In this document: one piece after another, positions 1 through 64,000 of the stretch
How the letters are laid out: every line of letters starts with the position of its first letter
How positions within the stretch are numbered: the stretch's first letter is position 1
Source of the DNA: Antedon mediterranea
Taxonomy: Eukaryota > Animalia > Echinodermata
NCBI RefSeq assembly: GCF_964355755.1
Contig: NC_092678.1
Coordinates: 9,918,352-9,982,351, forward strand
Reading direction: 5' to 3'
Length of the DNA: 64,000 bases
Translations under genes and position numbers: made by a program
Notes under the pieces: generated by a model
What the model was told of the DNA's origin: nothing
The model's database searches: none
The model's input: the letters and a program-made list of their open reading frames with translations, nothing else

Positions 1-3000
1 GTGAAAAAGTTTTTTCGAAATGCTAAAAATGGTCTAAAACGTTTTCCAATACCATATTAAGCTATTTTGTGCAATTTGATGTTTTTGTGTAACAAAGTTT
101 TTTCGAAAATCACAAAATGGTCTAAAACGTCTCCAAATGCGATTTGAAGATATTCTGAGCACTTTGGTGTTTTTATGTTAAAAAGTTTTTTGGAAAATCA
201 CAAAATGGTCTAAAACGACTCCAAATGCGATTTGAAGCTATCCTGTACACTTTGATGTTTTGTGTGAAAAAGTTTTGTCGAAATGCTCAAAATGATCTAA
301 AACGTTTTTAAAACGATATTAAGCTATTTTGTGCTCTTTGATGTTTTTGTGTATCCAAGTTTCATCGAAATGAACAAAATGGTCTAAAACGTCTCCAAAT
401 GCGATTTGAAAGTATTCTGAGCACTTTGGTGTTTTTGTGTGAAAAGTTTTAACGAAATGCTCAAAATGGTCTAAAACGGTTTCTAATGTGATTTTAACCA
501 CTTTGATGTTTTTGTGTAACCAACTTCTTTTCGAAAATCACAAAATGGTCTAAAACGTCTCCAAATGCGATTTGAAGCTTTTCTAAGCACTTTGGTGTTT
601 TTATGTTAAAAAGTTTTTTCGAAAATCACAAAATGGTCTAAAACGTCTCCAAATGCGATTTGAAGCTCTTCTGTACACTTTGATGTTTTGTGTGAAAAAG
701 TTTTGTCGAAATGCTCAAAATGGTCTAAAACGTTTTTAAATACGATATTAAGCTGTTTTGTGCACTTTGATGATTTGTGTGAAAAGTTTTAACGAAATGT
801 TCAAAATAGTCTAAAACGGTTTCTAATGTGATTTTAAGCACTTTGATGTTTTTGTGTAACCAAGTTTTTTCGGAAATCACAAAATGGTCTAAAACGTCTC
901 AAAATGCGATTTGAAGCTTTTCTAAGCACTTTGGTGTTTTTATGTTAACAAGTTTTTTCGAAAATCACAAAATGGTCTAAAATTTCTCAAAATGCGATTG
1001 AAGGTATTCTGAGCACTTTGGTGTTTTTGTGTGAAAAGTTTTAACGAAATGCTCAAAATGGTCTAAAACGGTTCTAATGTGATTTTAAGCACTTTGATGT
1101 TTTTGTATAACCAAGTTTCATCGAAATGCTCAAAATGATGTAAAACGTTTTTAAAACGATATTAAGCTATTTTGTGCTCTTTGATGTTTTTGTGTAACCA
1201 AGTTTTTTCGAAAATCACAAAATGGTCTAAAACGTCTCCAAATGCGATTTGAAGCTTTTCTAAGCACTTTGGTGTTTTTATGTTAACAAGTTTTTTCGAA
1301 AATCACAAAATGGTCTAAAACGTCTCAAAATGCGATTTGAAGGTATTCTGAGCACTTTGGTGTTTTTGTGTGAAAAGTTTTAACGAAATGCTCAAAATGG
1401 TCTAAAACGGTTTCTAATGTGATTTTAACCACTTTGATGTTTTTGTGTAACCAAGTTTTTTCGAAACTCACAAAATGGTCTAAAACGTCTCCAAATGCGA
1501 TTTGAAGCTTTTCTAAGCACTTTGGTGTTTTTATGTTAACAAGTTTTTTCGAAAATCACAAAATGGTCTAAAACGTCTCAAATAGCGATTTGAAGCTATT
1601 CTGTACACTTTGATGTTTTGTGTGAAAAAAGTTTTGTCGAAATGCTCAAAATGGTCTAAAACGTTTTTAAAACGATATTAAGCTATTTTATGCTCTTTGA
1701 TGTTTTTGTGTAACCAAGTTTTTTCGAAAATCACAAAATTGTCTAAAACGTCTCCGAATGCGATTTGAAGCTCTTCTGTACACTTTGATGTTTTGTGTGA
1801 AAAAGTTTTCTCGAAATGCTAAAAATGGTATAAAAACGTTTTCCAATACCATATTAAGCTATTTTGTGCAATTTGATGTTTTTGTGTAACCAAGTTTTTT
1901 CGAAAATCACAAAATTGTCTAAAACGTCTCCGAATGCGATTTGAAGCTCTTCTGTACACTTTGATGTTTTGTGTGAAAAAGTTTTTTCGAAATGCTAAAA
2001 ATGGTCTAAAACGTTTTCCAATACCATATTAAGCTATTTTGTGCAATTTGATGTTTTTGTGTAACAAAGTTTTTTCGAAAATCACAAAATGGTCTAAAAC
2101 GTCTCCAAATGCGATTTGAAGATATTCTGAGCACTTTGGTGTTTTTATGTTAAAAAGTTTTTTGGAAAATCACAAAATGGTCTAAAACGACTCCAAATGC
2201 GATTTGAAGCTATCCTGTACACTTTGATGTTTTGTGTGAAAAAGTTTTGTCGAAATGCTCAAAATGGTCTAAAACGTTTTTAAATACGATATTAAGCTGT
2301 TTTGTGCACTTTGATGATTTGTGTGAAAAGTTTTAACGAAATGTTCAAAATAGTCTAAAACGGTTTCTAATGTGATTTTAAGCACTTTGATGTTTTTGTG
2401 TAACCAAGTTTTTTCGGAAATCACAAAATGGTCTAAAACGTCTCAAAATGCGATTTGAAGCTTTTCTAAGCACTTTGGTGTTTTTATGTTAACAAGTTTT
2501 TTCGAAAATCACAAAATGGTCTAAAACGTCTCAAAATGCGATTGAAGGTATTCTGAGCACTTTGGTGTTTTTGTGTGAAAAGTTTTAACGAAATGCTCAA
2601 AATGGTCTAAAACGGTTCTAATGTGATTTTAAGCACTTTGATGTTTTTGTATAACCAAGTTTCATCGAAATGCTCAAAATGATGTAAAACGTTTTTAAAA
2701 CGATATTAAGCTATTTTGTGCTCTTTGATGTTTTTGTGTAACCAAGTTTTTTCGAAAATCACAAAATGGTCTAAAACGTCTCCAAATGCGATTTGAAGCT
2801 TTTCTAAGCACTTTGGTGTTTTTATGTTAACAAGTTTTTTCGAAAATCACAAAATGGTCTAAAACGTCTCAAAATGCGATTTGAAGGTATTCTGAGCACT
2901 TTGGTGTTTTTGTGTGAAAAGTTTTAACGAAATGCTCAAAATGGTCTAAAACGGTTTCTAATGTGATTTTAACCACTTTGATGTTTTTGTGTAACCAAGT

Positions 3001-6000
3001 TTTTTCGAAAATCACAAAATGGTCTAAAACGTCTCCAAATGCGATTTGAAGCTTTTCTAAGCACTTTGGTGTTTTTATGTTAACAAGTTTTTTCGAAAAT
3101 CACAAAATGGTCTAAAACGTCTCAAATAGCGATTTGAAGCTATTCTGTACACTTTGATGTTTTGTGTGAAAAAAGTTTTGTCGAAATGCTCAAAATGGTC
3201 TAAAACGTTTTTAAAACGATATTAAGCTATTTTGTGCTCTTTGATGTTTTTGTGTAACCAAGTTTTATCGAAATGAACAAAATGGTCTAAAACGTCTCCA
3301 AATGCGATTTGAAGCTTTTCCAAGCACTTTGCTGTTTTTATGTTAACAAGTTTTTTCGAAAATCACAAAATGGTCTAAAACATCTCCAAATGCGATTTGA
3401 AGATATTCTGAGCACTTTGGTGTTTTTATGTTAAAAAGTTTTTTCGAAAATCACAAAATGGTCTAGAACGTCTCCAAATGCGATTTGAAGCTCTTCTGTA
3501 CACTTTGATGTTTTGTGTGAAAAAGTTTTGTCAAAATGCTCAAAATGGTCTAAAACGTTTTTAAAACGATATTAAGCTATTTTGTGCTCTTTGATGTTTT
3601 TGTATAACCAAGTTTTTTCGAAAATCACAAAATGGTCTAAAACGTCTCCAAATGCGATTTGAAAATATTCTGAGCACTTTGGTGTTTTTATGTTAAAAAG
3701 TTTTTTCGAAAATCACAAAATGGTCTAAAACGTCTCCAAATGCGATTTGAAGATATTCTGAGCACTTTGGTGTTTTTATGTTAAAAAGTTTTTTCGAAAA
3801 TCACAAAATGGTCTAAAACGTCTCCAAATGCGATTTGAAGCTATTCTATACACTTTGATGTTTTGTGTTAAAAAGTTTTGTCGAAATGCTCAAAATGGTT
3901 TAAAACGTTTTTAAAACGATATTAAGCTATTTTGTGCTCTTTGATGTTTTTGTGTAACCAAGTTTCATCGAAATGAACAAAATGGTCTAAAACGTCTCCA
4001 AATGCGATTTGAAGCTTTTCCAAGCACTTTGCTGTTTTTATGTTAACAAGTTTTTTCGAAAATCACAAAATTGTCTAAAACGTCTCAAAATGCGATTTGA
4101 AGGTATTCTGAGCACTTTGGTGTTTTTGTGTGAAAAGTTTTAACGAAAAGCTCAAAATGGTCTAAAACGGTTCTAATGTGATTTTAAGCACTTTGATGTT
4201 TTTGTACAACCAAGTTTCATCGAAATGCTCAAAATGGTCTAAAACGTTTTTAAAACGATATTAAGCTATTTTGTGCTCTTTGATGTTTTTGTGTAACCAA
4301 GTTTTTTCGAAAATCACAAAATGGTCTAAAACGTCTCCAAATGCGATTTGAAGCTTTTCTAAGCACTTTGGTGTTTTTATGTTAACAAGTTTTTTCGAAA
4401 ATCACAAAATGGTCTAAAACGTCTCAAAATGCGATTTGAAGGTATTCTGAGCACTTTGGTGTTTTTGTGTGAAAAGTTTTAACGAAATGCTCAAAATGGT
4501 CTAAAACGGTTTCTAATGTGATTTTAACCACTTTGATGTTTTTGTGTAACCAAGTTTTTTCGAAAATCACAAAATGGTCTAAAACGTCTCCAAATGCGAT
4601 TTGAAGCTTTTCTAAGCACTTTGGTGTTTTTATGTTAACAAGTTTTTTCGAAAATCACAAAATGGTCTAAAACGTCTCCAAATGCGATTTGAAGATATTC
4701 TGAGCACTTTGGTGTTTTTCTGTTAAAAAGTAATTTCGAAAATCACAAAATGGTCTAAAACGTCTCCAAATGCAATTTGAAGCTATTCTGTACACTTTGA
4801 TGTTTTGTGTGAAAAAGTTTTGTCAAAATGCTCAAAATGGTCTAAAACGTTTTTAAAACGATATTAAGCTATTTTGTGCTCTTTGATGTTTTTGTATAAC
4901 CAAGTTTTTTCGAAAATCACAAAATGGTCTAAAACGTCTCCAAATGCGATTTGAAGCTTTTCTAAACACTTTGGTGTTTTTATGTTAACAAGTTTTTTCG
5001 AAAATCACAAAATGGTCTAAAACGTCTCCAAATCCGATTTGAAGCTATTCTGTACACTTTGATGTTTTGTGTGAAAAAGTTTTGTCGAAATGCTCAAAAT
5101 GGTCTAAAACGTTTTTAAAACGATATTAAGCTATTTTGTGCTCTTTGATGTTTTTGTGTAACCAAGTTTCATCGATATGAACAAAATGGTCTTAAACGTC
5201 TCAAAATGCGATTTGAAGGTATTCTGAGCACTTTGGTGTTTTTGGGTGAAAAGTTTTAACGAAATGCTCAAAATGGTCTAAAACGGTTTCTAATGTGATT
5301 TTAAGCACTTTGAAGTATTTGTAAAAACAAGTTTCATCGAAATGCACAAAATAGTCTAAAACGTCTCCAAATGCGATTTGAAGCTTTTCTAAGCACTTTG
5401 GTGTTTTTATGTTAACAAGTTTTTTCGAAAATCACAAAATGGTCTAAAACGTCTCCAAATGCGATTTGAAGATATTCTGAGCACTTTGCTGTTTTTATGT
5501 TAACATGTTTTTTCGAAAATCACAAAATGGTCTAAAACGTCTCAAAATGCTATTTGAAGGTATTCTGAGCACTTTGGTGTTTTTGTGTGAAAAGTTTTAA
5601 CGAAATGCTCAAAATGGTCTAAAACGGTTCTAATGTGATTTTAAACACTTTGATGTTTTGTGTGAAAAAGTTTTGTCAAAATGCTCAAAATGGTCTAAAA
5701 CGTTTTTAAAACGATATTAAGCTATTTTGTGCTCTTTGATGTTTTTGTATAACCAAGTTTTTTCGAAAATCACAAAATGGTCTAAAACGTCTCCAAATGC
5801 GATTTGAAGATATTCTGAGCACTTTGGTGTTTTTATGTTAAAAAGTTTTTTCGAAAATCACAAAATGGTCTAAAACGTCTCCAAATGCGATTTGAAGATA
5901 TTCTGAGCACTTTGGTGTTTTTATGTTAAAAAGTTTTTTCGAAAATCACAAAATGGTCTAAAACGTATCCAAATGCGATTTGAAGCTATTCTATACACTT

Positions 6001-6789
6001 TGATGTTTTGTGTTAAAAAGTTTTGTCGAAATGCTCAAAATGGTTTAAAACGTTTTTAAAACGATATTAAGCTATTTTGTGCTCTTTGATGTTTTTGTGT
6101 AACCAAGTTTCATCGAAATGAACAAAATGGTCTAAAACGTCTCCAAATGCGATTTGAAGCTTTTCCAAGCACTTTGCTGTTTTTATGTTAACAAGTTTTT
6201 TCGAAAATCACAAAATTGTCTAAAACGTCTCAAAATGCGATTTGAAGGTATTCTGAGCACTTTGGTGTTTTTGTGTGAAAAGTTTTAACGAAAAGCTCAA
6301 AATGGTCTAAAACGGTTCTAATGTGATTTTAAGCACTTTGATGTTTTTGTACAACCAAGTTTCATCGAAATGCTCAAAATGGTCTAAAACGTTTTTAAAA
6401 CGATATTAAGCTATTTTGTGCTCTTTGATGTTTTTGTGTAACCAAGTTTTTTCGAAAATCACAAAATGGTCTAAAACGTCTCCAAATGCGATTTGAAGCT
6501 TTTCTAAACACTTTGGTGTTTTTATGTTAACAAGTTTTTTCGAAAATCACAAAATGGTCTAAAACGTCTCAAAATGCGATTTGAAGGTATTCTGAGCACT
6601 TTGGTGTTTTTGTGTGAAAAGTTTTAACGAAATGCTCAAAATGGTCTAAAACGGTTTCTAATGTGATTTTAACCACTTTGATGTTTTTGTGTAACCAAGT
6701 TCTTTTCGAAAATCACAAAATGGTCTAAAACGTCTCCAAATGCGATTTGAAGCTTTTCTAAGCACTTTGCTGTTTTTATGTTAAAAAGT

Positions 6790-9700
6790 TTTTTCGAAAA
6801 TCACAAAATGGTCTAAAACGTCTCCAAATGCGATTTGAAGATATTCTGAGCACTTTGGTGTTTTTATGTTAAAAAGTTTTTTCGAAAATCACAAAATGGT
6901 CTAAAACGTCTCCAAATGCGATTTGAAGATATTCTGAGCACTTTGGTGTTTTTATGTTAAAAAGTTTTTTCGAAAATCACAAAATGGTCTAAAACGTCTC
7001 CAAATGCGATTTGAAGCTATTCTGTACACTTTGATGTTTTGTGTGAAAAAGTTTTGTCGAAATGCTCAAAATGGTCTAAAACGTTTTTAAAACGATATTA
7101 AGCTATTTTGTGCTCTTTGATGTTTTTGTGTAACCAAGTTTTATCGAAATGAACAAAATGGTCTAAAACGTCTCCAAATGCGATTTGAAGCTTTTCCAAG
7201 CACTTTGCTGTTTTTATGTTAACAAGCTTTTTCGAAAATCACAAAATGGTCTAAAACGTCTCCAAATGCGATTTGAAGATATTCTGAGCACTTTGGTGTT
7301 TTTATGTTAAAAAGTTTTTTCGAAAATCACAAAATGGTCTAAAACGTCTCCAAATGCGATTTGAAGATATTCTGAGCACTTTGGTGTTTTTATGTTAAAA
7401 AGTTTTTTCGAAAATCACAAAATGGTCTAAAACGTCTCCAAATGCGATTTGAAGCTATTCTGTACACTTTGATGTTTTGTGTGAAAAAGTTTTGTCGAAA
7501 TGCTCAAAATGGTCTAAAACGTTTTTAAAACGATATTAAGCTATTTTGTGCTCTTTGATGTTTTTGTGTAACCAAGTTTTATCGAAATGAACAAAATGGT
7601 CTAAAACGTCTCCAAATGCGATTTGAAGCTTTTCCAAGCACTTTGCTGTTTTTATGTTAACAAGTTTTTTCGAAAATCACAAAATGGTCTAAAACGTCTC
7701 AAAATGCGATTTAAAGGTATTCTGAGCACTTTGGTGTTTTTGTGTGAAAAGTTTTAACGAAATGCTCAAAATTGTCTAAAACGGTTTCTAATGTGATTTT
7801 AAGCACTTTGATGTTTTTGTAAAACCAAGTTTCATCGAAATGAACAAAATGGTCTAAATTGTCTCCAAATGCGATTTGAAGCTTTTCCAAGCACTTTGCT
7901 GTTTTTATGTTAACAAGCTTTTTCGAAAATCACAAAATGGTCTAAAACGTCTCCAAATGCGATTTGAAGATATTCTGAGCACTTTGGTGTTTTTATGTTA
8001 AAAAGTTTTTTCGAAAATCACAAAATGGTCTAAAACGTCTCCAAATGCGATTTGAAGCTCTTCTGTACACTTTGATGTTTTGTGTGAAAAAGTTTAGTCG
8101 AAATGCTCAAAATGGTCTAAAACGTTTTTAAAACGATATTAAGCTATTTTGTGCTCTTTGATGTTTTTGTGTAACCAAGTTTCATCGAAAATCACAAAAT
8201 GGTCTAAAACGTCTCCAAATGCGATTTGAAGATATTCTGAGCACTTTGGTGTTTTTATGTTAACAAGTTTTTTCGAAAATCACAAAATGGTCTAAAACGT
8301 CTCCAAATGCGATTTGAAGATATTCTGAGCACTTTGGTGTTTTTATGTTAAAAAGTTTTTTCGAAAATCACAAAATGGTCTAAAACGTCTCCAAATGCGA
8401 TTTGAAGCTATTCTATACACTTTGATGTTTTGTGTTAAAAAGTTTTGTCGAAATGCTCAAAATGGTTTAAAACGTTTTTAAAACGATATTAAGCTATTTT
8501 GTGCTCTTTGATGTTTTTGTGTAACCAAGTTTCATCGAAATGAACAAAATGGTCTAAAACGTCTCCAAATGCGATTTGAAGCTTTTCCAAGCACTTTGCT
8601 GTTTTTATGTTAACAAGTTTTTTCGAAAATCACAAAATTGTCTAAAACGTCTCAAAATGCGATTTGAAGGTATTCTGAGCACTTTGGTGTTTTTGTGTGA
8701 AAAGTTTTAACGAAAAGCTCAAAATGGTCTAAAACGGTTCAAATGTGATTTTAAGCACTTTGATGTTTTTGTACAACCAAGTTTCATCGAAATGCTCAAA
8801 ATGGTCTAAAACGTTTTTAAAACGATATTAAGCTATTTTGTGCTCTTTGATGTTTTTGCGTTACCAAGTTTTTTCGAAAATCACAAAATGGTCTAAAACG
8901 TCTCCAAATGCGATTTGAAGCTTTTCTAAGCACTTTGGTGTTTTTATGTTAACAAGTTTTTTCGAAAATCACAAAATGGTCTAAAACGTCTCAAAATGCG
9001 ATTTGAAGGTATTCTGAGCACTTTGGTGTTTTTGTGTGAAAAGTTTTAACGAAATGCTCAAAATGGTCTAAAACGGTTTCTAATTTGATTTTAACCACTT
9101 TGATGTTTTTGTGTAACCAAGTTCTTTTCGAAAATCACAAAATGGTCTAAAACGTCTCCAAATGCGATTTGAAGCTTTTCTAAGCACTTTGGTGTTTTTA
9201 TGTTAACAAGTTTTTTCGAAAATCACAAAATGGTCTAAAACGTCTCAAAATGCGATTTGAAGGTATTCTGAGCACTTTGGTGTTTTTGTGTGAAAAGTTT
9301 TAACGAAATGCTCAAAATGGTCTAAAACGGTTTCTAATGTTATTTTAACAACTTTGATGTTTTTGTGTAACCAAGTTTTTTCGAAAATCACAAAATGGTC
9401 TAAAACGTCTCCAAATGCGATTTGAAGATATTCTGAGCACTTTGGTGTTTTTATGTTAAAAAGTTTTTTCGAAAATCACAAAATGGTCTAAAACGTCTCC
9501 AAATGCGATTTGAAGATATTCTGAGCACTTTGGTGTTTTTATGTTAAAAAGTTTTTTCGAAAATCACAAAATGGTCTAAAACGTCTCCAAATGCGATTTG
9601 AAGCTATTCTGTACACTTTGATGTTTTGTGTGAAAAAGTTTTGTCGAAATGCTCAAAATGGTCTAAAACGTTTTTAAAACGATATTAAGCTATTTTGTGC

Positions 9701-11980
9701 TCTTTGATGTTTTTGTGTAACCAAGTTTTATCGAAATGAACAAAATGGTCTAAAACGTCTCCAAATGCGATTTGAAGCTTTTCCAAGCACTTTGCTGTTT
9801 TTATGTTAACAAGCTTTTTCGAAAATCACAAAATGGTCTAAAACGTCTCCAAATGCGATTTGAAGATATTCTGAGCACTTTGGTGTTTTTATGTTAAAAA
9901 GTTTTTTCGAAAATCACAAAATGGTCTAAAACGTCTCCAAATGCGATTTGAAGATATTCTGAGCACTTTGGTGTTTTTATGTTAAAAAGTTTTTTCGAAA
10001 ATCACAAAATGGTCTAAAACGTCTCCAAATGCGATTTGAAGCTATTCTGTACACTTTGATGTTTTGTGTGAAAAAGTTTTGTCGAAATGCTCAAAATGGT
10101 CTAAAACGTTTTTAAAACGATATTAAGCTATTTTGTGCTCTTTGATGTTTTTGTGTAACCAAGTTTTATCGAAATGAACAAAATGGTCTAAAACGTCTCC
10201 AAATGCGATTTGAAGCTTTTCCAAGCACTTTGCTGTTTTTATGTTAACAAGTTTTTTCGAAAATCACAAAATGGTCTAAAACGTCTCAAAATGCGATTTA
10301 AAGGTATTCTGAGCACTTTGGTGTTTTTGTGTGAAAAGTTTTAACGAAATGCTCAAAATTGTCTAAAACGGTTTCTAATGTGATTTTAAGCACTTTGATG
10401 TTTTTGTAAAACCAAGTTTCATCGAAATGAACAAAATGGTCTAAATTGTCTCCAAATGCGATTTGAAGCTTTTCCAAGCACTTTGCTGTTTTTATGTTAA
10501 CAAGCTTTTTCGAAAATCACAAAATGGTCTAAAACGTCTCCAAATGCGATTTGAAGATATTCTGAGCACTTTGGTGTTTTTATGTTAAAAAGTTTTTTCG
10601 AAAATCACAAAATGGTCTAAAACGTCTCCAAATGCGATTTGAAGCTCTTCTGTACACTTTGATGTTTTGTGTGAAAAAGTTTAGTCGAAATGCTCAAAAT
10701 GGTCTAAAACGTTTTTAAAACGATATTAAGCTATTTTGTGCTCTTTGATGTTTTTGTGTAACCAAGTTTCATCGAAAATCACAAAATGGTCTAAAACGTC
10801 TCCAAATGCGATTTGAAGATATTCTGAGCACTTTGGTGTTTTTATGTTAACAAGTTTTTTCGAAAATCACAAAATGGTCTAAAACGTCTCCAAATGCGAT
10901 TTGAAGATATTCTGAGCACTTTGGTGTTTTTATGTTAAAAAGTTTTTTCGAAAATCACAAAATGGTCTAAAACGTCTCCAAATGCGATTTGAAGCTATTC
11001 TATACACTTTGATGTTTTGTGTTAAAAAGTTTTGTCGAAATGCTCAAAATGGTTTAAAACGTTTTTAAAACGATATTAAGCTATTTTGTGCTCTTTGATG
11101 TTTTTGTGTAACCAAGTTTCATCGAAATGAACAAAATGGTCTAAAACGTCTCCAAATGCGATTTGAAGCTTTTCCAAGCACTTTGCTGTTTTTATGTTAA
11201 CAAGTTTTTTCGAAAATCACAAAATTGTCTAAAACGTCTCAAAATGCGATTTGAAGGTATTCTGAGCACTTTGGTGTTTTTGTGTGAAAAGTTTTAACGA
11301 AAAGCTCAAAATGGTCTAAAACGGTTCTAATGTGATTTTAAGCACTTTGATGTTTTTGTACAACCAAGTTTCATCGAAATGCTCAAAATGGTCTAAAACG
11401 TTTTTAAAACGATATTAAGCTATTTTGTGCTCTTTGATGTTTTTGCGTTACCAAGTTTTTTCGAAAATCACAAAATGGTCTAAAACGTCTCCAAATGCGA
11501 TTTGAAGCTTTTCTAAGCACTTTGGTGTTTTTATGTTAACAAGTTTTTTCGAAAATCACAAAATGGTCTAAAACGTCTCAAAATGCGATTTGAAGGTATT
11601 CTGAGCACTTTGGTGTTTTTGTGTGAAAAGTTTTAACGAAATGCTCAAAATGGTCTAAAACGGTTTCTAATTTGATTTTAACCACTTTGATGTTTTTGTG
11701 TAACCAAGTTCTTTTCGAAAATCACAAAATGGTCTAAAACGTCTCCAAATGCGATTTGAAGCTTTTCTAAGCACTTTGGTGTTTTTATGTTAACAAGTTT
11801 TTTCGAAAATCACAAAATGGTCTAAAACGTCTCAAAATGCGATTTGAAGGTATTCTGAGCACTTTGGTGTTTTTGTGTGAAAAGTTTTAACGAAATGCTC
11901 AAAATGGTCTAAAACGGTTTCTAATGTTATTTTAACAACTTTGATGTTTTTGTGTAACCAAGTTTTTTCGAAAATCACAA
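6790..11980. repeat. 2,587-bp tandem duplication of satellite block
   Basis: Rare variants recur at a constant offset of 2,587: CTAAATTGTC (7854/10441), TTTAGTCG (~8093/~10680) and GTTATTTTAACA (9339/11926). Boundaries are approximate. Confidence 0.85.
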
Positions 11981-14900
11981 AATGGTCTAAAACGTCTCCA
12001 AATGCGATTTGAAGCTTTTCTAAGCACTTTGGTGTTTTTATGTTAACAAGTTTTTTCGAAAATCACAAAATGGTCTAAAACGTCTCCAAATGCGATTTGA
12101 AGATATTCTGAGCACTTTGGTGTTTTTCTGTTAAAAAGTATTTTCGAAAATCACAAAATGGTCTAAAACGTCTCCAAATGCAATTTGAAGCTATTCTGTA
12201 CACTTTGATGTTTTGTGTGAAAAAGTTTTGTCAAAATGCTCAAAATGGTCTAAAACGTTTTTAAAACGATATTAAGCTATTTTGTGCTCTTTGATGTTTT
12301 TGTATAACCAAGTTTTTTCGAAAATCACAAAATGGTCTAAAACGTCTCCAAATGCGATTTGAAGCTTTTCTAAACACTTTGGTGTTTTTATGTTAACAAG
12401 TTTTTTCGAAAATCACAAAATGGTCTAAAACGTCTCCAAATCCGATTTGAAGCTATTCTGTACACTTTGATGTTTTGTGTGAAAAAGTTTTGTCGAAATG
12501 CTCAAAATGGTCTAAAACGTTTTTAAAATGATATTAAGCTATTTTGTGCTCTTTGATGTTTTTGTGTAACCAAGTTTCATCGATATGAACAAAATGGTCT
12601 AAAACGTCTCAAAATGCGATTTGAAGGTATTCTGAGCACTTTGGTGTTTTTGGGTGAAAAGTTTTAACGAAATGCTCAAAATGGTCTAAAACGGTTTCTA
12701 ATGTGATTTTAAGCACTTTGAAGTATTTGTAAAAACAAGTTTCATCGAAATGCACAAAATAGTCTAAAACGTCTCCAAATTCGATTTGAAGCTTTTCTAA
12801 GCACTTTGGTGTTTTTATGTTAACAAGTTTTTTCGAAAATCACAAAATGGTCTAAAACGTCTCCAAATGCGATTTGAAGATATTCTGAGCACTTTGGTGT
12901 TTTTATGTTAAAAAGTATTTTCGAAAATCACAAAATGGTCTAAAACGTCTCCAAATGCGATTTGAAGCTCTTCTGTACACTTTGATGTTTTGTGTGAAAA
13001 AGTTTAGTCGAAATGCTCAAAATGGTCTAAAACGTTTTTAAAACGATATTAAGCTATTTTGTGCTCTTTGATGTTTTTGTGTAACCAAGTTTCATCGAAA
13101 ATCACAAAATGGTCTAAAACGTCTCCAAATGCGATTTGAAGCTTTTCCAAGCACTTTGCTGTTTTTATGTTAACAAGTTTTTTCGAAAATCACAAAATGG
13201 TCTAAAACGTCTCAAAATACGATATTAAGCTGTTTCTAAAACGTCTCCAAATGCGATTTGAAGATATTCTGAGCACTTTGGTGTTTTTATGTTAAAAAGT
13301 TTTTTGGAAAATCACAAAATGGTCTAAAACGACTCCAAATGCGATTTGAAGCTATCCTGTACACTTTGATGTTTTGTGTGAAAAAGTTTTGTCGAAATGC
13401 TCAAAATGATCTAAAACGTTTTTAAAACGATATTAAGCTATTTTGTGCTCTTTGATGTTTTTGTGTATCCAAGTTTCATCGAAATGAACAAAATGGTCTA
13501 AAACGTCTCCAAATGCGATTTGAAAGTATTCTGAGCACTTTGGTGTTTTTGTGTGAAAAGTTTTAACGAAATGCTCAAAATGGTCTAAAACGGTTTCTAA
13601 TGTGATTTTAACCACTTTGATGTTTTTGTGTAACCAAGTTCTTTTCGAAAATCACAAAATGGTCTAAAACGTCTCAAAATGCGATTTGAAGCTTTTCTAA
13701 GCACTTTGGTGTTTTTATGTTAAAAAGTTTTTTCGAAAATCACAAAATGGTCTAAAACGTCTCCAAATGCGATTTGAAGCTTTTCCAAGCACTTTGCTGT
13801 TTTTATGTTAACAATTTTTTTCGAAAATCATAAAATGGTCTAAAACGTCTCAAAATGCGATTTGAAGGTATTCTGAGCACTTTGGTGTTTTTGTGTGAAA
13901 AGTTTTAACGAAATGCTCAAAATGGTCTAAAACGGTTCTAATGTGATTTTAAGCACTTTGATGTTTTTGTATAACCAAGTTTCATCGAAATGCACAAAAT
14001 GGTCTAAAACGTCTCCAAATGCGATTTAAAGCTATTCTAGACACTTTGATGTTTTGTGTGAAAAATTTTCTCGAAATGCTCAAAATGGTCTAAAACGTTT
14101 TCCAATACCATATTAAGCTATTTTGTGCAATTTGATGTTTTTGTGTAACCAAGTTTTTTGAAATGCGATTTGAAGATATTCTGAGGACTTTGGTGTTTTT
14201 ATGTTAAAAAGTTTTTTCGAAAATCACAAAATGGTCTAAAACGTCTCCAAATGCGATTTGAAGATATTCTGAGCACTTTGGTGTTTTTATGTTAAAAAGT
14301 TTTTTGGAAAATCACAAAATGGTCTAAAACGACTCCAAATGCGATTTGAAGCTATCCTGTACACTTTGATGTTTTGTGTGAAAAAGTTTTGTCGAAATGC
14401 TCAAAATGATCTAAAACGTTTTTAAAACGATATTAAGCTATTTTGTGCTCTTTGATGTTTTTGTGTATCCAAGTTTCATCGAAATGAACAAAATGGTCTA
14501 AAACGTCTCCAAATGCGATTTGAAAGTATTCTGAGCACTTTGGTGTTTTTGTGTGAAAAGTTTTAACGAAATGCTCAAAATGGTCTAAAACGGTTTCTAA
14601 TGTGATTTTAACCACTTTGATGTTTTTGTGTAACCAAGTTCTTTTCGAAAATCACAAAATGGTCTAAAACGTCTCCAAATGCGATTTGAAGCTTTTCTAA
14701 GCACTTTGGTGTTTTTATGTTAAAAAGTTTTTTCGAAAATCACAAAATGGTCTAAAACGTCTCCAAATGCGATTTGAAGCTCTTCTGTACACTTTGATGT
14801 TTTGTGTGAAAAAGTTTTGTCGAAATGCTCAAAATGGTCTAAAACGTTTTTAAATACGATATTAAGCTGTTTTGTGCACTTTGATGATTTGTGTGAAAAG

Positions 14901-17900
14901 TTTTAACGAAATGTTCAAAATAGTCTAAAACGGTTTCTAATGTGATTTTAAGCACTTTGATGTTTTTGTGTAACCAAGTTTTTTCGGAAATCACAAAATG
15001 GTCTAAAACGTCTCAAAATGCGATTTGAAGCTTTTCTAAGCACTTTGGTGTTTTTATGTTAACAAGTTTTTTCGAAAATCACAAAATGGTCTAAAATTTC
15101 TCAAAATGCGATTGAAGGTATTCTGAGCACTTTGGTGTTTTTGTGTGAAAAGTTTTAACGAAATGCTCAAAATGGTCTAAAACGGTTCTAATGTGATTTT
15201 AAGCACTTTGATGTTTTTGTATAACCAAGTTTCATCGAAATGCTCAAAATGATGTAAAACGTTTTTAAAACGATATTAAGCTATTTTGTGCTCTTTGATG
15301 TTTTTGTGTAACCAAGTTTTTTCGAAAATCACAAAATGGTCTAAAACGTCTCCAAATGCGATTTGAAGCTTTTCTAAGCACTTTGGTGTTTTTATGTTAA
15401 CAAGTTTTTTCGAAAATCACAAAATGGTCTAAAACGTCTCAAAATGCGATTTGAAGGTATTCTGAGCACTTTGGTGTCTTTGTGTGAAAAGTTTTAACGA
15501 AATGCTCAAAATGGTCTAAAACGGTTTCTAATGTGATTTTAACCACTTTGATGTTTTTGTGTAACCAAGTTTTTTCGAAACTCACAAAATGGTCTAAAAC
15601 GTCTCCAAATGCGATTTGAAGCTTTTCTAAGCACTTTGGTGTTTTTATGTTAACAAGTTTTTTCGAAAATCACAAAATGGTCTAAAACGTCTCAAATAGC
15701 GATTTGAAGCTATTCTGTACACTTTGATGTTTTGTGTGAAAAAAGTTTTGTCGAAATGCTCAAAATGGTCTAAAACGTTTTTAAAACGATATTAAGCTAT
15801 TTTATGCTCTTTGATGTTTTTGTGTAACCAAGTTTTTTCGAAAATCACAAAATTGTCTAAAACGTCTCCGAATGCGATTTGAAGCTCTTCTGTACACTTT
15901 GATGTTTTGTGTGAAAAAGTTTTCTCGAAATGCTAAAAATGGTATAAAAACGTTTTCCAATACCATATTAAGCTATTTTGTGCAATTTGATGTTTTTGTG
16001 TAACCAAGTTTTTTCGAAAATCACAAAATTGTCTAAAACGTCTCCGAATGCGATTTGAAGCTCTTCTGTACACTTTGATGTTTTGTGTGAAAAAGTTTTT
16101 TCGAAATGCTAAAAATGGTCTAAAACGTTTTCCAATACCATATTAAGCTATTTTGTGCAATTTGATGTTTTTGTGTAACAAAGTTTTTTCGAAAATCACA
16201 AAATGGTCTAAAACGTCTCCAAATGCGATTTGAAGATATTCTGAGCACTTTGGTGTTTTTATGTTAACAAGTTTTTTCGAAAATCACAAAATGGTCTAAA
16301 ACGTCTCCAAATGCGATTTGAAGATATTCTGAGCACTTTGGTGTTTTTATGTTAAAAAGTTTTTTCGAAAATCACAAAATGGTCTAAAACGTCTCCAAAT
16401 GCGATTTGAAGCTATTCTATACACTTTGATGTTTTGTGTTAAAAAGTTTTGTCGAAATGCTCAAAATGGTTTAAAACGTTTTTAAAACGATATTAAGCTA
16501 TTTTGTGCTCTTTGATGTTTTTGTGTAACCAAGTTTCATCGAAATGAACAAAATGGTCTAAAACGTCTCCAAATGCGATTTGAAGCTTTTCCAAGCACTT
16601 TGCTGTTTTTATGTTAACAAGTTTTTTCGAAAATCACAAAATTGTCTAAAACGTCTCAAAATGCGATTTGAAGGTATTCTGAGCACTTTGGTGTTTTTGT
16701 GTGAAAAGTTTTAACGAAAAGCTCAAAATGGTCTAAAACGGTTCTAATGTGATTTTAAGCACTTTGATGTTTTTGTACAACCAAGTTTCATCGAAATGCT
16801 CAAAATGGTCTAAAACGTTTTTAAAACGATATTAAGCTATTTTGTGCTCTTTGATGTTTTTGCGTTACCAAGTTTTTTCGAAAATCACAAAATGGTCTAA
16901 AACGTCTCCAAATGCGATTTGAAGCTTTTCTAAGCACTTTGGTGTTTTTATGTTAACAAGTTTTTTCGAAAATCACAAAATGGTCTAAAACGTCTCAAAA
17001 TGCGATTTGAAGGTATTCTGAGCACTTTGGTGTTTTTGTGTGAAAAGTTTTAACGAAATGCTCAAAATGGTCTAAAACGGTTTCTAATTTGATTTTAACC
17101 ACTTTGATGTTTTTGTGTAACCAAGTTCTTTTCGAAAATCACAAAATGGTCTAAAACGTCTCCAAATGCGATTTGAAGCTTTTCTAAGCACTTTGGTGTT
17201 TTTATGTTAACAAGTTTTTTCGAAAATCACAAAATGGTCTAAAACGTCTCAAAATGCGATTTGAAGGTATTCTGAGCACTTTGGTGTTTTTGTGTGAAAA
17301 GTTTTAACGAAATGCTCAAAATGGTCTAAAACGGTTTCTAATGTTATTTTAACAACTTTGATGTTTTTGTGTAACCAAGTTTTTTCGAAAATCACAAAAT
17401 GGTCTAAAACGTCTCCAAATGCGATTTGAAGCTTTTCTAAGCACTTTGGTGTTTTTATGTTAACAAGTTTTTTCGAAAATCACAAAATGGTCTAAAACGT
17501 CTCCAAATGCGATTTGAAGATATTCTGAGCACTTTGGTGTTTTTCTGTTAAAAAGTATTTTCGAAAATCACAAAATGGTCTAAAACGTCTCCAAATGCAA
17601 TTTGAAGCTATTCTGTACACTTTGATGTTTTGTGTGAAAAAGTTTTGTCAAAATGCTCAAAATGGTCTAAAACGTTTTTAAAACGATATTAAGCTATTTT
17701 GTGCTCTTTGATGTTTTTGTATAACCAAGTTTTTTCGAAAATCACAAAATGGTCTAAAACGTCTCCAAATGCGATTTGAAGCTTTTCTAAACACTTTGGT
17801 GTTTTTATGTTAACAAGTTTTTTCGAAAATCACAAAATGGTCTAAAACGTCTCCAAATCCGATTTGAAGCTATTCTGTACACTTTGATGTTTTGTGTGAA

Positions 17901-20900
17901 AAAGTTTTGTCGAAATGCTCAAAATGGTCTAAAACGTTTTTAAAATGATATTAAGCTATTTTGTGCTCTTTGATGTTTTTGTGTAACCAAGTTTCATCGA
18001 TATGAACAAAATGGTCTAAAACGTCTCAAAATGCGATTTGAAGGTATTCTGAGCACTTTGGTGTTTTTGGGTGAAAAGTTTTAACGAAATGCTCAAAATG
18101 GTCTAAAACGGTTTCTAATGTGATTTTAAGCACTTTGAAGTATTTGTTAAAACAAGTTTCATCGAAATGCACAAAATAGTCTAAAACGTCTCCAAATGCG
18201 ATTTGAAGCTTTTCTAAGCACTTTGGTGTTTTTATGTTAACAAGTTTTTTCGAAAATCACAAAATGGTCTAAAACGTCTCCAAATGCGATTTGAAGATAT
18301 TCTGAGCACTTTGGTGTTTTTATGTTAAAAAGTATTTTCGAAAATCACAAAATGGTCTAAAACGTCTCCAAATGCGATTTGAAGCTCTTCTGTACACTTT
18401 GATGTTTTGTGTGAAAAAGTTTAGTCGAAATGCTCAAAATGGTCTAAAACGTTTTTAAAACGATATTAAGCTATTTTGTGCTCTTTGATGTTTTTGTGTA
18501 ACCAAGTTTCATCGAAAATCACAAAATGGTCTAAAACGTCTCCAAATGCGATTTGAAGCTTTTCCAAGCACTTTGCTGTTTTTATGTTAACAAGTTTTTT
18601 CGAAAATCACAAAATGGTCTAAAACGTCTCAAAATACGATATTAAGCTGTTTTGTGCACTTTGATGATTTGTGTGAAAAGTTTTAACGAAATGCTCAAAA
18701 TGGTCTAAAACGGTTTCTAATGTGATTTTAAGCACTTTGATGTTTTTATGTAGCCAAGTTTTTTCGAAAATCACAAAATGGTCAAAAACGTCTCCAAATG
18801 CGATTTGAAGCTTTTCTAAGCACTTTGGTGTTTTTATGTTAAGAAGTTTTTTCGAAAATCACAAAATGGTCTAAAACGTCTCCAAATGCGATTTGAAGCT
18901 TTTCCAAGCACTTTGCTGTTTTTATGTTAACAATTTTTTTCGAAAATCATAAAATGGTCTAAAACGTCTCAAAATGCGATTTGAAGGTATTCTGAGCACT
19001 TTGGTGTTTTTGTGTGAAAAGTTTTAACGAAATGCTCAAAATGGTCTAAAACGGTTCTAATGTGATTTTAAGCACTTTGATGTTTTTGTATAACCAAGTT
19101 TCATCGAAATGCACAAAATGGTCTAAAACGTCTCCAAATGCGATTTAAAGCTATTCTAGACACTTTGATGTTTTGTGTGAAAAATTTTCTCGAAATGCTC
19201 AAAATGGTCTAAAACGTTTTCCAATACCATATTAAGCTATTTTGTGCAATTTGATGTTTTTGTGTAACCAAGTTTTTTGAAATGCGATTTGAAGATATTC
19301 TGAGGACTTTGGTGTTTTTATGTTAAAAAGTTTTTTGGAAAATCACAAAATGGTCTAAAACGACTCCAAATGCGATTTGAAGCTATCCTGTACACTTTGA
19401 TGTTTTGTGTGAAAAAGTTTTGTCGAAATGCTCAAAATGATCTAAAACGTTTTTAAAACGATATTAAGCTATTTTGTGCTCTTTGATGTTTTTGTGTATC
19501 CAAGTTTCATCGAAATGAACAAAATGGTCTAAAACGTTTTTAAATACGATATTAAGCTGTTTTGTGCACTTTGATGATTTGTGTGAAAAGTTTTAACGAA
19601 ATGCTCAAAATAGTCTAAAACGGTTTCTAATGTGATTTTAAGCACTTTGATGTTTTTGTGTAACCAAGTTTTATCGAAATGAACAAAATGGTCTAAAACG
19701 TCTCCAAATGCGATTTGAAGCTTTTCCAAGCACTTTGCTGTTTTTATATTAAGTTTTTTCGAAAATCACAAAATGGTCTAAAACGTCTCTAAATGCGATT
19801 TGAAGGTATTCTGAGCAATTTGGTGTTTTTGTGTGAAAAGTTTTAACGAAATGCTCAAAATTGTCTAAAACGGTTTCTAATGTGATTTTAAGCACTTTGA
19901 TGTTTTTGTAAAACCAAGTTTCATCGAAATGCACAAAATGGTCTAAAACGTCTCCAAATGCGATTTGAAGCTATTCTGTACACTTTGATGTTTTGTGTGA
20001 AAAAAGTTTTGTCGAAATGCTCAAAATGGTCTAAAACGTTTTTAAAACGATATTAAGCTATTTTGTGCTCTTTGATGTTTTTGTGTAACCAAGTTTTATC
20101 GAAATGAACAAAATGGTCTAAAACGTCTCCAAATGCGATTTGAAGCTTTTCCAAGCACTTTGCTGTTTTTATGTTAACAGGTTTTTTCGAAAATCACAAA
20201 ATGGTCTAAAACGTCTCAAAATGCGATTTGAAGGTATTCTGAGCACTTTGGTGTTTTTGTGTGAAAAGTTTTAACGAAATGCTCAAAATTGTCTAAAACG
20301 GTTTCTAATGTGATTTTAAGCACTTTGATGTTTTTGTAAAACCAAGTTTCATCGAAATGCACAAAATGGTCTAAAATGTCTCCAAATGCGATTTGAAGCT
20401 TTTCCAAGCACTTTGCTGTTTTTATGTTAACAAGCTTTTTCGAAAATCACAAAATGGTCTAAAACGTCTCCAAATGTGATTTGAAGATATTCTGAGCACT
20501 TTGGTGTTTTTATGTTAAAAAGTTTTTTCGATAATCACAAAATGGTCTAAAACGTCTCCAAATGCGATTTGAAGATATTCTGAGCACTTTGGTGTTTTTA
20601 TGTTAAAAAGTTTTTTCGAAAATCACAAAATGGTCTAAAACGTCTCCAAATGCGATTTGAAGCTATTCTGTACACTTTGATGTTTTGTGTGAAAAAGTTT
20701 TGTCGAAATGCTCAAAATGGTTTAAAACGTTTTTAAAACGATATTAAGCTATTTTGTGCTCTTTGATGTTTTTGTATAACCAAGTTTCATCGAAATGCAC
20801 AAAATGGTCTAAAACGTCTCCAAATACGATTTGAAGCTTTTCCAAGCACTTTGCTGTTTTTATGTTAACAAGTTTTTTCGAAAATCACAAAATTGTCTAA

Positions 20901-23519
20901 AACGTCTCAAAATGCGATTTGAAGGTATTCTGAGCACTTTGGTGTTTTTGTGTGAAAAGTTTTAACGAAAAGCTCAAAATGGTCTAAAACGGTTCTAATG
21001 TGATTTTAAGCACTTTGATGTTTTTGTACAACCAAGTTTCATCGAAATGCTCAAAATGGTCTAAAACGTTTTTAAAACGATATTAAGCTATTTTGTGCTC
21101 TTTGATGTTTTTGTGTAACCAAGTTTTTTTCGAAAATCACAAAATGGTCTAAAACGTCTCCAAATGCGATTTGAAGCTTTTCTAAGCACTTTGGTGTTTT
21201 TATGTTAACAAGTTTTTTCGAAAATCGCAAAATGGTCTAAAACGTCTCAAAATGCGATTTGAAGGTATTCTGAGCACTTTGGTGTTTTTGTGTGAAAAGT
21301 TTTAACGAAATGCTCAAAATGGTCTAAAACGGTTTCTAATGTGATTTTAACCACTTTGATGTTTTTGTGTAACCAAGTTCTTTTCGAAAATCACAAAATG
21401 GTCTAAAACGTCTCCAAATGCGATTTGAAGCTTTTCTAAGCACTTTGGTGTTTTTATGTTAACAAGTTTTTTCGAAAATCACAAAATGGTCTAAAACGTC
21501 TCAAAATGCGATTTGAAGGTATTCTGAGCACTTTGGTGTTTTTGTGTGAAAAGTTTTAACGAAATGCTCAAAATGGTCTAAAACGGTTTCTAATGTGATT
21601 TTAACCACTTTGATGTTTTTGTGTAACCAAGTTTTTTCGAAAATCACAAAATGGTCTAAAACGTCTCCAAATGCGATTTGAAGCTTTTCCAAGCACTTTG
21701 CTGTTTTTATGTTAACAAGTTTTTTCGAAAATCACAAAATGGTCTAAAACGTCTCCAAATGCGATTTCAAGGTATTCTGAGCACTTTGGTGTTTTTGTGT
21801 GAAAGGTTTTAACGAAATGCTCAAAATGGTCTAAAACGGTTTCTAATGTGATTTTAAGCACTTTGATGTTTTTGTATAACCAAGTTTCATCGAAATGCTC
21901 AAAATGGTCTAAAACGTCTCCAAATGCGATTTGAAGCTTTTCTAAGCACTTTGCTGTTTTTATGTTAAAAAGTTTTTTCGAAAATCACAAAATGGTCTAA
22001 AACGTCTCCAAATGCGATTTGAAGATATTCTGAGCACTTTGGTGTTTTTATGTTAAAAAGTTTTTTCGAAAATCACAAAATGGTCTAAAACGTCTCCAAA
22101 TGCGATTTGAAGATATTCTGAGCACTTTGGTGTTTTTATGTTAAAAAGTTTTTTCGAAAATCACAAAATGGTCTAAAACGTCTCCAAATGCGATTTGAAG
22201 CTATTCTGTACACTTTGATGTTTTGTGTGAAAAAGTTTTGTCGAAATGCTCAAAATGGTCTAAAACGTTTTTAAAACGATATTAAGCTATTTTGTGCTCT
22301 TTGATGTTTTTGTGTAACCAAGTTTTATCGAAATGAACAAAATGGTCTAAAACGTCTCCAAATGCGATTTGAAGCTTTTCTAAGCACTTTGCTGTTTTTA
22401 TGTTAACAAGTTTTTTCGAAAATCACAAAATGGTCTAAAACGTCTCCAAATGCGATTTGAAGATATTCTGAGCACTTTGGTGTTTTTATGTTAAAAAGTT
22501 TTTTCGAAAATCACAAAATGGTCTAAAACGTCTCCAAATGCGATTTGAAGCTATTCTATACACTTTGATGTTTTGTGTTAAAAAGTTTTCTCGAAATGCT
22601 CAAAATGGTCTAAAACGTTTTCCAATTCCATATTAAGCTATTTTGTGCAATTTGATGTTTTTGTGTATCCAAGTTTCATCGAAATGAACAAAATGGTCTA
22701 AAACGTTTTTAAATACGATATTAAGCTGTTTTGTGCACTTTGATGATTTGTGTGAAAAGTTTTAACGAAATGCTCAAAATAGTCTAAAACGGTTTCTAAT
22801 GTGATTTTAAGCACTTTGATGTTTTTGTGTAACCAAGTTTTTTCGGAAATCACAAAATGGTCTAAAACGTCTCCAAATGCGATTTGAAGCTTTTCTAAGC
22901 ACTTTGGTGTTTTTATGTTAACAAGTTTTTTCGAAAATCACAAAATGGTCTAAAACGTCTCAAAATGCGATTTGAAGGTAATCTGAGCACTTTGGTGTTT
23001 TTGTGTGAAAAGTTTTAACGAAATGCTCAAAATGGTCTAAAACGGTTTCTAATGTGATTTTAACCACTTTGATGTTTTTGTGTAACCAAGTTCTTTTCGA
23101 AAATCACAAAATGGTCTAAAACGTCTCCAAATGCGATTTGAAGCTCTTCTGTACACTTTGATGTTTTGTGTGAAAAAGTTTTGTCGAAATGCTCAAAATG
23201 GTCTAAAACGTTTTTAAATACGAAATTAAGCTGTTTTGTGCACTTTGATGATTTGTGTGAAAAGTTTTAACGAAATGCTCAAAATAGTCTATAACGGTTT
23301 CTAATGTGATTTTAAGCACTTTGATGTTTTTGTGTAACCAAGTTTTTTCGGAAATCACAAAATGGTCTAAAACGTCTCCAAATGCGATTTGAAGCTTTTC
23401 TAAGCACTTTGGTGTTTTTATGTTAACAAGTTTTTTCGAAAATCACAAAATTGTCTAAAACGTCTCAAAATGCGATTTGAAGGTATTCTGAGCACTTTGG
23501 TGTTTTTGTGTGAAAAAAG

Positions 23520-24720
23520 TTTTGTCGAAATGCTCAAAATGGTCTAAAACGTTTTTAAAACGATATTAAGCTATTTTGTGCTCTTTGATGTTTTTGTGTA
23601 ACCAAGTTTTATCGAAATGAACAAAATGGTCTAAAACGTCTCCAAATGCGATTTGAAGCTTTTCCAAGCACTTTGCTGTTTTTATATTAAGTTTTTTCGA
23701 AAATCACAAAATGGTCTAAAACGTCTCTAAATGCGATTTGAAGGTATTCTGAGCAATTTGGTGTTTTTGTGTGAAAAGTTTTAACGAAATGCTCAAAATT
23801 GTCTAAAACGGTTTCTAATGTGATTTTAAGCACTTTGATGTTTTTGTAAAACCAAGTTTCATCGAAATGCACAAAATGGTCTAAAACGTCTCCAAATGCG
23901 ATTTGAAGCTATTCTGTACACTTTGATGTTTTGTGTGAAAAAAGTTTTGTCGAAATGCTCAAAATGGTCTAAAACGTTTTTAAAACGATATTAAGCTATT
24001 TTGTGCTCTTTGATGTTTTTGTGTAACCAAGTTTTATCGAAATGAACAAAATGGTCTAAAACGTCTCCAAATGCGATTTGAAGCTTTTCCAAGCACTTTG
24101 CTGTTTTTATATTAAGTTTTTTCGAAAATCACAAAATGGTCTAAAACGTCTCTAAATGCGATTTGAAGGTATTCTGAGCAATTTGGTGTTTTTGTGTGAA
24201 AAGTTTTAACGAAATGCTCAAAATTGTCTAAAACGGTTTCTAATGGGATTTTAAGCACTTTGATGTTTTTGTAAAACCAAGTTTCATCGAAATGCACAAA
24301 ATGGTCTAAAACGTCTCCAAATGCGATTTGAAGCTATTCTGTACACTTTGATGTTTTGTGTGAAAAAAGTTTTGTCGAAATGCTCAAAATGGTCTAAAAC
24401 GTTTTTAAAACGATATTAAGCTATTTTGTGCTCTTTGATGTTTTTGTGTAACCAAGTTTTATCGAAATGAACAAAATGGTCTAAAACGTCTCCAAATGCG
24501 ATTTGAAGCTTTTCCAAGCACTTTGCTGTTTTTATGTTAACAGGTTTTTTCGAAAATCACAAAATGGTCTAAAACGTCTCAAAATGCGATTTGAAGGTAT
24601 TCTGAGCACTTTGGTGTTTTTGTGTGAAAAGTTTTAACGAAATGCTCAAAATTGTCTAAAACGGTTTCTAATGTGATTTTAAGCACTTTGATGTTTTTGT
24701 AAAACCAAGTTTCATCGAAA
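23520..24720. repeat. 425-bp five-monomer higher-order repeat nested in the 3,797-bp unit
   Basis: Near-identical ORF-track entries are 425 bp apart (23687/24112, 27484/27909, 31281/31706, 49224/49649, 53022/53447) and share the variants TTTATATTAAG and GAGCAATTTG. Confidence 0.85.
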
Positions 24721-27700
24721 TGCACAAAATGGTCTAAAATGTCTCCAAATGCGATTTGAAGCTTTTCCAAGCACTTTGCTGTTTTTATGTTAACAAGCTT
24801 TTTCGAAAATCACAAAATGGTCTAAAACGTCTCCAAATGTGATTTGAAGATATTCTGAGCACTTTGGTGTTTTTATGTTAAAAAGTTTTTTCGAAAATCA
24901 CAAAATGGTCTAAAACGTCTCCAAATGCGATTTGAAGATATTCTGAGCACTTTGGTGTTTTTATGTTAAAAAGTTTTTTCGAAAATCACAAAATGGTCTA
25001 AAACGTCTCCAAATGCGATTTGAAGCTATTCTGTACACTTTGATGTTTTGTGTGAAAAAGTTTTGTCGAAATGCTCAAAATGGTTTAAAACGTTTTTAAA
25101 ACGATATTAAGCTATTTTGTGCTCTTTGATGTTTTTGTATAACCAAGTTTCATCGAAATGCACAAAATGGTCTAAAACGTCTCCAAATACGATTTGAAGC
25201 TTTTCTAAGCACTTTATGCGATTTGAAGATATTCTGAGCACTTTGGTGTTTTTATGTTAAAAAGTTTTTTCGAAAATCACAAAATGGTCTAAAACGTCTC
25301 CAAATGCGATTTGAAGATATTCTGAGCACTTTGGTGTTTTTATGTTAAAAAGTTTTTTCGAAAATCACAAAATGGTCTAAAACGTCTCCAAATGCGATTT
25401 GAAGCTATTCTGTACACTTTGATGTTTTGTGTGAAAAAGTTTTGTCGAAATGCTCAAAATGGTCTAAAACGTTTTTAAAACGATATAAAGCTATTTTGTG
25501 CTCTTTGAGGTTTTTGTGTAACCAAGTTTTTTCGAAAATCACAAAATGGTCTAAAACGTCTCCAAATGCGATTTGAAGCTTTTCTAAGCACTTTGGTGTT
25601 TTTATGTTAACAAGTTTTTTCGAAAATCACAAAATGGTCTAAAACGTTTTAAAATGCGATTTGAAGGTATTCTGAGCACTTTGGTGTTTTTGTGTGAAAA
25701 GTTTTAACGAAATGCTCAAAATGGTCTAAAACGGTTTCTAATGTGATTTTAACCACTTTGATGTTTTTGTGTAACCAAGTTTTTTCGAAAATCACAAAAT
25801 GGTCTAAAACGTCTCCAAATGCGATTTGAAGCTTTTCTAAGCACTTTGGTGTTTTTATGTTAACAAGTTTTTTCGAAAATCACAAAATGGTCTAAAACGT
25901 CTCCAAATGCGATTTGAAGCTATTCTGTACACTTTGATGTTTTGTGTGAAAAAAGTTTTGTCGAAATGCTTAAAATGGTCTAAAACGTTTTTAAAACGAT
26001 ATTAAGCTATTTTGTGCTCTTTGATGTTTTTGTGTAACCAAGTTTTATCGAAATGAACAAAATGGTCTAAAACGTCTCCAAATGCGATTTGAAGCTTTTC
26101 CAAGCACTTTGCTGTTTTTATGTTAACAGGTTTTTTCGAAAATCACAAAATGGTCTAAAACGTCTCAAAATGCGATTTGAAGGTATTCTGAGCACTTTGG
26201 TGTTTTTGTGTGAAAAGTTTTAACGAAATGCTCAAAATTGTCTAAAACGGTTTCTAATGTGATTTTAAGCACTTTGATGTTTTTGTAAAACCAAGTTTCA
26301 TCGAAATGCACAAAATGGTCTAAAACGTCTCCAAATGCGATTTAAAGCTATTCTAGACACTTTGATGTTTTGTGTGAAAAAGTTTTCTCGAAATGCTCAA
26401 AATGGTCTAAAACGTTTTCCAATTCCATATTAAGCTATTTTGTGCAATTTGATGTTTTTGTGTATCCAAGTTTCATCGAAATGAACAAAATGGTCTAAAA
26501 CGTTTTTAAATACGATATTAAGCTGTTTTGTGCACTTTGATGATTTGTGTGAAAAGTTTTAACGAAATGCTCAAAATAGTCTAAAACGGTTTCTAATGTG
26601 ATTTTAAGCACTTTGATGTTTTTGTGTAACCAAGTTTTTTCGGAAATCACAAAATGGTCTAAAACGTCTCCAAATGCGATTTGAAGCTTTTCTAAGCACT
26701 TTGGTGTTTTTATGTTAACAAGTTTTTTCGAAAATCACAAAATGGTCTAAAACGTCTCAAAATGCGATTTGAAGGTAATCTGAGCACTTTGGTGTTTTTG
26801 TGTGAAAAGTTTTAACGAAATGCTCAAAATGGTCTAAAACGGTTTCTAATGTGATTTTAACCACTTTGATGTTTTTGTGTAACCAAGTTCTTTTCGAAAA
26901 TCACAAAATGGTCTAAAACGTCTCCAAATGCGATTTGAAGCTCTTCTGTACACTTTGATGTTTTGTGTGAAAAAGTTTTGTCGAAATGCTCAAAATGGTC
27001 TAAAACGTTTTTAAATACGAAATTAAGCTGTTTTGTGCACTTTGATGATTTGTGTGAAAAGTTTTAACGAAATGCTCAAAATAGTCTATAACGGTTTCTA
27101 ATGTGATTTTAAGCACTTTGATGTTTTTGTGTAACCAAGTTTTTTCGGAAATCACAAAATGGTCTAAAACGTCTCCAAATGCGATTTGAAGCTTTTCTAA
27201 GCACTTTGGTGTTTTTATGTTAACAAGTTTTTTCGAAAATCACAAAATTGTCTAAAACGTCTCAAAATGCGATTTGAAGGTATTCTGAGCACTTTGGTGT
27301 TTTTGTGTGAAAAAAGTTTTGTCGAAATGCTCAAAATGGTCTAAAACGTTTTTAAAACGATATTAAGCTATTTTGTGCTCTTTGATGTTTTTGTGTAACC
27401 AAGTTTTATCGAAATGAACAAAATGGTCTAAAACGTCTCCAAATGCGATTTGAAGCTTTTCCAAGCACTTTGCTGTTTTTATATTAAGTTTTTTCGAAAA
27501 TCACAAAATGGTCTAAAACGTCTCTAAATGCGATTTGAAGGTATTCTGAGCAATTTGGTGTTTTTGTGTGAAAAGTTTTAACGAAATGCTCAAAATTGTC
27601 TAAAACGGTTTCTAATGTGATTTTAAGCACTTTGATGTTTTTGTAAAACCAAGTTTCATCGAAATGCACAAAATGGTCTAAAACGTCTCCAAATGCGATT

Positions 27701-30700
27701 TGAAGCTATTCTGTACACTTTGATGTTTTGTGTGAAAAAAGTTTTGTCGAAATGCTCAAAATGGTCTAAAACGTTTTTAAAACGATATTAAGCTATTTTG
27801 TGCTCTTTGATGTTTTTGTGTAACCAAGTTTTATCGAAATGAACAAAATGGTCTAAAACGTCTCCAAATGCGATTTGAAGCTTTTCCAAGCACTTTGCTG
27901 TTTTTATATTAAGTTTTTTCGAAAATCACAAAATGGTCTAAAACGTCTCTAAATGCGATTTGAAGGTATTCTGAGCAATTTGGTGTTTTTGTGTGAAAAG
28001 TTTTAACGAAATGCTCAAAATTGTCTAAAACGGTTTCTAATGTGATTTTAAGCACTTTGATGTTTTTGTAAAACCAAGTTTCATCGAAATGCACAAAATG
28101 GTCTAAAACGTCTCCAAATGCGATTTGAAGCTATTCTGTACACTTTGATGTTTTGTGTGAAAAAAGTTTTGTCGAAATGCTCAAAATGGTCTAAAACGTT
28201 TTTAAAACGATATTAAGCTATTTTGTGCTCTTTGATGTTTTTGTGTAACCAAGTTTTATCGAAATGAACAAAATGGTCTAAAACGTCTCCAAATGCGATT
28301 TGAAGCTTTTCCAAGCACTTTGCTGTTTTTATGTTAACAGGTTTTTTCGAAAATCACAAAATGGTCTAAAACGTCTCAAAATGCGATTTGAAGGTATTCT
28401 GAGCACTTTGGTGTTTTTGTGTGAAAAGTTTTAACGAAATGCTCAAAATTGTCTAAAACGGTTTCTAATGTGATTTTAAGCACTTTGATGTTTTTGTAAA
28501 ACCAAGTTTCATCGAAATGCACAAAATGGTCTAAAATGTCTCCAAATGCGATTTGAAGCTTTTCCAAGCACTTTGCTGTTTTTATGTTAACAAGCTTTTT
28601 CGAAAATCACAAAATGGTCTAAAACGTCTCCAAATGTGATTTGAAGATATTCTGAGCACTTTGGTGTTTTTATGTTAAAAAGTTTTTTCGAAAATCACAA
28701 AATGGTCTAAAACGTCTCCAAATGCGATTTGAAGATATTCTGAGCACTTTGGTCTTTTTATGTTAAAAAGTTTTTTCGAAAATCACAAAATGGTCTAAAA
28801 CGTCTCCAAATGCGATTTGAAGCTATTCTGTACACTTTGATGTTTTGTGTGAAAAAGTTTTGTCGAAATGCTCAAAATGGTTTAAAACGTTTTTAAAACG
28901 ATATTAAGCTATTTTGTGCTCTTTGATGTTTTTGTATAACCAAGTTTCATCGAAATGCACAAAATGGTCTAAAACGTCTCCAAATACGATTTGAAGCTTT
29001 TCTAAGCACTTTATGCGATTTGAAGATATTCTGAGCACTTTGGTGTTTTTATGTTAAAAAGTTTTTTCGAAAATCACAAAATGGTCTAAAACGTCTCCAA
29101 ATGCGATTTGAAGATATTCTGAGCACTTTGGTGTTTTTATGTTAAAAAGTTTTTTCGAAAATCACAAAATGGTCTAAAACGTCTCCAAATGCGATTTGAA
29201 GCTATTCTGTACACTTTGATGTTTTGTGTGAAAAAGTTTTGTCGAAATGCTCAAAATGGTCTAAAACGTTTTTAAAACGATATAAAGCTATTTTGTGCTC
29301 TTTGAGGTTTTTGTGTAACCAAGTTTTTTCGAAAATCACAAAATGGTCTAAAACGTCTCCAAATGCGATTTGAAGCTTTTCTAAGCACTTTGGTGTTTTT
29401 ATGTTAACAAGTTTTTTCGAAAATCACAAAATGGTCTAAAACGTTTTAAAATGCGATTTGAAGGTATTCTGAGCACTTTGGTGTTTTTGTGTGAAAAGTT
29501 TTAACGAAATGCTCAAAATGGTCTAAAACGGTTTCTAATGTGATTTTAACCACTTTGATGTTTTTGTGTAACCAAGTTTTTTCGAAAATCACAAAATGGT
29601 CTAAAACGTCTCCAAATGCGATTTGAAGCTTTTCTAAGCACTTTGGTGTTTTTATGTTAACAAGTTTTTTCGAAAATCACAAAATGGTCTAAAACGTCTC
29701 CAAATGCGATTTGAAGCTATTCTGTACACTTTGATGTTTTGTGTGAAAAAAGTTTTGTCGAAATGCTTAAAATGGTCTAAAACGTTTTTAAAACGATATT
29801 AAGCTATTTTGTGCTCTTTGATGTTTTTGTGTAACCAAGTTTTATCGAAATGAACAAAATGGTCTAAAACGTCTCCAAATGCGATTTGAAGCTTTTCCAA
29901 GCACTTTGCTGTTTTTATGTTAACAGGTTTTTTCGAAAATCACAAAATGGTCTAAAACGTCTCAAAATGCGATTTGAAGGTATTCTGAGCACTTTGGTGT
30001 TTTTGTGTGAAAAGTTTTAACGAAATGCTCAAAATTGTCTAAAACGGTTTCTAATGTGATTTTAAGCACTTTGATGTTTTTGTAAAACCAAGTTTCATCG
30101 AAATGCACAAAATGGTCTAAAACGTCTCCAAATGCGATTTAAAGCTATTCTAGACACTTTGATGTTTTGTGTGAAAAAGTTTTCTCGAAATGCTCAAAAT
30201 GGTCTAAAACGTTTTCCAATTCCATATTAAGCTATTTTGTGCAATTTGATGTTTTTGTGTATCCAAGTTTCATCGAAATGAACAAAATGGTCTAAAACGT
30301 TTTTAAATACGATATTAAGCTGTTTTGTGCACTTTGATGATTTGTGTGAAAAGTTTTAACGAAATGCTCAAAATAGTCTAAAACGGTTTCTAATGTGATT
30401 TTAAGCACTTTGATGTTTTTGTGTAACCAAGTTTTTTCGGAAATCACAAAATGGTCTAAAACGTCTCCAAATGCGATTTGAAGCTTTTCTAAGCACTTTG
30501 GTGTTTTTATGTTAACAAGTTTTTTCGAAAATCACAAAATGGTCTAAAACGTCTCAAAATGCGATTTGAAGGTAATCTGAGCACTTTGGTGTTTTTGTGT
30601 GAAAAGTTTTAACGAAATGCTCAAAATGGTCTAAAACGGTTTCTAATGTGATTTTAACCACTTTGATGTTTTTGTGTAACCAAGTTCTTTTCGAAAATCA

Positions 30701-32009
30701 CAAAATGGTCTAAAACGTCTCCAAATGCGATTTGAAGCTCTTCTGTACACTTTGATGTTTTGTGTGAAAAAGTTTTGTCGAAATGCTCAAAATGGTCTAA
30801 AACGTTTTTAAATACGAAATTAAGCTGTTTTGTGCACTTTGATGATTTGTGTGAAAAGTTTTAACGAAATGCTCAAAATAGTCTATAACGGTTTCTAATG
30901 TGATTTTAAGCACTTTGATGTTTTTGTGTAACCAAGTTTTTTCGGAAATCACAAAATGGTCTAAAACGTCTCCAAATGCGATTTGAAGCTTTTCTAAGCA
31001 CTTTGGTGTTTTTATGTTAACAAGTTTTTTCGAAAATCACAAAATTGTCTAAAACGTCTCAAAATGCGATTTGAAGGTATTCTGAGCACTTTGGTGTTTT
31101 TGTGTGAAAAAAGTTTTGTCGAAATGCTCAAAATGGTCTAAAACGTTTTTAAAACGATATTAAGCTATTTTGTGCTCTTTGATGTTTTTGTGTAACCAAG
31201 TTTTATCGAAATGAACAAAATGGTCTAAAACGTCTCCAAATGCGATTTGAAGCTTTTCCAAGCACTTTGCTGTTTTTATATTAAGTTTTTTCGAAAATCA
31301 CAAAATGGTCTAAAACGTCTCTAAATGCGATTTGAAGGTATTCTGAGCAATTTGGTGTTTTTGTGTGAAAAGTTTTAACGAAATGCTCAAAATTGTCTAA
31401 AACGGTTTCTAATGTGATTTTAAGCACTTTGATGTTTTTGTAAAACCAAGTTTCATCGAAATGCACAAAATGGTCTAAAACGTCTCCAAATGCGATTTGA
31501 AGCTATTCTGTACACTTTGATGTTTTGTGTGAAAAAAGTTTTGTCGAAATGCTCAAAATGGTCTAAAACGTTTTTAAAACGATATTAAGCTATTTTGTGC
31601 TCTTTGATGTTTTTGTGTAACCAAGTTTTATCGAAATGAACAAAATGGTCTAAAACGTCTCCAAATGCGATTTGAAGCTTTTCCAAGCACTTTGCTGTTT
31701 TTATATTAAGTTTTTTCGAAAATCACAAAATGGTCTAAAACGTCTCTAAATGCGATTTGAAGGTATTCTGAGCAATTTGGTGTTTTTGTGTGAAAAGTTT
31801 TAACGAAATGCTCAAAATTGTCTAAAACGGTTTCTAATGTGATTTTAAGCACTTTGATGTTTTTGTAAAACCAAGTTTCATCGAAATGCACAAAATGGTC
31901 TAAAACGTCTCCAAATGCGATTTGAAGCTATTCTGTACACTTTGATGTTTTGTGTGAAAAAAGTTTTGTCGAAATGCTCAAAATGGTCTAAAACGTTTTT
32001 AAAACGATA

Positions 32010-32013
32010 TTAA
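32010..32013. other. TTAA target-site duplication (left)
   Basis: GATA-TTAA-AGATCATGG. Sister repeat copies carry a single TTAA at 28213-28216 and 53751-53754. Confidence 0.95.
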
Positions 32014-32039
32014 AGATCATGGAACATGGTATTTGATGT
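32014..32039 (+). repeat. Left terminal inverted repeat, 26 bp
   Basis: AGATCATGGAACATGGTATTTGATGT is the exact reverse complement of 35121-35146. Confidence 0.97.
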
Positions 32040-32204
32040 ATAACGTTTTTTGGCTGATTTGGGTCTGAATATGTTGATTTTATTAGTACGTTTTGATAAA
32101 ATAAATTCTATAAGCGTAAATTATGAATTTTTTATGATTTACATACATCGGAGTTTATATCTCCGAAGTCGAATTTGGAAGCAGGAAATCCAAGGCGATA
32201 AATC

Positions 32205-32222
32205 GTGACGTCATAAGATGAA
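32205..32222 (+). promoter_or_regulatory. Left subterminal inverted motif containing a CRE palindrome (TGACGTCA); candidate promoter element or transposase-binding site
   Basis: GTGACGTCATAAGATGAA is the exact reverse complement of 34938-34955. It starts 191 bp from the left end and ends ~65 bp upstream of ATG 32288. Function is inferred. Confidence 0.6.
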
Positions 32223-32287
32223 CACACTGCACTGCCCTGGTCGCGACGCATCTCTCTATTGTATACAAACTGTACTGTATCGGCAAG

Positions 32288-32591
32288 ATGTAAACACGTA
32301 TTGTGTACGATCTCGACAGTTCGGAGTCTGATTTTGAAGAGGAAACTATCCATTATGAATTCGAAATTGATGAAGATGAAGGAGACGACGTTATGGATAC
32401 GCAAGAAAGTGTTATTGAATGCAATTAATTCAACCGTAGGCCTATATGAGAGCCCGATCTCACCGATTCTGAAGGCGAGGCGGACCAACGCGAAGGCGGC
32501 GAAGAACGTCGTGGGGAAATTGACCAGACCAACAATACATGGTCCTAGGCCTAGGTTTACATTTTCAATTACGGACCCAAACTTTGGAATG
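32288..32591 (+). pseudogene. Degraded acidic first exon, inverted paralogue of KolX exon 1
   Basis: ATG TAA ACA CGT ATT... gives M*TRIVYDLDSSESDFEEETIHYEFEIDEDEGD, then across frameshifts LIQP-YM-EPDLTDSEGE...FQLRTQTLEW, ending in donor TG|GTTAGT at 32592. It aligns by eye to the minus-strand exon 34908-34612 at DNA and protein level. Confidence 0.8.
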
Positions 32592-33048
32592 GTTAGTTTA
32601 CAGTCAGTTATACGAATGCATTATTATCGTGTTTTTAAACGCAATAAAAAAATTAGTAAAACTGAAGTTGTTGTGTCGATTAACTAAATAAAAGGTAGGC
32701 CTAGTAGGTAGTACTTCTTTCTAGTATAGTAGAGTAGTAGCCCTAGGTGATTAATTCGGTTTTAAAATCAGCAACACAAAGGGCCTAGGCTAGTAGTACT
32801 GTGTTGAAAGCCCCAGCATAATAGTTCAGGTGGGGAGTTGTTCTGCCCTCATAAAAATAAAGCTTGTGCACAAGCTGACTGCAATAATTTGTAAGTTGCA
32901 TGACAGATTGCACTATATTCTCTATTGATTTGAACAAAAATTGAACCATTTGAAATTTGCTTTAGAAAAGTCAAATTATAAATTATATAATCTTATTGCA
33001 CTTTTACAAATGATTTTGTTCTTACAGTACCGTATTATTATTTCGCAG

Positions 33049-33215
33049 GGTATGTGGATGACCTCATCTTGGAGGTAATGAGCATTGTTGAAGGGACAGC
33101 AGAAGATGTTGATGTTGTTGATGCGCCACCCCAACTCTGTTCAGGATTTGAACGCCCCGACAAAGAGACTGCTATTGCCAACCACTTCACAAGATTTCCA
33201 AATGTGAACAACTAA
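33049..33215 (+). pseudogene. Terminal exon of Kolobok transposase (catalytic DDE exons missing)
   Basis: After acceptor TTATTATTTCGCAG| the frame reads (G)YVDDLILEVMSIVEGTAEDVDVVDAPPQLCSGFERPDKETAIANHFTRFPNVNN*. The pattern YV..L...V...P..L...F/Y.RP.K..A...H.[ST]RF matches my recollection of Kolobok transposase C-termini. AATAAA follows at 33234. It is below the ORF-track length cut-off. Confidence 0.75.
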
Positions 33216-33601
33216 GGCAAAAATTATGCAGTAAATAAATCAGCAGCCAAAAGGTCCACTGATCAACTTCAAATAAGAAGTATAATACATACTCCAAGAA
33301 ATGAGACATTCCATCATGCTTTTTATTATAAATCATTATTTCGTTTTTTTAGTGAAAGATTAAAAGCCATTTGTTTATGTGGATACAGCGCCACAATCCA
33401 GAGCCAACAGTTTTATAAACAAAATAATCACTTGTGTGCATAATTTTTTAATAAATTGTGTCAGAGAAATGTATATTTTATTTCTATTTGATCATTTTAT
33501 TTCTATCAGATACAGTGTACAATACTTTCCTTTATGAAGTACAGTAAATAATTGTATGTGGTTAATTGTAATCTCAATACAAGTTGGTGCTAAATGTTTA
33601 C
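33216..33601. terminator. Convergent 3' UTR region with polyadenylation signals on both strands
   Basis: Lies between the stops at 33215 (+) and 33602 (-). AATAAA occurs at 33234 and 33450 (+); TTTATT occurs at 33322 and 33477 (AATAAA on -). Confidence 0.45.
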
Positions 33602-34022
33602 TCAATCCAAAAATCCAGCAAACTGGAAATCATCTTCCATACCTGGTGTTGGGAAGTGGGCTCTTATGCAGGAAACGGCACATGATGGTAAGACTACCCT
33701 TAGGTTTCGGCCCAAAAACCCCCAACACCATCTGGCAAGTTGCCGGTACGCAATATGTCTCAGAAGTTTATGTTTTGAGGCTTCAACAGGTGTGTCATAC
33801 TGTTGGCGGTAATGCAGCCATGCAATTTCCAACACATGCAAATTCAAACAGGCAGCAGTGAATCCAGGATGTTCAGTGATGCATATGTTACAGTAGGCTT
33901 CTCCGTATTGTAAATTGTCTGACCTTCCTCCAGCCTATGATTAATAAATAATAGGGCCTACTTCCTGGCAACATCGACATTCGCGATACGTGGGTAGCAT
34001 CTGGCAATGGCCACAATCACAC
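33602..34022 (-). CDS. KolX / P2X7 intracellular-domain-like coding exon 2 (core domain)
   Basis: Includes ORF-track entry 33602..33847. It extends upstream in frame through CITEHPGF, and the Cys cluster CDCGHC..ECRCC at 33961-34021 is in the same frame. In-frame stops (TAA, TAG) lie at ~33935-33943. Confidence 0.8.
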
Positions 34023-34063
34023 CTGTATTATAAAAACAAAAATATTTTGTAATAATTATTAAT

Positions 34064-34095
34064 AATATTGTAGCGCTCTAGAGCGCTACAATATT
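34064..34095. repeat. Perfect 32-bp palindrome inside the KolX intron
   Basis: AATATTGTAGCGCTCT|AGAGCGCTACAATATT. Confidence 0.9.
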
Positions 34096-34937
34096 CTGAG
34101 ATGTCACAATTTATAGGGCGCTATATTAAATATATTTAAAGTTTTAGTGATTATTAATGATTAATTTAATGTATTGTGTGTGAAATAGGAAAATAAATCT
34201 GCATCTTGGCTAGCCTTTTTAGGGGTGGGCCTATCTATCTAGGCCTACCCTAGGCCTATTTCAAACAACAAAGTGCAAATTGGTTAAATAAAATGGTCAG
34301 TCTAATAATACCGTAATGTACATTTTTGCTTTCTACGATTCAATTTAGCCTAATCTTTATTTCGTTAAAAAAGTTCAATCTAGGCCGTAGGCTTATAGAC
34401 GATAGCCGACCGTCGCCGGTGAGAGGGCTAGCCGCATGAATTGGAGTAAAGTACAGTAGGGCCTAGCCTCTATCTAGCCTAGCTAGGCCTAACTAAGCCA
34501 CAATACACACACTGGCATGACGGAAGAATATCGTAGTTATCTACTAGGGAATTGTTAATTATACAATAAAGTTATACATTAATTTTTAATAAAAGAGATA
34601 GTACTACTAACCAATTTAATAACTGGGTTTGAAGTTGAATATTCTCTGCTTGAATTGTAGGTAGGCCTAGGCCTACTAAGTGACGGTCACCGTCGCCATC
34701 TTCTGATGATGAAGAATCGTCAGAACTACAATCGGGCTCGTACATGTACGGCCGAATTAATTTCATCGACATTCCATTCAATATTTCGATTGTTAAACAA
34801 AATAGTTTCTCCTTCATTCTCCTCAGTTTCGCATTCCACTATCAATGTTTCCTCTTCTAATTCCTCTGACGAAGAACTGTCAAAATCATACGCAATACGT
34901 GTTGACATCCTAGTTTGTACAGTGGCGAAAAAGTTTC

Positions 34938-34955
34938 TTCATCTTATGACGTCAC
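34938..34955 (-). promoter_or_regulatory. Right subterminal inverted motif containing a CRE palindrome; upstream of the KolX ATG
   Basis: TTCATCTTATGACGTCAC ends 191 bp from the right end and lies ~30 bp upstream of ATG 34908 on the minus strand. An ETS-like CCGGAA is nearby at ~34968. Confidence 0.6.
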
Positions 34956-35120
34956 TATCAGAGGTTACCGGAAAATGCCGAAAAAACCCGAATAGTCGTG
35001 AACTGAGAGCAGTTGCGCGAAATAGCAGAAAACACTTTAATTATGTCTTGAAAACTTTTAATTTATTGTCTGTTTAATATCCATCAAGGAGAACAACTAT
35101 AATACTACTATTTTACATAA

Positions 35121-35146
35121 ACATCAAATACCATGTTCCATGATCT
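35121..35146 (-). repeat. Right terminal inverted repeat, 26 bp
   Basis: ACATCAAATACCATGTTCCATGATCT. Confidence 0.97.
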
Positions 35147-35150
35147 TTAA
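35147..35150. other. TTAA target-site duplication (right)
   Basis: CCATGATCT-TTAA-GCTATTTT. Confidence 0.95.
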
Positions 35151-38100
35151 GCTATTTTGTGCTCTTTGATGTTTTTGTGTAACCAAGTTTTATCGAAATG
35201 AACAAAATGGTCTAAAACGTCTCCAAATGCGATTTGAAGCTTTTCCAAGCACTTTGCTGTTTTTATGTTAACAGGTTTTTTCGAAAATCACAAAATGGTC
35301 TAAAACGTCTCAAAATGCGATTTGAAGGTATTCTGAGCACTTTGGTGTTTTTGTGTGAAAAGTTTTAACGAAATGCTCAAAATTGTCTAAAACGGTTTCT
35401 AATGTGATTTTAAGCACTTTGATGTTTTTGTAAAACCAAGTTTCATCGAAATGCACAAAATGGTCTAAAATGTCTCCAAATGCGATTTGAAGCTTTTCCA
35501 AGCACTTTGCTGTTTTTATGTTAACAAGCTTTTTCGAAAATCACAAAATGGTCTAAAACGTCTCCAAATGTGATTTGAAGATATTCTGAGCACTTTGGTG
35601 TTTTTATGTTAAAAAGTTTTTTCGAAAATCACAAAATGGTCTAAAACGTCTCCAAATGCGATTTGAAGATATTCTGAGCACTTTGGTGTTTTTATGTTAA
35701 AAAGTTTTTTCGAAAATCACAAAATGGTCTAAAACGTCTCCAAATGCGATTTGAAGCTATTCTGTACACTTTGATGTTTTGTGTGAAAAAGTTTTGTCGA
35801 AATGCTCAAAATGGTTTAAAACGTTTTTAAAACGATATTAAGCTATTTTGTGCTCTTTGATGTTTTTGTATAACCAAGTTTCATCGAAATGCACAAAATG
35901 GTCTAAAACGTCTCCAAATACGATTTGAAGCTTTTCCAAGCACTTTGCTGTTTTTATGTTAACAAGTTTTTTCGAAAATCACAAAATTGTCTAAAACGTC
36001 TCAAAATGCGATTTGAAGGTATTCTGAGCACTTTGGTGTTTTTGTGTGAAAAGTTTTAACGAAAAGCTCAAAATGGTCTAAAACGGTTCTAATGTGATTT
36101 TAAGCACTTTGATGTTTTTGTACAACCAAGTTTCATCGAAATGCTCAAAATGGTCTAAAACGTTTTTAAAACGATATTAAGCTATTTTGTGCTCTTTGAT
36201 GTTTTTGTGTAACCAAGTTTTTTTCGAAAATCACAAAATGGTCTAAAACGTCTCCAAATGCGATTTGAAGCTTTTCTAAGCACTTTGGTGTTTTTATGTT
36301 AACAAGTTTTTTCGAAAATCGCAAAATGGTCTAAAACGTCTCAAAATGCGATTTGAAGGTATTCTGAGCACTTTGGTGTTTTTGTGTGAAAAGTTTTAAC
36401 GAAATGCTCAAAATGGTCTAAAACGGTTTCTAATGTGATTTTAACCACTTTGATGTTTTTGTGTAACCAAGTTCTTTTCGAAAATCACAAAATGGTCTAA
36501 AACGTCTCCAAATGCGATTTGAAGCTTTTCTAAGCACTTTGGTGTTTTTATGTTAACAAGTTTTTTCGAAAATCACAAAATGGTCTAAAACGTCTCAAAA
36601 TGCGATTTGAAGGTATTCTGAGCACTTTGGTGTTTTTGTGTGAAAAGTTTTAACGAAATGCTCAAAATGGTCTAAAACGGTTTCTAATGTGATTTTAACC
36701 ACTTTGATGTTTTTGTGTAACCAAGTTTTTTCGAAAATCACAAAATGGTCTAAAACGTCTCCAAATGCGATTTGAAGCTTTTCTAAGCACTTTGGTGTTT
36801 TTATGTTAACAAGTTTTTTCGAAAATCACAAAATGGTCTAAAACGTCTCCAAATGCGATTTGAAGCTATTCTGTACACTTTGATGTTTTGTGTGAAAAAA
36901 GTTTTGTCGAAATGCTCAAAATGGTCTAAAACGTTTTTAAAACGATATTAAGCTATTTTGTGCTCTTTGATGTTTTTGTGTAACCAAGTTTTATCGAAAT
37001 GAACAAAATGTTCTAAAACGTCTCCAAATGCGATTTGAAGCTTTTCCAAGCACTTTGCTGTTTTTATGTTAAGTTTTTTCGAAAATCACAAAATGGTCTA
37101 AAACGTCTCTAAATGCGATTTGAAGGTATTCTGAGCACTTTGGTGTTTTTGTGTGAAAAGTTTTAACGAAATGCTCAAAATTGTCTAAAACGGTTTCTAA
37201 TGTGATTTTAAGCACTTTGATGTTTTTGTAAAACCAAGTTTCATCGAAATGCACAAAATGGTCTAAAACGTCTCCAAATGCGATTTGAAGATATTCTGAG
37301 GACTTTGGTGTTTTTATGTTAAAAAGTTTTTTCGAAAATCACAAAATGGTCTAAAACGTCTCCAAATGCGATTTGAAGATATTCTGAGCACTTTGGTGTT
37401 TTTATGTTAAAAAGTTTTTTCGAAAATCACAAAATGGTCTAAAACGTCTCCAAATGCGATTTGAAGGTCTTCTGTACACTTTGATGTTTTGTGTGAAAAA
37501 GTTTTTTCAAAATGCTCAAAATGGTCTAAAACGTTTTTAAAACGATATTAAGCTATTTTGTGCTCTTTGATGTTTTTGTATAACCAAGTTTTTTCGAAAA
37601 TCACAAAATGGTCTAAAACGTCTCCAAATGCGATTTGAAGCTTTTCCAAGCACTTTGCTGTTTTTATGTTAACAAGTTTTTTCGAAAATCACAAAATGGT
37701 CTAAAACGTCTCAAAATACGATATTAAGCTGTTTTGTGCACTTTGATGATTTGTGTGAAAAGTTTTAACGAAATGCTCAAAATGGTCTAAAACGGTTTCT
37801 AATGTGATTTTAAGCACTTTGATGTTTTTATGTAGCCAAGTTTTTTCGAAAATCACAAAATGGTCAAAAACGTCTCCAAATGTGATTTGAAGCTTTTCTA
37901 AGCACTTTGGTTTTTTTATGTTAACAAGTTTTTTCGAAAATCACAAAATGGTCTAAAACGTCTTCAAATGCGATTTGAAGATATTCTGAGCACTTTGGTG
38001 TTTTTCTGTTAACAATTTTTTTCGAAAATCATAAAATGGTCTAAAACGTCTCCAAATGCGATTTGAAGCTATTCTGTACACTTTGATGTTTTGTGTGAAA

Positions 38101-41100
38101 AGTTTTGTCGAAATGCTCAAAATGGTCTAAAACGTTTTTAAAACGATATTAAGCTATTTTGTGCTCTTTGATGTTTTTGTGTAACCAAGTTTCATCGAAA
38201 TGAACAAAATGGTCTAAAACGTCTCCAAATGCGATTTGAAGCTTTTCTAAGCACTTTGGTGTTTTTATGTTAACAAGTTTTTTCGAAAATCACAAAATGG
38301 TCTAAAACGTCTCCAAATGCGATTTGAAGCTTTTCTAAGCACTTTGGTGTTTTTATGTTAACAAGTTTTTTCGAAAATCACAAAATGGTCTAAAACGTCT
38401 CAAAATGCGATTTGAAGGTATTCTGAGCACTTTGGTGTTTTTGTGTGAAAAGTTTTAACGAAATGCTCAAAATGGTCTAAAACGGTTTCTAATGTCATTT
38501 TAACCACTTTGATGTTTTTGTGTAACCAAGTTCTTTTCGAAAAACACAAAATGGTCTAAAACGTCTCCAAATGCGATTTGAAGCTCTTCTGTACACTTTG
38601 ATGTTTTGTGTGAAAAAGTTTTGTCGAAATGCTCAAAATGGTCTAAAACGTTTTTAAATACGATATTAAGCTGTTTTGTGCACTTTGATGATTTGTGTGA
38701 AAAGTTTTAACGAAATGCTCAAAATAGTCTATAACGGTTTCTAATGTGATTTTAAGCACTTTGATGTTTTTGTGTAATCAAGTTTTTTTGGAAATCACAA
38801 AATGGTCTAAAACGTCTCCAAATGCGATTTGAAGCTTTTCTAAGCACTTTGGTGTTTTTATGTTAACAAGTTTTTTCGAAAATCACAAAATGGTCTAAAA
38901 CGTTTTTAAAACGATATTAAGCTATTTTGTGCTCTTTGATGTTTTTGTGTAACCAAGTTTCATCGATATGAACAAAATGGTCTAAAACGTCTCAAAATGC
39001 GATTTGAAGGTATTCTGAGCACTTTGGTGTTTTTGGGTGAAAAGTTTTAACGAAATGCTCAAAATGGTCTAAAACGGTTTCTAATGTGATTTTAAGCACT
39101 TTGAAGTATTTGTAAAAACAAGTTTCATCGAAATGCACAAAATAGTCTAAAACGTCTCCAAATGCGATTTGAAGCTTTTCTAAGCACTTTGGTGTTTTTA
39201 TGTTAACAAGTTTTTTCGAAAATCACAAAATGGTCTAAAACGTCTCCAAATGCGATTTGAAGATATTCTGAGCACTTTGCTGTTTTTATGTTAACATGTT
39301 TTTTCGAAAATCACAAAATGGTCTAAAACGTCTCAAAATGCTATTTGAAGGTATTCTGAGCACTTTGGTGTTTTTGTGTGAAAAGTTTTAACGAAATGCT
39401 CAAAATGGTCTAAAACGGTTCTAATGTGATTTTAAACACTTTGATGTTTTGTGTGAAAAAGTTTTGTCAAAATGCTCAAAATGGTCTAAAACGTTTTTAA
39501 AACGATATTAAGCTATTTTGTGCTCTTTGATGTTTTTGTATAACCAAGTTTTTTCGAAAATCACAAAATGGTCTAAAACGTCTCCAAATGCGATTTGAAG
39601 ATATTCTGAGCACTTTGGTGTTTTTATGTTAAAAAGTTTTTTCGAAAATCACAAAATGGTCTAAAACGTCTCCAAATGCGATTTGAAGATATTCTGAGCA
39701 CTTTGGTGTTTTTATGTTAAAAAGTTTTTTCGAAAATCACAAAATGGTCTAAAACGTATCCAAATGCGATTTGAAGCTATTCTATACACTTTGATGTTTT
39801 GTGTTAAAAAGTTTTGTCGAAATGCTCAAAATGGTTTAAAACGTTTTTAAAACGATATTAAGCTATTTTGTGCTCTTTGATGTTTTTGTGTAACCAAGTT
39901 TCATCGAAATGAACAAAATGGTCTAAAACGTCTCCAAATGCGATTTGAAGCTTTTCCAAGCACTTTGCTGTTTTTATGTTAACAAGTTTTTTCGAAAATC
40001 ACAAAATTGTCTAAAACGTCTCAAAATGCGATTTGAAGGTATTCTGAGCACTTTGGTGTTTTTGTGTGAAAAGTTTTAACGAAAAGCTCAAAATGGTCTA
40101 AAACGGTTCTAATGTGATTTTAAGCACTTTGATGTTTTTGTACAACCAAGTTTCATCGAAATGCTCAAAATGGTCTAAAACGTTTTTAAAACGATATTAA
40201 GCTATTTTGTGCTCTTTGATGTTTTTGTGTAACCAAGTTTTTTCGAAAATCACAAAATGGTCTAAAACGTCTCCAAATGCGATTTGAAGCTTTTCTAAAC
40301 ACTTTGGTGTTTTTATGTTAACAAGTTTTTTCGAAAATCACAAAATGGTCTAAAACGTCTCAAAATGCGATTTGAAGGTATTCTGAGCACTTTGGTGTTT
40401 TTGTGTGAAAAGTTTTAACGAAATGCTCAAAATGGTCTAAAACGGTTTCTAATGTGATTTTAACCACTTTGATGTTTTTGTGTAACCAAGTTCTTTTCGA
40501 AAATCACAAAATGGTCTAAAACGTCTCCAAATGCGATTTGAAGCTTTTCTAAGCACTTTGGTGTTTTTATGTTAACAAGTTTTTTTGAAAATCACAAAAT
40601 GGTCTAAAACGTCTCAAAATGCGATTTGAAGATATTCTGAGCACTTTGGTGTTTTTGTGTGAAAATTTTTAACGAAATGCTCAAAATGGTCTAAAACGGT
40701 TTCTAATGTGATTTTAACCACTTTGATGTTTTTGTGTAACCAAGTTTTTTCGAAAATCACAAAATGGTCTAAAACGTCTCCAAATGCGATTTGAAGCTTT
40801 TCTAAGCACTTTGGTGTTTTTATGTTAACAAGTTTTTTCGAAAATCACAAAATGGTCTAAAACGTCTCCAAATGCGATTTGAAGCTATTCTGTACACTTT
40901 GATGTTTTGTGTGAAAAGTTTTAACGAAATGCTCAAAATTGTCTAAAACGGTTTCTAATGTGATTTTAAGCACTTTGATGTTTTTGTAAAACCAAGTTTC
41001 ATCGAAATGCACAAAATGGTCTAAAACGTCTCCAAATGCGATTTGAAGCTTTTCCAAGCACTTTGGTGTTTTTATGTTAACAAGGTTTTTCGAAAATCAC

Positions 41101-43699
41101 AAAATGGTCTAAAACGTCTCCAAATGCGATTTGAAGCTTTTCCAAGCACTTTGCTGTTTTTATGTTAAAAAGTTTTTTCGAAAATCACAAAATGGTCTAA
41201 AACGTCTCCAAATGCGATTTGAAGATATTCTGAGCACTTTGGTGTTTTTATGTTAAAAAGTTTTTTCGAAAATCACAAAATGGTCTAAAACGTCTCCAAA
41301 TGCGATTTGAAGATATTCTGAGCACTTTGGTGTTTTTATGTTAAAAAGTTTTTTCGAAAATCACAAAATGGTCTAAAACGTCTCCAAATGCGATTTGAAG
41401 CTATTCTGTACACTTTGATGTTTTGTGTGAAAAAGTTTTGTCGAAATGCTCAAAATGGTCTAAAACGTTTTTAAAACGATATTAAGCTATTTTGTGCTCT
41501 TTGATGTTTTTGTGTAACCAAGTTTTATCGAAATGAACAAAATGGTCTAAAACGTCTCCAAATGCGATTTGAAGCTTTTCCAAGCACTTTGCTGTTTTTA
41601 TGTTAACAAGCTTTTTCGAAAATCACAAAATGGTCTAAAACGTCTCCAAATGCGATTTGAAGATATTCTGAGCACTTTGGTGTTTTTATGTTAAAAAGTT
41701 TTTTCGAAAATCACAAAATGGTCTAAAACGTCTCCAAATGCGATTTGAAGATATTCTGAGCACTTTGGTGTTTTTATGTTAAAAAGTTTTTTCGAAAATC
41801 ACAAAATGGTCTAAAACGTCTCCAAATGCGATTTGAAGCTATTCTGTACACTTTGATGTTTTGTGTGAAAAAGTTTTGTCGAAATGCTCAAAATGGTCTA
41901 AAACGTTTTTAAAACGATATTAAGCTATTTTGTGCTCTTTGATGTTTTTGTGTAACCAAGTTTTATCGAAATGAACAAAATGGTCTAAAACGTCTCCAAA
42001 TGCGATTTGAAGCTTTTCCAAGCACTTTGCTGTTTTTATGTTAACAAGTTTTTTCGAAAATCACAAAATGGTCTAAAACGGTTTCTAATGTGATTTTAAG
42101 CACTTTGATGTTTTTGTATAACCAAGTTTCATCGAAATGCACAAAATGGTCTAAAACGTCTCCAAATGCGATTTGAAGCTTTTCTAAGCACTTTGCTGTT
42201 TTTATGTTAAAAAGTTTTTTCGAAAATCACAAAATGGTCTAAAACGTCTCCAAATGCGATTTGAAGATATTCTGAGCACTTTGGTGTTTTTATGTTAAAA
42301 AGTTTTTTCGAAAATCACAAAATGGTCTAAAACGTCTCCAAATGCGATTTGAAGATATTCTGAGCACTTTGGTGTTTTTATGTTAAAAAGTTTTTTCGAA
42401 AATCACAAAATGGTCTAAAACGTCTCCAAATGCGATTTGAAGCTATTCTGTACACTTTGATGTTTTGTGTGAAAAAGTTTTGTCGAAATGCTCAAAATGG
42501 TCTAAAACGTTTTTAAAACGATATTAAGCTATTTTGTGCTCTTTGATGTTTTTGTGTAACCAAGTTTTATCGAAATGAACAAAATGGTCTAAAACGTCTC
42601 CAAATGCGATTTGAAGCTTTTCCAAGCACTTTGCTGTTTTTATGTTAACAAGCTTTTTCGAAAATCACAAAATGGTCTAAAACGTCTCCAAATGCGATTT
42701 GAAGATATTCTGAGCACTTTGGTGTTTTTATGTTAAAAAGTTTTTTCGAAAATCACAAAATGGTCTAAAACGTCTCCAAATGCGATTTGAAGATATTCTG
42801 AGCACTTTGGTGTTTTTATGTTAAAAAGTTTTTTCGAAAATCACAAAATGGTCTAAAACGTCTCCAAATGCGATTTGAAGCTATTCTGTACACTTTGATG
42901 TTTTGTGTGAAAAAGTTTTGTCGAAATGCTCAAAATGGTCTAAAACGTTTTTAAAACGATATTAAGCTATTTTGTGCTCTTTGATGTTTTTGTGTAACCA
43001 AGTTTTATCGAAATGAACAAAATGGTCTAAAACGTCTCCAAATGCGATTTGAAGCTTTTCCAAGCACTTTGCTGTTTTTATGTTAACAAGTTTTTTCGAA
43101 AATCACAAAATGGTCTAAAACGTCTCAAAATGCGATTTAAAGGTATTCTGAGCACTTTGGTGTTTTTGTGTGAAAAGTTTTAACGAAATGCTCAAAATTG
43201 TCTAAAACGGTTTCTAATGTGATTTTAAGCACTTTGATGTTTTTGTAAAACCAAGTTTCATCGAAATGAACAAAATGGTCTAAATTGTCTCCAAATGCGA
43301 TTTGAAGCTTTTCCAAGCACTTTGCTGTTTTTATGTTAACAAGCTTTTTCGAAAATCACAAAATGGTCTAAAACGTCTCCAAATGCGATTTGAAGATATT
43401 CTGAGCACTTTGGTGTTTTTATGTTAAAAAGTTTTTTCGAAAATCACAAAATGGTCTAAAACGTCTCCAAATGCGATTTGAAGCTCTTCTGTACACTTTG
43501 ATGTTTTGTGTGAAAAAGTTTAGTCGAAATGCTCAAAATGGTCTAAAACGTTTTTAAAACGATATTAAGCTATTTTGTGCTCTTTGATGTTTTTGTGTAA
43601 CCAAGTTTCATCGAAAATCACAAAATGGTCTAAAACGTCTCCAAATGCGATTTGAAGATATTCTGAGCACTTTGGTGTTTTTATGTTAACAAGTTTTTT

Positions 43700-46600
43700 C
43701 GAAAATCACAAAATGGTCTAAAACGTCTCCAAATGCGATTTGAAGATATTCTGAGCACTTTGGTGTTTTTATGTTAAAAAGTATTTTCGAAAATCACAAA
43801 ATGGTCTAAAACGTCTCCAAATGCGATTTGAAGCTCTTCTGTACACTTTGATGTTTTGTGTGAAAAAGTTTAGTCGAAATGCTCAAAATGGTCTAAAACG
43901 TTTTTAAAACGATATTAAGCTATTTTGTGCTCTTTGATGTTTTTGTGTAACCAAGTTTCATCGAAAATCACAAAATGGTCTAAAACGTCTCCAAATGCGA
44001 TTTGAAGCTTTTCCAAGCACTTTGCTGTTTTTATGTTAACAAGTTTTTTCGAAAATCACAAAATGGTCTAAAACGTCTCAAAATACGATATTAAGCTGTT
44101 TTGTGCACTTTGATGATTTGTGTGAAAAGTTTTAACGAAATGCTCAAAATGGTCTAAAACGGTTTCTAATGTGATTTTAAGCACTTTGATGTTTTTATGT
44201 AGCCAAGTTTTTTCGAAAATCACAAAATGGTCAAAAACGTCTCCAAATGCGATTTGAAGCTTTTCTAAGCACTTTGGTGTTTTTATGTTAAGAAGTTTTT
44301 TCGAAAATCACAAAATGGTCTAAAACGTCTCCAAATGCGATTTGAAGCTTTTCCAAGCACTTTGCTGTTTTTATGTTAACAATTTTTTTCGAAAATCATA
44401 AAATGGTCTAAAACGTCTCAAAATGCGATTTGAAGGTATTCTGAGCACTTTGGTGTTTTTGTGTGAAAAGTTTTAACGAAATGCTCAAAATGGTCTAAAA
44501 CGGTTCTAATGTGATTTTAAGCACTTTGATGTTTTTGTATAACCAAGTTTCATCGAAATGCACAAAATGGTCTAAAACGTCTCCAAATGCGATTTAAAGC
44601 TATTCTAGACACTTTGATGTTTTGTGTGAAAAATTTTCTCGAAATGCTCAAAATGGTCTAAAACGTTTTCCAATACCATATTAAGCTATTTTGTGCAATT
44701 TGATGTTTTTGTGTAACCAAGTTTTTTGAAATGCGATTTGAAGATATTCTGAGGACTTTGGTGTTTTTATGTTAAAAAGTTTTTTCGAAAATCACAAAAT
44801 GGTCTAAAACGTCTCCAAATGCGATTTGAAGATATTCTGAGCACTTTGGTGTTTTTATGTTAAAAAGTTTTTTGGAAAATCACAAAATGGTCTAAAACGA
44901 CTCCAAATGCGATTTGAAGCTATCCTGTACACTTTGATGTTTTGTGTGAAAAAGTTTTGTCGAAATGCTCAAAATGATCTAAAACGTTTTTAAAACGATA
45001 TTAAGCTATTTTGTGCTCTTTGATGTTTTTGTGTATCCAAGTTTCATCGAAATGAACAAAATGGTCTAAAACGTTTTTAAATACGATATTAAGCTGTTTT
45101 GTGCACTTTGATGATTTGTGTGAAAAGTTTTAACGAAATGCTCAAAATAGTCTAAAACGGTTTCTAATGTGATTTTAAGCACTTTGATGTTTTTGTGTAA
45201 CCAAGTTTTATCGAAATGAACAAAATGGTCTAAAACGTCTCCAAATGCGATTTGAAGCTTTTCCAAGCACTTTGCTGTTTTTATATTAAGTTTTTTCGAA
45301 AATCACAAAATGGTCTAAAACGTCTCTAAATGCGATTTGAAGGTATTCTGAGCAATTTGGTGTTTTTGTGTGAAAAGTTTTAACGAAATGCTCAAAATTG
45401 TCTAAAACGGTTTCTAATGTGATTTTAAGCACTTTGATGTTTTTGTAAAACCAAGTTTCATCGAAATGCACAAAATGGTCTAAAACGTCTCCAAATGCGA
45501 TTTGAAGCTATTCTGTACACTTTGATGTTTTGTGTGAAAAAAGTTTTGTCGAAATGCTCAAAATGGTCTAAAACGTTTTTAAAACGATATTAAGCTATTT
45601 TGTGCTCTTTGATGTTTTTGTGTAACCAAGTTTTATCGAAATGAACAAAATGGTCTAAAACGTCTCCAAATGCGATTTGAAGCTTTTCCAAGCACTTTGC
45701 TGTTTTTATGTTAACAGGTTTTTTCGAAAATCACAAAATGGTCTAAAACGTCTCAAAATGCGATTTGAAGGTATTCTGAGCACTTTGGTGTTTTTGTGTG
45801 AAAAGTTTTAACGAAATGCTCAAAATTGTCTAAAACGGTTTCTAATGTGATTTTAAGCACTTTGATGTTTTTGTAAAACCAAGTTTCATCGAAATGCACA
45901 AAATGGTCTAAAATGTCTCCAAATGCGATTTGAAGCTTTTCCAAGCACTTTGCTGTTTTTATGTTAACAAGCTTTTTCGAAAATCACAAAATGGTCTAAA
46001 ACGTCTCCAAATGTGATTTGAAGATATTCTGAGCACTTTGGTGTTTTTATGTTAAAAAGTTTTTTCGATAATCACAAAATGGTCTAAAACGTCTCCAAAT
46101 GCGATTTGAAGATATTCTGAGCACTTTGGTGTTTTTATGTTAAAAAGTTTTTTCGAAAATCACAAAATGGTCTAAAACGTCTCCAAATGCGATTTGAAGC
46201 TATTCTGTACACTTTGATGTTTTGTGTGAAAAAGTTTTGTCGAAATGCTCAAAATGGTTTAAAACGTTTTTAAAACGATATTAAGCTATTTTGTGCTCTT
46301 TGATGTTTTTGTATAACCAAGTTTCATCGAAATGCACAAAATGGTCTAAAACGTCTCCAAATACGATTTGAAGCTTTTCCAAGCACTTTGCTGTTTTTAT
46401 GTTAACAAGTTTTTTCGAAAATCACAAAATTGTCTAAAACGTCTCAAAATGCGATTTGAAGGTATTCTGAGCACTTTGGTGTTTTTGTGTGAAAAGTTTT
46501 AACGAAAAGCTCAAAATGGTCTAAAACGGTTCTAATGTTATTTTAAGCACTTTGATGTTTTTGTACAACCAAGTTTCATCGAAATGCTCAAAATGGTCTA

Positions 46601-49600
46601 AAACGTTTTTAAAACGATATTAAGCTATTTTGTGCTCTTTGATGTTTTTGTGTAACCAAGTTTTTTTCGAAAATCACAAAATGGTCTAAAACGTCTCCAA
46701 ATGCGATTTGAAGCTTTTCTAAGCACTTTGGTGTTTTTATGTTAACAAGTTTTTTCGAAAATCGCAAAATGGTCTAAAACGTCTCAAAATGCGATTTGAA
46801 GGTATTCTGAGCACTTTGGTGTTTTTGTGTGAAAAGTTTTAACGAAATGCTCAAAATGGTCTAAAACGGTTTCTAATGTGATTTTAACCACTTTGATGTT
46901 TTTGTGTAACCAAGTTCTTTTCGAAAATCACAAAATGGTCTAAAACGTCTCCAAATGCGATTTGAAGCTTTTCTAAGCACTTTGGTGTTTTTATGTTAAC
47001 AAGTTTTTTCGAAAATCACAAAATGGTCTAAAACGTCTCAAAATGCGATTTGAAGGTATTCTGAGCACTTTGGTGTTTTTGTGTGAAAAGTTTTAACGAA
47101 ATGCTCAAAATGGTCTAAAACGGTTTCTAATGTGATTTTAACCACTTTGATGTTTTTGTGTAACCAAGTTTTTTCGAAAATCACAAAATGGTCTAAAACG
47201 TCTCCAAATGCGATTTGAAGCTTTTCCAAGCACTTTGCTGTTTTTATGTTAACAAGTTTTTTCGAAAATCACAAAATGGTCTAAAACGTCTCCAAATGCG
47301 ATTTCAAGGTATTCTGAGCACTTTGGTGTTTTTGTGTGAAAGGTTTTAACGAAATGCTCAAAATGGTCTAAAACGGTTTCTAATGTGATTTTAAGCACTT
47401 TGATGTTTTTGTATAACCAAGTTTCATCGAAATGCTCAAAATGGTCTAAAACGTCTCCAAATGCGATTTGAAGCTTTTCTAAGCACTTTGCTGTTTTTAT
47501 GTTAAAAAGTTTTTTCGAAAATCACAAAATGGTCTAAAACGTCTCCAAATGCGATTTGAAGATATTCTGAGCACTTTGGTGTTTTTATGTTAAAAAGTTT
47601 TTTCGAAAATCACAAAATGGTCTAAAACGTCTCCAAATGCGATTTGAAGATATTCTGAGCACTTTGGTGTTTTTATGTTAAAAAGTTTTTTCGAAAATCA
47701 CAAAATGGTCTAAAACGTCTCCAAATGCGATTTGAAGCTATTCTGTACACTTTGATGTTTTGTGTGAAAAAGTTTTGTCGAAATGCTCAAAATGGTCTAA
47801 AACGTTTTTAAAACGATATTAAGCTATTTTGTGCTCTTTGATGTTTTTGTGTAACCAAGTTTTATCGAAATGAACAAAATGGTCTAAAACGTCTCCAAAT
47901 GCGATTTGAAGCTTTTCTAAGCACTTTGCTGTTTTTATGTTAACAAGTTTTTTCGAAAATCACAAAATGGTCTAAAACGTCTCCAAATGCGATTTGAAGA
48001 TATTCTGAGCACTTTGGTGTTTTTATGTTAAAAAGTTTTTTCGAAAATCACAAAATGGTCTAAAACGTCTCCAAATGCGATTTGAAGCTATTCTATACAC
48101 TTTGATGTTTTGTGTTAAAAAGTTTTCTCGAAATGCTCAAAATGGTCTAAAACGTTTTCCAATTCCATATTAAGCTATTTTGTGCAATTTGATGTTTTTG
48201 TGTATCCAAGTTTCATCGAAATGAACAAAATGGTCTAAAACGTTTTTAAATACGATATTAAGCTGTTTTGTGCACTTTGATGATTTGTGTGAAAAGTTTT
48301 AACGAAATGCTCAAAATAGTCTAAAACGGTTTCTAATGTGATTTTAAGCACTTTGATGTTTTTGTGTAACCAAGTTTTTTCGGAAATCACAAAATGGTCT
48401 AAAACGTCTCCAAATGCGATTTGAAGCTTTTCTAAGCACTTTGGTGTTTTTATGTTAACAAGTTTTTTCGAAAATCACAAAATGGTCTAAAACGTCTCAA
48501 AATGCGATTTGAAGGTAATCTGAGCACTTTGGTGTTTTTGTGTGAAAAGTTTTAACGAAATGCTCAAAATGGTCTAAAACGGTTTCTAATGTGATTTTAA
48601 CCACTTTGATGTTTTTGTGTAACCAAGTTCTTTTCGAAAATCACAAAATGGTCTAAAACGTCTCCAAATGCGATTTGAAGCTCTTCTGTACACTTTGATG
48701 TTTTGTGTGAAAAAGTTTTGTCGAAATGCTCAAAATGGTCTAAAACGTTTTTAAATACGAAATTAAGCTGTTTTGTGCACTTTGATGATTTGTGTGAAAA
48801 GTTTTAACGAAATGCTCAAAATAGTCTATAACGGTTTCTAATGTGATTTTAAGCACTTTGATGTTTTTGTGTAACCAAGTTTTTTCGGAAATCACAAAAT
48901 GGTCTAAAACGTCTCCAAATGCGATTTGAAGCTTTTCTAAGCACTTTGGTGTTTTTATGTTAACAAGTTTTTTCGAAAATCACAAAATTGTCTAAAACGT
49001 CTCAAAATGCGATTTGAAGGTATTCTGAGCACTTTGGTGTTTTTGTGTGAAAAAAGTTTTGTCGAAATGCTCAAAATGGTCTAAAACGTTTTTAAAACGA
49101 TATTAAGCTATTTTGTGCTCTTTGATGTTTTTGTGTAACCAAGTTTTATCGAAATGAACAAAATGGTCTAAAACGTCTCCAAATGCGATTTGAAGCTTTT
49201 CCAAGCACTTTGCTGTTTTTATATTAAGTTTTTTCGAAAATCACAAAATGGTCTAAAACGTCTCTAAATGCGATTTGAAGGTATTCTGAGCAATTTGGTG
49301 TTTTTGTGTGAAAAGTTTTAACGAAATGCTCAAAATTGTCTAAAACGGTTTCTAATGTGATTTTAAGCACTTTGATGTTTTTGTAAAACCAAGTTTCATC
49401 GAAATGCACAAAATGGTCTAAAACGTCTCCAAATGCGATTTGAAGCTATTCTGTACACTTTGATGTTTTGTGTGAAAAAAGTTTTGTCGAAATGCTCAAA
49501 ATGGTCTAAAACGTTTTTAAAACGATATTAAGCTATTTTGTGCTCTTTGATGTTTTTGTGTAACCAAGTTTTATCGAAATGAACAAAATGGTCTAAAACG

Positions 49601-52600
49601 TCTCCAAATGCGATTTGAAGCTTTTCCAAGCACTTTGCTGTTTTTATATTAAGTTTTTTCGAAAATCACAAAATGGTCTAAAACGTCTCTAAATGCGATT
49701 TGAAGGTATTCTGAGCAATTTGGTGTTTTTGTGTGAAAAGTTTTAACGAAATGCTCAAAATTGTCTAAAACGGTTTCTAATGTGATTTTAAGCACTTTGA
49801 TGTTTTTGTAAAACCAAGTTTCATCGAAATGCACAAAATGGTCTAAAACGTCTCCAAATGCGATTTGAAGCTATTCTGTACACTTTGATGTTTTGTGTGA
49901 AAAAAGTTTTGTCGAAATGCTCAAAATGGTCTAAAACGTTTTTAAAACGATATTAAGCTATTTTGTGCTCTTTGATGTTTTTGTGTAACCAAGTTTTATC
50001 GAAATGAACAAAATGGTCTAAAACGTCTCCAAATGCGATTTGAAGCTTTTCCAAGCACTTTGCTGTTTTTATGTTAACAGGTTTTTTCGAAAATCACAAA
50101 ATGGTCTAAAACGTCTCAAAATGCGATTTGAAGGTATTCTGAGCACTTTGGTGTTTTTGTGTGAAAAGTTTTAACGAAATGCTCAAAATTGTCTAAAACG
50201 GTTTCTAATGTGATTTTAAGCACTTTGATGTTTTTGTAAAACCAAGTTTCATCGAAATGCACAAAATGGTCTAAAATGTCTCCAAATGCGATTTGAAGCT
50301 TTTCCAAGCACTTTGCTGTTTTTATGTTAACAAGCTTTTTCGAAAATCACAAAATGGTCTAAAACGTCTCCAAATGTGATTTGAAGATATTCTGAGCACT
50401 TTGGTGTTTTTATGTTAAAAAGTTTTTTCGAAAATCACAAAATGGTCTAAAACGTCTCCAAATGCGATTTGAAGATATTCTGAGCACTTTGGTGTTTTTA
50501 TGTTAAAAAGTTTTTTCGAAAATCACAAAATGGTCTAAAACGTCTCCAAATGCGATTTGAAGCTATTCTGTACACTTTGATGTTTTGTGTGAAAAAGTTT
50601 TGTCGAAATGCTCAAAATGGTTTAAAACGTTTTTAAAACGATATTAAGCTATTTTGTGCTCTTTGATGTTTTTGTATAACCAAGTTTCATCGAAATGCAC
50701 AAAATGGTCTAAAACGTCTCCAAATACGATTTGAAGCTTTTCTAAGCACTTTATGCGATTTGAAGATATTCTGAGCACTTTGGTGTTTTTATGTTAAAAA
50801 GTTTTTTCGAAAATCACAAAATGGTCTAAAACGTCTCCAAATGCGATTTGAAGATATTCTGAGCACTTTGGTGTTTTTATGTTAAAAAGTTTTTTCGAAA
50901 ATCACAAAATGGTCTAAAACGTCTCCAAATGCGATTTGAAGCTATTCTGTACACTTTGATGTTTTGTGTGAAAAAGTTTTGTCGAAATGCTCAAAATGGT
51001 CTAAAACGTTTTTAAAACGATATAAAGCTATTTTGTGCTCTTTGAGGTTTTTGTGTAACCAAGTTTTTTCGAAAATCACAAAATGGTCTAAAACGTCTCC
51101 AAATGCGATTTGAAGCTTTTCTAAGCACTTTGGTGTTTTTATGTTAACAAGTTTTTTCGAAAATCACAAAATGGTCTAAAACGTTTTAAAATGCGATTTG
51201 AAGGTATTCTGAGCACTTTGGTGTTTTTGTGTGAAAAGTTTTAACGAAATGCTCAAAATGGTCTAAAACGGTTTCTAATGTGATTTTAACCACTTTGATG
51301 TTTTTGTGTAACCAAGTTTTTTCGAAAATCACAAAATGGTCTAAAACGTCTCCAAATGCGATTTGAAGCTTTTCTAAGCACTTTGGTGTTTTTATGTTAA
51401 CAAGTTTTTTTCGAAAATCACAAAATGGTCTAAAACGTCTCCAAATGCGATTTGAAGCTATTCTGTACACTTTGATGTTTTGTGTGAAAAAAGTTTTGTC
51501 GAAATGCTTAAAATGGTCTAAAACGTTTTTAAAACGATATTAAGCTATTTTGTGCTCTTTGATGTTTTTGTGTAACCAAGTTTTATCGAAATGAACAAAA
51601 TGGTCTAAAACGTCTCCAAATGCGATTTGAAGCTTTTCCAAGCACTTTGCTGTTTTTATGTTAACAGGTTTTTTCGAAAATCACAAAATGGTCTAAAACG
51701 TCTCAAAATGCGATTTGAAGGTATTCTGAGCACTTTGGTGTTTTTGTGTGAAAAGTTTTAACGAAATGCTCAAAATTGTCTAAAACGGTTTCTAATGTGA
51801 TTTTAAGCACTTTGATGTTTTTGTAAAACCAAGTTTCATCGAAATGCACAAAATGGTCTAAAACGTCTCCAAATGCGATTTAAAGATATTCTAGACACTT
51901 TGATGTTTTGTGTGAAAAAGTTTTCTCGAAATGCTCAAAATGGTCTAAAACGTTTTCCAATTCCATATTAAGCTATTTTGTGCAATTTGATGTTTTTGTG
52001 TATCCAAGTTTCATCGAAATGAACAAAATGGTCTAAAACGTTTTTAAATACGATATTAAGCTGTTTTGTGCACTTTGATGATTTGTGTGAAAAGTTTTAA
52101 CGAAATGCTCAAAATAGTCTAAAACGGTTTCTAATGTGATTTTAAGCACTTTGATGTTTTTGTGTAACCAAGTTTTTTCGGAAATCACAAAATGGTCTAA
52201 AACGTCTCCAAATGCGATTTGAAGCTTTTCTAAGCACTTTGGTGTTTTTATGTTAACAAGTTTTTTCGAAAATCACAAAATGGTCTAAAACGTCTCAAAA
52301 TGCGATTTGAAGGTAATCTGAGCACTTTGGTGTTTTTGTGTGAAAAGTTTTAACGAAATGCTCAAAATGGTCTAAAACGGTTTCTAATGTGATTTTAACC
52401 ACTTTGATGTTTTTGTGTAACCAAGTTCTTTTCGAAAATCACAAAATGGTCTAAAACGTCTCCAAATGCGATTTGAAGCTCTTCTGTACACTTTGATGTT
52501 TTGTGTGAAAAAGTTTTGTCGAAATGCTCAAAATGGTCTAAAACGTTTTTAAATACGAAATTAAGCTGTTTTGTGCACTTTGATGATTTGTGTGAAAAGT

Positions 52601-55600
52601 TTTAACGAAATGCTCAAAATAGTCTATAACGGTTTCTAATGTGATTTTAAGCACTTTGATGTTTTTGTGTAACCAAGTTTTTTCGGAAATCACAAAATGG
52701 TCTAAAACGTCTCCAAATGCGATTTGAAGCTTTTCTAAGCACTTTGGTGTTTTTATGTTAACAAGTTTTTTCGAAAATCACAAAATTGTCTAAAACGTCT
52801 CAAAATGCGATTTGAAGGTATTCTGAGCACTTTGGTGTTTTTGTGTGAAAAAAGTTTTGTCGAAATGCTCAAAATGGTCTAAAACGTTTTTAAAACGATA
52901 TTAAGCTATTTTGTGCTCTTTGATGTTTTTGTGTAACCAAGTTTTATCGAAATGAACAAAATGGTCTAAAACGTCTCCAAATGCGATTTGAAGCTTTTCC
53001 AAGCACTTTGCTGTTTTTATATTAAGTTTTTTCGAAAATCACAAAATGGTCTAAAACGTCTCTAAATGCGATTTGAAGGTATTCTGAGCAATTTGGTGTT
53101 TTTGTGTGAAAAGTTTTAACGAAATGCTCAAAATTGTCTAAAACGGTTTCTAATGTGATTTTAAGCACTTTGATGTTTTTGTAAAACCAAGTTTCATCGA
53201 AATGCACAAAATGGTCTAAAACGTCTCCAAATGCGATTTGAAGCTATTCTGTACACTTTGATGTTTTGTGTGAAAAAAGTTTTGTCGAAATGCTCAAAAT
53301 GGTCTAAAACGTTTTTAAAACGATATTAAGCTATTTTGTGCTCTTTGATGTTTTTGTGTAACCAAGTTTTATCGAAATGAACAAAATGGTCTAAAACGTC
53401 TCCAAATGCGATTTGAAGCTTTTCCAAGCACTTTGCTGTTTTTATATTAAGTTTTTTCGAAAATCACAAAATGGTCTAAAACGTCTCTAAATGCGATTTG
53501 AAGGTATTCTGAGCAATTTGGTGTTTTTGTGTGAAAAGTTTTAACGAAATGCTCAAAATTGTCTAAAACGGTTTCTAATGTGATTTTAAGCACTTTGATG
53601 TTTTTGTAAAACCAAGTTTCATCGAAATGCACAAAATGGTCTAAAACGTCTCCAAATGCGATTTGAAGCTATTCTGTACACTTTGATGTTTTGTGTGAAA
53701 AAAGTTTTGTCGAAATGCTCAAAATGGTCTAAAACGTTTTTAAAACGATATTAAGCTATTTTGTGCTCTTTGATGTTTTTGTGTAACCAAGTTTTATCGA
53801 AATGAACAAAATGGTCTAAAACGTCTCCAAATGCGATTTGAAGCTTTTCCAAGCACTTTGCTGTTTTTATGTTAACAGGTTTTTTCGAAAATCACAAAAT
53901 GGTCTAAAACGTCTCAAAATGCGATTTGAAGGTATTCTGAGCACTTTGGTGTTTTTGTGTGAAAAGTTTTAACGAAATGCTCAAAATTGTCTAAAACGGT
54001 TTCTAATGTGATTTTAAGCACTTTGATGTTTTTGTAAAACCAAGTTTCATCGAAATGCACAAAATGGTCTAAAATGTCTCCAAATGCGATTTGAAGCTTT
54101 TCCAAGCACTTTGCTGTTTTTATGTTAACAAGCTTTTTCGAAAATCACAAAATGGTCTAAAACGTCTCCAAATGTGATTTGAAGATATTCTGAGCACTTT
54201 GGTGTTTTTATGTTAAAAAGTTTTTTCGAAAATCACAAAATGGTCTAAAACGTCTCCAAATGCGATTTGAAGATATTCTGAGCACTTTGGTGTTTTTATG
54301 TTAAAAAGTTTTTTCGAAAATCACAAAATGGTCTAAAACGTCTCCAAATGCGATTTGAAGCTATTCTGTACACTTTGATGTTTTGTGTGAAAAAGTTTTG
54401 TCGAAATGCTCAAAATGGTTTAAAACGTTTTTAAAACGATATTAAGCTATTTTGTGCTCTTTGATGTTTTTGTATAACCAAGTTTCATCGAAATGCACAA
54501 AATGGTCTAAAACGTCTCCAAATACGATTTGAAGCTTTTCCAAGCACTTTGCTGTTTTTATGTTAACAAGTTTTTTCGAAAATCACAAAATTGTCTAAAA
54601 CGTCTCAAAATGCGATTTGAAGGTATTCTGAGCACTTTGGTGTTTTTGTGTGAAAAGTTTTAACGAAAAGCTCAAAATGGTCTAAAACGGTTCTAATGTG
54701 ATTTTAAGCACTTTGATGTTTTTGTACAACCAAGTTTCATCGAAATGCTCAAAATGGTCTAAAACGTTTTTAAAACGATATTAAGCTATTTTGTGCTCTT
54801 TGATGTTTTTGTGTAACCAAGTTTTTTTCGAAAATCACAAAATGGTCTAAAACGTCTCCAAATGCGATTTGAAGCTTTTCTAAGCACTTTGGTGTTTTTA
54901 TGTTAACAAGTTTTTTCGAAAATCGCAAAATGGTCTAAAACGTCTCAAAATGCGATTTGAAGGTATTCTGAGCACTTTGGTGTTTTTGTGTGAAAAGTTT
55001 TAACGAAATGCTCAAAATGGTCTAAAACGGTTTCTAATGTGATTTTAACCACTTTGATGTTTTTGTGTAACCAAGTTCTTTTCGAAAATCACAAAATGGT
55101 CTAAAACGTCTCCAAATGCGATTTGAAGCTTTTCTAAGCACTTTGGTGTTTTTATGTTAACAAGTTTTTTCGAAAATCACAAAATGGTCTAAAACGTCTC
55201 AAAATGCGATTTGAAGGTATTCTGAGCACTTTGGTGTTTTTGTGTGAAAAGTTTTAACGAAATGCTCAAAATGGTCTAAAACGGTTTCTAATGTGATTTT
55301 AACCACTTTGATGTTTTTGTGTAACCAAGTTTTTTCGAAAATCACAAAATGGTCTAAAACGTCTCCAAATGCGATTTGAAGCTTTTCTAAGCACTTTGGT
55401 GTTTTTATGTTAACAAGTTTTTTCGAAAATCACAAAATGGTCTAAAACGTCTCCAAATGCGATTTGAAGCTATTCTGTACACTTTGATGTTTTGTGTGAA
55501 AAAAGTTTTGTCGAAATGCTCAAAATGGTCTAAAACGTTTTTAAAACGATATTAAGCTATTTTGTGCTCTTTGATGTTTTTGTGTAACCAAGTTTTATCG

Positions 55601-57500
55601 AAATGAACAAAATGTTCTAAAACGTCTCCAAATGCGATTTGAAGCTTTTCCAAGCCCTTTGCTGTTTTTATGTTAAGTTTTTTCGAAAATCACAAAATGG
55701 TCTAAAACGTCTCTAAATGCGATTTGAAGGTATTCTGAGCACTTTGGTGTTTTTGTGTGAAAAGTTTTAACGAAATGCTCAAAATTGTCTAAAACGGTTT
55801 CTAATGTGATTTTAAGCACTTTGATGTTTTTGTAAAACCAAGTTTCATCGAAATGCACAAAATGGTCTAAAACGTCTCCAAATGCGATTTGAAGATATTC
55901 TGAGGACTTTGGTGTTTTTATGTTAAAAAGTTTTTTCGAAAATCACAAAATGGTCTAAAACGTCTCCAAATGCGATTTGAAGATATTCTGAGCACTTTGG
56001 TGTTTTTATGTTAAAAAGTTTTTTCGAAAATCACAAAATGGTCTAAAACGTCTCCAAATGCGATTTGAAGGTCTTCTGTACACTTTGATGTTTTGTGTGA
56101 AAAAGTTTTTTCAAAATGCTCAAAATGGTCTAAAACGTTTTTAAAACGATATTAAGCTATTTTGTGCTCTTTGATGTTTTTGTATAACCAAGTTTTTTCG
56201 AAAATCACAAAATGGTCTAAAACGTCTCCAAATGCGATTTGAAGCTTTTCCAAGCACTTTGCTGTTTTTATGTTAACAAGTTTTTTCGAAAATCACAAAA
56301 TGGTCTAAAACGTCTCAAAATACGATATTAAGCTGTTTTGTGCACTTTGATGATTTGTGTGAAAAGTTTTAACGAAATGCTCAAAATGGTCTAAAACGGT
56401 TTCTAATGTGATTTTAAGCACTTTGATGTTTTTATGTAGCCAAGTTTTTTCGAAAATCACAAAATGGTCAAAAACGTCTCCAAATGTGATTTGAAGCTTT
56501 TCTAAGCACTTTGGTTTTTTTATGTTAACAAGTTTTTTCGAAAATCACAAAATGGTCTAAAACGTCTTCAAATGCGATTTGAAGATATTCTGAGCACTTT
56601 GGTGTTTTTCTGTTAACAATTTTTTTCGAAAATCATAAAATGGTCTAAAACGTCTCCAAATGCGATTTGAAGCTATTCTGTACACTTTGATGTTTTGTGT
56701 GAAAAGTTTTGTCGAAATGCTCAAAATGGTCTAAAACGTTTTTAAAACGATATTAAGCTATTTTGTGCTCTTTGATGTCTTTGTGTAACCAAGTTTCATC
56801 GAAATGAACAAAATGGTCTAAAACGTCTCCAAATGCGATTTGAAGCTTTTCTAAGCACTTTGGTGTTTTTATGTTAACAAGTTTTTTCGAAAATCACAAA
56901 ATGGTCTAAAACGTCTCCAAATGCGATTTGAAGCTTTTCTAAGCACTTTGGTGTTTTTATGTTAACAAGTTTTTTCGAAAATCACAAAATGGTCTAAAAC
57001 GTCTCAAAATGCGATTTGAAGGTATTCTGAGCACTTTGGTGTTTTTGTGTGAAAAGTTTTAACGAAATGCTCAAAATGGTCTAAAACGGTTTCTAATGTC
57101 ATTTTAACCACTTTGATGTTTTTGTGTAACCAAGTTCTTTTCGAAAATCACAAAATGGTCTAAAACGTCTCCAAATGCGATTTGAAGCTCTTCTGTACAC
57201 TTTGATGTTTTGTGTGAAAAAGTTTTGTCGAAATGCTCAAAATGGTCTAAAACGTTTTTAAATACGATATTAAGCTGTTTTGTGCACTTTGATGATTTGT
57301 GTGAAAAGTTTTAACGAAATGCTCAAAATAGTCTATAACGGTTTCTAATGTGATTTTAAGCACTTTGATGTTTTTGTGTAATCAAGTTTTTTTGGAAATC
57401 ACAAAATGGTCTAAAACGTCTCCAAATGCGATTTGAAGCTTTTCTAAGCACTTTGGTGTTTTTATGTTAACAAGTTTTTTCGAAAATCACAAAATGGTCT
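43700..57500. repeat. Segmental copy of ~18300-38900 lacking the transposon and one 3,797-bp unit
   Basis: Offsets are 25,537/25,538 for ten ORF pairs (19529->45066 through 28376->53914) and 18,604 for 35310->53914 and 37069->55673. 25,538 - 18,604 = 3,797 + 3,137. Confidence 0.88.
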
Positions 57501-58068
57501 AAAACGTCTCAAAATGCGATTTGAAGGTATTCTGAGCACTTTGGTGTTTTTGTGTGAAAAGTTTTAACGAAATGCTCAAAATGGTCTAAAACGGTTTCTA
57601 ATGTGATTTTAACCACTTTGATGTTTTTGTGTAACCAAGTTTTTTCGAAAATCACAAAATGGTCTAAAACGTCTCCAAATGCGATTTGAAGCTATTCTGT
57701 ACACTTTGATGTTTTGTGTGAAAAAAGTTTTGTCGAAATGCTCAAAATGGTCTAAAACGTTTTTAAAACGATATTAAGCTATTTTATGCTCTTTGATGTT
57801 TTTGTGTAACCAAGTTTTTTCGAAAATCACAAAATTGTCTAAAACGTCTCCGAATGCGATTTGAAGCTCTTCTGTACACTTTGATGTTTTGTGTGAAAAA
57901 GTTTTCTCGAAATGCTAAAAATGGTATAAAAACGTTTTCCAATACCATATTAAGCTATTTTGTGCAATTTGATGTTTTTGTGTAACCAAGTTTTTTCGAA
58001 AATCACAAAATTGTCTAAAACGTCTCCGAATGCGATTTGAAGCTCTTCTGTACACTTTGATGTTTTGT

Positions 58069-61000
58069 GTGAAAAAGTTTTTTCGAAATGCTAAAAATGG
58101 TCTAAAACGTTTTCCAATACCATATTAAGCTATTTTGTGCAATTTGATGTTTTTGTGTAACAAAGTTTTTTCGAAAATCACAAAATGGTCTAAAACGTCT
58201 CCAAATGCGATTTGAAGATATTCTGAGCACTTTGGTGTTTTTATGTTAAAAAGTTTTTTGGAAAATCACAAAATGGTCTAAAACGACTCCAAATGCGATT
58301 TGAAGCTATCCTGTACACTTTGATGTTTTGTGTGAAAAAGTTTTGTCGAAATGCTCAAAATGATCTAAAACGTTTTTAAAACGATATTAAGCTATTTTGT
58401 GCTCTTTGATGTTTTTGTGTATCCAAGTTTCATCGAAATGAACAAAATGGTCTAAAACGTCTCCAAATGCGATTTGAAAGTATTCTGAGCACTTTGGTGT
58501 TTTTGTGTGAAAAGTTTTAACGAAATGCTCAAAATGGTCTAAAACGGTTTCTAATGTGATTTTAACCACTTTGATGTTTTTGTGTAACCAAGTTCTTTTC
58601 GAAAATCACAAAATGGTCTAAAACGTCTCCAAATGCGATTTGAAGCTTTTCTAAGCACTTTGGTGTTTTTATGTTAAAAAGTTTTTTCGAAAATCACAAA
58701 ATGGTCTAAAACGTCTCCAAATGCGATTTGAAGCTCTTCTGTACACTTTGATGTTTTGTGTGAAAAAGTTTTGTCGAAATGCTCAAAATGGTCTAAAACG
58801 TTTTTAAATACGATATTAAGCTGTTTTGTGCACTTTGATGATTTGTGTGAAAAGTTTTAACGAAATGTTCAAAATAGTCTAAAACGGTTTCTAATGTGAT
58901 TTTAAGCACTTTGATGTTTTTGTGTAACCAAGTTTTTTCGGAAATCACAAAATGGTCTAAAACGTCTCAAAATGCGATTTGAAGCTTTTCAAAGCACTTT
59001 GGTGTTTTTATGTTAACAAGTTTTTTCGAAAATCACAAAATGGTCTAAAATTTCTCAAAATGCGATTGAAGGTATTCTGAGCACTTTGGTGTTTTTGTGT
59101 GAAAAGTTTTAACGAAATGCTCAAAATGGTCTAAAACGGTTCTAATGTGATTTTAAGCACTTTGATGTTTTTGTATAACCAAGTTTCATCGAAATGCTCA
59201 AAATGATGTAAAACGTTTTTAAAACGATATTAAGCTATTTTGTGCTCTTTGATGTTTTTGTGTAACCAAGTTTTTTCGAAAATCACAAAATGGTCTAAAA
59301 CGTCTCCAAATGCGATTTGAAGCTTTTCTAAGCACTTTGGTGTTTTTATGTTAACAAGTTTTTTCGAAAATCACAAAATGGTCTAAAACGTCTCAAAATG
59401 CGATTTGAAGGTATTCTGAGCACTTTGGTGTTTTTGTGTGAAAAGTTTTAACGAAATGCTCAAAATGGTCTAAAACGGTTTCTAATGTGATTTTAACCAC
59501 TTTGATGTTTTTGTGTAACCAAGTTTTTTCGAAACTCACAAAATGGTCTAAAACGTCTCCAAATGCGATTTGAAGCTTTTCTAAGCACTTTGGTGTTTTT
59601 ATGTTAACAAGTTTTTTCGAAAATCACAAAATGGTCTGAAACGTCTCAAATAGCGATTTGAAGCTATTCTGTACACTTTGATGTTTTGTGTGAAAAAAGT
59701 TTTGTCGAAATGCTCAAAATGGTCTAAAACGTTTTTAAAACGATATTAAGCTATTTTATGCTCTTTGATGTTTTTGTGTAACCAAGTTTTTTCGAAAATC
59801 ACAAAATTGTCTAAAACGTCTCCGAATGCGATTTGAAGCTCTTCTGTACACTTTGATGTTTTGTGTGAAAAAGTTTTCTCGAAATGCTAAAAATGGTATA
59901 AAAACGTTTTCCAATACCATATTAAGCTATTTTGTGCAATTTGATGTTTTTGTGTAACCAAGTTTTTTCGAAAATCACAAAATTGTCTAAAACGTCTCCG
60001 AATGCGATTTGAAGCTCTTCTGTACACTTTGATGTTTTGTGTGAAAAAGTTTTTTCGAAATGCTAAAAATGGTCTAAAACGTTTTCCAATACCATATTAA
60101 GCTATTTTGTGCAATTTGATGTTTTTGTGTAACAAAGTTTTTTCGAAAATCACAAAATGGTCTAAAACGTCTCCAAATGCGATTTGAAGATATTCTGAGC
60201 ACTTTGGTGTTTTTATGTTAAAAAGTTTTTTGGAAAATCACAAAATGGTCTAAAACGACTCCAAATGCGATTTGAAGCTATCCTGTACACTTTGATGTTT
60301 TGTGTGAAAAAGTTTTGTCGAAATGCTCAAAATGGTCTAAAACGTTTTTAAATACGATATTAAGCTGTTTTGTGCACTTTGATGATTTGTGTGAAAAGTT
60401 TTAACGAAATGTTCAAAATAGTCTAAAACGGTTTCTAATGTGATTTTAAGCACTTTGATGTTTTTGTGTAACCAAGTTTTTTCGGAAATCACAAAATGGT
60501 CTAAAACGTCTCAAAATGCGATTTGAAGCTTTTCTAAGCACTTTGGTGTTTTTATGTTAACAAGTTTTTTCGAAAATCACAAAATGGTCTAAAACGTCTC
60601 AAAATGCGATTGAAGGTATTCTGAGCACTTTGGTGTTTTTGTGTGAAAAGTTTTAACGAAATGCTCAAAATGGTCTAAAACGGTTCTAATGTGATTTTAA
60701 GCACTTTGATGTTTTTGTATAACCAAGTTTCATCGAAATGCTCAAAATGATGTAAAACGTTTTTAAAACGATATTAAGCTATTTTGTGCTCTTTGATGTT
60801 TTTGTGTAACCAAGTTTTTTCGAAAATCACAAAATGGTCTAAAACGTCTCCAAATGCGATTTGAAGCTTTTCTAAGCACTTTGGTGTTTTTATGTTAACA
60901 AGTTTTTTCGAAAATCACAAAATGGTCTAAAACGTCTCAAAATGCGATTTGAAGGTATTCTGAGCACTTTGGTGTTTTTGTGTGAAAAGTTTTAACGAAA

Positions 61001-64000
61001 TGCTCAAAATGGTCTAAAACGGTTTCTAATGTGATTTTAACCACTTTGATGTTTTTGTGTAACCAAGTTTTTTCGAAAATCACAAAATGGTCTAAAACGT
61101 CTCCAAATGCGATTTGAAGCTTTTCTAAGCACTTTGGTGTTTTTATGTTAACAAGTTTTTTCGAAAATCACAAAATGGTCTAAAACGTCTCAAATAGCGA
61201 TTTGAAGCTATTCTGTACACTTTGATGTTTTGTGTGAAAAAAGTTTTGTCGAAATGCTCAAAATGGTCTAAAACGTTTTTAAAACGATATTAAGCTATTT
61301 TGTGCTCTTTGATGTTTTTGTGTAACCAAGTTTTATCGAAATGAACAAAATGGTCTAAAACGTCTCCAAATGCGATTTGAAGCTTTTCCAAGCACTTTGC
61401 TGTTTTTATGTTAACAAGTTTTTTCGAAAATCACAAAATGGTCTAAAACATCTCCAAATGCGATTTGAAGATATTCTGAGCACTTTGGTGTTTTTATGTT
61501 AAAAAGTTTTTTCGAAAATCACAAAATGGTCTAGAACGTCTCCAAATGCGATTTGAAGCTCTTCTGTACACTTTGATGTTTTGTGTGAAAAAGTTTTGTC
61601 AAAATGCTCAAAATGGTCTAAAACGTTTTTAAAACGATATTAAGCTATTTTGTGCTCTTTGATGTTTTTGTATAACCAAGTTTTTTCGAAAATCACAAAA
61701 TGGTCTAAAACGTCTCCAAATGCGATTTGAAAATATTCTGAGCACTTTGGTGTTTTTATGTTAAAAAGTTTTTTCGAAAATCACAAAATGGTCTAAAACG
61801 TCTCCAAATGCGATTTGAAGATATTCTGAGCACTTTGGTGTTTTTATGTTAAAAAGTTTTTTCGAAAATCACAAAATGGTCTAAAACGTCTCCAAATGCG
61901 ATTTGAAGCTATTCTATACACTTTGATGTTTTGTGTTAAAAAGTTTTGTCGAAATGCTCAAAATGGTTTAAAACGTTTTTAAAACGATATTAAGCTATTT
62001 TGTGCTCTTTGATGTTTTTGTGTAACCAAGTTTCATCGAAATGAACAAAATGGTCTAAAACGTCTCCAAATGCGATTTGAAGCTTTTCCAAGCACTTTGC
62101 TGTTTTTATGTTAACAAGTTTTTTCGAAAATCACAAAATTGTCTAAAACGTCTCAAAATGCGATTTGAAGGTATTCTGAGCACTTTGGTGTTTTTGTGTG
62201 AAAAGTTTTAACGAAAAGCTCAAAATGGTCTAAAACGGTTCTAATGTGATTTTAAGCACTTTGATGTTTTTGTACAACCAAGTTTCATCGAAATGCTCAA
62301 AATGGTCTAAAACGTTTTTAAAACGATATTAAGCTATTTTGTGCTCTTTGATGTTTTTGTGTAACCAAGTTTTTTCGAAAATCACAAAATGGTCTAAAAC
62401 GTCTCCAAATGCGATTTGAAGCTTTTCTAAGCACTTTGGTGTTTTTATGTTAACAAGTTTTTTCGAAAATCACAAAATGGTCTAAAACGTCTCAAAATGC
62501 GATTTGAAGGTATTCTGAGCACTTTGGTGTTTTTGTGTGAAAAGTTTTAACGAAATGCTCAAAATGGTCTAAAACGGTTTCTAATGTGATTTTAACCACT
62601 TTGATGTTTTTGTGTAACCAAGTTTTTTCGAAAATCACAAAATGGTCTAAAACGTCTCCAAATGCGATTTGAAGCTTTTCTAAGCACTTTGGTGTTTTTA
62701 TGTTAACAAGTTTTTTCGAAAATCACAAAATGGTCTAAAACGTCTCCAAATGCGATTTGAAGATATTCTGAGCACTTTGGTGTTTTTCTGTTAAAAAGTA
62801 ATTTCGAAAATCACAAAATGGTCTAAAACGTCTCCAAATGCAATTTGAAGCTATTCTGTACACTTTGATGTTTTGTGTGAAAAAGTTTTGTCAAAATGCT
62901 CAAAATGGTCTAAAACGTTTTTAAAACGATATTAAGCTATTTTGTGCTCTTTGATGTTTTTGTATAACCAAGTTTTTTCGAAAATCACAAAATGGTCTAA
63001 AACGTCTCCAAATGCGATTTGAAGCTTTTCTAAACACTTTGGTGTTTTTATGTTAACAAGTTTTTTCGAAAATCACAAAATGGTCTAAAACGTCTCCAAA
63101 TCCGATTTGAAGCTATTCTGTACACTTTGATGTTTTGTGTGAAAAAGTTTTGTCGAAATGCTCAAAATGGTCTAAAACGTTTTTAAAACGATATTAAGCT
63201 ATTTTGTGCTCTTTGATGTTTTTGTGTAACCAAGTTTCATCGATATGAACAAAATGGTCTAAAACGTCTCAAAATGCGATTTGAAGGTATTCTGAGCACT
63301 TTGGTGTTTTTGGGTGAAAAGTTTTAACGAAATGCTCAAAATGGTCTAAAACGGTTTCTAATGTGATTTTAAGCACTTTGAAGTATTTGTAAAAACAAGT
63401 TTCATCGAAATGCACAAAATAGTCTAAAACGTCTCCAAATGCGATTTGAAGCTTTTCTAAGCACTTTGGTGTTTTTATGTTAACAAGTTTTTTCGAAAAT
63501 CACAAAATGGTCTAAAACGTCTCCAAATGCGATTTGAAGATATTCTGAGCACTTTGCTGTTTTTATGTTAACATGTTTTTTCGAAAATCACAAAATGGTC
63601 TAAAACGTCTCAAAATGCTATTTGAAGGTATTCTGAGCACTTTGGTGTTTTTGTGTGAAAAGTTTTAACGAAATGCTCAAAATGGTCTAAAACGGTTCTA
63701 ATGTGATTTTAAACACTTTGATGTTTTGTGTGAAAAAGTTTTGTCAAAATGCTCAAAATGGTCTAAAACGTTTTTAAAACGATATTAAGCTATTTTGTGC
63801 TCTTTGATGTTTTTGTATAACCAAGTTTTTTCGAAAATCACAAAATGGTCTAAAACGTCTCCAAATGCGATTTGAAGATATTCTGAGCACTTTGGTGTTT
63901 TTATGTTAAAAAGTTTTTTCGAAAATCACAAAATGGTCTAAAACGTATCCAAATGCGATTTGAAGCTATTCTATACACTTTGATGTTTTGTGTTAAAAAG
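58069..64000. repeat. Near-identical copy of window positions 1-6020 (offset 58,068; one 88-bp monomer fewer near the end)
   Basis: ORF 319/58387, CTAGAACG 3463/61531 and TAATTTCG 4731/62799 share the offset. The offset drops to 57,980 at the window end. Confidence 0.88.

Follow-up and report, generated by a model that had tools for sequence, protein, structure and literature searches.

A crinoid Kolobok element with KolX-type first exons on both arms: an unusual non-autonomous Kol0 structure

Introduction

How does a DNA transposon come to carry the same kind of first exon at both of its ends? The question is raised by a single element of the crinoid Antedon mediterranea, lying in a stretch of 64,000 nucleotides (contig NC_092678.1, positions 9,918,352 to 9,982,351; hereafter the window). 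An earlier note, made from the letters alone, had read the two arms of this element as diverged inverted paralogs at the heads of two convergent genes. The analysis reported here follows that reading through the anatomy of the arms, their splicing, and a set of complete relatives, and asks which course of events would leave such a structure behind.

The element and its class

Satellite DNA fills the window: an array with a unit of ~88 bp spans 1-64000 (744 copies by TRF, 74% matches), and local higher-order units occur within it, for example one of 425 bp at 31098-31992. By composition, a single interruption of the array is visible in 1-64000. This is a Kolobok element of 3,133 bp (32014-35146), which interrupts the satellite with TTAA on both flanks; the satellite register carries on across it. 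Its boundaries, read from the sequence, are:

32010..32013: left TTAA target-site duplication; an empty satellite unit shows one uninterrupted TTAA
35147..35150: right TTAA target-site duplication
32014..32042, plus strand: left terminal inverted repeat, 29 bp, beginning with AG, 28/29 identical with the right end
35118..35146, minus strand: right terminal inverted repeat, 28/29 identical with the left end

The termini are AG..CT, and the inverted repeat that the earlier note had given as 26 bp is indeed perfect over that length. In run X5, one contig follows the left end as far as 32066, beyond which its sequence is unrelated; it may come from another member of the family or from the ordinary left end of a parent.

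The hallmarks given for Kolobok in the available part of PMC9587614 are a TTAA duplication and 5'-RR and YY-3' termini. The element has the TTAA duplication, the RR..YY termini and inverted repeats of the superfamily and, as in Kol0, a KolX accessory gene with the ballast fold (PF20478, E 3.5e-13), which is a pseudogene in the element's family. Only the last exon of a transposase is in evidence; the catalytic core has been deleted, and an intact transposase, which an autonomous element would carry, is absent. Two features of KolobokP are likewise absent: there is no long direct repeat within the element, and every coding remnant belongs to KolX or the transposase, so there is no His-Me nuclease. 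The canonical Kol0 layout is not seen either, since the element has no THAP match and its left arm is a KolX exon 1. Neither arm keeps one continuous frame for a full protein. The element is a real, if unusual, non-autonomous Kol0 Kolobok structure.

The right arm is a broken KolX gene

A KolX gene of two exons, now broken, occupies the minus strand of the right arm:

34612..34908, minus strand: KolX-A exon 1, frameshifted near 34760, matching the KolX N-terminal profile at E 7e-8
34023..34611, minus strand: KolX-A intron 1, 589 nt, from an X5 joint (depth 222.8)
33602..34022, minus strand: KolX-A exon 2, with the cysteine cluster and the ballast domain (PF20478, E 3.5e-13) and with stops near 33930

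The profile was built from those N-termini, 19/36, that have both anchor motifs; the 36 KolX homologs were found among 90 candidates, and the order acidic N-terminus, PYxxEP, W-C-x-C is present in 19/36. Both right-arm exons are broken, and among the contig gaps listed none reverses the breakage: an X4 contig is gapless over the portion of the exon 1 coding sequence that it covers, and the contigs over the stops near 33930 have a single 6-nt gap. An excess of depth over the right exon was considered as a sign of relatives and rejected; contig overlap accounts for it. Within intron 1 lies a perfect 32-bp palindrome (34064-34095), at which the contigs of three runs break.

The left arm joins a second KolX exon to a transposase remnant

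The left arm reads inward on the plus strand and is composite:

32288..32591, plus strand: KolX-B exon 1 pseudogene, with an acidic N-terminus, a decayed PYxxEP motif and a phase-2 W codon at its end; contigs identical over 32306-32594
32592..32853, plus strand: 5' part of a hybrid intron, likely KolX-B intron 1; its donor is used in X5, and a diverged relative has a similar intron start
32854..33048, plus strand: 3' part of the hybrid intron, the last intron of the transposase without its donor, from an X4 contig
33049..33215, plus strand: last exon of a probable Kol0 Kolobok transposase, 54 aa plus stop, with a phase-1 acceptor; 74% identity with the P0037 and 63% with the P0065 C-terminus

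The left exon is assigned to the KolX type because it resembles the right arm and has an open relative; the KolX N-terminal profile itself does not match this decayed copy. The stop directly after its start codon, visible in the alignment of the earlier note, is present in the window but private to this copy: the contigs of all three covering runs have C at 32292. The earliest family-wide stop lies at 32426-32428, and the later ones are family-wide as well, because the contigs match the window over 32306-32594.

The closest matches to the transposase exon come from crinoids, P0037 from Anneissia japonica and P0065 from Antedon mediterranea. We take P0037 to be a Kolobok transposase on the strength of its motifs, weak Mutator-like Pfam matches and the layout of its relatives opposite KolX. 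Both gene models begin mid-protein, and the true start of the transposase in this clade is unseen. A HMMER scan with the 54-aa exon returned 24 matches, one of which (P0039) was rejected as spurious, a repeat protein; a word-index search with the same exon gave no match among 16 candidates.

Where does the KolX-type sequence end and the transposase begin? An X4 contig of 1140 nt (depth 21.2) matches 32854-33018. Upstream of this match it has a GT donor and, before that, the end of the penultimate transposase exon, whose letters translate like the corresponding exon ends of P0037 and P0065. The junction between the KolX-type intron and the transposase intron is therefore placed at ~32853, where this contig departs from the window; the 3' limit of the KolX-B part is set by the transposase contig only. 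Most of the transposase is missing from the element.

The left-type exon 1 has a wider family. DNA run X4 contains three diverged relatives, at depths of 60.6, 50.1 and 37.5, and the first of these is open, among the differences listed, for 50 codons into the PYxxEP motif. The earlier note had predicted that a WCxCGxC exon would follow the donor at 32592. In X5 the donor is spliced to the last exon of the transposase instead; nevertheless, a single X5 contig of depth 17.5 passes at 32657 from the left-type intron into the C-terminal region of a second KolX in the sense orientation. Its 10 visible codons encode KolX-A residues, with 13/13 changes synonymous. This contig could be a cDNA template switch; together with the open relative, it argues that a separate, selected KolX-B gene exists or existed.

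Symmetry of the two arms

The likeness of the arms is not confined to their exons. On each side, the inverted repeat is followed by the 18-bp CRE motif and the TACAAACT box that the earlier note had described:

32205..32222, plus strand: left CRE-like promoter motif, 18 bp, 191 bp inside the left end; putative function, from its position and the spliced contigs downstream
34938..34955, minus strand: right CRE-like promoter motif, 18 bp, 191 bp inside the right end
32264..32271, plus strand: left TACAAACT box, from the sequence
at 34919, minus strand: right TACAAACT box, from the sequence

The name CRE is one that we assume for the 18-bp motif. The left arm was compared with the reverse-complemented right arm, with 500 dinucleotide shuffles for each segment. 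Similarity extends from the CRE-like motif as far as the donor of exon 1: z is 9.1 for the CRE-to-ATG segment, 14.3 for the 5' exon segment and 9.2 for the 3' exon segment, and the first 12 codons alone, which lie outside the acidic low-complexity run, give 12.5; in each case 0/500 shuffles reach the score. By the same shuffles, the two arms do not resemble each other in the subterminal 159 bp (z 0.8) or in the introns (z 1.6). At the protein level, the two exons score 87 against each other; the maximum in 2000 shuffles is 51, the best of the 36 other KolX proteins reaches 49 and the best of 121 transposases 53. The homology of exon 1 on both arms, as originally proposed, is thus borne out. 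The aligned protein motifs are alike, as the note had them, but they sit in different frames, both exons being frameshifted. The identical phase-2 donors, TG|GTTAGT on both arms, are real: both are used in X5.

Were both exons once under coding selection, as synonymous differences had suggested? Over 49 hand-anchored codons the arm-to-arm dN/dS is 0.40 (Fisher p 0.023; dS about 0.7), and third positions hold 21/41 of the differences (p 0.014). When one block was misframed and three motif blocks were left out of the alignment, the value was 0.58 (p 0.13); the signal, which agrees with the suggestion, is therefore modest and alignment-dependent. Many TAGGCCTA-like motifs are scattered over 32545-32800 and 34220-34680, in both introns and inside both exons, and one of them breaks the PYxxEP motif of the left arm.

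Splicing, transcription and copy number

Run X5 contains two GT-AG joints that are absent from X1 and X4, one from 32591 to 33049 (depth 188.9) and one from 34612 to 34022 (depth 222.8). X5 is taken as RNA by a guess that these two joints back, and it is called RNA-like here. Because of the joints, both arms are likely transcribed inward and spliced; the contigs reveal neither the strand nor the level of transcription. Exon 1 of the left arm is spliced into the transposase, a possibility that the earlier note had raised, although the acceptor is that of the orphan last exon, and from its start codon the product contains only a 46-codon acidic frame. Contigs of X5 span 33048-33621 and 33592-34023 and leave no break between the last exons of the two genes; overlap of the convergent transcripts is therefore possible, and double-stranded RNA could form.

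The main contigs are 29-33 times as deep as a presumed single-copy relative (X1 and X4, one sample), which suggests roughly 30 near-identical copies of the element, a rough figure inasmuch as contig depth is not a copy number. Run X7 covers the element only at 33323-33710.

Is the left exon, then, the true beginning of the transposase? The earlier note had inferred that the transposase of this family may start with a KolX-type exon, yielding a KolX-transposase fusion protein. The X5 joint onto the last exon would fit such a protein, as would the start codon, which in the decayed copy is in frame with that exon. Yet four family-wide stops intervene in that frame, and 0/121 related transposases match the KolX N-terminal profile; among 120 listed transposase relatives (of 270 matches in all; lengths 278-888 aa), 49 carry THAP and none PF20478. 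With the phase-2 donor of the ancestral KolX misfitting the phase-1 transposase acceptor, and with the fusion present in none of the relatives examined, we consider this origin of the left arm highly improbable.

Comparison with complete Kolobok elements

Complete relatives indicate which features of the element are ordinary. A scan of metagenome contigs yielded 204 KolX relatives, of which 80 loci were kept; 12 passed a two-end filter, representing about 5 families from other animals. These complete Kol0-type elements have a convergent gene layout, as in the element studied here. Each of the 12 has a THAP start on its far arm, at a distance of 219-647 bp from the end. A KolX N-terminus in the opposed orientation was found at 0/80 loci, and one in the sense orientation at 53/80. 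The arms of the two-ended elements are strongly similar in the first 250 bp (z 2-32); at 250-650 bp homology between arms is absent in 12/12 (z -0.9 to 0.5), as against 14.9 for the element in the window. In 9/12, both ends pass a test for subterminal motifs. Promoter motifs in mirror image are thus an ordinary feature of Kol0, and the one that heads both arms here, though correctly noticed, does not set this element apart. Its twin KolX exons do, and the architecture is as non-standard as the earlier note had supposed.

The inverted similarity of the first ~250 bp in complete relatives implies that ends do get copied onto each other. Could the right arm of the element have been copied long ago over its left end, by a conversion reaching into exon 1, with the two copies drifting apart since? 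A copy that replaced the THAP start would have been dead at once, yet the arms bear the mark of selection (dN/dS 0.40, dS about 0.7); a separate KolX-B C-terminus and the three diverged left-type relatives exist; and the two arms no longer resemble each other in their non-coding subterminal DNA (z 0.8). Since KolX-B evolved on under selection and has relatives of its own, this course of events is unlikely. One of the loci examined (L077, 9395-11765) is a Kolobok of 2.4 kb that has lost internal sequence; its ends are 78% similar in inverted orientation over about 240 bp, which suggests recent end-to-end copying in that element.

The ends themselves were compared across families; the table of end pairs left out loci without a conserved block, and mis-picked ends (L002 and the window row among them) were not used. 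KolX-side ends of sister families are 23-26/29 identical at a synonymous-codon divergence of 0.40-0.53, and left-right pairs within complete elements are 19-26/29. The two ends of the element in the window (28/29) are closer than any clearly diverged sister-family pair (26/29 at most) and closer, too, than any of these left-right pairs.

A likely origin from two KolX-side ends

The reading that we prefer, and consider somewhat better than even, is that two sister families each contributed a KolX-side ("right") end to this non-autonomous Kol0-type Kolobok, which was afterwards copied, likely with the help of a transposase acting in trans. An element of family B would have been placed back to front inside, or just upstream of, an element of family A. 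A deletion would then have fused KolX-B intron 1 with the last intron of transposase A at ~32853, removing the remainder of B and most of transposase A. Two near-identical inverted ends would have been left over and accepted as a pair, and the hybrid would have multiplied to roughly 30 copies, of which one entered this satellite.

Several observations favor this assembly. The right half of the element is canonical, with the last exon of the transposase converging on a KolX gene, and a low-depth DNA contig has the penultimate transposase exon and its donor exactly where the window switches to a KolX-type intron. The left-type exon 1 has its three diverged relatives, pointing to a separate KolX-B gene, past or present. 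Every two-ended element has THAP on the far arm, and no locus has an opposed KolX N-terminus. Finally, with sister-family ends as alike as 23-26/29, two right ends can form a matching pair. A relative at depth 3 in X1 takes in the right exon 1 as well as the transposase intron, and X4 has no separate contig of correspondingly low depth over the left exon 1 at 32444-32529; this is weak evidence.

Other observations sit less easily with the assembly from two families. A whole parent element does not appear among the contigs, of which only 30 letters of each loose end are visible. It needs two events, where a parent with two KolX genes would need one deletion. Ends that are 28/29 identical would also fit a pair that had long been together on one element or was homogenized later, and the relative at depth 60.6 could include the left arm of the parent.

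These reservations lead to the main competitor, in which an autonomous family had KolX-B forward, the transposase forward and KolX-A reverse within one pair of ends, and the element arose from it by nothing more than an internal deletion. A single deletion would yield the observed structure, the 28/29 identity of the ends would need no extra step, the promoter motif lies 191 bp inside both, and purifying selection acted on KolX-B. This layout is nonetheless found in 0/12 two-ended elements and 0/80 loci, the transposase within it would require an internal promoter, and for the low-depth relative with the transposase no matching left arm is visible (a weak point). We regard the deletion as possible but doubtful, and the lineage it presupposes as a tentative proposition: a long-lived autonomous Kolobok, likely of crinoids, with a diverged KolX paralog at each end, inward mirror-image promoters and the transposase between. 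End identity does not distinguish this parent from assembly out of two families. Of the sources that the earlier note had named as alternatives, a second KolX paralog and capture from a related family, both remain live, with capture favored.

One locus at first resembled a precedent for two KolX genes in one element and was rejected. At L007, a ballast-domain gene whose N-terminal exon is cysteine-rich (7450-8752, minus strand) adjoins a complete Kolobok on its left side and reads in the direction of the transposase. This second ballast gene is not part of the canonical 5.5-kb element, being placed beyond its left end; the cysteine-rich N-terminus of the gene is different, and it has no clear inverted ends (8/16). 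L007 is a weak example of adjacency.

In sum, the likeliest origin of the element is an ordinary rearrangement, with two right ends from sister families as the preferred form of it.

Relation to known systems

Within the papers that could be searched, KolX exons on both arms of a Kolobok are not described, and the element is in that sense a previously undescribed form of non-autonomous Kol0 Kolobok, although such a family may already figure in Repbase reports or subscription papers. Because the present element encodes no full protein, its importance lies in transposon evolution and not in host function. If assembly from two sister families is correct, the element illustrates how neighboring elements can give rise to new non-autonomous families, and sister families can mobilize hybrid ends. 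If a parent with two KolX genes was real, it would represent a new three-gene Kolobok layout, one that the searched papers do not contain and that bears on the role of KolX, from which the P2X7 ballast domain is proposed to derive; in such a lineage, the dose or the specialization of KolX would matter for transposition.

The nearest known system is Kol0 (Kolobok0) of the Kolobok-1_XT type, as presented in the accessible part of Kojima and Bao 2022 (PMC9587614), with which the element shares the TTAA duplication, the RR..YY termini, a probable DDE transposase, here a remnant, and a KolX gene. It differs from that type in being non-autonomous and in having a second KolX exon 1, not a THAP start, at its transposase-side end; the same part of PMC9587614 describes two proteins for Kol0 and does not mention a duplicated KolX. 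The right arm matches KolX and the P2X7 cytoplasmic ballast domain, PF20478, as they appear in the available parts of PMC9587614 and PMC7016195. Compared with such genes, both copies in the element are broken, and the left copy retains exon 1 only.

The T2-MITEs of Xenopus and the full-length XKol elements, in the accessible part of PMC6004289, are, like the element, TTAA-targeting Kolobok derivatives with AG termini that are presumed to have been moved in trans; among the XKol elements listed there, the left and right ends are often imperfect. The element differs in its size of 3.1 kb, in having kept gene remnants and in its two KolX-side ends.

A pair of ends of one kind has also been made by design. 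Engineered piggyBac donors with symmetric LE-LE or RE-RE ends, described in the part of PMC13416829 that is available, resemble the element in this respect; they are artificial and belong to another superfamily, whereas the element is natural and appears to have spread. According to the same source, unmodified hyPB lost its activity on short symmetric ends. If the element does descend from two KolX-side ends, a natural transposon with such a pair has spread, and Kolobok ends would be interchangeable in a way that those of piggyBac are not for unmodified hyPB.
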